From an uncultured virus (IMG/VR IMGVR_UViG_3300030012_003600) (lineage: Duplodnaviria; Heunggongvirae; Uroviricota; Caudoviricetes), in the IMG/VR virus record IMGVR_UViG_3300030012_003600: DNA of 64,000 nt; one strand, 5' to 3'. The notes below the pieces were generated by a model. That model ran no database searches. It saw only the letters and a program-made list of their open reading frames with translations, and was not told the origin of the DNA. How positions within the stretch are numbered: position 1 is the stretch's first letter; each line of letters begins with the position of its first letter. The position numbers and the translations under genes are program-made. Positions 1 to 64,000 of this stretch are shown here, one piece after another.

Positions 1-2
1 TT

Positions 3-149
3 GAGACTGAGATTATGGCAGTCAACTCAGAATATGATCGCCAGAATGTTGATCTTTATGAGGAAATGTTTGGTGAGAAGAATACTTTGTGGGATCACCT
101 TGATCGCATGAATGATACTCCTATGGCAGAAGAAATCTACGGAGGTTGA
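3..149 (+). CDS. 3' end of hypothetical protein (truncated by window start)
   Basis: Open frame ETEIMAVNSEYDRQ...EEIYGG ending TGA 147-149, abutting next ATG at 150. Confidence 0.6.
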   Translation, partial: ETEIMAVNSEYDRQNVDLYEEMFGEKNTLWDHLDRMNDTPMAEEIYGG

Positions 150-338
150 ATGAAAACAACAACTGCAACTTATTCAATTCAAGTTACACAACCTGGAGGA
201 CATTTATCATTTTTAAAGACAATGCCCACCAGACCAAAAACACAAAAGGGAATCAAATCACAGAACAGTAAGTTATGCAAATGGGTTGAAAAACAATATC
301 CTAAATTTACATCTTACGACATTTCTCTTCTAGACTAA
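150..338 (+). CDS. hypothetical protein, 62 aa (early-region small ORF)
   Basis: GGAGG ribosome-binding site at 141-145; tightly packed with neighbours. Confidence 0.7.
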   Translation: MKTTTATYSIQVTQPGGHLSFLKTMPTRPKTQKGIKSQNSKLCKWVEKQYPKFTSYDISLLD

Positions 339-339
339 A

Positions 340-684
340 ATGTTATTTGTCTCAGGTAAATCACCCTATCTAAATCTCACTTACCAAGTCTACGAGTTTT
401 TTACATCGAGATACGAGATTGCGAGCGACGTTGAAATTTTCCATACAAATCTACGAGATGAGAACGCCCTAGGATTTACTGAGGTTAATGGTGAAGAACA
501 GTTTGTGCAGGTTTGTAATACATTAGACGAGAAGGAGTTTGTAACAACATTGCTCCATGAACTTGTCCATGTTGTTCAGAATGAGAAAGGAATGATTGAC
601 GAGACTGAGAGAGAACAACAAGCATACAATATGGAGAAGAATCTTTACAACAACTATTGTGCCAGTCTGCAAGGTGTCCACTAG
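340..684 (+). CDS. small HExxH zinc metallopeptidase-like protein (SprT/ImmA-like)
   Basis: TLLHELVHVVQ zincin motif followed by a downstream Glu (EREQQA). Confidence 0.65.
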   Translation: MLFVSGKSPYLNLTYQVYEFFTSRYEIASDVEIFHTNLRDENALGFTEVNGEEQFVQVCNTLDEKEFVTTLLHELVHVVQNEKGMIDETEREQQAYNMEKNLYNNYCASLQGVH

Positions 685-715
685 TCGTCCCACGTCCCCC
701 TGATCCGTGTATATT
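659..715 (+). promoter_or_regulatory. putative early-type promoter: inverted-repeat box plus -10 TATATT
   Basis: GTGCCAGTctgcaaGGTGTCCAC at 659-681, TATATT at 710-715; same layout recurs at 56676 and 58975. Confidence 0.55.
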
Positions 716-762
716 AGATGCATGGGGGAGACAACCCCAATCACTTCACTAACTCACCACTC

Positions 763-1122
763 ATGCGTAAGATCGAATCACAAATGATTGCCGCAATTAA
801 GTCTGAAACTGATTGGAAATCAGGAAACACAAAGGTTGTAAACTTCTTCAATGATGGTGATAAGTGTGTTGTCTCTTCTGTCTTTCTTCATGGTAATAAG
901 ATAGCAGAAATCACTGATAATGATATGACTATCTTTGATGGTGGTTGGCAGAGTAATACTACTAAATCACGATTGAACGCACTATGTAATGAGTTCTGTG
1001 TTGCAGGTGAAGGAGTATTCCAGAAAGATTTTGCATGGTATGTGAGACTATTCACAGGTGCCATCAATGGCAAAAATGTATATACAATAAAAGAATTTAC
1101 TAATGGATTTGTCTTTGCATAA
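763..1122 (+). CDS. conserved cyanophage hypothetical protein (MRKIESQMIAAIK...)
   Basis: ORF track 718..1122; ATG 763 is more likely because 718 lies within the promoter. Confidence 0.7.
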   Translation: MRKIESQMIAAIKSETDWKSGNTKVVNFFNDGDKCVVSSVFLHGNKIAEITDNDMTIFDGGWQSNTTKSRLNALCNEFCVAGEGVFQKDFAWYVRLFTGAINGKNVYTIKEFTNGFVFA

Positions 1123-1135
1123 GTCTTAATTCATT

Positions 1136-1163
1136 TGACCTAAGTATGTCATTAAACTGCTTA
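1136..1163 (+). other. predicted compact H-type RNA pseudoknot
   Basis: S1 UGAC 1136-1139/GUCA 1148-1151; S2 UAAGUA 1141-1146/UGCUUA 1158-1163. Confidence 0.4.
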
Positions 1164-1190
1164 TCCTTACACACTAACTAACATTTAATC

Positions 1191-1283
1191 ATGTCTAAAG
1201 TTCAACTCTTTGATGCACTTGAATCAGCAGAAAATGGTAATGATATTCTACTCATTCTGGAGGCAATCGAAGCACTTTACTGA
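1191..1283 (+). CDS. 30-aa acidic peptide MSKVQLFDALESAENGNDILLILEAIEALY
   Basis: ATG 1191 to TGA 1283, followed by a terminator; below ORF-track cutoff. Confidence 0.55.
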   Translation: MSKVQLFDALESAENGNDILLILEAIEALY

Positions 1284-1311
1284 TAGACAGAGAAATAACT
1301 GAATAATACTG

Positions 1312-1338
1312 AAAAGGTGCTAAAAATGCACCTTTTTT
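1312..1338 (+). terminator. intrinsic terminator, possibly bidirectional
   Basis: AAAAGGTGC-taaaaat-GCACCTTTTTT hairpin with T-run on + and A-run upstream. Confidence 0.7.
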
Positions 1339-1523
1339 ACTGAAATATATAAAGATTAGTCTTTTTTTATATTAAAAAAGGTTTTTTAAATGTATTTGTG
1401 TTTTTTATAAAGAGTTACTTAGTAGAGTATCTGGAGGGTCTTCAGAGGTACTTTGTGGTGTATTTACTATGATTTTAATGTGTCTAGGAGTAGTGATCTA
1501 AGNNNNNNNNNNTCTTGGGCAGC

Positions 1524-1552
1524 AGTCTATCACGTTCTCGCAGAAATGTCAA
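1524..1552 (-). promoter_or_regulatory. leftward sigma70-type promoter
   Basis: Minus strand TTGACA (1552-1547), 17 nt, TAGACT (1529-1524). Confidence 0.55.
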
Positions 1553-1627
1553 GGGGGCAGTCATAAGTTTTTCTGAGGATTGACATTCAAAAAATATCAG
1601 TCTTTCTGATAAATAACAGATGGAAGA

Positions 1628-1656
1628 TTGACAATATCTCTCAGTTATTCTATACT
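1628..1656 (+). promoter_or_regulatory. sigma70-type promoter
   Basis: TTGACA 1628-1633, 17 nt, TATACT 1651-1656, upstream of ATG 1684. Confidence 0.75.
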
Positions 1657-1683
1657 AATCAAGTCACACCAACGGAGTCAATC

Positions 1684-1843
1684 ATGTCAGTTGCCTATCA
1701 GCAAGCACAGAAGCAACGTTATAGAATTACGTTAGATCTTGAGGTGATGGAAGACTTCGACCCGCATCAGATTGACTGGGAGCAGTTGTTTGAACTCCAA
1801 GGATCTGAGAGGGTTATTGATAGTTACGTAGAGGATCTGAGTA
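1684..1843 (+). CDS. hypothetical protein; 3' end lost in N gap
   Basis: GGAG RBS, MSVAYQQAQKQRYRITLDLEV...; frame open until Ns at 1844, true stop unknown. Confidence 0.65.
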
Positions 1844-2072
1844 NNNNNNNNNNNNNNNNNNNNNNNNNNNNNNNNNNNNNNNNNNNNNNTGGGGGGGAGT
1901 AACACCGTGAACCACAGTGTTTATGCGGTTCGTTGTTATTGTTGCGTGCCGCGTTGCCCCGTATATAAAAACGACTAACTACCCTAACCTACAGAGGTGA
2001 CAGATCGACCTCGATATATAATGCGAAGTTTGATTTCATTAGAGGAAAAAAAATTTCCCGCAAAAAATTTTT

Positions 2073-2288
2073 ATGGATAAGGTTTATCACATTTACGCAA
2101 AGAAAGAATGTTTATATAACAATCTTACTGAGGAACAATTTAATAATACATGGAACACCCTCAAGGGGATGGTTGGTTTAATGCAAACTGATTATCAACT
2201 TGAGGATTTATCATATGAGGAATGTAATCGTCCCCTTGGAGTAGGTTCGGATAATACAACAGAACCTACTGGTGAAGATTCATATTGA
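2073..2288 (+). CDS. hypothetical protein, 71 aa
   Basis: ORF with normal phage codon usage. Confidence 0.65.
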   Translation: MDKVYHIYAKKECLYNNLTEEQFNNTWNTLKGMVGLMQTDYQLEDLSYEECNRPLGVGSDNTTEPTGEDSY

Positions 2289-2313
2289 CATTATACATAC
2301 CACATACTATAAT
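2285..2313 (+). promoter_or_regulatory. perfect-consensus sigma70 promoter
   Basis: TTGACA 2285-2290, 17 nt, TATAAT 2308-2313, upstream of ATG 2337. Confidence 0.85.
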
Positions 2314-2336
2314 TGAACTGAAGCAAATTCAAAGTT

Positions 2337-3104
2337 ATGGCAAAAGGATTTACTGTTAAGGCAAATGCCCCTACAAAGAAAAAAGAAGAGTGGGATATTG
2401 CAGCAATTAAAGAACGGATGAGAGGAAAGACAATTGTATTTTGTTTGCCCGGTAGAGGATGTTCTTTTACATTCTTGAAGAATTTTGTACAACTTTGTTT
2501 TGATATGGTACAGAATGGGATGAGTATTCAGATCAGTCAAGATTACTCTTCTATGGTCAACTTTGCACGTTGTAAGTGTTTAGGTGCAAATGTACTGCGA
2601 GGTCCTAAGCAAATTCCATGGGATGGCAAACTGAATTATGACTATCAACTGTGGATTGACTCAGACATTGTATTTGATACAAATAAGTTTTGGCAATTGT
2701 GTGACTTAGCAGTTGCAGAGGATGGTACAGAGAAAGAGATTACTGCTGGTTGGTATGCCACTGAAGATGGACACACAACATCTGTCGCACATTGGTTGGA
2801 AGAAGATGACTTCCGTAAGAATGGTGGAGTAATGAATCACGAAACTGTCGATTCTATTCAGAAACGACGTAAACCTTTTACTGTTGATTATACAGGATTT
2901 GGTTGGGTATTGATTAAGAAGGGAGTCTTTGAGAATTTGGAGTATCCTTGGTTTGCACCTAAGATGCAAGTCTTTGAGAGTGGAAATGTACAGGACATGT
3001 GTGGTGAGGATGTCTCATTCTGTCTTGATGCAAAGGAAGAAGGATTTGATATTTGGTGTGATCCTCGCATTCGTGTTGGACACGAAAAAACTCGTGTCAT
3101 TTGA
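2337..3104 (+). CDS. GT-A fold glycosyltransferase-like protein
   Basis: DxD motif (LWIDSDIVF), TGFGWVLIK, GEDVSFC and C-terminal VGHEK typical of GT2-like enzymes. Confidence 0.65.
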   Translation: MAKGFTVKANAPTKKKEEWDIAAIKERMRGKTIVFCLPGRGCSFTFLKNFVQLCFDMVQNGMSIQISQDYSSMVNFARCKCLGANVLRGPKQIPWDGKLNYDYQLWIDSDIVFDTNKFWQLCDLAVAEDGTEKEITAGWYATEDGHTTSVAHWLEEDDFRKNGGVMNHETVDSIQKRRKPFTVDYTGFGWVLIKKGVFENLEYPWFAPKMQVFESGNVQDMCGEDVSFCLDAKEEGFDIWCDPRIRVGHEKTRVI

Positions 3105-3170
3105 TTAATTGATTACAGGGGAGGTTAGAGTCCTTCCCACCTCGTGTCTCGTATTAAAGGAATTAAAGTT

Positions 3171-3305
3171 ATGGCAATGATGAAAGGTGGAACTTATGTA
3201 AAAAGTGCCCCAAAGAAAACTCGTCAAGGAAAATCACAAAATACGTTGATTTCTGCGACTTCTCGTAATGGAAAACAAAAACGTTATCGTGGGCAAGGTC
3301 GGTGA
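3171..3305 (+). CDS. 44-aa highly basic peptide
   Basis: MAMMKGGTYVKSAPKKTRQGKSQNTLISATSRNGKQKRYRGQGR; AAGGA upstream; not in ORF track. Confidence 0.65.
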   Translation: MAMMKGGTYVKSAPKKTRQGKSQNTLISATSRNGKQKRYRGQGR

Positions 3306-3334
3306 TTAAATAGATGTAGTTACATTAATACATA

Positions 3335-4024
3335 ATGGCTGCATTAATCTGTAACCTACCTTCGGTTGAAGTATGGGTAAGAAAAGAATATCTCACTGAT
3401 CATCAATCTGGTCATGGTGAATTTGTAAAAGGCGTTTGGGTATCGTGTAAGTCGATACCTGGACGCACTTTTTATTTTGAGACATATTTGCCAGAATATG
3501 CGGCAATGTATGACAAACTACCTATCAGTGCGTTTGTGTCTGCTCCAGAGGTTCCTAGCCCCGATATGGACCTTCCTAACCTACAGTTCTGGAATTGTAT
3601 GGATTATGGTGTAGTATCAATTACAAAGCAGTTTATTGGTAGTATGGACTATGAACTGTATACAAGGGACTTTGGTATACAGAAGGGCACTTATATCTGT
3701 ACGATAGATAATTATCACCAAGATCCTGAGGTAGTAGACTATGCGACTAGTGAAAACCCTGCAGAACACAAGTCACACAATCTTATTGAGTTAGAAAATG
3801 GTCAATATGCATTGTATCCTAATAATAGAATGCGTATCTATGATAATAGTTTGACACCTGTTGATCCAAAAATGCCTGATTTTAAGGTTTCAACTCAATA
3901 TTATCAGGTTGAAAATGGATTTGAACGTCTTGGTATGGGACGTGAAGATGAATACTTCTGGAAAACTGCAAAAGAAAGAGAAAATACTGAAAAAAACGAA
4001 AAAAACATTGAAGATAAGTCATAA
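3335..4024 (+). CDS. conserved phage hypothetical protein, 229 aa
   Basis: Long ORF immediately upstream of the baseplate genes. Confidence 0.75.
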   Translation: MAALICNLPSVEVWVRKEYLTDHQSGHGEFVKGVWVSCKSIPGRTFYFETYLPEYAAMYDKLPISAFVSAPEVPSPDMDLPNLQFWNCMDYGVVSITKQFIGSMDYELYTRDFGIQKGTYICTIDNYHQDPEVVDYATSENPAEHKSHNLIELENGQYALYPNNRMRIYDNSLTPVDPKMPDFKVSTQYYQVENGFERLGMGREDEYFWKTAKERENTEKNEKNIEDKS

Positions 4025-4027
4025 ATA
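4020..4027 (+). promoter_or_regulatory. T4-type late promoter (NATAAATA)
   Basis: CATAAATA 21 nt upstream of gp25 start. Confidence 0.6.
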
Positions 4028-4048
4028 CATTATAATTGCTGTATTTTT

Positions 4049-4450
4049 GTGCCTTTAGAACGGGTAAGTAGAGGTTTTAAAGACCTTAGCATGTCATTTC
4101 AAAATAATCCATTAACTAATGACTTGATTGCGCTCAAAAATGAGAATGCAATTGCCCGTTCTATACGAAATATAGTATTTACGGTGCCAGGAGAGAAATT
4201 TTTTAATGAAGATTTTGGATCTGAAGTGTCTCAACTCTTGTTTGAGAACGTAGATAATATTTCTGCACTCACTGTAAGAGATCAAATCAGACAATCTATC
4301 ACAAATTTTGAACCAAGGGTAGATTTGCGAACAGTTGATGTATCTGCTGACTTCGATAACAACAGTTTTGACGTGGTTATTATATACAATATCATAGGTG
4401 CGGATATTCCACCACAAGAATTACAATTCGTTTTGCAACAAACTAGGTAA
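4049..4450 (+). CDS. gp25: baseplate wedge subunit gp25
   Basis: FKDLSMSF..NPLTNDL, PGEKFFNEDFGS, ITNFEPRV motifs; GTG start; precedes gp6. Confidence 0.9.
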   Translation: MPLERVSRGFKDLSMSFQNNPLTNDLIALKNENAIARSIRNIVFTVPGEKFFNEDFGSEVSQLLFENVDNISALTVRDQIRQSITNFEPRVDLRTVDVSADFDNNSFDVVIIYNIIGADIPPQELQFVLQQTR

Positions 4451-4452
4451 AA

Positions 4453-6528
4453 ATGCCATTATCTAACTTTTCTAACCTTGATTTCAATCAGGTTAAGACA
4501 ACTCTTAGAGAATATCTCAAAGAAAACTCAGATTTTACTGATTATGACTTTGAAGGGTCGAATTTATCGACCATTCTTGATGTTTTGGCATACAATACCT
4601 ACATCACTTCATACAATGCTAACATGGTGGCAAATGAAGTATTCATTGATAGTGCCACATTAAGAGAAAATGTGGTTTCATTAGCAAGAAATATTGGATA
4701 TGTTCCAAGATCTAGAAAATCAGCAAGATCAACAATAAGTTTTTCTGTTAACACGTCAAATATATCACCTACACCTAGCACTTTAACCTTGAAAAAAGGA
4801 ATTGTTGCTACAACACAAGGTTCATTTGGAAATAGTTCCTTTACTTTCTGTATTTTAGACGATATTACAGTTTCTGTCGTTGAAAATACTGCATTTTTTG
4901 AAAATATTGTAATTTATGAGGGCACTTTCCTTACAAATACGTTTACATATAACTCAAGAGTTCCAAATCAGAAATTTATTATCAATAATATTGGTATAGA
5001 CACTGATTTAATCAATGTTACGGTTAGACCAAACGAAAATTCAACAAGATCTGTAAAATATTCTCTACAAGACAGTTTATTTGATGTTAAATCTGACTCA
5101 AAAGTCTATTATATCCAAGAATCTAATGACGAGAGATATGAAATAATTTTTGGAGACAATATTTTTGGTCAAAAGTTAGAAAATAACAACTTTATCACTG
5201 TAGATTATATTACATCAAGCGGAGATGCGGCAAATGGAATTTCTGAGTTCACTTTTGCAGGTAGAATCAACTATACAAGAAATGCACAAACATATAATGT
5301 AACCTCTGGCATATCATTGATTTCCACTGGTTTAATATCATCTGGTGGTGAAGAAATCGAAGGAGTAGAGTCAATCAAAAAATATGCTCCTAGAATATAT
5401 GCATCTCAAAATCGTGCATTAACTGCAAATGATTACGAAACTTTGATCCCCGCAAAAATTTACCCTGAAACCGAATCTATTTCAGTGTTTGGAGGTGAAG
5501 AGATTATTCCTCCACAATATGGTAAAGTATTCATTAGTATAAAACCAAGATTTGGTGATTTCTTACCTAACTCAATTAAAGATAATATCAAACTTAAGTT
5601 AAAAAAATATTCTGTTGCTGGAATTGTACCAGAAATCTTAGATCTTAAATATCTGTTTTTGGAAGTCAATTCAAAAATTTATTATAACACTAATTTAGCA
5701 CCATCTAGTGCTTTCGTATCTTCTATTTGTCAAAACAATGCAAATAAGTATGCTGAGTCAAGTGAATTAAATAAGTATGGTGCAAGATTTAAATATAGTA
5801 AGTTTTTAAAAATACTTGATAGTAGTCATGAATCTGTAACATCTAATATTACTACAGTTGCCATGAGAAGAGACTTGAGGGTTGTTTTCAATACATTTGC
5901 AGAATATCAAATTGGTTTTGGCAATCCATTCTATGTTAAAAGACAAAACGGATATAATATTAAAACAAGTTCCTTTAGAATTGCAGGTATTCAAGAACCC
6001 GTTTACATGTCAGACTTACCAAGTGGTGATGGTATAACTGGCATTCTGTTTTTCTTTACACTTCCATCCGTTTCATCTCAATCCCCAACAATTGTTAGAA
6101 GAAATGTTGGATTTATTAATTATTCAAATGGAATAATTACAATGAACCCAGTAAATATCTTAGAAGCAAAATTAAAAGATGGAAGACCTATCATAGAAAT
6201 TGAGGCAACTCCAACTTCAAATGATGTTGTAGGATTACAGGATCTTTATTTGCAACTAGATACTAGTAGTAGTGTATTTGATGTAATAGTTGATAATATT
6301 TCGTCGGGTCTTGATCCCTCGGCATCAAATTACAACGTTTCTTCAAGTTACCCTAATGGTAATTTAGTAAGATCAGGTGGACCTATTAGTAGACAAATTA
6401 ACACGACCTCCTCTACTACTACGGCAACATCAACTACTGCAACATCAACACCATCCAGCACTGTATCAACACCATCCAGCACTGTATCAACATCTGGAGC
6501 ATCTACATCAGGATCATCCTCTTACTAA
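4453..6528 (+). CDS. gp6: baseplate wedge subunit gp6
   Basis: FTDYDFEGSNLSTILDVLAYNT, SATLRENVVSLARNIGY, QNRALTANDY; S/T-rich C-terminal tail. Confidence 0.93.
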   Translation: MPLSNFSNLDFNQVKTTLREYLKENSDFTDYDFEGSNLSTILDVLAYNTYITSYNANMVANEVFIDSATLRENVVSLARNIGYVPRSRKSARSTISFSVNTSNISPTPSTLTLKKGIVATTQGSFGNSSFTFCILDDITVSVVENTAFFENIVIYEGTFLTNTFTYNSRVPNQKFIINNIGIDTDLINVTVRPNENSTRSVKYSLQDSLFDVKSDSKVYYIQESNDERYEIIFGDNIFGQKLENNNFITVDYITSSGDAANGISEFTFAGRINYTRNAQTYNVTSGISLISTGLISSGGEEIEGVESIKKYAPRIYASQNRALTANDYETLIPAKIYPETESISVFGGEEIIPPQYGKVFISIKPRFGDFLPNSIKDNIKLKLKKYSVAGIVPEILDLKYLFLEVNSKIYYNTNLAPSSAFVSSICQNNANKYAESSELNKYGARFKYSKFLKILDSSHESVTSNITTVAMRRDLRVVFNTFAEYQIGFGNPFYVKRQNGYNIKTSSFRIAGIQEPVYMSDLPSGDGITGILFFFTLPSVSSQSPTIVRRNVGFINYSNGIITMNPVNILEAKLKDGRPIIEIEATPTSNDVVGLQDLYLQLDTSSSVFDVIVDNISSGLDPSASNYNVSSSYPNGNLVRSGGPISRQINTTSSTTTATSTTATSTPSSTVSTPSSTVSTSGASTSGSSSY
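6445..6492 (+). repeat. 21-bp tandem repeat in gp6 tail (STPSSTV x2)
   Basis: TCAACACCATCCAGCACTGTA at 6445-6465 and 6466-6486 plus partial copy. Confidence 0.9.
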
Positions 6529-6542
6529 GAAGTTAACATAAA

Positions 6543-9500
6543 ATGTCAGAAAACAGAGTACAGTTTAATACAATCGTCTCTAATCAACTTCCCGCATACG
6601 TTAGGGAAGATTTTCCACTTGTTGAATCTTTCTTAGAGTCATATTATAGAGGACAAGAGTATCAAGGTGGTCCTATAGATTTAATTCAAAACATTGACAA
6701 ATATACTAAAGTTGATAACACAACAAATCTTTCTTCAGAAATCATTCTTGATGGCGATATTGATTTTGATGATACCACTATTAATGTTTCAACCTCAAAA
6801 TCTCCTACAGGAACAGATGGATTTCCTGATTCCTATGGATTAATTCAAATTGATGATGAAATTATAACCTATACCGGAAAAACAAATTTTTCCTTTACAG
6901 GTTGTATTAGAGGTTTTGCTGGTATTACGTCTTATAGAAGTGAAATATTTGCCGATGAAGTTGTATTTAATACGACTTCTGCGGAAGATCATGATTCTGG
7001 TGCTACAATTAAAAATTTATCTGTTCTTTTCCTAAAGGATTTTTTAGTAAAAACAAAACATCAAATTCTTCCTGGATTTGAGGAGAGAAGTCTTGATTCT
7101 GATTTGAATCAAAAACTATTTTTAAAACAATCAAAAGATTTTTATCTTACAAAAGGAACCGACAGATCTTTTGAAATTCTTTTCAAAGCACTTTATAATG
7201 AAAATGTAGAAGTAATTAAACCAAGAGAGAATTTAGTTACACCATCAAATGCTAATTTTAGCGTGTTAAATGAGATGGTGGTTGAACCTATTTCAGGAAA
7301 TCCACTTGAATTGGAAAATGCTACATTATATCAAGATCAATATGATGATATTATTGAAAAGGCGTACGCACCAATTTCGTCCGTCGAAAAAGTAGATGTT
7401 GGATTTGGTCAAACATTCTATAGATTAACATTTGATGGTGGATATAACAGAGACATTGGTGTTGATGGTTCTGCATATGGAGAATTTAAGGTTGAACCAA
7501 CCACTAAAATCATAGGACAGGTGTCTGCAGGAGCAACTGTTCTTGATGTTGACTCTACTGTTGGATTTAGTACGGATGGAGATTTATATGTTGTTTACTC
7601 AGATAAAACAAATGGAGTTCTTTCATACACTTCAAAATCATTAACACAATTTTTTGGTGTATCAAATGTAAGTAAAACTATCACTGATGCATCAACTGTT
7701 GGAGTTAATACTTTTGCTTATGCATCAACGTTTGATGGAGGCAATGTAAGAGTTAGAATCAACTCTGTAATTAATAAAATAAATGTGCCCTCGAATACAA
7801 AGGGACACAAAAAGGGAGAAATAATTAATATTACATCTCTGGGTATTTCTGAAAATAATAAAAAAACTAATAATTGGATTTATAACTTAGCACCTAATTA
7901 TAAAGTTAAAGATATTCAATTAATTGACTCTTCAAACTTTACCTATGAAATTACTCTCAATGTAGAAAATATATTTAATGGTGGAGATACTGCAACGTTA
8001 ATGGTGTCTGATGGTCGAAAACTGACTACAACAATAATTGACGTTAAAACAGAAAAATCATTTACAATTAGAGGTCAAGGTCAACTTAACACAAATTCTA
8101 CTTTTGAGATTCAACGAAATATTTCAAAAACAAAATCTAATTTCTTTCCATCAGCAAATATTTTCTCAACAGATATTCAAAACGTTTACAAAAGTGTAAA
8201 TGGTAATGATTATCTTGTCGCGTCACCCTCAATTCCATCATATAAAGGACAACCTCTTAATACAAACTCTAGAGAAATAAAATTTACTGGCATCTTTAAT
8301 GGCACAGAGTTTATCATCTCTCCAGGAAAAGATCATGGACTTTATACTGGAGATAAAGTTTATTATGCAGCAGAAAGAGTTTCTGAATCTTTCATTGATG
8401 AATTTGGTAACAGTGCTACCAGATTAGTAAGAGGGACTGGTCTTTTTGATGATGGAGAATATTTTATTGAAAGAGTAAACTCATTTACAGTAAGATTTGC
8501 AAAAAGTAAAAATAACATTTTTAACTCAAAATATGTAAATGTCGATACTGTAACAACAGTAAACAATAGTGTTGTTATACCATTTGAATTTTACTCAAAA
8601 AATTTAAAACCTCAAAATATCCTTAGAAAAATATCAGATCCATCAGATGATGGTTCAATAAATGAAACAAAACCTGGAACCACTGGTATACTTGTTAATG
8701 GTGTTGAAATTTTAAACTATAAGTCAAAGCAACAAATTAAATATGGTTCAATTGAATCGATAGAAGTTACTTCTCCAGGATCAGATTTAGACATTATAAA
8801 CCCTCCAGAACTTGTAATATCAGATAGTGTTGGAACTGGAGCAACTGGATATCTTGCAATAAATGGTTCTCTTCAAGAAATTTTAATTAAAAATTCTGGA
8901 TTTGATTACCTCAATACGCCAACAATTAAAATTGATGGTGGAAACGGTAATGGTGCAACAGCATCTGTAAATATGAAACTCATTGATCATGAGTCTGAAT
9001 TTTTTGCAGACAATGCCTCAGAACAAGTAATAATCGGAACTGCATCTACTCAATCTAGAATTGGGTTTTCTACATATCACAAATTTAAAAATGCTGAAGA
9101 AGTAATTTACAGAAGTAATAATCAGGAGGGCATTGCAGGTATCGTAACTAATGCACAATATTACGTATCTACAATTGATGATGTTACTGTTAGTTTACAT
9201 CCAACGCAAAATGATGCGATTTTAGGTATCAACACAGTATTCTTGACAAGTTTTGGAGTCGGTAAGCATTCATTAAAATCAACTAGTAAAAAATCAGTTA
9301 TAGACTCTATAAATGTAAATGATAGAGGATTAGGTTATCAAAACAAAAAAAGAACTGCATCTGCAACTTCTGGCGTAAGCACTGCAAGTAATACAATCAA
9401 TATAAGTAACCATGATTACAATTCAGGTGAGTTAGTAAGATATACTTGTGTTGGAACACCAATAAGTGGTCTTTCTGTTGATACAGATTATTATATTACA

Positions 9501-12500
9501 AAAGAAAATAATAATTCATTTAAGTTGTCTCAAGTTGGAGTAACTTCTGATAAACAATTTTATTATAGAACTAAGCAATATTTAAATCTTACATCAGTAG
9601 GTGTAGGAACTCATGTATTTAATTACCCTGATATTACTGTTACTTTAAAAGGTGAGGTTGGAATTTCATCAATTGGATTGGAAACATTTGAAGCATCAAT
9701 CATACCTGTTTTTAGAGGTTCAGTAACATCCGTACACCTCGAAAATAACGGTGTTGGATATGGATCTTCCGAAATTTTGAATCTTGATCATCAACCACAA
9801 ATTACAATAAATTCAGGTTCTAATTGTCAATTAAAACCAATTATTGAGAATGGTAGAATTGTTCAAGTAATCGTGCAAAATTCTGGAAGTGGATATAATT
9901 CTCCACCAGATGTTGACGTTATAGGTGATGGATTAGGTGCAGTAATTACTTTGAACATAATCAATGGATCTGTATCATCAGTTAACATAATTGAAAAAGG
10001 TGCTGGTTATTTGCAAGACACAACCTCAATTATCATAACACCATCTGGAAATACTAATCCCCCAAAATTTAAATCTAATCTTAAAACTTGGAGAGTAAAC
10101 TTATTTGAAAAATATCTTCAATATTTTGAAAGTGATGATGGTTTTATAACTGATTCAAGAGTTTCCTCTAACGAATTACAATACACTCATTTGTATGCAC
10201 CTCGAAAATTAAGAGAAAATATTTTCGCGGTTGACCAAGACGGAAATAAATTGTACGGTGAATCTGATTTAAGACAAGTTAATGGTATTGAACAGTCTTC
10301 AATAAAACACTCTCCAATTATTGGATTTGCTTACGATGGTAATCCAATATACGGACCATATGGATATTCATCAAAATCTGGTGGTACAATTACACAATTA
10401 AAATCTGGTTATAAACTAGATATTAAATCAAACAGACCACCTACCTCTATTTTTCCAGAAGGATTTTTTGTTGAGGATTTTACTCATTTTGAGGTAAGTG
10501 GCGATGATGTCCTTGATTCAAATAATGGAAGATTTTGTGTTACTCCAGAATATCCAAATGGAACATATGCTTATTTTACCACTATCAATTCAGCATCTGA
10601 TAATTCAGGAGTATTTGAAAAATATAAAAAACCAGTATTCCCATATTTGATTGGTAATAATTATCAGTCCATTCCCGATGAATATAATTTTAAAAATGAT
10701 TCATTGCAGGAAAAATTAAATTCTGATGATTGGAGAAGAAACACATATCCATATAATATTATTGAAGAAGATTTAGAATACTCTTACATTGATGTTCCAA
10801 ATAAATTAAAACAATCTGCAAAAATTAATTCTGTTCAACCAGGAACAATCAATTTGATTGGAATTTCTAGTGCTGGTGTTGATTATAGAATAGGAGATAA
10901 AGTTGTATTTGATAACTCAAATACTAAAGGAGAAGGTATATCTGCAAAAGTATCTCATTTGAAAGGCAGAACTGTTAATACAGTTAGTGTTGCAACAAGC
11001 ACTCTCTCAAATGTTGAAATTTACTCCGGTGACGTTAACGGTGAATATATTATCTATAATGAAAAACCTCATAATTTTTTAAATTTCAACGTAGTTACCA
11101 TTGCGGGTCTATCAACTACCTCTTCAAAAATTGAAGGTACTTACAAAGCAGGTATAACAACTAATAGACTGTCTATCGTAGGAACAGGAACCACTGGTGT
11201 TGCGATCGGAACAGTTGGTGTTACTGGTCTTGTCACCTTCTTTGGTGTATCTGGTGATCTTTCTTTCTCTAAAGTTAGAGACAATGATATTTTGACTATT
11301 GGTGAAGAAAAAGTTCAAGTTCTTAATGTTGACGCAAAATCGTCAAGAATTAGAGTTCTTAGAGAGGTTGAAGGAACAACTGGTACATCTCATACTATTG
11401 GCAAGTATATTTTTGAAGATCCACGAAAACTTATTATCAATGCTGGATTTAAAACCGATTACAATTTTAGAATAAATAAACAAATTTATTTTAATCCAGA
11501 GGTTATTGGACTTGGAACTATTTCAGGTGTAGGTATTGGAACAACAATTTCATTCTCCAATCCAGGTGCTGGTTTAACAAGTATTTTCATTCCATCTAAA
11601 ACAATATTCATTGAAAATCATGATCTTAAAACTGGTGATGAATTAACTTACTCTCCAGGAGCTGGTGGTAGTGGTATTATTGTTGAGGACTCTACAAATG
11701 TTGGAGTTGGTGCTACTTTAACTGATGGTCAAAAAGTATTCGTAGCTAAGATTGACGATAATTTAATTGGTATTGCTACAGTTAGAGTAGGTTTAGGCAC
11801 AACTGGAACATTTGTTGGAATTGCTAGTACTCATAGGTCTGCAACCACACTTTTCTTTAGAAGTGTTGGATCTGGAACTACTCATAGTTTTAAAACAAAT
11901 CATACTGTGCTCACTGGTGAAGTAAGAAGAAACTTAGTAACAATATCAGCAGCATCAACTCATGGATTGAGTTCCCCGCATAATATTTCTATTAGTGTAA
12001 GTCCAAATAATACAATTACTAAAACATTAAAGTATAATGATTTTAATAGAAGAGTAATTGTTGATCCTGTTGGATTTACAACAGTGGGAGTAAACACAAC
12101 TAACAATACAATCAGTGTTGCATCTCATGGTTTTATTACAGGTGACAAGATTATTCATACATCATCAGCACCTACTCAAGGACTTGTTGATCAAAAAATT
12201 TATTATATTATAAAGGTTGATAATAATACAATTAAACTTGCTAATACTAAGCATGATGCCACAATAGAAAAACCTAATACAGTTGGTCTTTCTAGTGCAT
12301 CATTTGGAACAATAAATCCAATTAATCCATCTTTAAAAGTATATAAAAACTCAACGGTAGAATTTGATCTATCAGATTCTTCTCTTGGATATACTGTTCA
12401 AGGTAAACAATATCCTGCCTTTGAATTTAATCTTTACACTGATAAGAACTTTACTAAAATATTCAACAAATCTAACACAAATAATATTTTTGAGTTGACA

Positions 12501-15500
12501 AAAACTGGAAATGTTGGAAGTGCTGGTGCTAAAGCAACTCTCACAGTTAATGAAAATCTCCCTAATATTTTGTATTATAAACTTGATGTTATTAAAGAGT
12601 CGAGTACACCTAACTCAAAAACAAGTATTATAGTTGATGAAGAGGCAAATTCTAACAATGAAATTAATTGTAGATTTAGTGAGTATAATGGAACGTACTC
12701 CATTAATGTAGGAACCACAACTACATTTACTTACACTTTAGAAGATACTCCAGAAAGCACAAGTTATACTTCACCAACATCTACTATTGAGTATGAAACT
12801 GACTGTACACATACTTATGGTCCTATTGCAAAAGTAGCTGTTGAGACTCCCGGCAAAAATTATTATTCATTACCTGGAATTACTACTGTTATAACTGCTG
12901 CGGGCAAAAATGCTATTTTATTTACAAGTAGCAATGATATTGGTAAGGTTAAAAATATTGATATTAATAATATCGATAATTATAAATTACCTTCGGATAA
13001 AACTTTATCACCAACTGCTAGATATCCACAAATTCTCAAAATAGATCGTTTATCTCAAATTGATTCTGTAGCAATTAGTTCTTTTGGTAGAGGATATCAA
13101 ATAGCACCTAAACTTATTGTTATTGATGGTAAAACAAATAATGTTGTAAATGATATTGATTTAAGGTTTGCAAATAATAAAATTGATATCCTTAAGAATA
13201 CAAATGGGATAAGTAATGCAACTCCTACTATTATTCCAACTCAAACAGACTCTGGAGTCGGAATCAATACTATTGTTTATGATAGTTCAAGTGGCAACGT
13301 TGACGTAACACTATCTGTAGGTTTTAGCACCGTTAATTCCTTCCCATTTAAAGTTGGTGATAAAGTATTAGTTGAAAATGTCAGCGTTGGTCTTGGTTCA
13401 ACAGGTAAAGGGTTTGATTCTGCAAACTATAATTATAAACTGTTTACTTTAACTGCTGTTACCGAAAACCTTGGTGGCATTGGATCTGTTAGATACAATA
13501 TTTCAGATTCACTAACTGGTTCTGAATTCCCAGGAACATTCGATAAGGTCAATTCGTCTGGAAGAATAACTGCTGAGAAAAATTTCGCAATTTTCGATGT
13601 TAAATTAAAAACAAACAATTATATTTTAGGAGAAACAGTTTCCTCTGGATCTAAAGTTGGTGTAGTGGATGATTGGGATCCTAAAATTGATACTTTAACT
13701 ATTTCATCCGATGATGTATTTGACACCTCTGATATAATAAAAGGTAATACATCAAATATTTCGGGAATAGCAACATCTGTTGAATCATTCGATATTAATA
13801 CCGAAGTAAATTCAAGTGTCAAAACAATTAAAGGAAGACAGACTGACTCTGGTGTTCTTAACTTTGATTTGCAAAGAATTCAAGATAGTTTTTACTATCA
13901 AAACTTTTCATATTCTTTGAAATCAAAAGTTGATTTTGATACTTGGAATGATCCTGTTTCTACAACAAATCATACTTTAGGATTTAGAAAGTTTGCAGAT
14001 TATCAATTAGAATCAAATAACAGTAATAACATGACAGTTGGAGTTTCAACTGATCTTACTAATCTTACTCTTATTAAAGATGTTGATAGTTTTGTAAGTT
14101 TGAATTGTGTATTTGATTTTGATCTTGTTAAAGAGAACAATTTCAATTTAAACAACAAATTAGTATCTGATGAGATAATTTTTTCAAATCGTATTCTATC
14201 TGATTTCTTTGAATCAGTTGGTAATAGAGTTCTATCAATTGATGATGTATCAAGTCAATTTAATAGCAATCCAAGACCAACTACTTTTAGTGTAATCAAT
14301 TCATTTAACACTAATGAGATTCGTTCTCAAAAATATATTACACTTGTCGGAGATAAAAGATTTACAGCACAAAGGCAACTTCTTCTTATTGATCTAATTC
14401 ATGATGGATCTAGAGGCTATATTAATCAATATGGTAGAGTTGAATCTCAATACGATCAAGGATCATTTGATTTTGCAATTGCATCTGGGCAAGGTCAATT
14501 AAGATTCTTCCCAACTAAGTTCAAAGTGAATGATTATAATGTCGTTGCACTTTCTTATAATCTGGATGATGTATTTGCTGGAGTAGGAACGACATCTTTG
14601 GGTGGTGTTGCTTTAATTGAGTCAACAAGTTCTCCTATCACTGCTGGTGTTACGACCAACATTGTTTCTATTGCTAGCACATATACTAGTGCAAAAGTAT
14701 TAGTTCAAATAAATCCAGATACTTCAAGCAATGAGGAATTTGAAACAATTGAACTTAATATTGTTCATGATGGATCAAACGTCGAATTATTAGATTATGG
14801 AAGACTTTCAACTGGATTAGCAGCATACTCCGAAGTTGGATTAGGAACTTATCATGCTTATATTGATGGTTCAGATCTTAAAGTAGATTTTGTTCCAGCA
14901 TCAACGGGTATTGGAACGACTGGGGTTATTAACACAATTCAAGTTGGTTTAGCAAGTGATACTTTTACTGGAATTGGAACTGCTGACTTAACAAATTCAC
15001 GTATAAAGGCGGAAACAACATCTATTTCATCTTCTGCTACTCCTGGTATAAACACTATTTCACAATTTGATGGTGCTTTTGATGGAGGTTACTTCTTAGT
15101 TCAAGTTGTTGATACTACAAATGATAACTATCAATTATCTGAAATTGTATTACTTGACGACTATACCACCGATACAACCGTTGATTCAGACACATACATG
15201 ACTGAATATGGTGTCATTGAAACTTCGACGGCATCTGGTTTTGGAACATTTGGTTCCAGAGTATCTTCTGCAGGCACTGTTTCTCTTGTATACACTCCAC
15301 CTGCAAGTGTCAATACTGTTGTTAATGTATATTCAAACAATCTTAATTTAATTGAAGATGAGGATAAATCTGAAGAAATTGATTTCACTAATGGTTCTAT
15401 TAATAATTCATTAGGTGCTTATCAAGGAACTGAGAGTGATATTAAGAGAGAATTTGAACTTAAGCACGAAAATTTACAAGTCTTTGAAAGATACTTTGAA

Positions 15501-18500
15501 GGTAACGATAGTTCGATTGTAAGTATTACAAACAATACAATTAAAATCCCTAATCACTTCTTTGTCAGTGGTGAAAAAATTAGGTACGTTCATGTTGGAT
15601 TAACCACATCCGCTGTTGGTATTGCAACCACTAGTTTTGTAGGAGCATCTTCTACGACATTCTTACCAGGTGAAAATCTCTATGCAGTTAAAGTGGATGA
15701 CAACAATATTAAGATTGCATCAAGTGCCGAAAATGCATTGAAGTCAATTCCACAGGTTGTTGAACTTGAAAGTGTTGGTATTGGAACCTCACATAGATTT
15801 ATTGCTACAAATCAAAACGCAAAAGTAATTGTTGCAATTGATAATCTTATTCAATCACCTGTTGTTTCTACAGCAGTAACCACAACATTAGCAGATTCAG
15901 TCACCATTGCAGATAATATATTAAAATTTAGTGGCATTACATCGTTCTTCGGATCCGATATAATTCAAATCGGAAATGAAATTATGAAAATTGAGGGTGT
16001 TGGCATCGGCAGCACTAATTTGATAAGAGTTAGAAGACCTTGGTTAGGAACTAAATTATCAGGATTTAGCACTGGTGCTTTGGTAACCAAAATTGTTGGT
16101 AATTACAATATTGTAGATAATCATCTTAATTTTGTTGAGGCACCTTTTGGTAATACTCCAATTGGATCATCAACAAATGCACCTGATGAACGTGATTGGA
16201 CTGGTATTACAACTAGTTCTAGTTTCCAAGGAAGATCCTTCATTAGATCTGGTATTACAAATTCCTCTGACGAAACATATCATAAAAATTATATCTTTGA
16301 CGATATTTCTCAAGGATTTAATGGAACTCAAAATGAATTTAGACTATATCAAAATAATACTGATGTAACCGGTATTTCAACAGAAAATGCAATTGTTCTT
16401 GTTAATGATGTATTCCAAACACCTGGTTCTAATAATCAATACACTTTAAATGAGTCAGCAGGAATTACCTCAATAACATTTAATGGAACTGAAACAGACC
16501 CATTAGGATCAGATGTTGGTATTTCTAGTTTCCCTAAAGGTGGTATTATTGTTTCTGTTGGTTCTACTGAAGGATTAGGATATCAACCTCTTGTTGCTGC
16601 AGGAGGAACTGCTGTTGTATCTGGACTTGGTACAATTCAATCAATTTCTATTGGTAATAGTGGATCTGGTTACAGGTCTGGTATTCAAACTGTAAATGTT
16701 GGTGTAGGTCTTTCTGCGACTGGAACACCAAGTATTGAGTTTATTGGAACTGCAGTTGTCAATAATGGCAACATTGTAAGTGTGGATATCACAAATCCAG
16801 GAACTGGATATACAACAACAAATGTCCCTTACGTTGTATTTGATCAACCACTTTCTTATTCTAACCTTACACTTGAATATTCATCTTCCTCAGTTTCTGG
16901 TGTAGGCACTGAGGCAAAGATTGATATTGTTGTTGGTCAGGGTTCAAGTGTAATTGATTTTGAAATCACAAATACTGGTTATGGATTTGGTAATGGTGAA
17001 ATCTTGACTGTTGCAATAGGTGGAACTACCGGTATTCCAACCACATCTTCTTACAGTGGAAATGAATTCCAAATCACTATTGATGAAGTTGCAACAGATG
17101 AATTCACAGGATGGTCTTTAGGAACACTTCAGGTGATGGATGATGTAAGTGAATTCATAAATGGAGTAAGAAGAAACTTTAATCTTCTTCAAAATGGATC
17201 TGCAGTGTCAATTGTTGCTGCCAAGGGATCTAAAATTAATGTTCAAGATGTTCTCTTGATATTTGTAAATAATATTTTACAAGTTCCAGGAGAGGGTTAC
17301 ACTTTTGATGGTGGAAATTTTGTAACCTTCACTGAAGCACCTAAGATAGGTGATAAAGTTCAAATACTCTTCTATAAAGGAAGTGGTGATACTGATGTTG
17401 AATTTAAAGAAGTTATTGAAACTGTCAAAAAAGGAGACACTCTTCAGATTAAACATGATTCTGCAACTCAGAATTCTTTCCTGACTGAGGATGAAAGATC
17501 TGTTACTTTAATTAATTCCACAAGTAGTGTTCAAACTAATCCTTATTATGGACCAGGTAATACATCAAACGTTGATCTTGAGAGACCCGTTACATGGTGT
17601 AGACAAACTGAAGATAAAATTATTGATGAAATCCCTGTTGGAAAAGATAGGGAACTCTATGAACCAGTAATTAATCCAAGTGCATATATTATTAAGTCTG
17701 TGGGAGTTGGTTCCACTGCAATTTATGTTGATAATTTAAGACCTATCTTTAACTCTCAAAATGAAGCAACTGATTTAACCTTCCAGAATAAGATTAAATT
17801 TGTCAGACAAGAGGCAAAAGTATCTGCTTCTGCAACTGCTGTTGTTTCTGGATTAGGAACTATTTCTTCAATCGTAATATCTGACGGTGGGGTGGGTTAC
17901 ACAACAGCAACCGTAAGTATTGCATCTACTATAGGTGTTGCTACAATTACTAGTGCATTTGGTTCTGTATCAATAAGTGCAGGAGGAACTGTTACTGGGG
18001 TCGCAATTACAAGTCCTGGTGTTGGATATACTAATACTAATCCTCCTGCAGTTCTTATTTCACCACCAGCATATACTGAAGAAGAAGTATCTGTAAATTC
18101 TTTTGCAGGTGATCTTGGTGTTATTGTTGGATTTGGCACTACAAATGTCGGTGTTGGCACAACATCATTAATATTTGATCTTCACATTCCATATAATTCA
18201 TTCTTGAGAGATACTAATATTGCTGGAACAGCAGTAACAATAAGTTCTCTTAATGCAAACGATTTGTTTATCGTGAAAAACTCTAACATTGGTGCAGGTG
18301 AAACATCCATCACATCCTTTGACTCTGGGGGCAACATAGTTGGTGTAGGAACATCTTTTGCGGATAATGTTTATGCAGTTAGAACTGCAGTATCCATATC
18401 AACAAGTGTTCAAGGTATTACTACACATGTAAGAAGAGTTACGGTAGATGTTGACCAATTCATTACCTCTGGAATTACGACATCAGAATTCTTTGGTGAT

Positions 18501-18656
18501 TATAGTTTTGGTAAGATTGAAGTATCTAGAACTAAAGAAAATTCATACACTGCGTATACAACGTCTGGTGTTGGAATAACTAATGGTGTGGGCATTTCAA
18601 CTTCACCAATGATCGTAAGATCCAAATCATTGAAGTTTAAAAATTACTCGGTCTAA
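6543..18656 (+). CDS. gp7: giant baseplate wedge initiator gp7-like protein, 4037 aa
   Basis: Between gp6 and gp8; QLPAYVREDFP, KDFYLTKGT..SFEILFKALYN, IQDSFYYQNFSYSLKS motifs; many beta-rich repeats and a YHYH-like domain. Confidence 0.85.
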   Translation: MSENRVQFNTIVSNQLPAYVREDFPLVESFLESYYRGQEYQGGPIDLIQNIDKYTKVDNTTNLSSEIILDGDIDFDDTTINVSTSKSPTGTDGFPDSYGLIQIDDEIITYTGKTNFSFTGCIRGFAGITSYRSEIFADEVVFNTTSAEDHDSGATIKNLSVLFLKDFLVKTKHQILPGFEERSLDSDLNQKLFLKQSKDFYLTKGTDRSFEILFKALYNENVEVIKPRENLVTPSNANFSVLNEMVVEPISGNPLELENATLYQDQYDDIIEKAYAPISSVEKVDVGFGQTFYRLTFDGGYNRDIGVDGSAYGEFKVEPTTKIIGQVSAGATVLDVDSTVGFSTDGDLYVVYSDKTNGVLSYTSKSLTQFFGVSNVSKTITDASTVGVNTFAYASTFDGGNVRVRINSVINKINVPSNTKGHKKGEIINITSLGISENNKKTNNWIYNLAPNYKVKDIQLIDSSNFTYEITLNVENIFNGGDTATLMVSDGRKLTTTIIDVKTEKSFTIRGQGQLNTNSTFEIQRNISKTKSNFFPSANIFSTDIQNVYKSVNGNDYLVASPSIPSYKGQPLNTNSREIKFTGIFNGTEFIISPGKDHGLYTGDKVYYAAERVSESFIDEFGNSATRLVRGTGLFDDGEYFIERVNSFTVRFAKSKNNIFNSKYVNVDTVTTVNNSVVIPFEFYSKNLKPQNILRKISDPSDDGSINETKPGTTGILVNGVEILNYKSKQQIKYGSIESIEVTSPGSDLDIINPPELVISDSVGTGATGYLAINGSLQEILIKNSGFDYLNTPTIKIDGGNGNGATASVNMKLIDHESEFFADNASEQVIIGTASTQSRIGFSTYHKFKNAEEVIYRSNNQEGIAGIVTNAQYYVSTIDDVTVSLHPTQNDAILGINTVFLTSFGVGKHSLKSTSKKSVIDSINVNDRGLGYQNKKRTASATSGVSTASNTINISNHDYNSGELVRYTCVGTPISGLSVDTDYYITKENNNSFKLSQVGVTSDKQFYYRTKQYLNLTSVGVGTHVFNYPDITVTLKGEVGISSIGLETFEASIIPVFRGSVTSVHLENNGVGYGSSEILNLDHQPQITINSGSNCQLKPIIENGRIVQVIVQNSGSGYNSPPDVDVIGDGLGAVITLNIINGSVSSVNIIEKGAGYLQDTTSIIITPSGNTNPPKFKSNLKTWRVNLFEKYLQYFESDDGFITDSRVSSNELQYTHLYAPRKLRENIFAVDQDGNKLYGESDLRQVNGIEQSSIKHSPIIGFAYDGNPIYGPYGYSSKSGGTITQLKSGYKLDIKSNRPPTSIFPEGFFVEDFTHFEVSGDDVLDSNNGRFCVTPEYPNGTYAYFTTINSASDNSGVFEKYKKPVFPYLIGNNYQSIPDEYNFKNDSLQEKLNSDDWRRNTYPYNIIEEDLEYSYIDVPNKLKQSAKINSVQPGTINLIGISSAGVDYRIGDKVVFDNSNTKGEGISAKVSHLKGRTVNTVSVATSTLSNVEIYSGDVNGEYIIYNEKPHNFLNFNVVTIAGLSTTSSKIEGTYKAGITTNRLSIVGTGTTGVAIGTVGVTGLVTFFGVSGDLSFSKVRDNDILTIGEEKVQVLNVDAKSSRIRVLREVEGTTGTSHTIGKYIFEDPRKLIINAGFKTDYNFRINKQIYFNPEVIGLGTISGVGIGTTISFSNPGAGLTSIFIPSKTIFIENHDLKTGDELTYSPGAGGSGIIVEDSTNVGVGATLTDGQKVFVAKIDDNLIGIATVRVGLGTTGTFVGIASTHRSATTLFFRSVGSGTTHSFKTNHTVLTGEVRRNLVTISAASTHGLSSPHNISISVSPNNTITKTLKYNDFNRRVIVDPVGFTTVGVNTTNNTISVASHGFITGDKIIHTSSAPTQGLVDQKIYYIIKVDNNTIKLANTKHDATIEKPNTVGLSSASFGTINPINPSLKVYKNSTVEFDLSDSSLGYTVQGKQYPAFEFNLYTDKNFTKIFNKSNTNNIFELTKTGNVGSAGAKATLTVNENLPNILYYKLDVIKESSTPNSKTSIIVDEEANSNNEINCRFSEYNGTYSINVGTTTTFTYTLEDTPESTSYTSPTSTIEYETDCTHTYGPIAKVAVETPGKNYYSLPGITTVITAAGKNAILFTSSNDIGKVKNIDINNIDNYKLPSDKTLSPTARYPQILKIDRLSQIDSVAISSFGRGYQIAPKLIVIDGKTNNVVNDIDLRFANNKIDILKNTNGISNATPTIIPTQTDSGVGINTIVYDSSSGNVDVTLSVGFSTVNSFPFKVGDKVLVENVSVGLGSTGKGFDSANYNYKLFTLTAVTENLGGIGSVRYNISDSLTGSEFPGTFDKVNSSGRITAEKNFAIFDVKLKTNNYILGETVSSGSKVGVVDDWDPKIDTLTISSDDVFDTSDIIKGNTSNISGIATSVESFDINTEVNSSVKTIKGRQTDSGVLNFDLQRIQDSFYYQNFSYSLKSKVDFDTWNDPVSTTNHTLGFRKFADYQLESNNSNNMTVGVSTDLTNLTLIKDVDSFVSLNCVFDFDLVKENNFNLNNKLVSDEIIFSNRILSDFFESVGNRVLSIDDVSSQFNSNPRPTTFSVINSFNTNEIRSQKYITLVGDKRFTAQRQLLLIDLIHDGSRGYINQYGRVESQYDQGSFDFAIASGQGQLRFFPTKFKVNDYNVVALSYNLDDVFAGVGTTSLGGVALIESTSSPITAGVTTNIVSIASTYTSAKVLVQINPDTSSNEEFETIELNIVHDGSNVELLDYGRLSTGLAAYSEVGLGTYHAYIDGSDLKVDFVPASTGIGTTGVINTIQVGLASDTFTGIGTADLTNSRIKAETTSISSSATPGINTISQFDGAFDGGYFLVQVVDTTNDNYQLSEIVLLDDYTTDTTVDSDTYMTEYGVIETSTASGFGTFGSRVSSAGTVSLVYTPPASVNTVVNVYSNNLNLIEDEDKSEEIDFTNGSINNSLGAYQGTESDIKREFELKHENLQVFERYFEGNDSSIVSITNNTIKIPNHFFVSGEKIRYVHVGLTTSAVGIATTSFVGASSTTFLPGENLYAVKVDDNNIKIASSAENALKSIPQVVELESVGIGTSHRFIATNQNAKVIVAIDNLIQSPVVSTAVTTTLADSVTIADNILKFSGITSFFGSDIIQIGNEIMKIEGVGIGSTNLIRVRRPWLGTKLSGFSTGALVTKIVGNYNIVDNHLNFVEAPFGNTPIGSSTNAPDERDWTGITTSSSFQGRSFIRSGITNSSDETYHKNYIFDDISQGFNGTQNEFRLYQNNTDVTGISTENAIVLVNDVFQTPGSNNQYTLNESAGITSITFNGTETDPLGSDVGISSFPKGGIIVSVGSTEGLGYQPLVAAGGTAVVSGLGTIQSISIGNSGSGYRSGIQTVNVGVGLSATGTPSIEFIGTAVVNNGNIVSVDITNPGTGYTTTNVPYVVFDQPLSYSNLTLEYSSSSVSGVGTEAKIDIVVGQGSSVIDFEITNTGYGFGNGEILTVAIGGTTGIPTTSSYSGNEFQITIDEVATDEFTGWSLGTLQVMDDVSEFINGVRRNFNLLQNGSAVSIVAAKGSKINVQDVLLIFVNNILQVPGEGYTFDGGNFVTFTEAPKIGDKVQILFYKGSGDTDVEFKEVIETVKKGDTLQIKHDSATQNSFLTEDERSVTLINSTSSVQTNPYYGPGNTSNVDLERPVTWCRQTEDKIIDEIPVGKDRELYEPVINPSAYIIKSVGVGSTAIYVDNLRPIFNSQNEATDLTFQNKIKFVRQEAKVSASATAVVSGLGTISSIVISDGGVGYTTATVSIASTIGVATITSAFGSVSISAGGTVTGVAITSPGVGYTNTNPPAVLISPPAYTEEEVSVNSFAGDLGVIVGFGTTNVGVGTTSLIFDLHIPYNSFLRDTNIAGTAVTISSLNANDLFIVKNSNIGAGETSITSFDSGGNIVGVGTSFADNVYAVRTAVSISTSVQGITTHVRRVTVDVDQFITSGITTSEFFGDYSFGKIEVSRTKENSYTAYTTSGVGITNGVGISTSPMIVRSKSLKFKNYSV

Positions 18657-18661
18657 TTACT

Positions 18662-18669
18662 AATAAATA
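18662..18669 (+). promoter_or_regulatory. late promoter
   Basis: AATAAATA upstream of gp8. Confidence 0.6.
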
Positions 18670-18688
18670 GATAAAAAATCTCTGTCAA

Positions 18689-20242
18689 ATGGCTGCCATT
18701 ATAACGGACCAGATTAGGATATTAAATGCAAAAAACTTTGTTGCTGGAGTAGAGAACTCCAGCAATTCTTACTATTCATTTATTGGTCTTCCTAATCCAT
18801 CTGATTTTCAAAGTGATTGGGATAGTGATCCTCCTGCACCAAAAGATAATTTTGATCAGGAGAATGATTATTGGGACACAATGATCGCCCTGAAGAAAAT
18901 TAACAGTGCTGACGTTAGGCAGGTTGTTCCTAAGAGAACTTGGTCTTCTGGAACCTCATATGACATGTATCGTCATGATTATAGCAGAACAAATACTGCT
19001 AAAATTTCTGGATCTACAACTCTTTATTTGTCAAATTATTTTGTATTAAATAGTGATTTCAGAGTTTATATTTGTCTTCAAAACGGTACGGATCCTGACA
19101 ATCCAAATGGCAGACCTTCTCTCGACGAACCAACTTTTACTGATTTAGAACCAAGATCTGCTGGTAATAGTGGTGATGGTTATTTGTGGAAATATTTGTT
19201 TACTATCAAACCCAGTGATGTTGTTAAGTTTGAGTCCACTGATTATCTTCCAGTTCCTAAAGATTGGAGCACAGCAACCGATAATGCTGCAGTGAGAGAT
19301 AATGCCGTTGATGGAAGTATCAAAATTGTTACTGTTACTAATAAGGGAGTCGGATTAGGAACTGCTAGTAGAACTTATACTTCTGTTCCCATTAAAGGAG
19401 ATGGATCAGGTGCTCAATGTACTATTTCTATTGACGCCAATTCTCAAGTAAGTTCAGTTGTAGTATCGAATCAGGGTTCTGGATATTCTTATGGAAGTGT
19501 TGATTTAATTGCCGGTGGTGTGCCAACAGGAACGACTAGACCTACATTTGATGTAATAATGTCTCCACAAGGTGGTCACGGTGCTGACATTTACAGAGAA
19601 CTTGGTGCATATAATGTCTTGATGTATTCAAGAATTGAAAATGATAATCAAAATCCAGATTTTATTACAGGAAATGAAATTGCAAGAATAGGTATTGTTG
19701 AAAATCCTGAACAATTTGGATCAACATCATTACTCTCTGCAGATAAAGCAAGTGCAACAGGTGCTCTTAAACTTGTTGGAACTGGATATAGCACTGCAAC
19801 TTTTACAGCAGACTCTTATTTTACACAAACGATTTCCACTGGCACTACTGCTGTTGCAAGAGTAATAAGTTATAATCAAACAACAGGTGTTCTGAAATAT
19901 TGGCAAGACAGGTCAGTTGCAGGATTTAATACGGTTGGAACTGCAAACACACAACCTACTTATGGATTTGAATTACAAGATTTTACTGCTTTTCCAGGAA
20001 CTGGAGGATCATTAACAATTGTTCCTTCATCAGGACAAAATTTGACCATTGACGATTCTTTCTCAGGTATTTCTACCGTAATAAATAATCGTACATACTA
20101 TCTTGGTCAAAGTTTTAGTAGTGGTCTTGCAGATCCAGAGGTCAAAAAACATTCTGGAAATATTATTTACGTTGACAATCGACCATCAATTACAAGGTCA
20201 GTGAACCAAAAGGAAGACATAAAAGTTATTTTGCAGTTCTAA
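18689..20242 (+). CDS. gp8: baseplate wedge subunit gp8
   Basis: MAAIITDQIRILNAKNF, YDMYRHDYS, DGYLWKYLFTI, SGNIIYVDNR. Confidence 0.9.
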   Translation: MAAIITDQIRILNAKNFVAGVENSSNSYYSFIGLPNPSDFQSDWDSDPPAPKDNFDQENDYWDTMIALKKINSADVRQVVPKRTWSSGTSYDMYRHDYSRTNTAKISGSTTLYLSNYFVLNSDFRVYICLQNGTDPDNPNGRPSLDEPTFTDLEPRSAGNSGDGYLWKYLFTIKPSDVVKFESTDYLPVPKDWSTATDNAAVRDNAVDGSIKIVTVTNKGVGLGTASRTYTSVPIKGDGSGAQCTISIDANSQVSSVVVSNQGSGYSYGSVDLIAGGVPTGTTRPTFDVIMSPQGGHGADIYRELGAYNVLMYSRIENDNQNPDFITGNEIARIGIVENPEQFGSTSLLSADKASATGALKLVGTGYSTATFTADSYFTQTISTGTTAVARVISYNQTTGVLKYWQDRSVAGFNTVGTANTQPTYGFELQDFTAFPGTGGSLTIVPSSGQNLTIDDSFSGISTVINNRTYYLGQSFSSGLADPEVKKHSGNIIYVDNRPSITRSVNQKEDIKVILQF

Positions 20243-20248
20243 AGAATT

Positions 20249-23200
20249 ATGCCTCAACAAACGAACCTCAACGTAGCTCCATACTTTGACGATTTTGATC
20301 CAGCGAATGATTATCATAAGGTATTATTCAAACCTGGATTTCCAATTCAAGCTAGGGAACTAACAAATTTACAATCAATTCTGCAGAATCAAATTGAAAG
20401 ATTTGGTCAGCACTTTTTCAAAGAAGGTGCAAAGGTAATTCCCGGAAATACTGGATATAGTCAGTCATATTATTGTGTGCAATTACAGAATAACTTTCAA
20501 GGAGTTCCTGTGTCTGCATACGCAGATCAACTAGTTGGCACTAAAATTACTGGACAATCATCGGGAGTTAGTGCGTATGTTGATAGCATTCTTCTTCCAG
20601 AAAATTCTGACAACGGAAATCTTACACTTTATATAAATTATTTAAATTCTAGCACTGCAAATAATTCTACTCAACAGTTTACTGATGGTGAGTTACTGTC
20701 ATGTAATGAAATAATAACCTCTGGATTATTGGGTAATTCAACTATAGTTGCTGGCACACCTTTTGCAGCTGCACTTGCAACTGGTGCTAATGCAGTTGGT
20801 TCATCATTCCAGATAGAAGAGGGTGTTTATTTTGTTAGAGGAAATTTTGTTAATGTCGCTAGAGAAACATTAATTCTTGATCAATATTCCAATACTCCAA
20901 ACTATAGGATTGGTCTCTTTATTAATGAAGAGATCATTACCTCTGACTTGGATGAAACACTTAACGACAATTCTCAAGGATTTAATAATTACTCAGCACC
21001 AGGTGCAGATCGTTTAAAGATAACTTTAAGTCTTTTTAAAAAAGGTCTTGATAATTTTAATGATGATAATTTTATTGAGCTCGGCACTGTTGTTGATGGT
21101 GTTTTAAAAACAAAATTAAAGAAAGGAGTTTTTGGAACCGGTTCTTCAGGTAATAGTAATTTTGATGATGTATTAGCAAGAAGAACTTTTGATGAGTCTG
21201 GTAATTACTATGTAAAACCTTTTGACGTAACTCCATTAAATTCACTGAATGATAATATTGGTAATGGAGGAATTTTTCAAGAAGGACAATTTACTCCAGG
21301 AGGGATTCCTGCATCTGAAGAATTAGCACTCTATAAAATTTCACCTGGTAAGGCATATGTAAAAGGTTATGAAATTGAAAGTCTGAATGCTGTTTATATT
21401 GATGTTCAAAAACCAAGAACAACTAGAACTTTAGAAAATCAAAATATAATTTATAATACTGGACCAACTCTTAACGCAAATAGAGTTCATAGATCTCCAA
21501 GTGTTGGATTTGGAACTTATTTTGTAAGTCTTAGAGATCAAAGAGTTGGATCTGATCAAGAATCTGCTCCCGGTAAAGAAATTGGATTGGCTAGAGTATA
21601 TGATTTTAAATTAGAATCTGGATCGTATGATGCAACTAATTCTAATCTTAATGAATGGAATTTAGCACTCTATGATGTTCAAACTACTGTTGATTTGTCT
21701 CTTAATAGAGCAGAAACTTTAAATATTCCAACATTTGTAAAAGGTGCAAACAGTGGTGCTACAGGTTTCTTAAGATATCCAGTCTCTGCAGGAACAGCAG
21801 TCACCGTTTATGAAACAGAAGGAAGTTTTATTCCAAATGAAGCATTAATCTTTAATGGCATTCAAAATGGAAGAACAGCAATTGCTGTTACTGAACATGG
21901 TATTTCTGATGTTAAATCTATTTACGGTACAAATAATGGAGTAATCGGAGTCAATACATTTAGTGCCGATATTGTTCAAAAATCAAGATTTAGTGTAGGT
22001 ATTGCAACTGTCAGTCCTTTATCTGGAGGCATTAGCACTGTTACACCTAGAAATTCTCTATTCCCAGGTAACCTAATTAAAGAAAATGATATCGTTGAAT
22101 ATACTGACACCACTGCTGGATTACTAACTATAGATCCTATTTTTGCGCGTGTTGTCAGTGTAGGAGCTTCAGACTTTACCGTTGCTGCAACAACATCTGT
22201 TGCAGGAATTTCAAGTGGTTTTCTTCCATCATCTAATTTAAGTGTCACTGACTTAAAAGTACTAACTACAGAATTATCATCAGTTTCGGATAATACTTTA
22301 TATACACCACTTGCTAAATATAACATTTCAAATGTTGATTTAACAGACGCTTCATTAACGATTAGAAAAACATTTATCGTCAATATTTCTAATAATCAAC
22401 TTTCTACACAAATTGAAGCAGGAACTAATGAAACATTTCTTGCATTTGATGAGGAAAGATATTTGCTTACCAGGTCTGATGGTGGAACAGAAACTTTAAC
22501 TTCAGATAAATTTGATATTGGTGCCGATGGAACCACTCTGCAAATTAGAAACTTAGGTTCTAATGATACTGGTGCAACTCTTGTTGCCACTTTAAAAAAA
22601 TTAAAACCCAAAGCAAAAGTTAAAATCAAGAATAGAGTCAATTCTGTTATTGTTGATAAATCAAAACTTCAAGGTTCTGGTATTGGATCAACAACTCTCA
22701 ATAATGGATTGACATATGGAAATTATCCATTTGGAACTAGAGTTGAAGATGAGGTAATCTCACTAAATGTTCCTGATGTTCTTGAAATTCATGGAATTTA
22801 TGAATCAGCAGGAACTGAAGCACCCTCTGCTCCTTTAATGACTCTTAATACTATTAATAGTGCATCCACAACTACAGAAGAATTTTTAATTGGTGAGATA
22901 ATTATTGGTCAGACAAGTGGTGCAGTTGCAATAGTCGCAGTTAAATCAAATAATACAACAATTGAATACATTTCAAAAAATGAATTTGTATTCATAGAGG
23001 GTGAAACAATTGAGTCTCAAGAATCATCTGTTAGGGCAATAGTTTCAAGTCTTTCGACACCAAGTTTTAATATTTCCTCAAATTATAAGTTTAGATCAGG
23101 TCAAGAGGGAACTTTCTATGATGTTGGTTCTATCAAGAGAAATGCAGATTCTGTCTCACCATCTAAACAACTAAAAATATACTTTAAGAGTGCATTTTTT

Positions 23201-26200
23201 AATAGCACTGATGATGGTGATATTACAACAGTTAACTCCTACAATCAATTTGATTATTCTACAAAAGAAATTAAACTAGTTGATGATAGAAGAGTAACAG
23301 ATATTATTGATATAAGACCAAGAGTTTCGGATTACACAGTATCCGAATCTGTTAGATCTCCACTGGAATTTTTAGGAAGATCATTTGATAATTCAGGACA
23401 AACTGCAGCAAATCCATTAGCCTCGGATGAGTCAATTCTTGCGGATGTTTCATATTATCAAGGGAGAATTGATAGAGTATTCTTGACTAAAGATGGTAGA
23501 TTCCAAGTAATATATGGAACACCATCAGACGATCCTCAAAGACCGGAAGCAGTTGATGATGCAATAGAAATTTGTACTGTAGAACTTCCAGCTTATCTCT
23601 ACACTCCAGGAAATGCAAGATTGTCTTTCTTAGAGCATAAAAGATATCGTATGCAGGATATCAAAAAACTTGAAAATAGAATTAGAGGTCTTGAATACTA
23701 TACATCCTTATCTCTCCTTGAAAAAGAAACTGCAAATCTTTTTGTTGCTGATTCTGATGGTTTTAACAGATTTAAATCTGGTTTCTTTGTAGATAATTTC
23801 TCTGATTTCATACCACAAGAACAAACAGTAGATATTAAAAATTCAATTGATAGAAAGGTTAATGCTTTAAGACCTAAACACTATACTAATTCTGTAGATC
23901 TTATTTTTGGACCGGTCGTAGATCCTGATACAAATGAAGATCCAAATTTTGCTGCCATTGAAGGTAATAATGTAAGAAAATCAAATGATGTTGTAACACT
24001 TGATTATTCTGAAGTAGAGTTTATCAAGCAATCATTTGCAACTAGATCCGAGAGTGTAACTCCATTCTTAATTAGTTTTTGGAACGGCACCCTTGAGCTC
24101 ACACCAGCAACTGATAACTGGGTTGATACAACTAGACTTGAAGCAAAGATTATTGAAACTGAAGGAAACTATGCTGAGACATTTAATGCTCTTGCTCAAA
24201 ATGGAACTATAGATCCACAAACTGGATTTGGTCCTATTGTATGGGACTCATGGGAAACTAACTGGACAGGAGTAACTGAATCGACAACCACTAGGAGAAC
24301 AGTTCTTGATAGTGATACGGGTGGTGCTCCAGTTCGCAGACGTGCGTGGGTTGGTAGTGGATGGGTTCCTGGTGCATGGACTCGACAGTTTGTTGAAGTC
24401 GGTAGTGGAACAAGAGAAGAGGTTCTCCGAACAAGAACTGAAGTTGGTACAAGATCTCGTTCGGGAATAAGAACTATTGTTACTGAACAATTTGATCAAA
24501 CGTCGGTTGGGGATAGAGTTGTAAGTAGAGATCTTATTCCATATATGAGATCTAGAAATGTTGAATTTGTTTCCAAGAAAGTTAAACCACTTACCAGACT
24601 TTATGCATTTTTTGATGGTGTTGATGTTACCAAGTATTGTGTTCCAAAACTTCTTGAGATATCAATGACATCTGGAACTTTCCAGGTTGGTGAAACTGTT
24701 ATTGGTTCTGTTCTCAGAACTGGTTTAGCAGAGGAGACAAGTGACACCACTCCAAGTATTACATTTAGAGTCGCTCAATCAAATCATAGGGAAGGTCCCT
24801 ATGATACTCCGACAAAAACATTTGCTGAAAATCCATACACTAATCAAGTCCTCTCTGCAGCATATTCATCAACCTCTAATATATTAAATGTTGACACTTT
24901 CTCTCTTGCATCACAGGCAAGAGGTGATTTCTTCGGTTTTGTTGAAAGTGGAATGATTCTTACTGGTAAAACAAGTGGTGCTCAGGCAACTATTACAAAT
25001 GTAAAACTTGTATCTGATCTTTCATCAACTTGTATTGGAAGTTATTTTATTCCCAACCCAAATAATGTCAATTTCCCTAGATTTGAAACAGGAACAAAAA
25101 CATTTACTCTTGTAGATGATATCGACAATAATCAAGATGCTGCATTAACAATTGCTGAAGAAGGATTTTCTGCATCAGGTACACTAGAGACTATTCAAGA
25201 AAATATTATTTCTGTTAGAAATGCAAGGGTTGAACTTAAAAATGAATTTCAAAGCAGAAATGTTAATAGAGATCTTGGAACAGAAATAGTATCTGAAAGA
25301 GTGATTGGAGGAACAGGAACTAGAAGAGTACAAGTTCAATGGTATGACCCTCTTGCACAGTCGTTTTTAGTAGAAGACTCAACTGGTGTATTCCTCACTA
25401 GTTGTGATGTTTTCTTTAGATCAAAAGATGACATGGATATTCCAGTTGTTTTCCAACTTAGATCCATGATTAATGGTGCCCCATCAGCAAAAGTTCTCCC
25501 CTTCTCTGAAGTAGTTCTTGACCCTGCTGATGTCATTACGTCAGCAGATGGTTCAATTGCAACTAATATTCAATTTAAGGCACCTGTTTATGTTGAGGGT
25601 GGTACTGAATATGCTGTATGTTTAGCATCTAACTCCACCAAATATAGTGTTTACATCTCTAGAATTGGTGAAAATGATTTACTAACTGACAGTTTTATTT
25701 CTAACCAACCATACCTTGGTTCACTCTTTAAATCTCAGAACGCTTCAACGTGGGAACCAAGTCAGTGGGAAGATTTGAAGTTTACTCTTTACAGAGCGGA
25801 CTTTATTGAAAATGGTTCAGTTGAGTTTTATAACCCAGAACTGACTCAAGGTAATGGACAGATTGCAAAACTTCTCCCAGATCCAATTAATATTAATTCA
25901 AGAGAGATTAGAGTTGGACTTGGAACAACAGTTGCAGATTCTGGATATGAAATTGGTAATACTTTCTCACAACAAGGCACAAATGCGACAGGTAATTTAG
26001 TTGGAACTGCTGGTTCTGCTACTGGTAATCTTGATATCACAAATGTAGGACTTGGATACACTCCTGCTTCTGGTGATTTTACCTTTACTGGTGTAAATCT
26101 TGTTACTCTTACCGGAAGTGGTAGAGGTGCAACTGCAGATATTTCGATAAAAGATGGTTCTATTGTTGCAAGTGGTGCAACAATTTCTAGTGGTGGTTCG

Positions 26201-27802
26201 GGATATCAAGTAGGTGATGTTGTTGGTATTGCCACAATCGGTGCTGCCTCACTTGGCAAAAATGCAAGACTTACTATTGCAGGAATTGGTCATACCAGTG
26301 AACTTGTTTTAAATGATGTTCAGGGTGAATTTATTGTGGGTGCTGCAAACACAATGATGTATACAAACAGTTCGGGAATTACCACTGAACTTAATATCAA
26401 TATTCCCTCTACTGGTCTTGGTGGAGATGTTCAAATCTCTTCAATAAATGAAGTGTCTGATGGATTGCATCTTACATTTAATCACCAGAATCATGGAATG
26501 TATTTTAGCAATAACTCAGTCAAGATCTCAGGTGTGGTTGGTGACATCAAACCAACAATTCTAACAGCAGCATATGATGCAACTTCAACAGATGCAATTG
26601 CAGTATCTATTGCATCATCTTTCACAGAATTTGAGAATGTAGGTGTAGGAACTACTAATGCTGGTTACATTCAAATCGGTGATGAAATTATCGAATATAC
26701 TAATGTTTCTGGAAATACTCTAGGTGGTAACATCATAAGAGGACAAAATCCCAAATCATATCCAGTTGGCACACCTGTTTATAAGTATGAACTTGCTGGA
26801 GTTAATCTTCAAAGAATTAACAGAACTCATGCTTTAAGTGATGTTACAAATTTAAATCCATTTACATTTGATTCATATCAAGTTAAAATTGACATGTCAG
26901 GAACAACTGGCACTAATAGAAGTACTGATGTTGGATTCCCTAAACTTTATCTTGGAGAAACTAAAAACTCTGGTGGATATAAAGTAAGGGCTACTCAAAA
27001 TATGCCTTTTGAGATTATCACACCTAGTGTACAAAATCTTACAGTTCCTGCAACTTCAATCACTGCTGAAGTAAGAACAACAACTAGCAAGAGTTTCAGT
27101 GGTAATGAAATTCCTTATATTAATGCTGGTTTTGAAAATATTACAATTAATCAAAAAAATTATTTTGATACACCAAGAATGATTGCATCTAAAGTAAATG
27201 AAGATCTGCAGTTAACAAATGTTGAAGGCAATAAGTCATTAAATATGAGATTGTTCTTAAACACGACTGATACTAGAGTGAGTCCTGTAATTGACTCTCA
27301 AAGAGTTAGTGCAATTCTAACTTCTAATAGAGTTAATAACATTATTTCTAATTACACAACTGATGCAAGAGTGAATACTTTAACTGAAGATCCTACAGCA
27401 TGTCAGTATATTTCAAACGAAATTGTTCTTGAAAATTCTGCAACTTCAATAAAAGTGATTGTCGCTGCACATGTTGATGAGTCTTCTGATATAAGAGGAT
27501 TTTTTGCAGTCAACAATAAACCTGGTTTAGAACCCATATTTACACCATTCCCCGGATATGGTAATCTTAATTCAAGAGGTCAAGTGATCGCATCAGAAAA
27601 TAATAATGGTGAATCTGATGTTTTTGTTGCTAAATCAAATATTCTTGCATTTGAAGCTGCTAAGGTTGATTATAAGGAATATACCTTTACAATCGATCAA
27701 CTTCCATCATTTAGAACTTATAGAATTAAATTAAATCTCACCTCAACAAATCAGTGTTTTGTTCCTATAATTAAGGAACTTAGAGTTATCGCATTAGCAT
27801 AA
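20249..27802 (+). CDS. VrlC-like (DUF4815-type) large virion structural protein, 2517 aa
   Basis: NLNVAPYFDDFD..KVLFKPG..QARELT, APGADR, LARRTFDESGNY, RFKSGFFVDNF, DPLAQSF; position after gp8 as in cyanomyoviruses. Confidence 0.85.
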   Translation: MPQQTNLNVAPYFDDFDPANDYHKVLFKPGFPIQARELTNLQSILQNQIERFGQHFFKEGAKVIPGNTGYSQSYYCVQLQNNFQGVPVSAYADQLVGTKITGQSSGVSAYVDSILLPENSDNGNLTLYINYLNSSTANNSTQQFTDGELLSCNEIITSGLLGNSTIVAGTPFAAALATGANAVGSSFQIEEGVYFVRGNFVNVARETLILDQYSNTPNYRIGLFINEEIITSDLDETLNDNSQGFNNYSAPGADRLKITLSLFKKGLDNFNDDNFIELGTVVDGVLKTKLKKGVFGTGSSGNSNFDDVLARRTFDESGNYYVKPFDVTPLNSLNDNIGNGGIFQEGQFTPGGIPASEELALYKISPGKAYVKGYEIESLNAVYIDVQKPRTTRTLENQNIIYNTGPTLNANRVHRSPSVGFGTYFVSLRDQRVGSDQESAPGKEIGLARVYDFKLESGSYDATNSNLNEWNLALYDVQTTVDLSLNRAETLNIPTFVKGANSGATGFLRYPVSAGTAVTVYETEGSFIPNEALIFNGIQNGRTAIAVTEHGISDVKSIYGTNNGVIGVNTFSADIVQKSRFSVGIATVSPLSGGISTVTPRNSLFPGNLIKENDIVEYTDTTAGLLTIDPIFARVVSVGASDFTVAATTSVAGISSGFLPSSNLSVTDLKVLTTELSSVSDNTLYTPLAKYNISNVDLTDASLTIRKTFIVNISNNQLSTQIEAGTNETFLAFDEERYLLTRSDGGTETLTSDKFDIGADGTTLQIRNLGSNDTGATLVATLKKLKPKAKVKIKNRVNSVIVDKSKLQGSGIGSTTLNNGLTYGNYPFGTRVEDEVISLNVPDVLEIHGIYESAGTEAPSAPLMTLNTINSASTTTEEFLIGEIIIGQTSGAVAIVAVKSNNTTIEYISKNEFVFIEGETIESQESSVRAIVSSLSTPSFNISSNYKFRSGQEGTFYDVGSIKRNADSVSPSKQLKIYFKSAFFNSTDDGDITTVNSYNQFDYSTKEIKLVDDRRVTDIIDIRPRVSDYTVSESVRSPLEFLGRSFDNSGQTAANPLASDESILADVSYYQGRIDRVFLTKDGRFQVIYGTPSDDPQRPEAVDDAIEICTVELPAYLYTPGNARLSFLEHKRYRMQDIKKLENRIRGLEYYTSLSLLEKETANLFVADSDGFNRFKSGFFVDNFSDFIPQEQTVDIKNSIDRKVNALRPKHYTNSVDLIFGPVVDPDTNEDPNFAAIEGNNVRKSNDVVTLDYSEVEFIKQSFATRSESVTPFLISFWNGTLELTPATDNWVDTTRLEAKIIETEGNYAETFNALAQNGTIDPQTGFGPIVWDSWETNWTGVTESTTTRRTVLDSDTGGAPVRRRAWVGSGWVPGAWTRQFVEVGSGTREEVLRTRTEVGTRSRSGIRTIVTEQFDQTSVGDRVVSRDLIPYMRSRNVEFVSKKVKPLTRLYAFFDGVDVTKYCVPKLLEISMTSGTFQVGETVIGSVLRTGLAEETSDTTPSITFRVAQSNHREGPYDTPTKTFAENPYTNQVLSAAYSSTSNILNVDTFSLASQARGDFFGFVESGMILTGKTSGAQATITNVKLVSDLSSTCIGSYFIPNPNNVNFPRFETGTKTFTLVDDIDNNQDAALTIAEEGFSASGTLETIQENIISVRNARVELKNEFQSRNVNRDLGTEIVSERVIGGTGTRRVQVQWYDPLAQSFLVEDSTGVFLTSCDVFFRSKDDMDIPVVFQLRSMINGAPSAKVLPFSEVVLDPADVITSADGSIATNIQFKAPVYVEGGTEYAVCLASNSTKYSVYISRIGENDLLTDSFISNQPYLGSLFKSQNASTWEPSQWEDLKFTLYRADFIENGSVEFYNPELTQGNGQIAKLLPDPININSREIRVGLGTTVADSGYEIGNTFSQQGTNATGNLVGTAGSATGNLDITNVGLGYTPASGDFTFTGVNLVTLTGSGRGATADISIKDGSIVASGATISSGGSGYQVGDVVGIATIGAASLGKNARLTIAGIGHTSELVLNDVQGEFIVGAANTMMYTNSSGITTELNINIPSTGLGGDVQISSINEVSDGLHLTFNHQNHGMYFSNNSVKISGVVGDIKPTILTAAYDATSTDAIAVSIASSFTEFENVGVGTTNAGYIQIGDEIIEYTNVSGNTLGGNIIRGQNPKSYPVGTPVYKYELAGVNLQRINRTHALSDVTNLNPFTFDSYQVKIDMSGTTGTNRSTDVGFPKLYLGETKNSGGYKVRATQNMPFEIITPSVQNLTVPATSITAEVRTTTSKSFSGNEIPYINAGFENITINQKNYFDTPRMIASKVNEDLQLTNVEGNKSLNMRLFLNTTDTRVSPVIDSQRVSAILTSNRVNNIISNYTTDARVNTLTEDPTACQYISNEIVLENSATSIKVIVAAHVDESSDIRGFFAVNNKPGLEPIFTPFPGYGNLNSRGQVIASENNNGESDVFVAKSNILAFEAAKVDYKEYTFTIDQLPSFRTYRIKLNLTSTNQCFVPIIKELRVIALA

Positions 27803-28035
27803 TGGATTTTTATGGATTGGAAGGTCATAAGGATCTCGCAAGAGATCCTGAGACCAACGCAATAGTTAATGTAAATAGTATGGAGTATCAACAATACTTG
27901 TCAAGACGTGAAGTAAAATCTGAAAAGAAGCAGAGAACACAAACAATGGAGGATGAAGTTGCTAATATAAAGGGTGAAATAGATGAAATTAAGTCCCTTC
28001 TTAAGGAGTTATTAAATGGATCCCAATCAAATTGA
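27802..28035 (+). CDS. hypothetical protein with C-terminal coiled coil, 77 aa
   Basis: TAATG coupling; EGHKDLARDPETNAIVN. Confidence 0.75.
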   Translation: MDFYGLEGHKDLARDPETNAIVNVNSMEYQQYLSRREVKSEKKQRTQTMEDEVANIKGEIDEIKSLLKELLNGSQSN

Positions 28036-28195
28036 ACTTTCTAATTTATCAAAAAGTTTTGCATATCAGAAAATTGCAACTGACATAGATAATTGTGAAG
28101 ACCGTGATACACTAAAAAATATTGCAAAATCATTTTGCAAACTTTATTATAAACAACAAGAGACAATGCAAGTAATAGGCATCACTAATGGCTAA
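28016..28195 (+). CDS. 59-aa protein resembling phycobilisome degradation protein NblA
   Basis: AAGGAG RBS; MDPNQIELSNLSKSFAYQKIATDIDNCEDRDTLKNIAKSFCKLYYKQQETMQVIGITNG; fills the gap and overlaps both neighbours; NblA resemblance by eye only. Confidence 0.5.
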   Translation: MDPNQIELSNLSKSFAYQKIATDIDNCEDRDTLKNIAKSFCKLYYKQQETMQVIGITNG

Positions 28196-28586
28196 TAAGA
28201 ACATCACTTTTGATCCAGACTCTGGAGTACCATATGGTCTTAATTTGACCATGTACGGGGGTTCTGATTTTGAAGTTACTTTAAATGTAAAAAATACGTC
28301 AAATAGTGCATTTGATTTAACTAATTATAGTGGTACAGGAGCTATGTCCAAAAGTGTCGCTGTCGGAGCAACACTTGGTATAACTTCAGCATTTACTGTT
28401 GGATTTACAAGTGCATATGATGGTCTAATGAAATTAAGTTTGGCTGCAGTAAATACTAGAGCAACTAAAGAAGGCAGATATGTATACGATGTGTTAATAA
28501 AAGAATCTGTAGGTGGAGGGGCAACCACATATCCTCTTGTTAGTGGTAACGTGACGGTAATCAATCCAGTATCATCAGCACCCTAA
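28188..28586 (+). CDS. putative Ig-like/BppU-like virion structural protein
   Basis: FDLTNYSG, GRYVYDVLI, LVSGNVTV pattern. Confidence 0.6.
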   Translation: MANKNITFDPDSGVPYGLNLTMYGGSDFEVTLNVKNTSNSAFDLTNYSGTGAMSKSVAVGATLGITSAFTVGFTSAYDGLMKLSLAAVNTRATKEGRYVYDVLIKESVGGGATTYPLVSGNVTVINPVSSAP

Positions 28587-28612
28587 ATACACTTAGGAAA
28601 CTTGTGGAATAA

Positions 28613-29458
28613 ATGGCACAACCAGCAAGTAGAACAGATTTAATAAATTATGCTAAAAGGCAACTTGGGGCGCCAGTCCTTGAGATAAATGTTGCCGATG
28701 AGCAAGTAGACGATCTGGTTGATGATGCACTACAATATTTTTATGAGAGACACTTTGATGGTGTTATTCAAACATTTTTAAAATATAAAATAACTCAAGA
28801 TGATGTTGACAGAGGTAGAGGAAGAGGTGGAAGTAATCCAATTGGTATCGTAACTACAACAGCATCTTCAACTATTGATGGTTCTTCTGTTACATTTTCT
28901 TTTGAAGAAAATAGTAATTATCTTCAAGTCCCTCCATCAGTTATAGGAATTAATAAAATTTTTCAATTTGATGGATCAAATACTGTAACTAATAATATGT
29001 TCAGTGTCAAATATCAATTATTTTTGAATGATATTTACTATTTTGGATCAACTGAAATTCTTACCTATGGCATGACAAAAAGATATCTTGAAGATATTGA
29101 CTTTGCATTAAACACTCAAAAACAGGTTAGATTTAATCAAAGACAAGATAGACTTTATCTTGATATTGATTGGGGTTCTATTAAAAAAGATGATTATGTA
29201 GTTATTGATTGCTATCGTCTTATAGACCCTAATGACTATTCTAGAGTCTGGAATGATTCGTTCCTTAAGAGATATGTCACTGCTCTCATCAAGAGACAAT
29301 GGGGTCAAAACTTAATTAAGTTCCAAGGAGTTAAACTGCCAGGTGGAATTGAACTTAATGGTAGACAAATTTATGATGATGCAGAAAAAGATTTGGAAAA
29401 TATTAGGGAGGTAATGTCAAACACCTATGAACTTCCACCTTTAGATATGATCGGATAA
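28613..29458 (+). CDS. gp13: neck protein gp13
   Basis: RQLGAPVLEINV, ERHFDG, IKRQWGQNLIKFQGVKLPGGIELNG. Confidence 0.93.
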   Translation: MAQPASRTDLINYAKRQLGAPVLEINVADEQVDDLVDDALQYFYERHFDGVIQTFLKYKITQDDVDRGRGRGGSNPIGIVTTTASSTIDGSSVTFSFEENSNYLQVPPSVIGINKIFQFDGSNTVTNNMFSVKYQLFLNDIYYFGSTEILTYGMTKRYLEDIDFALNTQKQVRFNQRQDRLYLDIDWGSIKKDDYVVIDCYRLIDPNDYSRVWNDSFLKRYVTALIKRQWGQNLIKFQGVKLPGGIELNGRQIYDDAEKDLENIREVMSNTYELPPLDMIG

Positions 29459-29459
29459 T

Positions 29460-30905
29460 ATGTTAAATCCATTTTTTACTCAAGGAACAACAGGTGAGCA
29501 GAATCTTGTTCAGGATTTAATTAATGAGCAATTAAGAATGTACGGGGTTGATATTTTTTATCTTCCTCGGAAATTTTTAACTGAAAATACAGTCATCAGA
29601 GAAGTTGTTCAGTCAAAATTTGACATGGCACTTCCTCTTGAAGCATACGTTGATAATTACGATGAGTATGCTGGAGCTGGTGATGTTCTTTCAAAATTTG
29701 GTATAGAATCTAAAGATGAAGTAAGACTTATCATATCAAGAGATAGATTTGAAAATTATATCACTCCACTTATTCAAGATCAATCTAACATTAAATTATC
29801 AACTAGACCAAAAGGTGGTGATTTAATTTGGTTCCCTCTTGATGATAGAATTTATGAAATTAAAGATATTGAATATGCAAAACCATATTATCAATTACAA
29901 AATCTTTATGTTTATGAATTATATTGCGAACTCTTCCGTCTTGAAGATGAGGTTATTGCAACAGGTATCGAAGAGATTGACAATAACCTTATCGGAGAGA
30001 ACTACGATGGTGAAACTGATGATGGTATAAACACGATTCAAGGACCAACACAAACACTTACCTTGGTTGGAACTGCTGTCTCAGCAACAGCAGAACTTTC
30101 TGTCTTTGATGGTGGTGTTAGACTCTTTACAGTAACTAATAGAGGTGGTGGTTATGATGGTGTTCCGACTGTTGGAGTGTCCTCAGCACCCTCTGGAGGA
30201 GTCACTGCCGTTGGTATTGCTACAATGATAGGTGGTATCAATGTTTGCAACCTTAATGCAAATCCAAGACTTCAATCCGTTCAAGCAGTAAATATCGCCA
30301 ATCCTGGTTCTGGATATACGGTTGCACCAGGAGTCAGATTTAGTGGTGGTGGAAATGGAACAGGTGCTGCAGCAACTGCTACTATAGGTGATGGTGTTGT
30401 TGGTTTAGTTACCATTACTGCTGAGGGAAGTGGATATGTAGATTCTCCTACAATTTCATTTACTAATGAAATATTTGAGACCGGTGTAACAACCGTATCT
30501 GCTGCTGCGACTGCAGTGGTAAGTGCTGCAGGAACAATTTCAGCAATTTATATGACCAATGCAGGTCTTGGATATTCTGTCGCACCAACAATAGTTGTTG
30601 AATCCCCAGCATCAAGTTCCTCTGGCAATTTTGCATTCAATGAAATTGTTACTGGTTCCGTAAGTGGAACAACTGCAAGAGTAAGAATTCATGATGCTAC
30701 CAATAACACTCTTGAAATTGCAACCATATCTGGTGACTTTGTTCCAGGTGAAACTGTAACAGGAGGAACTTCTGGTGCTACTGCAGAGATTAGAGTAGTA
30801 AGCACAGAACCAAATGATGATGGATTTGCTGACAATATTAATATTGAAACTGAGGCAGATTCAATTATTGACTTCAGTGAACAAAATCCATTTGGTATGC
30901 CCTAA
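29460..30905 (+). CDS. gp14: neck protein gp14 with inserted beta-rich repeats
   Basis: MLNPFF..EQNLVQDLINEQLRMYG, PYYQL..YELYCELF, C-terminal IIDFSEQNPFG. Confidence 0.9.
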   Translation: MLNPFFTQGTTGEQNLVQDLINEQLRMYGVDIFYLPRKFLTENTVIREVVQSKFDMALPLEAYVDNYDEYAGAGDVLSKFGIESKDEVRLIISRDRFENYITPLIQDQSNIKLSTRPKGGDLIWFPLDDRIYEIKDIEYAKPYYQLQNLYVYELYCELFRLEDEVIATGIEEIDNNLIGENYDGETDDGINTIQGPTQTLTLVGTAVSATAELSVFDGGVRLFTVTNRGGGYDGVPTVGVSSAPSGGVTAVGIATMIGGINVCNLNANPRLQSVQAVNIANPGSGYTVAPGVRFSGGGNGTGAAATATIGDGVVGLVTITAEGSGYVDSPTISFTNEIFETGVTTVSAAATAVVSAAGTISAIYMTNAGLGYSVAPTIVVESPASSSSGNFAFNEIVTGSVSGTTARVRIHDATNNTLEIATISGDFVPGETVTGGTSGATAEIRVVSTEPNDDGFADNINIETEADSIIDFSEQNPFGMP

Positions 30906-30948
30906 ATAAATGTATCTTAACAAACACATAATAGTCTAGGACTTATCA

Positions 30949-31950
30949 ATGTTTGAGTATTTTTACAACGAAATTTTGAGGAGAACCATTATCTCTTTTG
31001 GTACTCTTTTCAATAATGTAAGTATCAAGAAGACTGATTCTTCTGATAATGTAGTGAGTGTTGTAAAAGTACCTCTGGCTTATGGTCCTACTGAAAAATT
31101 TCTTGCAAGAATAAATCAATCTCCTGATTTAAATAAACCAACTCAAATTACATTACCAAGAATGTCGTTTGAGTTTATTGGTCTTACCTATGATCCAAGT
31201 AGAAAAGTAACCACCACTCAACAATTTATTGTTAAAGATCCTGATGATGGAACTGAGACTAAAAAATCTTATATGCCAGTTCCATATAATATGCAGTTTG
31301 AGCTTAGTATAATGACTAAGTTAAATGATGATGCATTGCAAATTGTTGAACAAATATTACCATTTTTTCAACCTGCATATAATCTTTCAGTTGAATTAGT
31401 TGAGTCAATTAAAGAGAAAAGAGATATTCCCATTGTTCTTGAAAATATTACGATGCAGGATGATTATGAGGGAGATTTTACTTCTAGAAGAGTTTTACTT
31501 TATACTTTAAGATTTACTGCAAAAACATATCTGTTTGGTCCCGCATCTTCTGCATCCAAAGATATCATCAAGAAGGCAAAAGTCAGTCTACTTACTGGAA
31601 CAGATACATCAAATACTACAAGAGAAGTTACATATACTGTTACTCCAAGAGCAATCAAAGACTATACAGGAGACACTGCTACTACTCTGTCTGCTGACAT
31701 CACAACAACGACAAAAACTTTTGAAGTTGATGATGCAAGTAGTCTTACAGCAAAAACATATGTGGATTTGGATGGAGAGGAACTCTTCATCAAAACCATC
31801 AATGGCAACAAAATTACAGTCAACAGGGGTCAAGACGGAACAACTATTACGTCTCATCTCAGAGGTGCTCCTATTAAACTTATCACTGCTGCAGACAATG
31901 CACTTGTTGAAGAAGGAGATGACTTTGGATTTAGTGGAGTAATTTCATGA
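30949..31950 (+). CDS. gp15: tail sheath stabilizer/terminator gp15
   Basis: YFYNEILRRTIISFGTLFN, VPLAYGP, LPRMSFE, ALQIVEQILPFFQP. Confidence 0.93.
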   Translation: MFEYFYNEILRRTIISFGTLFNNVSIKKTDSSDNVVSVVKVPLAYGPTEKFLARINQSPDLNKPTQITLPRMSFEFIGLTYDPSRKVTTTQQFIVKDPDDGTETKKSYMPVPYNMQFELSIMTKLNDDALQIVEQILPFFQPAYNLSVELVESIKEKRDIPIVLENITMQDDYEGDFTSRRVLLYTLRFTAKTYLFGPASSASKDIIKKAKVSLLTGTDTSNTTREVTYTVTPRAIKDYTGDTATTLSADITTTTKTFEVDDASSLTAKTYVDLDGEELFIKTINGNKITVNRGQDGTTITSHLRGAPIKLITAADNALVEEGDDFGFSGVIS

Positions 31951-32375
31951 AAATGACTAAAAATTTCGATGACCTTAACGATACTTTCAACGTCTCTGAC
32001 AATATTATTCAACCAGAGATAGTTGAAAAGAAAATCGAAAAAATTAAGTCTGCTGCTGATGATATCAAAAAAGATTATGAATATACTAGAGGTAATTTGT
32101 ATTCTTTGATTGAAAAAGGTCAAGAGGCAGTCAATGGTATTTTAGAATTAGCACAAGAAACTGAGCAACCAAGAGCATACGAAGTTGCTGGTCAATTGAT
32201 TAAAAGTGTTTCAGATGCAACTGATAAACTTCTTGATTTGCAGAAGAAACTTAAGGATGTAGAGGAGGATAAACAAGTCCGTGGACCATCAACTGTCAAC
32301 AATGCCTTATTTGTTGGTTCAACAGCAGATTTAGCTAAAATGTTGAAGGACGGACTTAAAGAAGAACCTAAATAA
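31947..32375 (+). CDS. gp16: terminase small subunit gp16
   Basis: DYEYTRGNLYSLIEKGQEA, PRAYEVAGQLIK, NNALFVGSTADL; start may be 31953. Confidence 0.9.
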   Translation: MKMTKNFDDLNDTFNVSDNIIQPEIVEKKIEKIKSAADDIKKDYEYTRGNLYSLIEKGQEAVNGILELAQETEQPRAYEVAGQLIKSVSDATDKLLDLQKKLKDVEEDKQVRGPSTVNNALFVGSTADLAKMLKDGLKEEPK

Positions 32376-32419
32376 TTTGAAAGGGAGAGAAATCCCGAAG
32401 TACAAAGGTTACTAATAAA

Positions 32420-35400
32420 ATGTCCAAGGATCTACCTTCGATTGATGATTTTGCTGAAGATAATAGCAATTTACCATCTATCGACGATTTTATTACAGAA
32501 GAGAACGCAGAGGAACTTCCTTCTGTAGAAGATTTTATTGAGAAAGAAGAAGTAATAACTGAAGCAACACAAACAATTGAAGATGCAAATGGTGAGTCGT
32601 TTGCAGAAGTAAAAGATATTATTCCACCCTGGCCAGAACTGGTTAAGATGGTTAATGATGTTAGGGCAGATATTCCTGACATACCAGAAATTAAATATTA
32701 CGATAAAGAACTTGAGGAACTTGCAGAGCAAATCTTACAGATTAAAGATGAGATTCCAGAAGTTCCAGAAGTAAGGTATTACGAAAAAGAAGTTGAAGCA
32801 ATCTGCGAACAGATTGATCTTGTCAGAGAGCAAATTAAAGACCTTCCAGAGGTCAAGTATTATGATGAGCAGGTTAATGCAATTGAAGATAGAATTGACA
32901 CTCTTCAGACAGAAGTAACCAATCTACCAGAAGTAAAGTATTACGATAAAGAAATTGAAGCAATCTGTTCAGCAATTGATCAGGTTCGTTCAGAAATTCC
33001 AACCTTCCCAAAGTGGGTTAATGAAGTAAATGAAGTTCCAGATTTCTCCTGGATTGGTAAAACTTTTAGTGTTATTGACGATGACTTTATTAAAGTAAAT
33101 GATACTATTGATACTCTGAAGGAAAATATTCAGATTGATATTAAAAAATTAATTGAAGATAATGAAGTAAGGCATTTTGAAAATAAAGTTCAATTTGGCA
33201 CTGAAGTTAAGGATCTTGACACCAAATTAGGTGAAGAGAAAGAAAAAATTTGGAAAGAACTTCGTGATTCTTCCATGAAAATATGGGAATATCACAAAGA
33301 GTTCAAAGATGATGATAAAAAACTCAAGAAACAAATTCTTGGGGAATATAATAACCTTAAACAAAATATCAAGAAAGAACTCAAAGAAGTAAGTAAAGAG
33401 AGTGTCAAAACTGACGAACTTCTTTTAAAATATTTTACTGACTTAAGAAAAGAAGTATCTGAAATTGTAATTCCAGAAGTAAAAGATTATGACGATGATC
33501 TAAGATTTATTAGAGCAGATATCAAAGATCTTAGAAAACTAGTTCGCACTATTAAAACAGAGCAGAAAAATTTATCTGAAGGTCTTCTTAACGAACCACC
33601 TAGTGATAAAGAATCTTTAGGAGGAAAAAGTGATCCTTTGACTCCAATGGATCAAAAGTTTGCTACTCTTGATGATCTAGCAAATCATTACAGATTATTC
33701 ATTAATAGAATTCAACAACAAATTTCTACAATTGGTGGAGGTGGTGCAGGGTTTATTAAAGATCTAGATGATGTAGATATTTCTGGTCTTGCTGATAATT
33801 TTATTCTTCAATACGATGCAACGAATTCAAAATGGTTGACAGTAGCAAATAATGCTGGTGCAGGTGGAACATGGGCATCAAACAGTATTGGTATTAGTAC
33901 AACAAAAAATGTTGGTATTGCCACGACCACTGCTAAATCTGATGTATCACTTTTTGTTGTTGGTGATATTGAAGCAACAGGAAATGTAAATGTTGCAGGC
34001 ACAATTACATATGAAGATGTTAAAAATGTAGATTCTCTTGGATTAAGTACCTTTAGAAGTGGTATTGAGGTTCAAACTGGAACAGCAACAACTGCACTTT
34101 TGGTTCAAGGAGATGCAAGAGTTACTGGCATTCTAACGATTGGTACTGCATCAGTTACAGTTGATGGTGACAATAATCAAATTACTGTTGGTATTGTCAC
34201 TATTTCAAACTCAGAGGTTATACTTGGAGATAATGTTACAATTAATGCCTCTGCAACAGGTATTAACTCTGCACCAAACGTTCTATATGTTGCTAAGGAT
34301 GGAAGTGATGATAATAATGGAACATCAATTGATAATGCAAAACTAACGATTGCAGGTGCAGTATCAATAGCACAATCCGGAACTACAATTAAAGTTCTTT
34401 CTGGTAATTACGTTGAAAGTAATCCTATTGAACTTCCTGCATTTACTGCTGTTGTTGGTGATGATTTAAGAACTGTAAAAGTTTTACCTAACACACCAAC
34501 TAGTGACATCTTCCATGTAAATAAAGCATGTAAGGTTGCCAATATAACATTCTCAGGGCACACTGCACCTGCTGCAGCAATTGCTTTCCCAACAGCAGGA
34601 GCTACTAATGTTGGTGGTGGAAAGTGGAAGGGTCCATACATTCAAAACTGCACCAGTGACACTACAACTGGAACTGGTATTTTTATTGATGGTGATAAGG
34701 CAGTTAAAACAAAATCAATGAACGTTGATGCATTCACCCAATATAATCAAGGTGGTGTTGGTGTTGCAGTTACAAACGAAGGTTATGCTCAGTTAGTTTC
34801 TGTATTTACTATTTGTTGTGACAAAGCAATTCAAGTTCATAAAGGTGGACAGGCAGATCTTGCTAATAGTAATTGTAGTTTTGGAACTTTAGGTTTAGTT
34901 GCTGATGGAGTAAGTCCAGAGCAGTTTACTGGAATTGTCACTGCCTCTGCTGCTGCATCTCAAGATAATGTAACCATTAACGTCGGTGCAGTTACTACAA
35001 GACCTTATGATGGACAAGTTGTATATTTTGATCAGTTATTTAAATCTGTAGAAACAATCACTGTTGGTTCAGGAGGAACTGGATACACTCAAGCACCAAC
35101 AGTAACCGTAGATTCCCCATCTGGTCCAAATGGTGAGACTGCTTCTGCATTTGCTACTATCGAAAATGGTGCTGTTACTGAGATTTCAATTATTAGTAGT
35201 GGAAGTCAATATACATCAACTCCATCAATAACTATTTCAGGTCCACAAAGTGGGATCAATACAGCAACTGCCACTGCAAATATGGCAGATACTTATTTTA
35301 CAATAAATAGTGCTACACCCATCGTTTCTGGAATTACAACATTAACACTTGCAGAAAACTTAATTAATACAGTCGGAGTTGGTTCTACTGCTTACTTCTT

Positions 35401-35683
35401 CCAACAAAGTAAGATTGTTGCAAGTTCTCATACATTTGAATATATCGGTTCTGGTAATACAATTACTTTAGCAACACCAAAACGAGGTGGAGTTACGATA
35501 CAAGCAAATGAAGTTGTAAGTCAAAATGGTGGTAGAGTAATTTATACAAGCACAGACCAAGCAGGTAATTTCCGTATTGGTGATGATCTTCAGATTAACC
35601 AAGCAACAGGAACTATCAGTGGAAGAGCATTTTCCAAGAGTTTGTTCTCAGAAATAACACCCTTTATCTTAGCACTCAGTTAA
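32420..35683 (+). CDS. chimeric protein: acidic PEVKYYD-repeat coiled coil fused to fibre/beta-helix-like C-terminus
   Basis: LPSIDDF-type x3, PE[VI][KR]xY[DE] x5, GGGG linker, then VLYVAKDGSDDNNG..GNYVE..VVGDDLR, PYIQNCTS, STDQAGNFRIG. Confidence 0.75.
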   Translation: MSKDLPSIDDFAEDNSNLPSIDDFITEENAEELPSVEDFIEKEEVITEATQTIEDANGESFAEVKDIIPPWPELVKMVNDVRADIPDIPEIKYYDKELEELAEQILQIKDEIPEVPEVRYYEKEVEAICEQIDLVREQIKDLPEVKYYDEQVNAIEDRIDTLQTEVTNLPEVKYYDKEIEAICSAIDQVRSEIPTFPKWVNEVNEVPDFSWIGKTFSVIDDDFIKVNDTIDTLKENIQIDIKKLIEDNEVRHFENKVQFGTEVKDLDTKLGEEKEKIWKELRDSSMKIWEYHKEFKDDDKKLKKQILGEYNNLKQNIKKELKEVSKESVKTDELLLKYFTDLRKEVSEIVIPEVKDYDDDLRFIRADIKDLRKLVRTIKTEQKNLSEGLLNEPPSDKESLGGKSDPLTPMDQKFATLDDLANHYRLFINRIQQQISTIGGGGAGFIKDLDDVDISGLADNFILQYDATNSKWLTVANNAGAGGTWASNSIGISTTKNVGIATTTAKSDVSLFVVGDIEATGNVNVAGTITYEDVKNVDSLGLSTFRSGIEVQTGTATTALLVQGDARVTGILTIGTASVTVDGDNNQITVGIVTISNSEVILGDNVTINASATGINSAPNVLYVAKDGSDDNNGTSIDNAKLTIAGAVSIAQSGTTIKVLSGNYVESNPIELPAFTAVVGDDLRTVKVLPNTPTSDIFHVNKACKVANITFSGHTAPAAAIAFPTAGATNVGGGKWKGPYIQNCTSDTTTGTGIFIDGDKAVKTKSMNVDAFTQYNQGGVGVAVTNEGYAQLVSVFTICCDKAIQVHKGGQADLANSNCSFGTLGLVADGVSPEQFTGIVTASAAASQDNVTINVGAVTTRPYDGQVVYFDQLFKSVETITVGSGGTGYTQAPTVTVDSPSGPNGETASAFATIENGAVTEISIISSGSQYTSTPSITISGPQSGINTATATANMADTYFTINSATPIVSGITTLTLAENLINTVGVGSTAYFFQQSKIVASSHTFEYIGSGNTITLATPKRGGVTIQANEVVSQNGGRVIYTSTDQAGNFRIGDDLQINQATGTISGRAFSKSLFSEITPFILALS

Positions 35684-36016
35684 ATGGCACAATTAGCACT
35701 TAATAGATTTCAAACTGAAACTGCAATTTTGACAACCGATGATCAAACAATTTACACTGCACCAGCAGGATATACTGGTATTATCTTATATGCACATATT
35801 ACTAACTATGGTTCGTCATCGACCACTGTTACTTGCAAACATGTAAGATCTGGAACAGAAACAGAGATAATTAATGAAGCAAGTGTTCCTGTTAATGATG
35901 CATATATTCCTTTAGATGGAAAGTTAGTTTTAGAAACAAACGACTCATTCAAAGCAAGTGCTGGTGCAAACACAACACTTAAAATTCTTCTTTCAGTTCT
36001 GGAGACAGCAAACTAA
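35684..36016 (+). CDS. small putative virion protein, 110 aa
   Basis: IYTAPAGYTGIIL, GKLVLETND, LSVLET pattern typical of small beta-sandwich proteins beside fibre genes. Confidence 0.7.
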   Translation: MAQLALNRFQTETAILTTDDQTIYTAPAGYTGIILYAHITNYGSSSTTVTCKHVRSGTETEIINEASVPVNDAYIPLDGKLVLETNDSFKASAGANTTLKILLSVLETAN

Positions 36017-36189
36017 TGCCTAGACTTTTAAGTTCAGTAAATGGTTCAAGTCAAGTTGGTGTATCAAGTGATGGAACTAACTTAGGAAATATGACTAGAT
36101 TGAACTATGAAAGTAATAGAGTTCAACTAGATACATCAACAGGTGTGGCAACAGTTTTTAGTGATCCACTTACTATAATTGGACTATGA
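36016..36189 (+). CDS. 57-aa hypothetical protein
   Basis: TAATG start overlap and ATGA stop overlap; MPRLLSSVNGSS...STGVATVFSDPLTIIGL. Confidence 0.65.
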   Translation: MPRLLSSVNGSSQVGVSSDGTNLGNMTRLNYESNRVQLDTSTGVATVFSDPLTIIGL

Positions 36190-36311
36190 AAACTTTTAAG
36201 CAATTTCAAGAGTCTTGGAGTAATAAATATAAAAAGAGTATTGACTGCTCAAATCCGAAAGGATTCTCACAAAAAGCACATTGTGCCGGTCGTAAAAAAA
36301 GAGCAAAATGA
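36186..36311 (+). CDS. 41-aa basic peptide with capsid-targeting-like N-terminus
   Basis: MKTFKQFQESWSNKYKKSIDCSNPKGFSQKAHCAGRKKRAK; ATGA overlaps at both ends. Confidence 0.7.
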   Translation: MKTFKQFQESWSNKYKKSIDCSNPKGFSQKAHCAGRKKRAK

Positions 36312-38713
36312 GCAACCCCCGCATTCCAAGAAAACCTGGGCAACCAGCAAATTCCAAGAAACATTCTGACCTTTATACGGATGAAAATCCAAAAGGTACG
36401 ATTCATGGACTTGGATTCAAGGACGTTGCGACTGCTAAAGCATCTGTTTCCAAAATTCGTAATTCTTCTAGATCACATGCTCATAAGATTCAGGCAGCTG
36501 TTGCCATGGAACAGAGAGCAAGAGAAATGGGTAAAACTTCAGAAGCAGCAGTCTACAGAAAGTTTATCAATATTATGAAAAAGAAGACTAAGAAAATGAA
36601 TGAAGAAAAGAATGTTCATGGTGAAATAGAAGTTCCTAATAGCAACGTTAGAAAACTTGCTAAAAAAGCATCTAAAAGAGTTGATAGTGATGTGGATGGT
36701 GATGTAGATAATAATGATCCTAAAGCAGGAAAGTTTGGAGAATATCTCCCTGGTGTAGGTAAAAAAAGAATTACTACCACTATGAAAGAAGAAAAGAATG
36801 GTCGTTGTCCAGCAGGACAATATTATTGTTATACTGATAAAAAGTGTAAACCAATTCCTGCAGGGTTCAAATCTGTTGGACGTGCTGGTATGCTCCGTAA
36901 AGAAAATGGACATTCAGTTGATGAACCAAAAAATGGAAATGGGAATGGGAACGGTAATGGTAATGGAAATGGGAATGGTGGTAACGGCAACGGTAATGGT
37001 GGTGGAAACGGTATGTCCGAAGAAACCAAAAAAGATCATGAATATTCCATGGCACGTTCAGAACTAAAGACAGTTATGAATGCTGCGAAACGTCTTAATA
37101 AAAAGATGGGTAAAAAAGGAGAGGGTGAACTTCCAGCATGGGTTCAGTCAAAAATTACCAAAGCAGCAGATTATATTGATACTGCAGCAGATTATGTAAC
37201 AAATGAAGAAACTGTAAATGAAGAGGGTCTTCGTGATTGGTTTGGTAAATCAAAATCTAAAGGTGGAAAACCTGGTTGGGTGCAAGTTGTTTCAGGTAAA
37301 CCCTGTGCTAGACAACCTGGTCAAAAAACAACACCTAAATGCGTTTCTTCTGCTAAAAGAGCAAGTATGAGTAAATCAGAAAGACTTTCAGCACAAAGAA
37401 GGAAGAGAGCTGCTGATCCAGGTCAACCACAAAAGACAGGAGCAGCAAAACCAACATACGTTTCAACTGATAAACCCAAGAAAACCATGAAAGAAGAAAT
37501 GAAAAAGAACGTAAAAGGTATTGCTAAAGAATTAGATAAAGCAGTTGAAATGCATAAGAGTCAAGCTAAACGATTGAGAAAAGCAGGTATTAGTGAGGGA
37601 TTTGTAACTTTACCACTTACTATTGAAATTCCTAATAATATCAGAGATTTTAACTTGGGTCTCATGTTCCGTGAAAGTCTTGATACAAACAGTGGAATGC
37701 TGTTTATATTTGATGAGTCTGCTCAGCAGTCTTTTCATATGACTGAAACTAGAATTCCTCTTGACATTGCTTTTATTACAGAAGAAGGTGTCATTGAGAG
37801 TATTAAAGAATTAGAACCATTTGAAGAATCTCCAGTAGCATCTGAAGGAGAAGTGCTCTATGCACTGGAAGTTAATCGTGGATGGTTTGCAGAAAATAAC
37901 GTAGAAGTTGGTGATGAGATTCAAATTGAGGAAGGCAAGAAAGATGCTTGCTATCATAAGGTCAAGTCTCGTTATTCTGTTTGGCCAAGTGCATATGCGT
38001 CAGGAGCACTAGTCAAATGCCGTAAAGTCGGTGCAAAAAATTGGGGCAACAAAACCAAGAAAGAAGAGTTTGAACTTGAAGAAAAGAAAGCACAAAAGTG
38101 CTGGCCTGGTTACGAAAAGAAAGGCACTAAAATGATGTTTGGTAAGAGATATAATAATTGTGTAAAGAAGGAAGAAGTAGAATGTTCTCACACTAAAAAG
38201 GGCAAAGAGTGTCCTGTACATGGTGTTGATGCATGTCCCGATGAAGTTAGTGAAGCAGTAAGAATTCCAGCAAAGACTGGCAATCTTGTTGATACTTATT
38301 TTAATTTTAGAGGTAAGTATTTTATGTTGAAGATGTTCTTCCCTCAGGTGTCTGTTCCCAAGAGATCCGATGTTCAAGATCAGATCTCAAAAGTTTATCC
38401 TGGTGCGAAACTACTATCTTACAAAGTTTCGGAGTATGAACCCGGAGAACCAGTCCTTCATGCAGAAGGGGCAGCATGGACAAAGAAGGAAGGAAAAAAC
38501 AAATCAGGTGGACTCAACGAAAAGGGACGTAAGTCTTACGAAAGAGAAAATCCAGGATCTGACCTTAAAGCACCAAGCAAAAAGGTTGGAAACCCCCGTA
38601 GGGCATCATTCTGCGCTAGAATGAAAGGAATGAAGAAAAAACTTACTTCGTCCAAAACTGCTAATGATCCAGATAGCAGAATTAATAAATCTCTTAGAAA
38701 GTGGAATTGTTGA
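36308..38713 (+). CDS. 801-aa modular protein containing a DUF192-like domain and about 10 small basic/Cys modules
   Basis: GLMFRESL..GMLFIF..FHMTETRIPLDIAFI..YALEVNRG (DUF192-like, about 37600-37925); modules joined by x-x-E(E) linkers. Confidence 0.8.
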   Translation: MSNPRIPRKPGQPANSKKHSDLYTDENPKGTIHGLGFKDVATAKASVSKIRNSSRSHAHKIQAAVAMEQRAREMGKTSEAAVYRKFINIMKKKTKKMNEEKNVHGEIEVPNSNVRKLAKKASKRVDSDVDGDVDNNDPKAGKFGEYLPGVGKKRITTTMKEEKNGRCPAGQYYCYTDKKCKPIPAGFKSVGRAGMLRKENGHSVDEPKNGNGNGNGNGNGNGNGGNGNGNGGGNGMSEETKKDHEYSMARSELKTVMNAAKRLNKKMGKKGEGELPAWVQSKITKAADYIDTAADYVTNEETVNEEGLRDWFGKSKSKGGKPGWVQVVSGKPCARQPGQKTTPKCVSSAKRASMSKSERLSAQRRKRAADPGQPQKTGAAKPTYVSTDKPKKTMKEEMKKNVKGIAKELDKAVEMHKSQAKRLRKAGISEGFVTLPLTIEIPNNIRDFNLGLMFRESLDTNSGMLFIFDESAQQSFHMTETRIPLDIAFITEEGVIESIKELEPFEESPVASEGEVLYALEVNRGWFAENNVEVGDEIQIEEGKKDACYHKVKSRYSVWPSAYASGALVKCRKVGAKNWGNKTKKEEFELEEKKAQKCWPGYEKKGTKMMFGKRYNNCVKKEEVECSHTKKGKECPVHGVDACPDEVSEAVRIPAKTGNLVDTYFNFRGKYFMLKMFFPQVSVPKRSDVQDQISKVYPGAKLLSYKVSEYEPGEPVLHAEGAAWTKKEGKNKSGGLNEKGRKSYERENPGSDLKAPSKKVGNPRRASFCARMKGMKKKLTSSKTANDPDSRINKSLRKWNC
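36932..37012 (+). repeat. (Asn-Gly)n low-complexity repeat
   Basis: AAYGGN repeats encoding NGNGNGNGNGNGNGGNGNGNGGGNG. Confidence 0.9.
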
Positions 38714-38720
38714 GTAAATT

Positions 38721-40373
38721 ATGTCTGATAATGTATATCTTGGCAATCCCAATCTAAAAAAAGCAAATACACAGATTGAATTTACAGAAGAAAATATTCG
38801 TGAATTCATGAAGTGTAAAGAAGATCCTGTTTATTTTGCTAATAATTATATTAAGATTGTCTCTCTGGATGAGGGTCTAACTCAGTTTCATCCCTATCAC
38901 TTTCAAGAGAAGTTAATCAACAACTTTCATAATAACAGATTTAATATCTGTAAGATGCCACGACAGACTGGTAAATCTACTACAGTTGTATCTTACCTTT
39001 TGCATTATGCTGTTTTCAATGACAGTGTTAATATTGGTATTCTGGCAAACAAGGCAGCAACGGCAAGAGAACTTCTTGGAAGGTTGCAAACTGCTTATGA
39101 AAACTTGCCCAAATGGATGCAGCAGGGTATTATTGCATGGAACAAAGGATCTCTGGAGTTAGAAAATGGCAGTAAAATTTTGGCAGCATCTACGTCTGCA
39201 AGTGCTGTCCGAGGTATGTCGTTTAACATCCTCTTTCTCGACGAGTTCGCGTTTGTCCCAAATCACGTTGCTGACTCGTTCTTTGCCTCTGTTTATCCTA
39301 CTATTACTTCTGGTAAAAACACCAAGGTAATTATCGTATCTACTCCACACGGTATGAATCATTTCTACCGTATGTGGCATGATGCCGAAAAAAATAAAAA
39401 TGAATATATTCCTACTGATGTTCACTGGTCTGAAGTTCCAGGAAGAGATGATAAATGGAAAGAAACCACAATAGCAAACACCTCAGAGCAACAGTTTAAG
39501 GTTGAGTTTGAGTGTGAGTTCTTAGGATCAGTTGATACACTGATTGCACCAAGTAAATTAAGAACTCTAATCTATGACAGTCCTATTCAAAGAAACGCTG
39601 GATTAGATGTTTATGAACCATCTAAGGAAAATCATGACTATGTAATGACAGTTGACGTTGCAAGAGGTGTTGGGGAAGATTATTCAGCATTTGTTCTAGT
39701 TGATATTACAGAGTTTCCTCATCGAGTCGTTGCAAAATATAGAAACAATGATATTAAACCGATGCTATTTCCAAACATAATTTATGAAGTAGCAAAGAGT
39801 TATAATAGTGCATTTATTTTGTGTGAGGTAAATGATATTGGAGATCAGGTTGCTAGCATCCTTCAATATGATCTTGAATATCAGAATCTGTTGATGTGTT
39901 CTATGAGAGGTAGAGCAGGACAGATTGTTGGTCAAGGATTCTCTGGCAAAAAAACACAACTTGGTGTCAAGATGTCAAAGACTGTCAAGAAAGTTGGGTC
40001 ACTCAATCTAAAGACATTAATTGAGGAAGACAAACTAATTTTTAATGACTATGAGATTATCTCCGAACTGACAACCTTTATTTCAAAGCATAACTCGTTT
40101 GAGGCAGAGGAAGGTTGTAATGATGACCTGGCAATGTGTCTTGTCATCTATGCTTGGTTGGTCCAGATGGATTACTTTAAAGAGTTGACTGATCAAGATG
40201 TAAGAAAGAGATTATATGAAGAACAGAAGAATCAGATTGAACAAGATATGGCACCATTTGGTTTCATGGACGATGGTTTAGGTGGTGATAGTTTCACTGA
40301 CTCTGAAGGTGATCGTTGGTTTCAAGCAGATGAATATGGAGATCGTTCGTTTATGTGGGAGTATCTATCATAA
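38721..40373 (+). CDS. gp17: terminase large subunit gp17
   Basis: YLGNPNLK, Walker A PRQTGKST, LDEFAF, VSTPHG, nuclease VDVARG and NDDLAM. Confidence 0.97.
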   Translation: MSDNVYLGNPNLKKANTQIEFTEENIREFMKCKEDPVYFANNYIKIVSLDEGLTQFHPYHFQEKLINNFHNNRFNICKMPRQTGKSTTVVSYLLHYAVFNDSVNIGILANKAATARELLGRLQTAYENLPKWMQQGIIAWNKGSLELENGSKILAASTSASAVRGMSFNILFLDEFAFVPNHVADSFFASVYPTITSGKNTKVIIVSTPHGMNHFYRMWHDAEKNKNEYIPTDVHWSEVPGRDDKWKETTIANTSEQQFKVEFECEFLGSVDTLIAPSKLRTLIYDSPIQRNAGLDVYEPSKENHDYVMTVDVARGVGEDYSAFVLVDITEFPHRVVAKYRNNDIKPMLFPNIIYEVAKSYNSAFILCEVNDIGDQVASILQYDLEYQNLLMCSMRGRAGQIVGQGFSGKKTQLGVKMSKTVKKVGSLNLKTLIEEDKLIFNDYEIISELTTFISKHNSFEAEEGCNDDLAMCLVIYAWLVQMDYFKELTDQDVRKRLYEEQKNQIEQDMAPFGFMDDGLGGDSFTDSEGDRWFQADEYGDRSFMWEYLS

Positions 40374-40594
40374 TGGATTTAGATGGTCAAATTAAATTAG
40401 GTCATCTTTTACTTCAGGATAGGAAGTGTAGAGTTTGTGGAGAAACTAAAAATTTAGTTGAAGGATTTTATAGAACAAGAAAAAGTAGAGGACCTGTAGC
40501 ATCGTCATATTCTTATGAATGCAAAGAATGCACGATTAAAAGAGTGATTAAAAATAAAAAATCAGATAACCTGTGGGAGTATCCAGATTGGTAG
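40373..40594 (+). CDS. 73-aa zinc-ribbon protein (CxxC...CxxC)
   Basis: TAATG coupling at 40373; RKCRVCGETK...YECKEC. Confidence 0.7.
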   Translation: MDLDGQIKLGHLLLQDRKCRVCGETKNLVEGFYRTRKSRGPVASSYSYECKECTIKRVIKNKKSDNLWEYPDW

Positions 40595-40630
40595 TTCACG
40601 TCACGTTTCCCCTCTGAAAACATTGCTTTT

Positions 40631-40638
40631 AATAAATA
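40631..40638 (+). promoter_or_regulatory. late promoter
   Basis: AATAAATA upstream of gp18. Confidence 0.65.
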
Positions 40639-40671
40639 TTTTCAGATAAACTGAGCATTACGGAGAAGAAC

Positions 40672-42879
40672 ATGGCGACTCCTCAATTATCTCCTGGAGT
40701 ATTGGTAAGGGAGGTTGACCTAACAGTAGGAAGAGCTGATAATGTATTAGATAACATTGGTGCCATTGCTGGTCCATTTGAAATTGGTCCTATTGATGAA
40801 CCTACCAATATTACAACAGAGCAAGAATTAATTAACACCTTTGGGCAACCACTGTCCACCGATACTCAGTATGAGTACTGGATGAGTGCATCGAACTATC
40901 TTTCTTATGGAGGAGTTCTGAAGGTCGTTAGAACAGATGATACTAATCTCAACAATGCAAATGCTGGTGTTGGCATCGGTTCTACCACTTCACTGAAGAT
41001 TAAAAACTTTGACGATTACGAAGCAAATTATAAGACTGCAACTAACTACACTTATGCAGCAAAGAACCCTGGAACCTGGGCAACAGGTCTGAAAGTTTGC
41101 TACATCGATGATTTTGCCGATCAAACTGTTGGTATTGCAACAACCAGTTTGGCAAACATGGGTGCTGAAATCGGTTTTGGTGTTACTGCAAGACTCGATA
41201 ATGCAGTCGTTCCTGGTGCAGGATCCACTAGTGGATTTACCGGATTCTTAAAAGGAATTATCGTTGGTCTGAACACAGATGCAACTGGTGGAAACAGCAC
41301 CATGGATGTTAAGGTTGTTTCGAGAGTAGAAACTGTTGGTGGAGGATCAACTGAAACTAAGATTGATTACTCTGAAGGAACTACTTTTGCGGCATTTGGA
41401 ACATCTGTAGCACTTGATATTGTTAATAACTCTGGTGTTAATACAACAGGACTTCAAGCTACAAGACATACTCCAGTAACTGCAATTGATTGGTATGATC
41501 AACAGACTCTTAGTTTGACAAACTCAACTATTTTCTGGAAGTCGATTGCACCAAGACCTACTTCAAATGTCTATGTTACCGATAGAAACGGTAAAAATGA
41601 CGGTATTCATATTGCAGTTGTTGATGATACTGGTTCAGTGACTGGTATTAAAGGTAACCTTCTTGAAAAGCACGTCAACCTGTCTAAAGCAGGAGATGCA
41701 ATTTCTGCAGTTAACGCACCACAAAGAACATATTACAAGGATTACCTTGCAGAGTTCTCTGCAAACATCTATGCTGGATATAACCCATCACAAGCAATTG
41801 ATGCACATCATGGCACCAGTCCCGTAGCATCAGGTTTCTCAACTGACTTTACACCTGTCACAACTGGTGATGGATTGTTTGGTCAAGACGCACAAGACGT
41901 AACGTTTACTGTTCTTGGTAACGTATCTTATACCTTTGGTGGTGGTGTTGATTATTCTGCAAACAAAGGTGCTAAAGCAGAACTTTCAAATATCATTACT
42001 TCATATGGACTCTTTGCTAACAAAGATGAAATTGAAGTTGATTTCTTGATTATGGGTCCTGGTTGCGAAACTGAGGCTGAATCTCAGGCAAAAGCAAACT
42101 ATTTGATTTCTCTTGCAAATGAAAGAAAGGACTGTATGGCAGTAGTTGGTCCTCACAGAACTAACTTAGTTAATATTACTAATACAAATACTCAGACTAA
42201 TAATCTGATTAATTACTTTAGTTCACTGTCATCCTCATCATATTGTGTATTTGATAGTGGATACAAGTATCAATATGATAGATTTAATAATGAATTCCGT
42301 TATCTTCCATGTAACGCGGACGTTGCTGGTTTGATGGTTCGCACCAACATTACATCATTCCCTTGGTTCTCACCTGCTGGACAATCTAGAGGTGTTATTA
42401 ACAATGCAATTAAACTTGCATATAATCCAACCAAGGCACAAAGAGATCGTCTTTATCCTGCAAGAATTAACTCCTTTATTACCACACCTGGTGTAGGAAC
42501 ACTTCTCTTCGGTGATAAGACAGGTCTTGGTCATCAATCTGCATTCGACAGAATTAATGTTCGTCGTTTGTTCTTGACGATTGAACAAGCACTGCAAAGA
42601 GCAGCAGAAGCACAACTCTTTGAACTCAATGATGAGTTGACAAGAGCAAACTTCAGAAACATTGTTGAACCTTATCTTCGTGATATTGAAGCAAAGAGAG
42701 GACTTTTTGGATTCCTGGTTATTTGCGACAGCACGAATAACACTCCTGATGTTATTGATAATAATGAGTTCAGAGCAGACATCTTCCTGAAGCCTGCTAA
42801 GTCCATCAACTTTATTACTCTTACCTTTGTTGCTACCAGAACTGGCATCAGTTTTGAAGAAGTAGCAGGCAGAGTTTGA
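40672..42879 (+). CDS. gp18: tail sheath protein gp18
   Basis: LSPGVLVREVDLT, PWFSPAG, FGDKT, AFDRINVRRLF, KPAKSINFITL. Confidence 0.97.
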   Translation: MATPQLSPGVLVREVDLTVGRADNVLDNIGAIAGPFEIGPIDEPTNITTEQELINTFGQPLSTDTQYEYWMSASNYLSYGGVLKVVRTDDTNLNNANAGVGIGSTTSLKIKNFDDYEANYKTATNYTYAAKNPGTWATGLKVCYIDDFADQTVGIATTSLANMGAEIGFGVTARLDNAVVPGAGSTSGFTGFLKGIIVGLNTDATGGNSTMDVKVVSRVETVGGGSTETKIDYSEGTTFAAFGTSVALDIVNNSGVNTTGLQATRHTPVTAIDWYDQQTLSLTNSTIFWKSIAPRPTSNVYVTDRNGKNDGIHIAVVDDTGSVTGIKGNLLEKHVNLSKAGDAISAVNAPQRTYYKDYLAEFSANIYAGYNPSQAIDAHHGTSPVASGFSTDFTPVTTGDGLFGQDAQDVTFTVLGNVSYTFGGGVDYSANKGAKAELSNIITSYGLFANKDEIEVDFLIMGPGCETEAESQAKANYLISLANERKDCMAVVGPHRTNLVNITNTNTQTNNLINYFSSLSSSSYCVFDSGYKYQYDRFNNEFRYLPCNADVAGLMVRTNITSFPWFSPAGQSRGVINNAIKLAYNPTKAQRDRLYPARINSFITTPGVGTLLFGDKTGLGHQSAFDRINVRRLFLTIEQALQRAAEAQLFELNDELTRANFRNIVEPYLRDIEAKRGLFGFLVICDSTNNTPDVIDNNEFRADIFLKPAKSINFITLTFVATRTGISFEEVAGRV

Positions 42880-42914
42880 TATTAATATCTAAATAACAAA
42901 AGGAGGATACAAAA

Positions 42915-43508
42915 ATGCCACACAGACTTTCGGACTTTAAAAAGGCACTCGCATTCGGGGGTGCCCGTCCCAATTTATTTGAAGTACAAATAAACGCTGG
43001 TAATTTACCAACTAGTGTTCACAAATTTGATGAACCTAATTTCACAATGCTTTGTAAAGCAGCACAACTTCCTGCATCTAACGTAGCATCAATTGATGTT
43101 CCTTTTAGAGGTAGAACATTTAAAGTTGCTGGTGATCGTACCTTTGACACTTGGACAATCACTATCATTAACGATAATGACTTTGACATTAGAAAATCCA
43201 TGGAAGAATGGATGCAATTCGTTGCACAATATGAGGATGGTTCTGGTGCAACCACTCCTCAAACTTATATGAGAGATGCAATTGTTTCTCAACTTGGAAG
43301 AAAAAAATCCAAAATTGGAAGTGGAACCGATAATGCACATGGAGATGGTCTTGAAAAAGTAAAAACTTATGTTTTTAAAGACATTTTTCCAACTAATGTT
43401 TCTGCAATCGATCTTTCATTCGATAGTTCAGATACTATTGAAGAATTCACTGTTGAATTCCAAGTTCAATATTGGTATCCAGCACCAGAAAACGCACCAG
43501 CTGGTTGA
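42915..43508 (+). CDS. gp19: tail tube protein gp19
   Basis: GGARPNLFEV, FRGRTFKVAGDRTFDTW, IEEFTVEFQVQYW. Confidence 0.96.
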   Translation: MPHRLSDFKKALAFGGARPNLFEVQINAGNLPTSVHKFDEPNFTMLCKAAQLPASNVASIDVPFRGRTFKVAGDRTFDTWTITIINDNDFDIRKSMEEWMQFVAQYEDGSGATTPQTYMRDAIVSQLGRKKSKIGSGTDNAHGDGLEKVKTYVFKDIFPTNVSAIDLSFDSSDTIEEFTVEFQVQYWYPAPENAPAG

Positions 43509-43510
43509 TC

Positions 43511-43518
43511 TATAAATA
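43511..43518 (+). promoter_or_regulatory. late promoter TATAAATA
   Basis: Exact T4 late consensus upstream of gp20. Confidence 0.8.
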
Positions 43519-43544
43519 ATACAGATCAAAGTCAGTTTTAAATA

Positions 43545-45209
43545 ATGGCAAAATTGTTTGGGTTCTCACTTGAGGACAACGAACCACTATCTCCTGGAGC
43601 AGTCAGTCCCGTTCCTCCTAACAATGAGGATGGGTCTGACCACTACATGAGTAGTGGTTTTTTTGGTTCTTATGTTGATATTGAAGGTGTATACCGCACT
43701 GAGTTTGATTTAATTAAAAGATATCGTGAAATGTCACTTCATCCTGAAGCGGACAGTGCTATTGAAGATATTGTAAATGAAGCAGTTGTTTCTGATTCAA
43801 ACGACAGTCCTGTAGAAATTGAACTGTCAAATCTTAATGCTAGTGATGGCATTAAAAATAAAATTCGTAAAGAGTTTAAACATATTCTTGATCTTTTAGA
43901 TTTTGATAAAAAAGCACATGAAATTTATCGTAACTGGTATATTGACGGTCGCATTTATTATCATAAAATAATTGATCTGAAGAATCCTCAAGAAGGTATT
44001 CAAGAACTTCGTTATATTGACGCAATGAAAATGCGTTATGTCAGACAACAAAAGAAAAAGTCTGGAGAACAGGGAGCAAGAGCAGTAGCACAACTCAAGA
44101 GTGATAATCCAATGGATTATGACTTCCCTGAGATTGAAGAGTACTTCATCTATAATCCTAAGTCAGTATATCCTACTGGCAACCCAATGCAAACTGGTGC
44201 ATCACAAGGTATTAAAATTGCAAAAGATGCAATTACATATTGCACTTCTGGTCTTGTAGATAGAAATAAGGGATCAACTCTTTCATATCTTCACAAAGCA
44301 ATTAAGTCTCTTAATCAATTAAGAATGATTGAAGACTCTCTGGTTATCTATCGTTTAAGTAGAGCACCAGAACGTAGAATTTTTTACATTGATGTTGGTA
44401 ATCTGCCTAAGGTTAAGGCAGAGCAGTACCTTCGTGATGTAATGACTCGTTATCGTAATAAACTTGTTTATGATGCAAATACAGGAGAGATCCGTGATGA
44501 CAAAAAATACATGGCAATGCTCGAAGATTTCTGGCTTCCCAGACGTGAGGGTGGAAGAGGAACTGAAATCTCCACTCTCCCTGGCGGACAAAACCTGGGT
44601 GAAATCACTGATATTGAGTATTTTAAAAAGAAACTCTACCGTTCACTTAACGTCCCTCCATCACGAATGGATGGCGAAGGTGGGTTTAACTTGGGGAGAT
44701 CTTCTGAGATCTTGAGAGATGAACTTAAGTTCACTAAGTTTGTTGGTCGTTTGAGAAAAAGATTCTCCAACATGTTTAATGATATGCTGAAGACTCAATT
44801 AATCCTAAAGAATGTAATTACTCCAGAAGATTGGGAGGTCATGAGTGAGCATATTCAGTATGATTTTCTCTATGATAATCACTTCTCTGAACTCAAGGAA
44901 GCAGAACTTCTGAATGAGAGACTAACTCTTGCTCAGACTGCACAACCTTATATTGGTAAGTATTACTCTCAAGATTATGTTCGTCGTAAAATTTTGCGTC
45001 AAACAGATATGGAGATTATTGAACAGGATAAATTAATTGCAAAAGAAATCAAAGATGGTGTAATTCCAGATCCCGCAACAGTAGATCCAGAAACTGGTAT
45101 GCCTTTAGATAGTGCAGCAAGTATGGATCTCGGAAAACCTCAAATGGAACCTGAAGTAGACGGATCTGCAACAGAGGCACCAGAACTTCCCAAGGGTGGG
45201 GAAATATAA
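43545..45209 (+). CDS. gp20: portal protein gp20
   Basis: YRLSRAPERRIFYIDVGNLPK, EDFWLPRREGGRGTEI. Confidence 0.98.
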   Translation: MAKLFGFSLEDNEPLSPGAVSPVPPNNEDGSDHYMSSGFFGSYVDIEGVYRTEFDLIKRYREMSLHPEADSAIEDIVNEAVVSDSNDSPVEIELSNLNASDGIKNKIRKEFKHILDLLDFDKKAHEIYRNWYIDGRIYYHKIIDLKNPQEGIQELRYIDAMKMRYVRQQKKKSGEQGARAVAQLKSDNPMDYDFPEIEEYFIYNPKSVYPTGNPMQTGASQGIKIAKDAITYCTSGLVDRNKGSTLSYLHKAIKSLNQLRMIEDSLVIYRLSRAPERRIFYIDVGNLPKVKAEQYLRDVMTRYRNKLVYDANTGEIRDDKKYMAMLEDFWLPRREGGRGTEISTLPGGQNLGEITDIEYFKKKLYRSLNVPPSRMDGEGGFNLGRSSEILRDELKFTKFVGRLRKRFSNMFNDMLKTQLILKNVITPEDWEVMSEHIQYDFLYDNHFSELKEAELLNERLTLAQTAQPYIGKYYSQDYVRRKILRQTDMEIIEQDKLIAKEIKDGVIPDPATVDPETGMPLDSAASMDLGKPQMEPEVDGSATEAPELPKGGEI

Positions 45210-45212
45210 ATA
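45205..45212 (+). promoter_or_regulatory. late promoter TATAAATA
   Basis: Exact consensus overlapping the gp20 stop. Confidence 0.75.
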
Positions 45213-45237
45213 ATTTTACCGTTTATTTTAAAATTTA

Positions 45238-45426
45238 ATGGAAGAACTTTTAGATATGATTACTGCTGATGAATCACCTTCCCAAATCAGTGATAAAATC
45301 AAAGATATACTTTTTGCAAAGTCATCAGAAAGAGTTGATGCATTTCGTCCTATGGTAGCAGATTCTGTTTTTACCGGACAAGATACTGTTGAAGTAGAAG
45401 ACGAAGATACTTCTGAGCAAGAGTAA
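45238..45426 (+). CDS. small acidic prohead core protein (gp67-like position)
   Basis: Directly after portal, acidic, 62 aa. Confidence 0.6.
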   Translation: MEELLDMITADESPSQISDKIKDILFAKSSERVDAFRPMVADSVFTGQDTVEVEDEDTSEQE

Positions 45427-45427
45427 T

Positions 45428-45435
45428 TATAAATA
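45428..45435 (+). promoter_or_regulatory. late promoter TATAAATA
   Basis: Exact consensus upstream of ATG 45461. Confidence 0.75.
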
Positions 45436-45460
45436 ACTACTAAATGAACATTAGACTATA

Positions 45461-46018
45461 ATGGCTGTCCATCAAGGTATAGGTACTGTTACTACCTTAA
45501 CAACTAGTGGAACCTCTGCTAGAAGTGGTGCTATTGCACATAAAAGTGATTCTCTAAGATTTGTTGCTGTCTCACAAGGACATCATGTTGCAATTGGTAC
45601 TTTACCTACTGGAAGCACCACTGATTATTATATTCCAAGTGGGGGAGAAGCAATTCTTTCAATCGGAAGACCAGCATCTCAAAGAGTAGTAAATGTTATT
45701 GTTGGAACTGCAACAACGATTGATTTTCCAGAAGGAACTGGATCACCATTTGCTGTTGGTGATGCAGTCACCCTTACAGTAACTGGTCAATCAGATTTTG
45801 ATTTTGAGCACAAAATTGTATCATCTGTTGATACTAGTGCTGGAGTTAGTGGATATTTCAGTACAAGAATTACTGTAGATCATAATTCATCATCAGTTAG
45901 TGAAGCATTTAATCCAGCATATGCAGAATTAAGAGGTTCGTTAATGGTTGCTGCGAGAACTGATTCTGGATCAGGAAAACTTTATGTCCAACAAGTTCAA
46001 GTTACAGGAGCAGCATAA
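45461..46018 (+). CDS. putative virion structural protein, 185 aa
   Basis: Late promoter, G/T/S/V-rich beta composition, coupled to gp21. Confidence 0.7.
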   Translation: MAVHQGIGTVTTLTTSGTSARSGAIAHKSDSLRFVAVSQGHHVAIGTLPTGSTTDYYIPSGGEAILSIGRPASQRVVNVIVGTATTIDFPEGTGSPFAVGDAVTLTVTGQSDFDFEHKIVSSVDTSAGVSGYFSTRITVDHNSSSVSEAFNPAYAELRGSLMVAARTDSGSGKLYVQQVQVTGAA

Positions 46019-46668
46019 TGAAACTTATTAGAGAAGAAATCGAATCAGTAGAATTTCTTGTCGAACAAAAGAACGGCAAGAAATCAATGTATATCGAAGG
46101 AGTTTTTCTTCAGGGAAACATCAAAAACCGTAATGGTCGTATGTATCCTATGGAAACTCTTCGTAAGGAAGTTTCTCGATATAACGAAAATCATGTTCAG
46201 TCAGGTAGAGCACTTGGTGAACTCGGTCATCCAGATGGTCCAACCGTCAATCTTGATCGTGTCTCACATAAGATTGTTTCTCTGAAAGAATCTGGTTCTA
46301 ATTTTGTTGGCAAAGCAAAGATCTTAAGTACCCCAATGGGTAAGATTGCATCTTCTTTGATTGAAGAGGGAGTTAAACTTGGAGTTTCTTCTAGAGGTAT
46401 TGGTTCACTAAAAATGACTCGTGAAGGTGTTAATATTGTTGGTGATGATTTTATGTTGGCAACTGCTGCTGATATCGTTGCTGATCCCTCTGCTCCCGAT
46501 GCATTTGTTGAAGGAATTATGGAAGGAAAAGAATGGGTATGGGATGGAGGAATCCTTCGTGAAAAGTATGCAGCAAAAACATACAAAGAAATCAATACTC
46601 TTGTAACTCAAAAACAACTTGACGAGAAAAAGTTAGATCTCTTTAACAATTTTCTCAACAATCTTTGA
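46018..46668 (+). CDS. gp21: prohead protease gp21
   Basis: MKLIRE, NRNGRMYP, ALGELGHP, GVSSRGIGS, DIVADPSAPDAFV. Confidence 0.97.
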   Translation: MKLIREEIESVEFLVEQKNGKKSMYIEGVFLQGNIKNRNGRMYPMETLRKEVSRYNENHVQSGRALGELGHPDGPTVNLDRVSHKIVSLKESGSNFVGKAKILSTPMGKIASSLIEEGVKLGVSSRGIGSLKMTREGVNIVGDDFMLATAADIVADPSAPDAFVEGIMEGKEWVWDGGILREKYAAKTYKEINTLVTQKQLDEKKLDLFNNFLNNL

Positions 46669-46691
46669 AGTATTGATAAAGTTTATTAATT

Positions 46692-46699
46692 TATAAATA
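46692..46699 (+). promoter_or_regulatory. late promoter TATAAATA
   Basis: Exact consensus upstream of gp22. Confidence 0.8.
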
Positions 46700-46735
46700 A
46701 ATATAGTTTTAAATACGGAAAACCGGAGAGTTCAA

Positions 46736-47833
46736 ATGTCTAGTGACAAAAATTTACAGGAAATGGAAGCAGGCACTAAGCAATCCAGAACTGCTGTAAA
46801 TGCTGGAGCAAAAGCTGCTGATCCTATGCCTACAATGGCAGATCCTGGCACTCAGTTAGCAGGTGTAGAAGATCTTGGTGGTCCTACCCCCGAGAACTAT
46901 AAGCCCGACGACGATTCTGCGAAACTTAAGACCCCTGGTGGTACTCTTAAGCAAGTTAAGGATGTAGTAAACAAAGGAGCAAAAGCAGCAGACCCAATGA
47001 AAGGCATGAAGGAAGAAGAAGAACTTTCTACTGAAGAAACCATTGAAGAGGAAGAAGTTACTACTGATGAAGTAGTTGCTGAAACAGAAGAAACTGTTGA
47101 GTATGACGTTGAAGAAGACGTTAATGCTCTCCTCGGTGGTGAAGAACTTTCCGAAGAATTTAAAGAAAAAGCAAAAACCATCTTTGAAGCAGCAATTAAT
47201 GCTAAAGTTGCCGAAATCAAAGAAGGTCTAGAAGCACAGTATCAAGAAAAACTGTCTGAAGAAATCGAAGCAGCAAAAGAATCACTCGCAGAACGTGTTG
47301 ATTCTTATCTTGAGTATGTTGCTGACGAGTGGTTTGAAGAGAATGCACTCGCAGTTGAAGCTGGTCTTAAGACTGAAATGACCGAATCATTCCTCGAAGG
47401 AATGAAGGGTCTTTTTGAAGAACATTATGTATCAATCCCTGAAGAAAAATATGATGTGCTTGAGAGCATGGTAGAAAAACTTGATGATATGGAGACAAAA
47501 CTCAACGAGCAGATCGAAAGAAATATCTCCCTCAACAAGAGACTCGCAGAGTCGGTTGCTGATGGAATCTTAGATCAAGTATCCGAAGGTCTTGCACAGA
47601 CACAGAAGGAGAAACTCGCTTCACTTTCCGAAAGTGTAGAGTTTGAAAGTGAGACAGAATATCGTGAAAAGCTGGAGACACTTAAGGAGTCATATTTCTC
47701 CTCTAAACCACAGTCTTCCACTGCTAAATCTGAAACCCTCTCTGAGGGAGTAGATCATTCTGGAACTGAGTCTTACTCTGATTCCATGACTGCTTATCTC
47801 AGAACCCTGGGTTCTTTTGGCAAGCAAAACTGA
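46736..47833 (+). CDS. gp22: prohead core scaffold gp22
   Basis: LSEEFKEKAKTIFEAA, VDSYLEYVADEW, Glu-rich coiled coil; between gp21 and gp23. Confidence 0.95.
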   Translation: MSSDKNLQEMEAGTKQSRTAVNAGAKAADPMPTMADPGTQLAGVEDLGGPTPENYKPDDDSAKLKTPGGTLKQVKDVVNKGAKAADPMKGMKEEEELSTEETIEEEEVTTDEVVAETEETVEYDVEEDVNALLGGEELSEEFKEKAKTIFEAAINAKVAEIKEGLEAQYQEKLSEEIEAAKESLAERVDSYLEYVADEWFEENALAVEAGLKTEMTESFLEGMKGLFEEHYVSIPEEKYDVLESMVEKLDDMETKLNEQIERNISLNKRLAESVADGILDQVSEGLAQTQKEKLASLSESVEFESETEYREKLETLKESYFSSKPQSSTAKSETLSEGVDHSGTESYSDSMTAYLRTLGSFGKQN

Positions 47834-47877
47834 ATTTAACATTAAACAAACACTAAACTTTTATAGGTAAAAAGCAA

Positions 47878-49296
47878 ATGTTCCAATCCGAACAGTTGCA
47901 GGAAAAGTGGGCACCCCTTCTTAATGCTGAAGGATGCGAAGAAATCAAAGATTCTCATCGTAGAGCCGTAACCGCTGTCCTGCTCGAAAACCAAGAAAAA
48001 TTCCTTCGTGAGCAATCTGCCTTCAACGAAGGTGGAATGCTTACTGAGCAACCCACAAACCAAGTAGGTAACGGTGGATTCACCGGTTCTTCTGCTGCTG
48101 CAGGTCCTACCGCAGGTTTCGATCCCGTTCTGATCTCCTTGATCAGACGTTCTATGCCTAACTTGGTCGCATATGACCTCGCAGGTGTTCAACCAATGTC
48201 TGGTCCTACCGGACTAATCTTTGCAATGCGTTCCCGCTACACTAATCAGAGTGGCACTGAGACCTTCTTCAACGAAGTAGACTCTGCATTCTCTGGTCAG
48301 GACAAGGGATCCGACCTCACCAATGGTTTCGCAGACGCAGACGCAGGTATTGGTACTAATTCTCAGGCAGGAACCAATCCTTCTGTTCTGAACCCCGTTG
48401 GCTCTGCAACTTCCACCGCATACAACGTTGGTGGTGGTATGCGTACAGACGACGCAGAATCTCTTGATGGCACCGGTAATGATGCCTTCAACCAGATGGC
48501 ATTCTCGATTGAGAAAGTCACTGTTACTGCGAAATCCAGAGCACTGAAGGCAGAGTACTCCTTAGAACTGGCACAAGACCTGAAGGCAATTCACGGTCTG
48601 AATGCCGAAGCAGAACTTGCTAACATTCTCTCAACTGAAATCCTTGCGGAAATCAACAGAGAAGTCATCAGAACAATCTACAAGGTTGCTGAGCAAGGTG
48701 CTGTTTCTAACACCGCAACTGCTGGTGAGTTCGATCTCGACATCGACTCTAACGGACGTTGGAGTGTTGAGAAGTTCAAGGGTCTTCTGTTCCAAATCGA
48801 GAGAGATGCGAACGCAATCGCACAAAGAACTCGTAGAGGGAAGGGCAACATCATCATGTGCTCTGCAGACGTTGCTTCTGCATTGACCATGGCTGGTGTG
48901 CTCGACTACACCCCTGCACTCAACGCAAACCTGACCGTTGATGACACCGGTAACACCTTCGCTGGTGTTCTGCAAGGTAAGTATCGTGTATACATCGATC
49001 CTTATTCTGCAAACCTGTCTGCTGCTAATGCTGCTACCAACTCTGGTAATCAGTATTATGTTGTCGGTTACAAAGGTTCTTCACCTTACGACGCAGGTCT
49101 GTTCTATTGCCCATATGTTCCCCTCCAGATGGTTCGTGCCGTTGGAGAGAACTCCTTCCAGCCCAAGATTGGATTCAAGACTCGTTATGGTCTTGTTTCC
49201 AACCCATTTGCAGAAGGAGTTACTCAGGGTCTCGGAAGACTCCGTGTCAACAGCAACCGTTACTACAGAAGAGTTGCTGTCAAGAACCTCATGTGA
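47878..49296 (+). CDS. gp23: major capsid protein gp23
   Basis: GVQPMSGPTGLIFAMR, KSRALKAEYS.ELAQDLKAIHGL, FQPKIGFKTRYG. Confidence 0.99.
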   Translation: MFQSEQLQEKWAPLLNAEGCEEIKDSHRRAVTAVLLENQEKFLREQSAFNEGGMLTEQPTNQVGNGGFTGSSAAAGPTAGFDPVLISLIRRSMPNLVAYDLAGVQPMSGPTGLIFAMRSRYTNQSGTETFFNEVDSAFSGQDKGSDLTNGFADADAGIGTNSQAGTNPSVLNPVGSATSTAYNVGGGMRTDDAESLDGTGNDAFNQMAFSIEKVTVTAKSRALKAEYSLELAQDLKAIHGLNAEAELANILSTEILAEINREVIRTIYKVAEQGAVSNTATAGEFDLDIDSNGRWSVEKFKGLLFQIERDANAIAQRTRRGKGNIIMCSADVASALTMAGVLDYTPALNANLTVDDTGNTFAGVLQGKYRVYIDPYSANLSAANAATNSGNQYYVVGYKGSSPYDAGLFYCPYVPLQMVRAVGENSFQPKIGFKTRYGLVSNPFAEGVTQGLGRLRVNSNRYYRRVAVKNLM

Positions 49297-49319
49297 TTCA
49301 TACTCACAAGAGTTATCAG

Positions 49320-49346
49320 GAGGGTCCAATCGGACCCTCTTTTTTT
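49320..49346 (+). terminator. intrinsic terminator after gp23
   Basis: GAGGGTCC-aatc-GGACCCTC followed by T7. Confidence 0.9.
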
Positions 49347-49376
49347 ACGCTAAATACTTAAAAATTTCCCAGAGAA

Positions 49377-49568
49377 ATGCCTTACCATATTAAAAAACCA
49401 AGTTTGATTAATTCAAGTGTGACTGTTTATTATGCAGGTAATAGAAGATGGACTGATGATTATTCTGATAGATCCATTTATGAGAATGAATCAGATGCAA
49501 CTAATCTGATGGTAAATAATGATGGAAAAAATGGTGGATGGACTGGTGCTACTGTTGTAAGCGAGTGA
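49377..49568 (+). CDS. hypothetical protein, 63 aa
   Basis: CTAAATA late-like promoter at 49350; ORF fills gap before gp3. Confidence 0.7.
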   Translation: MPYHIKKPSLINSSVTVYYAGNRRWTDDYSDRSIYENESDATNLMVNNDGKNGGWTGATVVSE

Positions 49569-49569
49569 T

Positions 49570-50133
49570 ATGCCAGATACTTCGTCAAGGCAAATAGAAA
49601 ATAGAAATTTTCTTTCTCCTACTGGGTTTCGATTTATTTTAAGAAGAAGTCCCGGAGTTGCTTTTTTCTGCAATGAAGCAAATATTCCATCTTTAGATTT
49701 AGGTATTGCAACTCAATCAACCTATCTAAAGGACATTGATGTACCTGGAGATAAAATACAATTTGGTGATTTAAATCTTAGATTCCTTGTGGATGAAGAT
49801 TTAAAAAATTATATGGAAATTCAAAAATGGATTCGTGGATTGGGATATCCAGAATCAGGCAAAGATATAATTAATCTTCAAAAACTTGGACCCGGAGATA
49901 TTGGTGGACAATACAATAACGAAGGTCTCAATATTTTTTCCGATGCAACCCTACAAATACTAAGTAATAATCTAGTTCCAAAATTTCAAGTCACATTTAA
50001 AGACGTATTTCCTTATTCTTTGTCTACGATTGCATTCGATGCTACAGATACTGACATCGAATACTTTACAGCAGAGGTAAGTTTCAAGTATACTATATAC
50101 AACTTGACAGATTTGGAAAACAATCCTTTATGA
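49570..50133 (+). CDS. gp3: tail completion / tail tube terminator gp3
   Basis: NRNFLSPTGFRF, PGDKIQFGDL..RFLVDEDLKNY, FKDVFP.SLS. Confidence 0.9.
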   Translation: MPDTSSRQIENRNFLSPTGFRFILRRSPGVAFFCNEANIPSLDLGIATQSTYLKDIDVPGDKIQFGDLNLRFLVDEDLKNYMEIQKWIRGLGYPESGKDIINLQKLGPGDIGGQYNNEGLNIFSDATLQILSNNLVPKFQVTFKDVFPYSLSTIAFDATDTDIEYFTAEVSFKYTIYNLTDLENNPL

Positions 50134-50564
50134 TCGATCTTGAAAAACTTCAAGAGATGTGGGAAAAAGACTCAAAGATTGACATGGACAATCTTCATAC
50201 TGAATCTACAAATATTCCCGGTCTCCATGCAAAGTATTTTGAAATGTACAATACTATTTTTTTGATGAGAAAGAAAGCAGAGCAGCAAAGAAAAAACGTA
50301 AGGCACGAAAGGTACGAATATTTTAGTGGAAAAGCAGATCCGGATGTCTATATTGACAAACCTTTTCCCAAAAAAATTAGAGATAAAGATACCATGCAAA
50401 AGTATCTTGACGCAGATGAAAAACTTTCTGCAGTTTCATTAAAGATAGACTATTATGACACTATGCTTGTTTATATTGAAAGTATATTGAAACAAATCAC
50501 TAATAGAACTTATCAAATCAAAAACGCAATAGAATTCATGAGATTTAATGCAGGTTTAGGATAA
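50130..50564 (+). CDS. uvsY: recombination mediator UvsY
   Basis: WEKDSKID, IPGLHAKY, YFSGKA, RTYQIKNAIEFMRF. Confidence 0.92.
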   Translation: MIDLEKLQEMWEKDSKIDMDNLHTESTNIPGLHAKYFEMYNTIFLMRKKAEQQRKNVRHERYEYFSGKADPDVYIDKPFPKKIRDKDTMQKYLDADEKLSAVSLKIDYYDTMLVYIESILKQITNRTYQIKNAIEFMRFNAGLG

Positions 50565-50782
50565 TGTCTGAAGATTGGATTTATGAAGATGATGATTTTG
50601 ATCCTGATGAAACTTATATAGAGTTGCAATTTGGTCCTGAAGATTTACATCTGATTTATAAATCTGTTAGTGTTCATTTGGATAAATGGTCTGGTGGTCA
50701 TCCATCTGAACAAGACAGGCTTCATTATCTTAAAAATTTTTTGTATAGAATAGTTCTTGAATATAAGTTCAATAATCAGTGA
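50564..50782 (+). CDS. hypothetical protein, 72 aa
   Basis: TAATG coupling to uvsY. Confidence 0.7.
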   Translation: MSEDWIYEDDDFDPDETYIELQFGPEDLHLIYKSVSVHLDKWSGGHPSEQDRLHYLKNFLYRIVLEYKFNNQ

Positions 50783-50799
50783 TAAATATTCATAGATGA

Positions 50800-52284
50800 A
50801 TGATCATCGTGAATACAACAGATCTTGTTATTTCTAAATCAAACGAGGTATTTTTAAAAATTAATACGGAACCTCATATTGAGTACGAACTTAGAGATCA
50901 CTTTAAGTTTGAGGTTCCTAATGCAAAGTTTATGCCACAATATCGTGGTAGAAATTGGAACGGAGAGATTCACCTATATGATATGAGATCTAAACAGATC
51001 TATGTTGGTTTATTAGATAAGGTTGTCAACTTTTGTGAGCAGTATGGATATAGTTATCAATTTGTAGATAATAAATTTTACGGCACTCCCTATGAGGAGA
51101 ATGAACATATATCTATGGAGGGTGTCAAGGACTACATGAATTCCATTTGTGGTCATACTCCCAGAAAATATCAAATTGAGGGAGTATACGGTGCCCTAAA
51201 GCATAATAGAAAACTATTGATATCTCCCACTGCTTCTGGCAAATCGTTGATGATCTATTCTCTTGTAAGATACTACGTTGACAAAGGAGAAAAAATCCTT
51301 CTAGTTGTTCCAACGACATCTCTTGTAGAACAGATGTATAAAGATTTTCTTGATTATGGTTGGGATGCTGATTCATATTGTCACCGTATTTATTCTGGTA
51401 GAGAAAAGAGTAATAATGCTCCAGTAACAATTACGACTTGGCAATCTGTATATAAACTAGAACGTTCTTTTTTTGAAGAGTATGGTGTAATTATAGGCGA
51501 TGAAGCACATTTATTCAAGTCTAAATCATTAATACAAATTATGACTAAATTACATCATGCAAAATATAGATTTGGTTTTACTGGAACATTAGACGGCACA
51601 CAGACTCATAAATGGGTGCTTGAAGGACTATTTGGTCCATCATATAAAGTAACAAAAACTGAAGAGTTGATGAGGCAGGGGCATTTATCACAACTTGATA
51701 TTCAATGTCTTATACTTAAACATCCTCAACGAAAGTTTGATACTTATGAAGATGAAATTCAATATCTAATTACACATGAACAAAGAAATAATTTTATTAA
51801 AAATCTAACATTAGATCTTAAAGGAAATACACTAGTTCTTTTTCAAAGAGTTGAAAGTCACGGACAAGTTCTTTATGAAAAGATAAATAATAATAAGGGT
51901 GATGATCGCAAAGTATTCTTTGTACATGGTGGTGTTGATGCTGAAGAACGAGAATTAGTAAGAGAAATAACAGAAAGAGAAAACAACGCAGTCATTGTTG
52001 CCTCTTATGGAACTTTTTCTACAGGTATCAATATTAAAAACCTCCATAATGTTATCTTTGCCTCTCCAAGTAAGTCCAGAGTCAGAAATCTTCAGAGTAT
52101 TGGACGAGTTCTTAGAAAAGGAAAAAACAAAGTAAAAGCAAATCTTTACGATATTGCAGATGATTGTTCAACAGAATCAAAAAGAAATTATACACTAAAT
52201 CATTTTATAGAAAGAATTAAAATTTATAACGAAGAACAATTTAATTATGAAATAATCACCATCAAACTAAGAGGAGAAATATGA
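50800..52284 (+). CDS. uvsW: RNA-DNA/DNA helicase UvsW
   Basis: SPTASGKS, GDEAH, TGT, QSIGRVLR SF2 motifs; GATAAATA late promoter at 50781; start may be GTG 50809. Confidence 0.96.
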   Translation: MIIVNTTDLVISKSNEVFLKINTEPHIEYELRDHFKFEVPNAKFMPQYRGRNWNGEIHLYDMRSKQIYVGLLDKVVNFCEQYGYSYQFVDNKFYGTPYEENEHISMEGVKDYMNSICGHTPRKYQIEGVYGALKHNRKLLISPTASGKSLMIYSLVRYYVDKGEKILLVVPTTSLVEQMYKDFLDYGWDADSYCHRIYSGREKSNNAPVTITTWQSVYKLERSFFEEYGVIIGDEAHLFKSKSLIQIMTKLHHAKYRFGFTGTLDGTQTHKWVLEGLFGPSYKVTKTEELMRQGHLSQLDIQCLILKHPQRKFDTYEDEIQYLITHEQRNNFIKNLTLDLKGNTLVLFQRVESHGQVLYEKINNNKGDDRKVFFVHGGVDAEERELVREITERENNAVIVASYGTFSTGINIKNLHNVIFASPSKSRVRNLQSIGRVLRKGKNKVKANLYDIADDCSTESKRNYTLNHFIERIKIYNEEQFNYEIITIKLRGEI

Positions 52285-52673
52285 TACAAGACGACTTCTA
52301 CGCAACAGTCAAATTAAAAACTGGAGAAGAACTCTTTGCTAAAGTAGCAGCCACTGATGAGGATGATAAAACTTTTCTTCTTATTACTAATCCAGTAATT
52401 GTTAATGAAATTAAGGGAAAGTTGGGTATTGTAGGATACAAGGTTGAACCTTGGTTAAAAACCACTACTGATGATATGTTTGTAGTAAATTTAGATGATA
52501 TTCTTACGTTGTCTGAATCTGCAGACATAGAAATGATTATGATGTATCAAGATTATGTTAGACAATCTGAAGATACGACTCCTAATCATCAAAAGATAGA
52601 TCGTAAAATGGGATATATTGCTAATGTTAATGACACTAAAGAATTGTTAGAAAAAATCTTTAAGAGTAAGTAA
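52281..52673 (+). CDS. conserved T4-like hypothetical protein (Sm-like KLxTGEE motif)
   Basis: YATVKLKTGEELFAKV; between uvsW and gp55. Confidence 0.75.
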   Translation: MIQDDFYATVKLKTGEELFAKVAATDEDDKTFLLITNPVIVNEIKGKLGIVGYKVEPWLKTTTDDMFVVNLDDILTLSESADIEMIMMYQDYVRQSEDTTPNHQKIDRKMGYIANVNDTKELLEKIFKSK

Positions 52674-52709
52674 GTTACTTATAGCTTTCCTATCAACCCT
52701 AACAGAGTT

Positions 52710-52738
52710 ATTCTACAGAGTATTTGATACCTTGTCAA
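52710..52738 (-). promoter_or_regulatory. leftward (antisense) sigma70 promoter
   Basis: Minus strand TTGACA (52738-52733), 17 nt, TAGAAT (52715-52710). Confidence 0.6.
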
Positions 52739-52760
52739 GTATTAGTATAGATGATATAAT
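52732..52760 (+). promoter_or_regulatory. sigma70 promoter for gp55
   Basis: TTGTCA 52732-52737, 17 nt, TATAAT 52755-52760. Confidence 0.7.
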
Positions 52761-52771
52761 CTATACATATT

Positions 52772-53329
52772 ATGAGACACGTTATGATACAACCAGGTAT
52801 GACCAAGAGAAAAAGGTCGGAGCATTACGTAAACAACAAAGAGTTTCTTGCTGCTCTGGTTGAATACAGAAGTAATGTAGAACTTGCCTACTTTAAAGAA
52901 TTTGGTAAAGATCTCTGCGAGCAAGAAAAATCAGAGAGAGCAAAGTCTTGGAAAACAAAACCTCCCATTCCACGTTATATTGGTGAGTGTTTTTTAAAAA
53001 TTGCAAATCACTTGTCCTTTAAACCCAACTTTGTGAACTACATGTTTAAGGAGGACATGATTTCGGATGGAATCGAAAATTGCGTTCAGTACATTCATAA
53101 TTTTAATCCTGAGAAATCCCAAAATCCTTTTGCTTACTTTACGCAGATCATTCATTATGCGTTTCTCCGCAGGATCCAGAGAGAGAAACGTCAACTAGAG
53201 ATTAAAAACAAGATTATTGAACGGTCTGGTTACAGTGAAGTGTTTGATGACAGCAACACCCTTGACGGACCCAATCATTCTGAGTATAATAGCATCAAAG
53301 ATGCTGTGCATTCCAAACTTCGTTATTGA
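52772..53329 (+). CDS. gp55: late-transcription sigma factor gp55
   Basis: HYVNNKEFLAAL, YIGECFLKIA, NPFAYFTQII.YAFLRRI; exact start uncertain. Confidence 0.96.
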   Translation: MRHVMIQPGMTKRKRSEHYVNNKEFLAALVEYRSNVELAYFKEFGKDLCEQEKSERAKSWKTKPPIPRYIGECFLKIANHLSFKPNFVNYMFKEDMISDGIENCVQYIHNFNPEKSQNPFAYFTQIIHYAFLRRIQREKRQLEIKNKIIERSGYSEVFDDSNTLDGPNHSEYNSIKDAVHSKLRY

Positions 53330-54369
53330 TGAAAGTAGCAATTATCACTGACCAGCACTTTGGGTGCAGAAAGAATTCAAAACTTTTTCATGATTATTTT
53401 CTGAAATTCTATAATGACATCTTCTTTCCATATTTGGAAGAGAATGGAATTACAGAAGTGATTGATATGGGTGATACCTTTGATAGTCGAAAGGGAATTG
53501 ATTTTTCTGCACTAGCATGGGCAAAAGATAATTACTATGATCGTTTAAAAAAATTAGGAATTAAAGTTCATACTATTGTTGGAAATCATACTGCATATTA
53601 CAAAAATACAAATGATGTAAATGCGGTTGATTTATTGCTTAGAGAGTATAATAACGTTGACATTTACTCAAGAGCTACAGAAGTAAATGTTGGTGGACTT
53701 GACATATTGTTTATTCCTTGGATTACCACAGATAATGAAAAAGAAACTTTTAAACTTATTAAAAAAACAGATTGCAAGTGCGCGATGGGGCACCTTGAAC
53801 TCCAAGGATTTAGTGTTAATAAACAAATCGTCATGGAGCATGGTCATGAAAGCAAGTTATTTGAGAAGTTCTCCCGTGTCTTCAGCGGGCACTACCATAC
53901 TAGATCGAATGATGGTAGAGTCTTCTATTTGGGAAACCCCTACGAAATGTTCTGGTCAGATGTCGGTGATCGGAGAGGATTCACCATCTTTGATACAAAA
54001 ACTCTTGAACATTTTTCGGTAGATAATCCTTATCGTTTATTTTATAATATCTACTACGAGGACAACAATTATCAAACATTTGACACTCGTGAGTATGAAA
54101 ATAAAATTGTTAAGGTAATTGTTCGTAAAAAAAGTAATTATAAAAAGTTTGAAAAATTTATTGATAAACTTTATTCTGCTAATATTGCAGACCTGAAGAT
54201 TGTTGAGAACTTTGTTGTTGAAGAGTCTGAAGATTTTGAGGCATTTGAATCTGAAGATACACTTTCTATCTTGAATAGATATATCCAGGAAGCAGAAATT
54301 AATCTTGATAAGTCAAAAATTCAAAACATTATGAGATCAACTTATCAAGAGGCATGTGAGTTAATCTAA
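53329..54369 (+). CDS. gp47: recombination endonuclease subunit gp47 (Mre11/SbcD-like)
   Basis: ITDQHFG, GDTFD, GNH, MGHLE, SGHYH. Confidence 0.96.
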   Translation: MKVAIITDQHFGCRKNSKLFHDYFLKFYNDIFFPYLEENGITEVIDMGDTFDSRKGIDFSALAWAKDNYYDRLKKLGIKVHTIVGNHTAYYKNTNDVNAVDLLLREYNNVDIYSRATEVNVGGLDILFIPWITTDNEKETFKLIKKTDCKCAMGHLELQGFSVNKQIVMEHGHESKLFEKFSRVFSGHYHTRSNDGRVFYLGNPYEMFWSDVGDRRGFTIFDTKTLEHFSVDNPYRLFYNIYYEDNNYQTFDTREYENKIVKVIVRKKSNYKKFEKFIDKLYSANIADLKIVENFVVEESEDFEAFESEDTLSILNRYIQEAEINLDKSKIQNIMRSTYQEACELI

Positions 54370-54370
54370 A

Positions 54371-54643
54371 ATGTATATCTTAACAGTTTATGGAAAAGAA
54401 ACCGAAGGTGCATATTCGGTAGAAAATAATGATGGAGAACAAATTTTATATTTGTTTGAAGTTGAAGATGATGCCACAAGATATGCTATGATGTTAGAGG
54501 ACGATGGTGGTCCAGAAATGCATGTCATAGAAGTAGAAGATGATATAATGTTAAAGACTTGTGAATTGCATGATTGCAAATACACAATTATTACAAAAAA
54601 CGACCTTGTTATTCCACCTGAAGTAAGTCATGATTTTATTTGA
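54371..54643 (+). CDS. conserved hypothetical protein between gp47 and gp46
   Basis: 90-aa acidic ORF overlapping gp46 start. Confidence 0.75.
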   Translation: MYILTVYGKETEGAYSVENNDGEQILYLFEVEDDATRYAMMLEDDGGPEMHVIEVEDDIMLKTCELHDCKYTIITKNDLVIPPEVSHDFI

Positions 54644-56342
54644 AAAGATTCGTTGGAAAAATTTTCTTTCTACGGGTAATCATGAAACTGAAATCAATTT
54701 TCAAAACTATTCTACAAATTTGATCATAGGCACTAATGGAGCTGGTAAGAGTACACTTTTGGATGCTCTTACATTTTCATTATTTGGTAAACCGTTTCGT
54801 AAAATTAATAAACCACAACTTCCTAACTCTATCAATGAAAAAGATTGTAGAGTAGAGGTTGAGTTTTCTGTTAATAATACAAGTTGGAAAATTGTTCGTG
54901 GTATCAAACCAAACGTGTTTGAGATTGAACGTGATGGAAACATTTTGAACCAAGATGCTGCAGCGCTGGATCAGCAAAAGTGGTTGGAACAGAATGTCCT
55001 TAAGATGAATTATAAGTCTTTTACTCAGATTGTTATTCTGGGAAGTAGCACCTTTGTTCCATTCATGCAACTGTCTGCAGCAAACCGCAGGGACGTGATT
55101 GAAGATCTGCTTGACATTCGTATTTTTTCTAGTATGAATTCTGTCATTAAAGAAAAAATTCGTCTTGTAAAGGAAGAACTTAAAGTTCTTGAACTTAAGA
55201 AAGAATCTTTGAGTGACAAGGTTCAGATGCAGCAGAATTTTATTGATGAAATTGAGAATCGTAGTAAAGAAAATATTCAAGAAAAAGAACAGGGAATTGA
55301 AAAAATTCTGATTGAAGAAAATAATTTGATGAATAAGAATGAAGAGTTGAACATGGAAGTTCAGGAACTTCAATTTAAACTTGAAAAGTATAGTGGTGCT
55401 TCAAAGAAACTTCGTGAACTTGGTAATCTCAAGGGTAAAATTTCTAACAAAGTGTCAACTATTACAAAGGAACATAAATTTTTTACAGAAAATACGGTAT
55501 GCCCTACTTGCACACAATCTATTGAAGAGGATTTTAGAATAAATAAAATTGAAGATGCTCAAAATAAAGCAAAGGAGTTGCAATCTGGTTATTTAAAACT
55601 GGAGGAGGCAATTAAAAACGAAGAAGATCGAGAGCATCAATTTTCTACTCTATCGAAGGAGATTACATCCCTAACGCATGGCATTTCTCAAAACAATATT
55701 AAGATCTCTGGATGTCAACGACAAATCAGAAATCTGGAATCGGAAATTCAAAGAGTTACCGATCAACTTGCAAACAGAAATACTGAGTATGAGAAGTTAG
55801 AAACCTTCAAAAACAACTTAAGAGAAACCTACGACGATCTCGCATCTAGACGGGACACTATTAACTATTACGATTTCTCGTATAGTCTCCTAAAAGACGG
55901 TGGAGTAAAAACTAAAATTATCAAGAAGTATCTTCCTTTGATCAATCAACAGGTCAATCGATATCTTCAACTGATGGATTTCTATATTAACTTTACTCTT
56001 GATGAAGAGTTTAACGAAACCGTCCAGTCCCCCATTCACGAAGACTTTTCTTATTCTTCTTTCAGCGAGGGAGAGAAAATGAGAATTGATCTAGCACTTT
56101 TGTTTACCTGGAGAGAGGTGGCAAGAATGAAGAACTCCGTTAATACAAATTTGCTAATTATGGATGAGGTGTTTGATAGTTCACTAGATGGAGTTGGCAC
56201 AGAAGATTTTTTAAAAATTATTCGATTTATAATTAAAGATGCAAATATCTTTGTCATATCGCATAAAGAGTCTCTTCATGATAAATTTGCAGACGTTATT
56301 AGATTTGAAAAACATAAAGGATTCTCACGTTTAGTTTCTTAA
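54630..56342 (+). CDS. gp46: recombination ATPase subunit gp46 (Rad50/SbcC-like)
   Basis: GTNGAGKS, CPTC zinc hook, FSEGEKMRIDLA, MDEVFDSSLD. Confidence 0.97.
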   Translation: MILFEKIRWKNFLSTGNHETEINFQNYSTNLIIGTNGAGKSTLLDALTFSLFGKPFRKINKPQLPNSINEKDCRVEVEFSVNNTSWKIVRGIKPNVFEIERDGNILNQDAAALDQQKWLEQNVLKMNYKSFTQIVILGSSTFVPFMQLSAANRRDVIEDLLDIRIFSSMNSVIKEKIRLVKEELKVLELKKESLSDKVQMQQNFIDEIENRSKENIQEKEQGIEKILIEENNLMNKNEELNMEVQELQFKLEKYSGASKKLRELGNLKGKISNKVSTITKEHKFFTENTVCPTCTQSIEEDFRINKIEDAQNKAKELQSGYLKLEEAIKNEEDREHQFSTLSKEITSLTHGISQNNIKISGCQRQIRNLESEIQRVTDQLANRNTEYEKLETFKNNLRETYDDLASRRDTINYYDFSYSLLKDGGVKTKIIKKYLPLINQQVNRYLQLMDFYINFTLDEEFNETVQSPIHEDFSYSSFSEGEKMRIDLALLFTWREVARMKNSVNTNLLIMDEVFDSSLDGVGTEDFLKIIRFIIKDANIFVISHKESLHDKFADVIRFEKHKGFSRLVS

Positions 56343-56486
56343 AGAAAAATTAATAATTTGTAAATTATTACTCAACTTCATTAAAAATTAGAAATGTTTC
56401 TATTTCCTGACTAGATAGTGTAGAATTGGAGAAACGAATGAATTAAAATTTTTTCGTTATTTTTTGTCCACAGCATGGAGAAGATC

Positions 56487-56669
56487 ATGCATAATCTTAT
56501 TTCTTATAATCAGTTGGCGGGTTGGAAGCAAAGCATCCATCGATTGACTAAGACACTAGACCATACCATGGAGGAGTCTGATTTACTTAACGACTATTAC
56601 GATTGCCTAATAGAATGCAGCGACGATCAAGCATCATGCAAAAGAATTTGCCGAAGCATTCTAGCCTGA
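56487..56669 (+). CDS. small Cys-rich protein (C-x3-C-x6-C-x3-C)
   Basis: GGAG upstream of ATG 56487; MHNLISYNQLAGW...DCLIECSDDQASCKRIC. Confidence 0.7.
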   Translation: MHNLISYNQLAGWKQSIHRLTKTLDHTMEESDLLNDYYDCLIECSDDQASCKRICRSILA

Positions 56670-56675
56670 CCACTT

Positions 56676-56735
56676 GTAGACAATAGGAGAACTGTCACTT
56701 AGTGCCCTCTGCTTCGGCAGGGGGTTTAGTATTAT
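56676..56735 (+). promoter_or_regulatory. inverted-repeat box, hairpin and -10 upstream of cobT-like gene
   Basis: GTAGACAATaggagaACTGTCAC; CCCTCTGC-ttcg-GCAGGGGG; TATTAT 56730-56735. Confidence 0.55.
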
Positions 56736-56756
56736 AAGAACAACTAAGACAAACGC

Positions 56757-58847
56757 ATGGCAGTTCAACAGGAAATTAAATCTCAACTTGCTAAACTCCT
56801 TGCCACCGAGGACTTAATTGTTGAGCACAAAAATTGTGAGACTGCATCATTTAATGTTCACACTCGTTTGCTTACACTTCCGATGTGGGATAAAGCAACC
56901 AATATTGTTTATGATTTGTTGGTAGGGCACGAAGTAGGTCATGCCTTGTTTACACCTGACGAAGATCCTCCAGCACACGTTCCTTTTCAGTTTGTCAACG
57001 TTGTAGAGGATGCTCGTATTGAAAAGATGATGAAACGCAAGTATCCTGGTCTTGCAAAAACATTTTTCAAAGGATATCAAGAACTAAATGAAGAGGACTT
57101 CTTTTCTATTTCTGATGGGGATGTTGCTAATTTTAATCTTGCTGACCGTGCAAATCTATACTTTAAGGTCGGTAATTTTGTAGACATTTCTTTTACTCAA
57201 GAAGAGGATATAATCATTCGTATGATTGAAGATTGTGAAACCTTTGAGGATGTTGTTCGTGTTGCTGAAATTCTTCACAATTATTGTAAGAAAAAGAAAG
57301 AAGATAAACCTGAAGTTCCAATGCCTTCTCAGTCAGATGAGGGACAAGTTTCACCTAATTCTGAATCTGAGCAACAGATTGAGGATACTGATGAGGAAGG
57401 AACTGAACCTCCTGATCAACAATCAATTAGCAATGATTCGTCACCAGATATATTAAGTGATGATATTGAGGTACAAACTGCTGATGCCCTAAGTGATAAT
57501 ATCAAGGATCTGATTCGTGATACTTTGTATGAGAACAATTATGTTGAGATTCCTAATCTAGATTTTAAATCGGTTGTTGTTGATAATATCGACATTCATG
57601 AGTACTGCAACACACATTTTTATCGTTATCATGAATTTCCTGAAACCTTTGATGAACCTGACAAGATGTTCGTTGAGTTCAAACGTTCTGCTCAAAAGGA
57701 GGTGAATTATCTTGTCAAAGAATTTGAATGTCGCAAATCTGCTGCTGCTTATTCTCGTTCTTCTGTGGCTCGTACTGGAGTCCTTGATTGCAGCAGACTC
57801 CATACCTACAAATACAACGAAGATCTTTTTAAGAAAGTCACCGTTCTTCCAGAAGGTAAGAACCATGGACTAATTTTTGTTCTTGATTGGTCCGGTTCTA
57901 TGTCATCAGTTATGACTGATACATGTAAGCAACTGTTTAATTTGATTTGGTTCTGTAAGAAAGTTTCTATTCCTTTTGAGGTATATGCTTTCTCTAATGA
58001 ATGGAATCAACATTACTATGATGAAAACGGTAATTCAATTGTTCCTCCTATAACACCTCATTACGTAAAGAAGGAGAATCTTCTTTCGGTTGATGATAGG
58101 TTCTCAATGCTTAACATTCTTACTAGTAAAACTTCTGGTAAAGAACTTGAAAAACAGATGAAAAATATCTGGAGACTTGCTCATGCATTCGGTCGAACAT
58201 ATCAAGCACGGTATTCTTGGCCAGAACGACTTTCTCTTTCAGGCACTCCTCTAAATGAGTCTCTTGTAGCACTTCATACTATCCTTCCTAAGTTTCAGAA
58301 AGAAAACAAACTACAGAAAGTTCAATGCATCATTTTGACTGATGGTGAGGCAAACCAATTGTCTTATCATACAGAAATCAAAACTGGTCGATTTGAACCT
58401 TATATTGGTAATCGACGTTGTGATTGTGAATCCACTATTCTTCGTGATCGTAAACTAGGAACTACCTATAAGTTTGGTTGGGGATATCATGAATTTACCA
58501 AGACTATGCTTCGTAATCTAAAAGATAAATTTCCTCAGGTAAACTTTATTGGCATCCGTGTTCTTGAAGGTCGTAATATTAACAATTTTATTAAATTATT
58601 TTATTCTTCTTACAATGAGGTTACTAAACTGCAGCAGGATTGGAAAAAGACTCGTAGTATTTGCATCAAAGAATCTGGATATGATGCATATTTTGCACTT
58701 TCCAGTAGTTCTCTGTCACAGGATTCCTCATTTGATGTTGATGATGGTGCTACTAAGGCAAAGATTAAATCTGCTTTTGTTAAGTCTTTGAAGGTCAAAA
58801 AACTAAATAAAAAAGTTCTTGGAGAGTTTATTTCACTAGTAGTATGA
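56757..58847 (+). CDS. cobT: CobT-like protein: N-terminal HExxH peptidase-like domain plus vWA domain
   Basis: GHEVGHA, NVVEDARIE, MIDAS LDWSGSM, LSGTPL, LTDGEA; adjacent to CobS-like ATPase. Confidence 0.8.
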   Translation: MAVQQEIKSQLAKLLATEDLIVEHKNCETASFNVHTRLLTLPMWDKATNIVYDLLVGHEVGHALFTPDEDPPAHVPFQFVNVVEDARIEKMMKRKYPGLAKTFFKGYQELNEEDFFSISDGDVANFNLADRANLYFKVGNFVDISFTQEEDIIIRMIEDCETFEDVVRVAEILHNYCKKKKEDKPEVPMPSQSDEGQVSPNSESEQQIEDTDEEGTEPPDQQSISNDSSPDILSDDIEVQTADALSDNIKDLIRDTLYENNYVEIPNLDFKSVVVDNIDIHEYCNTHFYRYHEFPETFDEPDKMFVEFKRSAQKEVNYLVKEFECRKSAAAYSRSSVARTGVLDCSRLHTYKYNEDLFKKVTVLPEGKNHGLIFVLDWSGSMSSVMTDTCKQLFNLIWFCKKVSIPFEVYAFSNEWNQHYYDENGNSIVPPITPHYVKKENLLSVDDRFSMLNILTSKTSGKELEKQMKNIWRLAHAFGRTYQARYSWPERLSLSGTPLNESLVALHTILPKFQKENKLQKVQCIILTDGEANQLSYHTEIKTGRFEPYIGNRRCDCESTILRDRKLGTTYKFGWGYHEFTKTMLRNLKDKFPQVNFIGIRVLEGRNINNFIKLFYSSYNEVTKLQQDWKKTRSICIKESGYDAYFALSSSSLSQDSSFDVDDGATKAKIKSAFVKSLKVKKLNKKVLGEFISLVV

Positions 58848-58993
58848 CAAATGAAAAAGATTGGAAAGAGATTGCTAAAGCATCTGAAAAAGATCCTAAA
58901 GTGATTGATATTTTAGAGAATGGTCCTAGATCTCTTACCCAGGCATGGTTATTGCAAGCAATGAGATATAAGTATGGACAGTCTGAGAACTGA
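58844..58993 (+). CDS. 49-aa hypothetical protein
   Basis: ATGA overlap; MTNEKDWKEIAKASEKDPKVIDILENGPRSLTQAWLLQAMRYKYGQSEN. Confidence 0.65.
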   Translation: MTNEKDWKEIAKASEKDPKVIDILENGPRSLTQAWLLQAMRYKYGQSEN

Positions 58994-59032
58994 TACAAGG
59001 AGGTCTACAAGACCTCCTTTCTGCTTTATAAT
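58975..59032 (+). promoter_or_regulatory. inverted-repeat box, hairpin and -10 upstream of cobS-like gene
   Basis: TGGACAGTctgagaACTGATAC; AAGGAGGTC-tacaa-GACCTCCTT; TATAAT 59027-59032. Confidence 0.6.
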
Positions 59033-59056
59033 TACTTTGTTGAAACGAACCACACA

Positions 59057-60130
59057 ATGTCCCGCATCAAAATGACCGACGATCAAATTATTCAAGATCT
59101 TCAAGATCAGTATGGTGCTAAGATTACCTCTGGTGAGGTTAAGGCATATTGTCAGATGAATGACTTGTCTTATCCTACTGTAACTCGTCGTCTTGAAAAC
59201 TTTAAGGTCGGTCGTGGTAAATGGGATCTTACTGTCAAAGAAAAACTTGAGCAGTCTTTTCAAGCACCTGCTGCTCTACCTGCTGTAGAACAAAACCTTA
59301 TTCCACAAAAAGATGATTCCTTCGTCCAGTTTGGCAATTTTGGTGACGTTAAAAAAATTATTAAATCCGGTCTCTTCTACCCTACGTTTATTACGGGTCT
59401 TTCGGGTAATGGTAAAACGTTTTCTATTGAACAAGCGTGTTCTCAACTCGGCCGAGAATTGATTCGTGTCAACATCACAGTTGAAACCGATGAAGATGAT
59501 CTTATTGGTGGTTTCCGTCTTGTTAATGGTGAGACCGTCTGGCACAATGGCCCAGTCATCGAAGCACTGCACCGAGGTGCCGTGTTGCTACTTGACGAAA
59601 TCGACCTTGCTAGTAACAAAATCCTTTGCCTTCAATCCATTCTTGAAGGTAAAGGAGTTTTTCTCAAAAAAATCGGAAAGTTCATTGCACCCGCAGACGG
59701 ATTTCAAGTATTTGCAACGGCAAACACTAAGGGTAAGGGATCCGAGGACGGACGATTTATTGGAACTAACGTGCTTAACGAGGCATTTTTAGAAAGATTT
59801 CCTGTAACTTTTGAGCAGGAGTATCCAGCTACTGCTATTGAGCAAAAAATACTTGGCAAGATTTGTGATGATGCTGACTTCTGTAAACGACTTGCTGATT
59901 GGGCAGACATTATTCGCAAAACGTTCTATGATGGTGGCATCGAGGAAATTATTAGCACTCGTCGTTTGGTTCATATTGTAAAGGCATACAGCATCTTTGG
60001 AGACAAGGCAAAAGCAATTCAAGTATGTGTAAACCGTTTCGATGATGAAACTAAGCAAGCATTCTTGGAACTGTATGACAAAGTTGATGTTGACTTCCAA
60101 ATGCCGATTGACGAACAAAAACTTTCTTGA
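59057..60130 (+). CDS. cobS: CobS-like MoxR-family AAA+ ATPase
   Basis: GLSGNGKT, ETDEDDLIGG, LLLDEIDL, ATANTKGKG, NEAFLERF, STRRLV. Confidence 0.92.
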   Translation: MSRIKMTDDQIIQDLQDQYGAKITSGEVKAYCQMNDLSYPTVTRRLENFKVGRGKWDLTVKEKLEQSFQAPAALPAVEQNLIPQKDDSFVQFGNFGDVKKIIKSGLFYPTFITGLSGNGKTFSIEQACSQLGRELIRVNITVETDEDDLIGGFRLVNGETVWHNGPVIEALHRGAVLLLDEIDLASNKILCLQSILEGKGVFLKKIGKFIAPADGFQVFATANTKGKGSEDGRFIGTNVLNEAFLERFPVTFEQEYPATAIEQKILGKICDDADFCKRLADWADIIRKTFYDGGIEEIISTRRLVHIVKAYSIFGDKAKAIQVCVNRFDDETKQAFLELYDKVDVDFQMPIDEQKLS

Positions 60131-60136
60131 TATAAT
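60108..60136 (+). promoter_or_regulatory. sigma70 promoter at end of cobS
   Basis: TTGACG 60108-60113, 17 nt, TATAAT 60131-60136. Confidence 0.65.
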
Positions 60137-60137
60137 T

Positions 60138-60644
60138 ATGGCTAACTCTTGGAGTTTTCTTTCTGACGAAATTATGAGCACCAATGAAATTTATGAAGAT
60201 TCTCTATCGGGAATTACTTCAGCAACTAAAGAAGATTGGAATGATTTCTGGACAGGTGATGGAATTAGTTTGACTGATAATCCATATTATCGGACGGATA
60301 CCATTACTATTAATGATGATCAAACTATTAACCTTGATATGACAAGTAACAACCCCACTAGATTTAAATACAGTGAAGAACGTATTCTAAAAGAACTGAC
60401 TGAATACATTTCTGATACATACACTGCTCACTACTCTGCCGGTGATGATAAAGTACAAACACTTGATTTGATTGAAGCATGTGGTGATGGTGAATCTTTC
60501 TGCCGCAGTAATATCCTCAAGTATGCCTCACGTTATGATAAGAAAGGTACAGCCCGACGTGACATTATGAAGATCTTGCATTATGCTGTTCTTCTAATGC
60601 ATTTTAATGACAAGAATGCTCAACGTGAAATTTACCCTCAGTGA
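60138..60644 (+). CDS. conserved hypothetical protein (DUF3310-like)
   Basis: YISDTYTAHY, QTLDLIEA, FCRSNILKYASRYDKKG..DIMKILHYA; start uncertain (60138 or 60174). Confidence 0.75.
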   Translation: MANSWSFLSDEIMSTNEIYEDSLSGITSATKEDWNDFWTGDGISLTDNPYYRTDTITINDDQTINLDMTSNNPTRFKYSEERILKELTEYISDTYTAHYSAGDDKVQTLDLIEACGDGESFCRSNILKYASRYDKKGTARRDIMKILHYAVLLMHFNDKNAQREIYPQ

Positions 60645-60661
60645 TGAAAATTCGTAATCCA

Positions 60662-61327
60662 ATGAAACTGTCCGACAAAACTCTTTCTGTTCTGAAGAAC
60701 TTCTCCTCTATCAATCAGTCTATTTTATTTAAAGAGGGTAATAAACTTCGCACTATTAGTGTGATGAAAAATATTCTTGCTGAAGCAACTGTAACTGAAG
60801 ACTTTTCAAAAGACTTTGGTATCTATGATCTTAATCAGTTCCTTAATGGTCTGAGTCTTCACGCAAGTCCTGAACTTGACTTTGGGAATGAAGGATATGT
60901 TGTTATCCGTGAAGGCAAGATGCGTTCTAAGTATTTCTTTGCTGATCCGAATGTCATTGTTACTCCTCCCGAAAAGGCAATTAATCTACCTAGTGAAGAT
61001 GTCTGTTTTGAACTGAGTACAGATCAACTTGATAAATTGTTGAAAGCAGCAGCAGTATATCAACTGCCTGATATCTCCGCAGTAGGTGAATCTGGTGTTA
61101 TTAAACTGGTTGTTCGTGACAAGAAAAATGACACCTCTAATGATTTTGCTATCGTTGTTGGTGAGACTGAGAAAGAGTTCTCTTTCAACTTTAAGGTAGA
61201 AAATATCAAGGTTCTTCCTGGCACGTATGAAGTTGTGGTGTCTCAGAAACTTCTCTCTCGTTTCACTTCTAAAAATCATGACCTCACTTACTACATCGCA
61301 CTTGAACCCGACTCCACCTTCGGGTAA
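60662..61327 (+). CDS. gp45: sliding clamp gp45
   Basis: MKLSDKTLSVLKNFSSINQSI, FGIYDLNQFL, YYIALEPDS. Confidence 0.96.
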   Translation: MKLSDKTLSVLKNFSSINQSILFKEGNKLRTISVMKNILAEATVTEDFSKDFGIYDLNQFLNGLSLHASPELDFGNEGYVVIREGKMRSKYFFADPNVIVTPPEKAINLPSEDVCFELSTDQLDKLLKAAAVYQLPDISAVGESGVIKLVVRDKKNDTSNDFAIVVGETEKEFSFNFKVENIKVLPGTYEVVVSQKLLSRFTSKNHDLTYYIALEPDSTFG

Positions 61328-61417
61328 AAGGGATTATCCGTATCCACTGTATGCTCCATGGACTGCAGTGGAAGCGGGTAAAAAACAATTTCGTGAATGG
61401 TTAAAAAAACAACAAGA

Positions 61418-61753
61418 ATGAAACATATTCTTTTTACCCTTAAAGGTTGTCCGTTTGAATCTCTTGATAATAAAGGATTTATTCGGATGCTTTTATATAA
61501 TGCAACAAAAAAATGTAAATCTACACTTTTAAATCTTGCGGTTCATAAATTTGAACCTCAAGGAGTTACTGGCATTGCTATGTTAGCAGAAAGTCATATT
61601 TCTATTCATACATGGCCAGAAAAGGGTATAGCAGTTTGTGATGTTTTTACCTGCGGTGATACCGCAGAACCTGAAAATGGTGTAGAATATATGAAAGAAC
61701 AATTGAAAGCAACTGATATTGTGTCTCATGAATTTGTTCGTCCTTTGGAATGA
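61418..61753 (+). CDS. speD: S-adenosylmethionine decarboxylase proenzyme
   Basis: HKFEPQGVT, LAESHISIHTWPE (pyruvoyl E/S cleavage site), DVFTCG. Confidence 0.92.
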   Translation: MKHILFTLKGCPFESLDNKGFIRMLLYNATKKCKSTLLNLAVHKFEPQGVTGIAMLAESHISIHTWPEKGIAVCDVFTCGDTAEPENGVEYMKEQLKATDIVSHEFVRPLE

Positions 61754-61755
61754 TT

Positions 61756-62700
61756 ATGCGTAATGAATTTCTTTGGGTTGAAAAGTATCGACCTAAAACT
61801 ATTGAAGATTGTATTTTACCAACAAATATTAAGAAGACTTTTCAAGACTTCCTAGATAAAGGTGAGGTGCCAAATCTACTTCTTGCTGGACCTGCTGGGT
61901 GTGGTAAAACAACCGTAGCTAAAGCACTTTGTAACGAACTGGGGGTAGACGTTTATGTCATCAATGGATCAGATGAGGGACGTTTTCTTGATACGGTCAG
62001 AAATACTGCAAAAAATTTCGCTTCGACCGTCTCACTTCAAGCAACTGGCAGACACAAAGTCATCATCATCGATGAAGCCGATAACACAACAAACGATGTA
62101 CAACTCCTCCTTAGGGCGTTTACGGAGGAGTTTTCTGGCAATTGCAGATTCATCTTCACCTGCAATTTTAAAAACAAAATTATCGAACCTCTCCACTCCA
62201 GATGTGCCTGCATTGACTTTTCCGTCAATTCCAAAAGCAAACCCCAACTTGCAGCACAGTTCTTCAAAAGAATCCAAGAAATCTTGGTTGCAGAAAGTGT
62301 TGAATATGATAACAAGGTCCTGGTAGAATTAATTAATAAGCACTTCCCAGATTGGCGACGTGTTTTAAATGAATGCCAACGCTACTCTGCTGGTGGTAAG
62401 ATTGACTCTGGCATTCTTGCAACCTTTAGTGATGTAAAAGTAAATGACTTGGTTAAGAAACTTAAGGAAAAAGATTTTCCCGAAGTACGTAAATGGGTTG
62501 TCAATAACCTGGACAACGATACTTCTGTTCTATTGCGTCGTATTTACGATGCTTGTTATGATTCCATGGTTCCGAATAGTATTCCTGCTGCTGTGCTTAC
62601 TCTTGCTAAGTATCAGTATCAAATGGCATTTGTGGCGGATCAAGAAATAAATATGCTTGCGTGTCTAACCGAAATTATGGTGGAGTGTGAATTCAAATGA
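61756..62700 (+). CDS. gp44: clamp loader large subunit gp44
   Basis: LWVEKYRP, GPAGCGKTT, IIDEAD, PLHSRC, FPDWRR. Confidence 0.97.
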   Translation: MRNEFLWVEKYRPKTIEDCILPTNIKKTFQDFLDKGEVPNLLLAGPAGCGKTTVAKALCNELGVDVYVINGSDEGRFLDTVRNTAKNFASTVSLQATGRHKVIIIDEADNTTNDVQLLLRAFTEEFSGNCRFIFTCNFKNKIIEPLHSRCACIDFSVNSKSKPQLAAQFFKRIQEILVAESVEYDNKVLVELINKHFPDWRRVLNECQRYSAGGKIDSGILATFSDVKVNDLVKKLKEKDFPEVRKWVVNNLDNDTSVLLRRIYDACYDSMVPNSIPAAVLTLAKYQYQMAFVADQEINMLACLTEIMVECEFK

Positions 62701-62894
62701 AAAAATCTAGACAAAAAAAATCCAGAACGTATTACTACTTCTGGTCATTCATGGCACTTACAGTATTCCTTGGACAACTTTATGTTGGAACGGGATATCG
62801 TCTTCTGAATAACAGTATGCAAGAAATATTTGATAAAGTTGATGGAGTAATTCTCCGAAATGCAGAACCTTATGATGAACCTGATTATCTCTGA
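62697..62894 (+). CDS. small membrane-anchored hypothetical protein
   Basis: Basic N-terminus then hydrophobic YYYFWSFMALTVFLGQLYV; coupled at both ends. Confidence 0.7.
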   Translation: MKKSRQKKSRTYYYFWSFMALTVFLGQLYVGTGYRLLNNSMQEIFDKVDGVILRNAEPYDEPDYL

Positions 62895-63769
62895 TGAAAG
62901 CACTGAAAACCCCTCTTCGTTATCCTGGTGGCAAATCCAAAGCCATCAAAACTCTGTCTGCTTGGTATCCAAAAGTAATCACTGAGTATCGTGAACCCTT
63001 TATTGGTGGGGGTTCCATTGCTATTGATGTGACCAAATCTAATCCTGACATTCCTGTTTGGATTAATGATCTGTATGTGCCCCTCTATAACTTCTGGGTG
63101 CAACTGCGTGATCGTGGTCAAGACCTCTCTGAGAGTGTCAGGGAGCAAAAAGAGAAGATGCTTGAGAGTGGCACTCAAGAGGAGAAAGATAAATTTGCTA
63201 AAGAACTGTTTAATCAGTACAAAGCAGATATTGACACTTATGATGATTTTCAGAAGGCAGTTGCTTTCTTTATCATGAACAAGTGTAGTTTCTCTGGTCT
63301 GACTGAGAACAGCACATTCTCTCGCACTGCTGCTAATTCCAATTTCTCTTTGGTTGGTGCAGATAAACTTTCTCAGTTTTCTGAACTGATTAAGAACTGG
63401 AAGATAACTAACATTGATTACTCTGAAGTAATGAATGCTGATGGTCCTGAGAATACTTTTGTATTCCTTGATCCTCCTTATGACATCAAAGACTTTCTGT
63501 ATGGAAAGAATCGTGAGATGCATAAGTCATTTGACCATGATGACTTTGCTCAAAACGTTTACAAGTGTCCTCACAAGTTCATGATTACATACAATGTTAA
63601 TGAACGACTTGAGGAATTGTATAAAGATTATGAACTTAAATATTGGAAGTTACGATATTCAATGGCACATCGTGGTGATAAAGGCACTGATGATAATGTC
63701 AAGACTGAACTTCTGGTTACTAACTATTCCCTTACTCCTAAGACACCTCTGGAGGAGCAATGGAACTGA
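62894..63769 (+). CDS. dam: DNA adenine methyltransferase (Dam/D12 class)
   Basis: PLRYPGGKS, EPFIGGGS, WINDL, FLDPPY. Confidence 0.92.
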   Translation: MKALKTPLRYPGGKSKAIKTLSAWYPKVITEYREPFIGGGSIAIDVTKSNPDIPVWINDLYVPLYNFWVQLRDRGQDLSESVREQKEKMLESGTQEEKDKFAKELFNQYKADIDTYDDFQKAVAFFIMNKCSFSGLTENSTFSRTAANSNFSLVGADKLSQFSELIKNWKITNIDYSEVMNADGPENTFVFLDPPYDIKDFLYGKNREMHKSFDHDDFAQNVYKCPHKFMITYNVNERLEELYKDYELKYWKLRYSMAHRGDKGTDDNVKTELLVTNYSLTPKTPLEEQWN

Positions 63770-64000
63770 AAGATTGGTTGAATTCCATTAACTTCAATAA
63801 GGAAGATTTAAGTGAGGACACTAGCTCTTACCCTCCATATATCGTTAATCGTTGTTTGTCTGGTCATCTTGATTGTATCATGTTTGCTAATCAGATGAAT
63901 TTATATAATCATCTTGATAAAGATATGCAATATTCTTTTTATCTAAATAGTCTGAGGAAAAGAAAGAGATTCTCTCCCTGGCTCCGAAAGGAAAAAGTCA
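63760..64000 (+). CDS. gp62: clamp loader small subunit gp62 (truncated by window end)
   Basis: GGAGGAG RBS; MELKDWLNSIN..YPPYIVNRCLS..MFANQMN..KRKRFSPW. Confidence 0.92.
   Translation, partial: MELKDWLNSINFNKEDLSEDTSSYPPYIVNRCLSGHLDCIMFANQMNLYNHLDKDMQYSFYLNSLRKRKRFSPWLRKEKV

Follow-up and report, generated by a model that had tools for sequence, protein, structure and literature searches.

A single open reading frame of 801 codons, found in 64,000 nucleotides of DNA from an uncultured tailed virus, an oceanic T4-like cyanophage (IMG/VR IMGVR_UViG_3300030012_003600; Caudoviricetes; the whole stretch is called here the window), probably encodes a precursor of virion cargo that is destined for the head and predicted to be processed by the prohead protease gp21. 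We hold this reading with moderate confidence because the modules that make up the protein are shuffled among its relatives with breakpoints at a junction motif, because short relatives carry a leader like that of phage T4 together with L-x-E-A/G junctions, and because phages that are not T4-like encode the modules as separate genes without leader or glutamate. According to this proposal, the 801-residue protein and an overlapping ORF of 41 residues (ORF Z) would form the precursor, a chain of small, mostly basic mini-domains with Cys pairs, one DUF192 and a DUF6321 at the end, in which each module would bring a hydrophobic-x-Glu signal on its N-terminal side. The precursor would be made late and taken into the particle, most likely into the prohead core, and gp21 would cut after the junction Glu residues, producing about ten peptides, 3-17 kDa in size, which would stay with the packaged DNA.

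Module composition and shuffling

An earlier sequence-only reading had described the ORF as a string of small modules with acidic linkers. The ORF is real, all 11 linkers lie in frame on the tetrapeptides that had been named for them, and the modular build was confirmed, with DUF6321 added to the list of modules. The protein, a chain of 12-13 modules with 12 junctions, belongs to the T4-GC119 family, as indicated by 75.5% identity over 96% coverage with SSM2_109 of S-SM2 (T4-LIKE GC 119), whose gene occupies the same place, before gp17. In the list below, "kept" refers to hydrophobic-x-E at the end of the module in aligned relatives.

36308..38713, + strand: 801-aa ORF, T4-GC119 member, predicted pI 9.6, 88.8 kDa
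36308..36604, + strand: module A, residues 1-99, basic, ending in M-N-E, kept in 6/6
36605..36790, + strand: module B, residues 100-161, ending in M-K-E, kept in 5/7
36791..37021, + strand: module C (residues 162-206) and the (NG)n stretch (207-238), ending in M-S-E
37022..37222, + strand: module D, residues 239-305, ending in V-N-E, kept in 8/8
37223..37495, + strand: module E (GLRDWF...PC...PKC), residues 306-396, pI 10.6, ending in M-K-E
37496..37597, + strand: module F, residues 397-430, small and basic, ending in I-S-E, kept in 5/6
37598..37933, + strand: module G, DUF192, residues 431-542, acidic, pI 4.1, ending in I-E-E, kept in 66/67
37934..38083, + strand: module H (DACYHKVKSRYSVWPSAYASGALVKCRK), residues 543-592, ending in L-E-E, kept in 7/7
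38084..38254, + strand: modules I (residues 593-622) and J (623-649), J ending in V-S-E
38255..38467, + strand: module K (VRIPAKTG...VYPG), residues 650-720, ending in L-H-A-E, where P4 is hydrophobic
38468..38710, + strand: module L, DUF6321, residues 721-801, pI 10.5

The DUF192-like domain proposed from the sequence was verified by Pfam (PF02643, residues 438-540, 94.7 bits against a cut-off of 27), which also recognized DUF6321 (PF19846, residues 729-799, 78.8 bits against a cut-off of 28.5, and 85.7 bits with the module alone) and placed no further module of the ORF above its cut-off. PDB searches returned DUF192 structures only (3pjy and 3m7a, function not known), and the ESM Atlas returned only DUF6321 clusters, none of them with a structure. 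Nine of the 13 pieces have a pI of at least 9, and Lys and Arg are abundant in the modules. Cysteines are prominent in module C (C..G.YYC..KCKPIP, three Cys), in module I (CWPGY..NCV) and in module J (C.H....CPVHG..CP).

The family is broad, with matches in 7986 of 8000 scored database candidates and the DUF6321 module present in 547 phage records, and its members are still annotated as hypothetical. S-CREM2 gp165 (84 aa, one peptide in the S-CREM2 virion proteome) was considered as a DUF6321 protein and turned out to be unrelated. Module order varies widely, with about 100 distinct orders among about 200 relatives, such as A-D-C in S-SM2 and, in two further loci, C-A-E-J-D-H-I-K-L (L041) and E-I-B-...-L (L059); DUF6321 alone is present in nearly all relatives, almost always at the C-terminus. 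When BLASTP homology end-points were counted against about 200 relatives, 52 of 105 distinct end-points lay within 6 residues of a junction Glu (19.7% expected). Because homology end-points gather in this way, the junctions are true module borders.

Variants were also seen among metagenome contigs, one of which differs by 12 nt in the length of the NG run, while another has 13 residues in place of module G. Taken as a set, the nine metagenome joints lend weak support, since six of them do not have both ends at junctions. Three contigs of an RNA run match the ORF exactly, and DNA carry-over is possible there.

The junction motif and stand-alone modules

The acidic linker had been thought to occur at almost every junction, which held for the nine of 12 junctions at which a conserved hydrophobic-x-Glu was found. 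At P3, the strict T4 residues L/I occur at three junctions, Met at four and Val at three, the remaining two being without hydrophobic-x-E, so that the motif, with Val and Met allowed, is present at 10 of 12 junctions in this protein and conserved at nine. The sites KKEE, HAEG and C|NG did not fit the rule. At the I|J junction (VKKEE), hydrophobic-x-E was present in 0/66 relatives; at K|L (HAEG), it was present in 0/55, yet the Glu was kept in 55/55; and C|NG reads V-D-D in most relatives, the inner V-D-E found here being retained in 11/50. The linker Glu was otherwise conserved, with values in colinear relatives of 66/67 for G|H, 64/66 for J|K ([IV]-x-E-A) and 8/8 for D|E.

The pattern [LIVM]-x-E-[EGA], which was picked after the data had been seen, occurs nine times in the 801-aa protein compared with 2.8 +/- 1.6 expected from 2000 shuffles of the same protein (p 0.0005). 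A similar excess was found in gp22 of the window (10 versus 4.4 expected), and the same shuffle test gave none for terL, gp18, gp19, gp20, gp23 or a 1087-aa fibre-like protein. Among 76 non-redundant sequences, breakpoints were enriched 2.35-fold near [LIVM]-x-E-[EGAS], the controls hydrophobic-x-K and any Glu giving 0.95 and 1.31, respectively. Within the 10 residues preceding a module, where the background is 15%, hydrophobic-x-E was found in 10/11 cases for module C, 82/101 for E (distinct contexts), 15/16 for G, 19/32 for H, 57/61 for I, 13/13 for K and 40/66 for L. In the contexts preceding module E, I, L, V and M share P3 evenly, P2 is unconstrained and Glu occupies P1 in 90 of 113, a pattern that looks like a recognition site and not like a scar.

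Modules of the protein also exist on their own, a feature expected of the units of a polyprotein: DUF6321 and the GLYANIHAKRKR module do so in podoviruses, and Z, E and I in short proteins. In all six phages checked that are not T4-like (HTVC035P, P-SCSP1k, P-GSP1, KBS-P-1A, HTVC010P and Ma-LMM01, five of them podoviruses of 35-46 kb), DUF6321 makes up a gene by itself, 78-93 aa long, and in two of the six the GLYANIHAKRKR module is an adjoining separate gene. The small genes of the marine podoviruses HTVC035P, P-SCSP1k, KBS-P-1A and P-GSP1 encode homologous modules, with up to 73% identity in DUF6321, and in P-SCSP1k and KBS-P-1A they lie inside the structural gene block. They differ from the 801-aa ORF in that each is an ORF of its own, opening simply with Met (M-A or M-P), and both leader and Glu motif are absent from the stand-alone DUF6321 and GLYANIHAKRKR genes of the phages checked. 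Among 63 complete relatives from viral contigs, none was a bare family member.

These data bear on a different explanation, namely that the protein is an uncut virion mosaic, beads on a string that arose by repeated fusion of small genes and recombination, in which M-x-E-E would be the scars of earlier gene starts (an ATG with A-rich codons after it) and the linkers would be flexible and acidic only. The four junctions with Met at P3 may indeed be fusion scars, since relatives that begin at a module use its junction Met as start codon (MNEE followed by GLRDWF in S-T4; MKNGRC... in L006). The independence of the modules in podoviruses, and of the Z module, which is a separate ORF in the window and fused elsewhere, would also suit a mosaic. 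We nevertheless find this explanation possible but rather doubtful, considering that the non-Met junctions keep hydrophobic-x-Glu equally well (I-E-E and [IV]-x-E-A, see above), that the P3 and P1 pattern before module E is not one of Met alone, that the podoviral stand-alone genes begin without any Glu, and that short forms of the family join such junctions to a T4-type leader.

Leaders, virion proteins and ORF Z

The T4 proteins IPII and IPIII start with MKTYQEFIAE followed by A, and, according to a review, gp21 cuts after L/I-X-E, with residues 4 and 7 of the capsid-targeting sequence (CTS) acting in targeting and residues 8 and 10 in processing. According to the same review, processing in T4 is prevented when Asp occupies the cut position of the CTS. 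Short members of the family (92-189 aa) carry a capsid-targeting leader of the IPII/IPIII type, with every junction L-x-E-A/G. Leaders such as MKNYKEFKELAE-A, one MKTFSQFIAE-E and MKTYSQFIEE-G of P-SSM7_194 share with the T4 leader an aromatic residue at position 4, Phe at position 7 and L/I-x-E at the end. The earlier reading had looked to relatives standing alone behind an MKTFxEF-type leader, and such relatives exist: of the 120 best short relatives from the database, 96 had a T4-CTS-like leader, and a strict leader pattern was present in 15 of 63 complete family proteins from viral contigs versus 16 of 1078 other ORFs at the same loci, all 16 of which look genuine. An association of the leader with virion presence in the cyanophage lineage is also supported by S-SM2, where the only canonical leader among 873 ORFs is that of the T4-GC190 cytidylyltransferase, an enzyme family found in virions of S-SM1, S-SCSM1, S-CBWM1 and S-SZBM1.

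With respect to the T4-GC119 family itself, 13 peptide counts were reported for S-SM1 virions (Sullivan 2010, Table S8), and the S-SCSM1 homologue gp029 is annotated as "virion protein" in a phage whose paper lists 45 virion proteins by mass spectrometry. The Syn9 homologue is annotated, yet it was undetected in the Syn9 virion proteome, and the family is unmentioned in the accessible portion of the S-SCSM2R paper. These proteomes record the presence of homologues and not fragment sizes, and are compatible with a full-length protein. The enzyme presumed to carry out processing, together with other genes discussed here, is encoded downstream of the 801-aa ORF:

38721..40373, + strand: gp17, large terminase subunit, directly downstream of the 801-aa ORF
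46018..46668, + strand: gp21 prohead protease (Peptidase_S77, E 1.6e-35), presumed processing enzyme
46736..47833, + strand: gp22 scaffold (T4_CASP), rich in the junction motif, including G-M-K-E-E
47878..49296, + strand: gp23 major capsid protein, with an L-T-E aligned with the L-T-E of T4 gp23

The assignment of gp21 at 46018 was thus borne out, with a T4-type scaffold adjoining it. The L-T-E of gp23 aligns with that just before residue 66 of T4 gp23, the cleavage point in a protein whose propeptide comprises 65 residues (review), and this alignment likely speaks for a protease specificity of the T4 type.

The 801-aa gene lies among tail-fibre-like genes, apart from the head genes, and could by its position encode a surface, tail or neck accessory protein of the hypervariable gp16-gp17 region, with modules swapped for interaction with host or environment, instead of head cargo. 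It follows directly the 1087-aa fibre-like protein and two small ORFs common to fibre loci, the gp16-gp17 region has been described as a hot-spot (Sullivan 2010), the neighbouring genes in S-SCSM1 are annotated as tail-fibre genes, and Cys pairs fit an extracellular, oxidising setting. Such a role is nonetheless improbable in view of the head-targeting type of leader on the short members, the location of the modules in cyanopodoviruses, with scaffold or capsid genes on one side and tail-tube genes on the other, and the very basic character of the protein, which with nine of 13 pieces at pI >= 9 resembles DNA-associated internal proteins.

As for the preferred reading of a gp21-processed cargo precursor, the modules, the Glu junctions, gp21 and the homologues in virions stood up, and two observations that would have spoken against it, a fixed module order and unconserved linker Glu residues, were not made. 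Weighing against it are the small number of junctions with strict L/I at P3, the Met junctions that serve as starts in relatives, the undetected Syn9 protein and the position of the gene among fibre-like genes. The 801-aa ORF, which starts with MSNPRIPRK, has no CTS-like leader of its own, and no canonical leader (M-K-T-Y/F-x-x-F-I/L-x-E) was found in the whole 64-kb window; for want of that leader, its location in the head is one that we infer. Cleavage at its junctions is likewise predicted, and the resulting pieces may serve DNA charge neutralisation or be delivered with the DNA. The nearest approach to a leader is found in the small ORF that overlaps the start of the gene:

36186..36311, + strand: ORF Z, 41 aa, T4-CTS-like leader followed by a basic two-Cys module
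36222..36229, + strand: AATAAATA, late-promoter-like motif, inside ORF Z, 79 nt before the ATG of the 801-aa ORF

The leader of ORF Z reads MKTFKQFQE, followed by SWSNKYKKSIDC...; it lacks one residue and carries Phe at P3, so the match to the CTS is approximate. ORF Z overlaps by ATGA both with the upstream ORF and with the 801-aa ORF, from which it differs in frame. Elsewhere, Bellamy (L021) and L043 encode the Z module as a small ORF of its own, a 142-aa protein of S-SM2 carries it at the C-terminus, and family proteins of L030 and L045 have it fused in frame as their first module. The late promoter that had been proposed at 36222 was found as a motif, which we take to match the late-promoter consensus, but it lies inside ORF Z, which the sequence-only reading had not seen. 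ATAAATA was not enriched in the window (18 found versus 25 expected), Rfam gave no match on 35500-39000, and scans for sigma-70 promoters and terminators remained at chance level. A -1 shift at an A7 run (36288-36294), through ribosomal frameshifting or transcriptional slippage, would fuse ORF Z to the 801-aa ORF and provide the long protein with its missing targeting leader, but such a shift is very improbable. In its favour, the 801-aa frame is the -1 frame of Z, with its sole stop (TAA) just 5' of the A run, and Z is fused in frame in the two loci named above. Against it, the heptamer is not a canonical X_XXY_YYZ in the Z frame, the A run merely encodes Lys/Arg and is only A5 in S-SM2, overlaps of the ATGA kind usually point to translational coupling, the same frame arrangement recurs with no indel in an independent metagenome contig, and no lambda-type GGGAAAG site is present here.

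Relation to known systems and significance

Among known systems, the T4 internal proteins IPII and IPIII (and IPI and Alt) are small basic proteins with a CTS that are processed by gp21, and the present family resembles them in having the same kind of protease gene and members in virions. BLASTP of IPII and IPIII against about 200 family sequences gave a best E of 0.021, with no similarity beyond the leader, and this lack of significant similarity counts against the proposed reading. Each of the T4 internal proteins is one product from which one N-terminal propeptide is removed, whereas here up to 13 modules are joined with the cut motif at the joints and the long form, unlike them, has no leader of its own. 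The T4 core proteins gp22, gp67 and gp68 contain several hydrophobic-x-Glu sites per chain and are cut by gp21 to several fragments, a multi-site cutting described in a review. They are, however, scaffolds of acidic character, and most of their fragments leave the head, whereas the modules of the 801-aa protein are conserved, basic and Cys-containing and occur also as independent genes, and so look like products and not like debris.

In phiKZ and SPN3US, head ejection and inner-body proteins are cut after the Glu of a three-residue motif by a gp21-related protease, and multiple cuts per precursor were demonstrated by semi-tryptic peptides and in-vitro digestion, as far as the available part of the source goes (PMC10052503). 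According to the same part, that motif has a small residue at P3 and the cuts free one mature protein of its long propeptides; a shuffling of mini-modules as cassettes is not described there. In the literature searched, we found no description of T4-GC119 as a cleaved cargo precursor.

A bolder extension, which we regard as unlikely although worth stating, is that T4-like cyanophages carry combinatorial cargo: predicted cassettes in any order behind a T4-type loading tag, cut to ten or more peptides and delivered with the DNA. Met/Ile/Leu/Val-x-Glu would then have a dual use, as gene start when the module is alone and as gp21 cut site when it is fused. One chain would be packed into the prohead and afterwards cut, and the peptides, stabilised by disulfides or metal, might constitute a host-takeover or anti-defence kit entering the cell with the DNA, the same small virion peptides being encoded by separate genes in marine podoviruses.

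T4-like cyanophages rank with the most abundant ocean viruses, and the T4-GC119 family is very common. If the gp21-processed cargo precursor is correct, a head-loading tag and a protease code of the T4 type would be conserved between coliphages and cyanophages, and the presence of non-structural proteins, such as an NMNAT-like enzyme, in purified cyanophage particles would be explained. It would also represent a polyprotein-style means of packing numerous small proteins, for which we found no precedent among tailed phages in the literature searched, and would offer a ready tag with which to load foreign proteins into cyanophage heads.

Source, extent and modules of the 801-aa ORF

A T4-like cyanomyovirus is the source of the window. 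At the DNA level, its gene for the large terminase was 86.5% identical to that of Synechococcus phage S-SM2, the nearest isolate relative, and its genes gp17, gp18, gp19, gp20, gp21, gp22 and gp23 lay in T4 order. Near-identical DNA was present in marine metagenomes (10 runs with 50% or more of the sampled words), and 20 runs from 11 studies held some part of it. ATAAATA occurred at 40632, 43512, 45206, 45429 and 46693/46697 (+), about 26-40 nt 5' of the starts of gp18, gp20, a 62-aa ORF, a 185-aa ORF and gp22; 17 of the 18 copies in the window were on the + strand, with a total count below chance expectation.

Two adjacent ORFs are considered here:
36308-38713, +, 801-aa ORF (translation), member of family T4-GC119
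36186-36311, +, ORF Z, 41 aa, unannotated-looking; ATGA overlaps with an upstream 57-aa ORF and with the 801-aa ORF

The N-terminal 247 residues of the 801-aa ORF are real coding sequence. The database gene call for the same DNA (P0011) is a 554-aa protein starting at Met248 (window 37049), which omits the first four modules; these modules are conserved in relatives, the long form is annotated in S-SM2, and the consensus of 67 relatives has the N-terminus MSNPRIPRK. Independent metagenome contigs matched both the ORF and the junction at its 5' end, free of indels. Only DUF192 (residues 438-540) and DUF6321 (729-799) scored above the Pfam cut-off, whether the protein was scanned whole or module by module. 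The protein matched 16 PHROGs families (99 to 928 positions long), several of which cover one module only and many of which end in the DUF6321 module.

Mapping of the 13 modules onto relatives revealed about 100 different architectures. DUF6321 (module L) was the last module in nearly all of them, four carrying a tail beyond it.

Module order in the window and in selected relatives
Window: A-B-C-NG-D-E-F-G-H-I-J-K-L
S-SM2: A-D-C-NG-E-G-H-I-J-K-L
Viral-contig locus L041: C-A-E-J-D-H-I-K-L
Viral-contig locus L059: E-I-B-...-L
Viral-contig locus L061: I-E-...-H-...-D-...-K-...-L

Isolates are likewise shuffled, P-HM1_110 having a K-like, then a C-like module, then DUF6321 (Sullivan 2010, supplementary proteins), and T4-GC119 genes range from 276 to 2985 nt (Sullivan 2010, table).

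Protease-site-like motifs at module junctions

The sequence-only reading had proposed that acidic linkers between the modules are sites of the prohead protease gp21. All eleven linker tetrapeptides that it listed were found in frame and in place. The pattern [LIVM]-x-E-[EGA] occurred 9 times in the protein against 2.8 ± 1.6 in shuffled sequences (p 0.0005), a value that is only indicative, as the motif was defined post hoc. By the same shuffling gp22 had a similar excess (10 versus 4.4), and six other window proteins had none. The N-terminal 124 residues of gp22 (window 46736-47110) form an extension outside the T4_CASP domain. In it, a GAKAADPM stretch is repeated and an acidic run opens with G-M-K-E-E-E-E, whose tetrapeptide is also that of two junctions of the 801-aa ORF.

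For the association of motif and border, only homology was used to place the module borders. When the whole protein was compared by BLASTP with about 200 relatives, 105 distinct interior end-points emerged, and 52 of these lay no more than 6 residues from a junction Glu (expected 19.7%). Among 76 non-redundant members, 1188 of 5250 end-points lay near [LIVM]-x-E-[EGAS] versus 505 expected (2.35 times). The controls hydrophobic-x-K, hydrophobic-x-D, any Glu and K/R-x-E gave enrichments of 0.95, 1.26, 1.31 and 1.44, respectively; junctions are thus Glu-rich overall, with the hydrophobic-x-Glu form most enriched. At the DNA level, both ends of three of nine metagenome contig joints fell within 11 nt of junction Glu codons, and six did not fit. 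One fitting joint had 13 residues (39 nt) in place of DUF192 (window 37591-37940); a second, co-occurring variant had a 12-nt insertion in the (NG)n run (window 36955).

Conservation of hydrophobic-x-Glu at each junction (colinear alignment of relatives)
G/H: 66/67
J/K: 64/66
D/E: 8/8
H/I: 7/7
A/B: 6/6
NG/D: 6/6
E/F: 5/5
F/G: 5/6
B/C: 5/7
C/NG: 11/50; V-D-D in most relatives
I/J: 0/66; VKKEE
K/L: 0/55; L-H-A-E, Glu itself 55/55

Hydrophobic-x-Glu is thus kept at nine of the 12 junctions. Since I/J and K/L scored 0/66 and 0/55, KKEE and HAEG are not T4-type sites.

We lean towards the 801-aa protein being a precursor of virion cargo that gp21 would cut. It is unlikely, though worth serious consideration, that the protein is an uncut mosaic whose Met junctions are fusion scars; at P3, four junctions have Met, three have Val and three have Ile or Leu. 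DUF6321 is also encoded by Ma-LMM01 and by podoviruses among the pelagiphages and cyanophages. In all six non-T4-like phages examined it was a bare 78-93-aa gene starting at the domain, and in P-SCSP1k and KBS-P-1A the adjacent gene was the GLYANIHAKRKR module alone. In T4-like short forms, by contrast, homologues of both modules follow a leader in one fused protein, joined by L-x-E-A. The stand-alone genes of non-T4-like phages start M-A or M-P without the Glu motif, whereas T4-like phages keep the Glu even on a protein's first module (e.g., MNEE-GLRDWF, MINEE-GLRDWF). T7-like podoviruses are not known to have a prohead protease.

T4-type leaders in the family and on virion proteins

The 16 shortest (92-189 aa) of the 63 complete family proteins found in 80 viral-contig loci had one common build: a leader (for example MKNYKEFKELAE, MRDYKELKELCE or MKSYSDIKNLTE) is followed by Ala or Ser, by 0-2 small modules and finally by DUF6321, and most joints read L-x-E-A/G. 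In the translated T4 record, IPII and IPIII each start with MKTYQEFIAE and continue with Ala; P-SSM7_194 begins MKTYSQFIEE-G and one database protein MKTFSQFIAE-E. According to a review of T4 head assembly, gp21 cleaves after L/I-X-E, IPIII residues 1-10 are enough for head targeting, residues 4 and 7 serve targeting and 8 and 10 processing, and the gp23 propeptide has 65 residues. Positions 4, 7, 8 and 10 are just the ones that the cyanophage leaders keep. Window gp21 is a Peptidase_S77 protein with 42% identity to T4 gp21 over the core, and the L-T-E preceding residue 66 of T4 gp23 aligns with L-T-E in window gp23.

A strict leader pattern matched 15 of the 63 family proteins and 16 of 1078 other ORFs of the same loci; all 16 looked genuine, so chance matches are rare. 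Fourteen of them were a 101-110-aa ORF just 3' of the family gene, and the member scanned (109 aa, L007:4248-4574) matched phrog_1742. This ORF, present in L007 and 13 further loci at the position of S-T4 gp186 and S-SCSM1 gp030, has the leader MK[ST]F.QF[ILM].E with Ser or Ala as the next residue, and this leader closely resembles that of T4 IPII/IPIII. It was absent from the window, and the phrog_1742 search that gave no S-SM2 match matched nowhere at all. Of the 120 best-matching short DUF6321 proteins in a large protein database, 96 had the leader, the query itself bearing one and so favouring such matches; of the other 24, several had the leader behind a different called start and others were fragments of long forms. 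T4-GC119 neighbours P-SSM4 genes 157 and 158 and P-SSM7 gene 193 (T4-GC421, T4-GC422; Sullivan 2010, proteins) start MLSFK..., position 4 being aromatic, and one of them has L-A-E at 8-10. These phages may therefore carry a cluster of head-targeted small basic proteins.

In S-SM2 the canonical leader occurred once among 873 ORFs, on SSM2_161 (MKSFFQFLSE-A), the NMNAT-like cytidylyltransferase T4-GC190 (NC_015279 130761-131987; L102:762-1988). T4-GC190 was detected in S-SM1 virions and its enzyme family repeatedly in cyanophage virions. The leader may explain the enzyme's virion presence, and a tagged enzyme without structural role in particles fits a working targeting system. Of the homologues of the 801-aa protein, that of S-SCSM1 is called a virion protein on its GenBank product name and the paper's text, and that of Syn9 went undetected in Syn9 virions. 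That the 801-aa protein is instead an accessory protein of the gp16-gp17 hot-spot, associated with tail or surface, seems improbable.

The 801-aa ORF lacks the leader, and its canonical form is absent from the whole 64-kb window. ORF Z begins MKTFKQFQE-S, one residue shorter than the consensus and with Phe at P3, followed by a basic two-Cys module. This module has an ORF to itself in Bellamy and L043, forms the C-terminus of a 142-aa S-SM2 protein and comes first in the family proteins of L030 and L045; it belongs to the same system as the 801-aa ORF. A -1 shift at an A7 run fusing the two is rated very improbable, because the site is non-canonical and genes that are translationally coupled usually show this arrangement.

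Predicted processing and its products

The putative cargo precursor would be made late and enter the particle, where gp21 cuts at nine or ten of its junctions would be expected to yield A, B, C+NG, D, E, F, DUF192, H, I+J and K+DUF6321. Among known systems, the T4 internal proteins and the multi-site processing of T4 core and giant-phage head proteins come closest; the T4 homologue of gp22 is cut many times by the T4 protease. In the full texts searched, all from outside the subscription journals, nothing linked cyanophage proteins, T4-GC119 or DUF6321 to gp21 processing or to a capsid targeting sequence, and a full-text search for DUF6321 returned zero papers.

Nine of the 13 pieces have a pI of at least 9, and most have two or three Cys. 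The charge of the pieces, together with the near-universal and highly conserved DUF6321, points to a putative DNA-associated function; that the other modules vary in presence and absence would also suit delivered accessory proteins.
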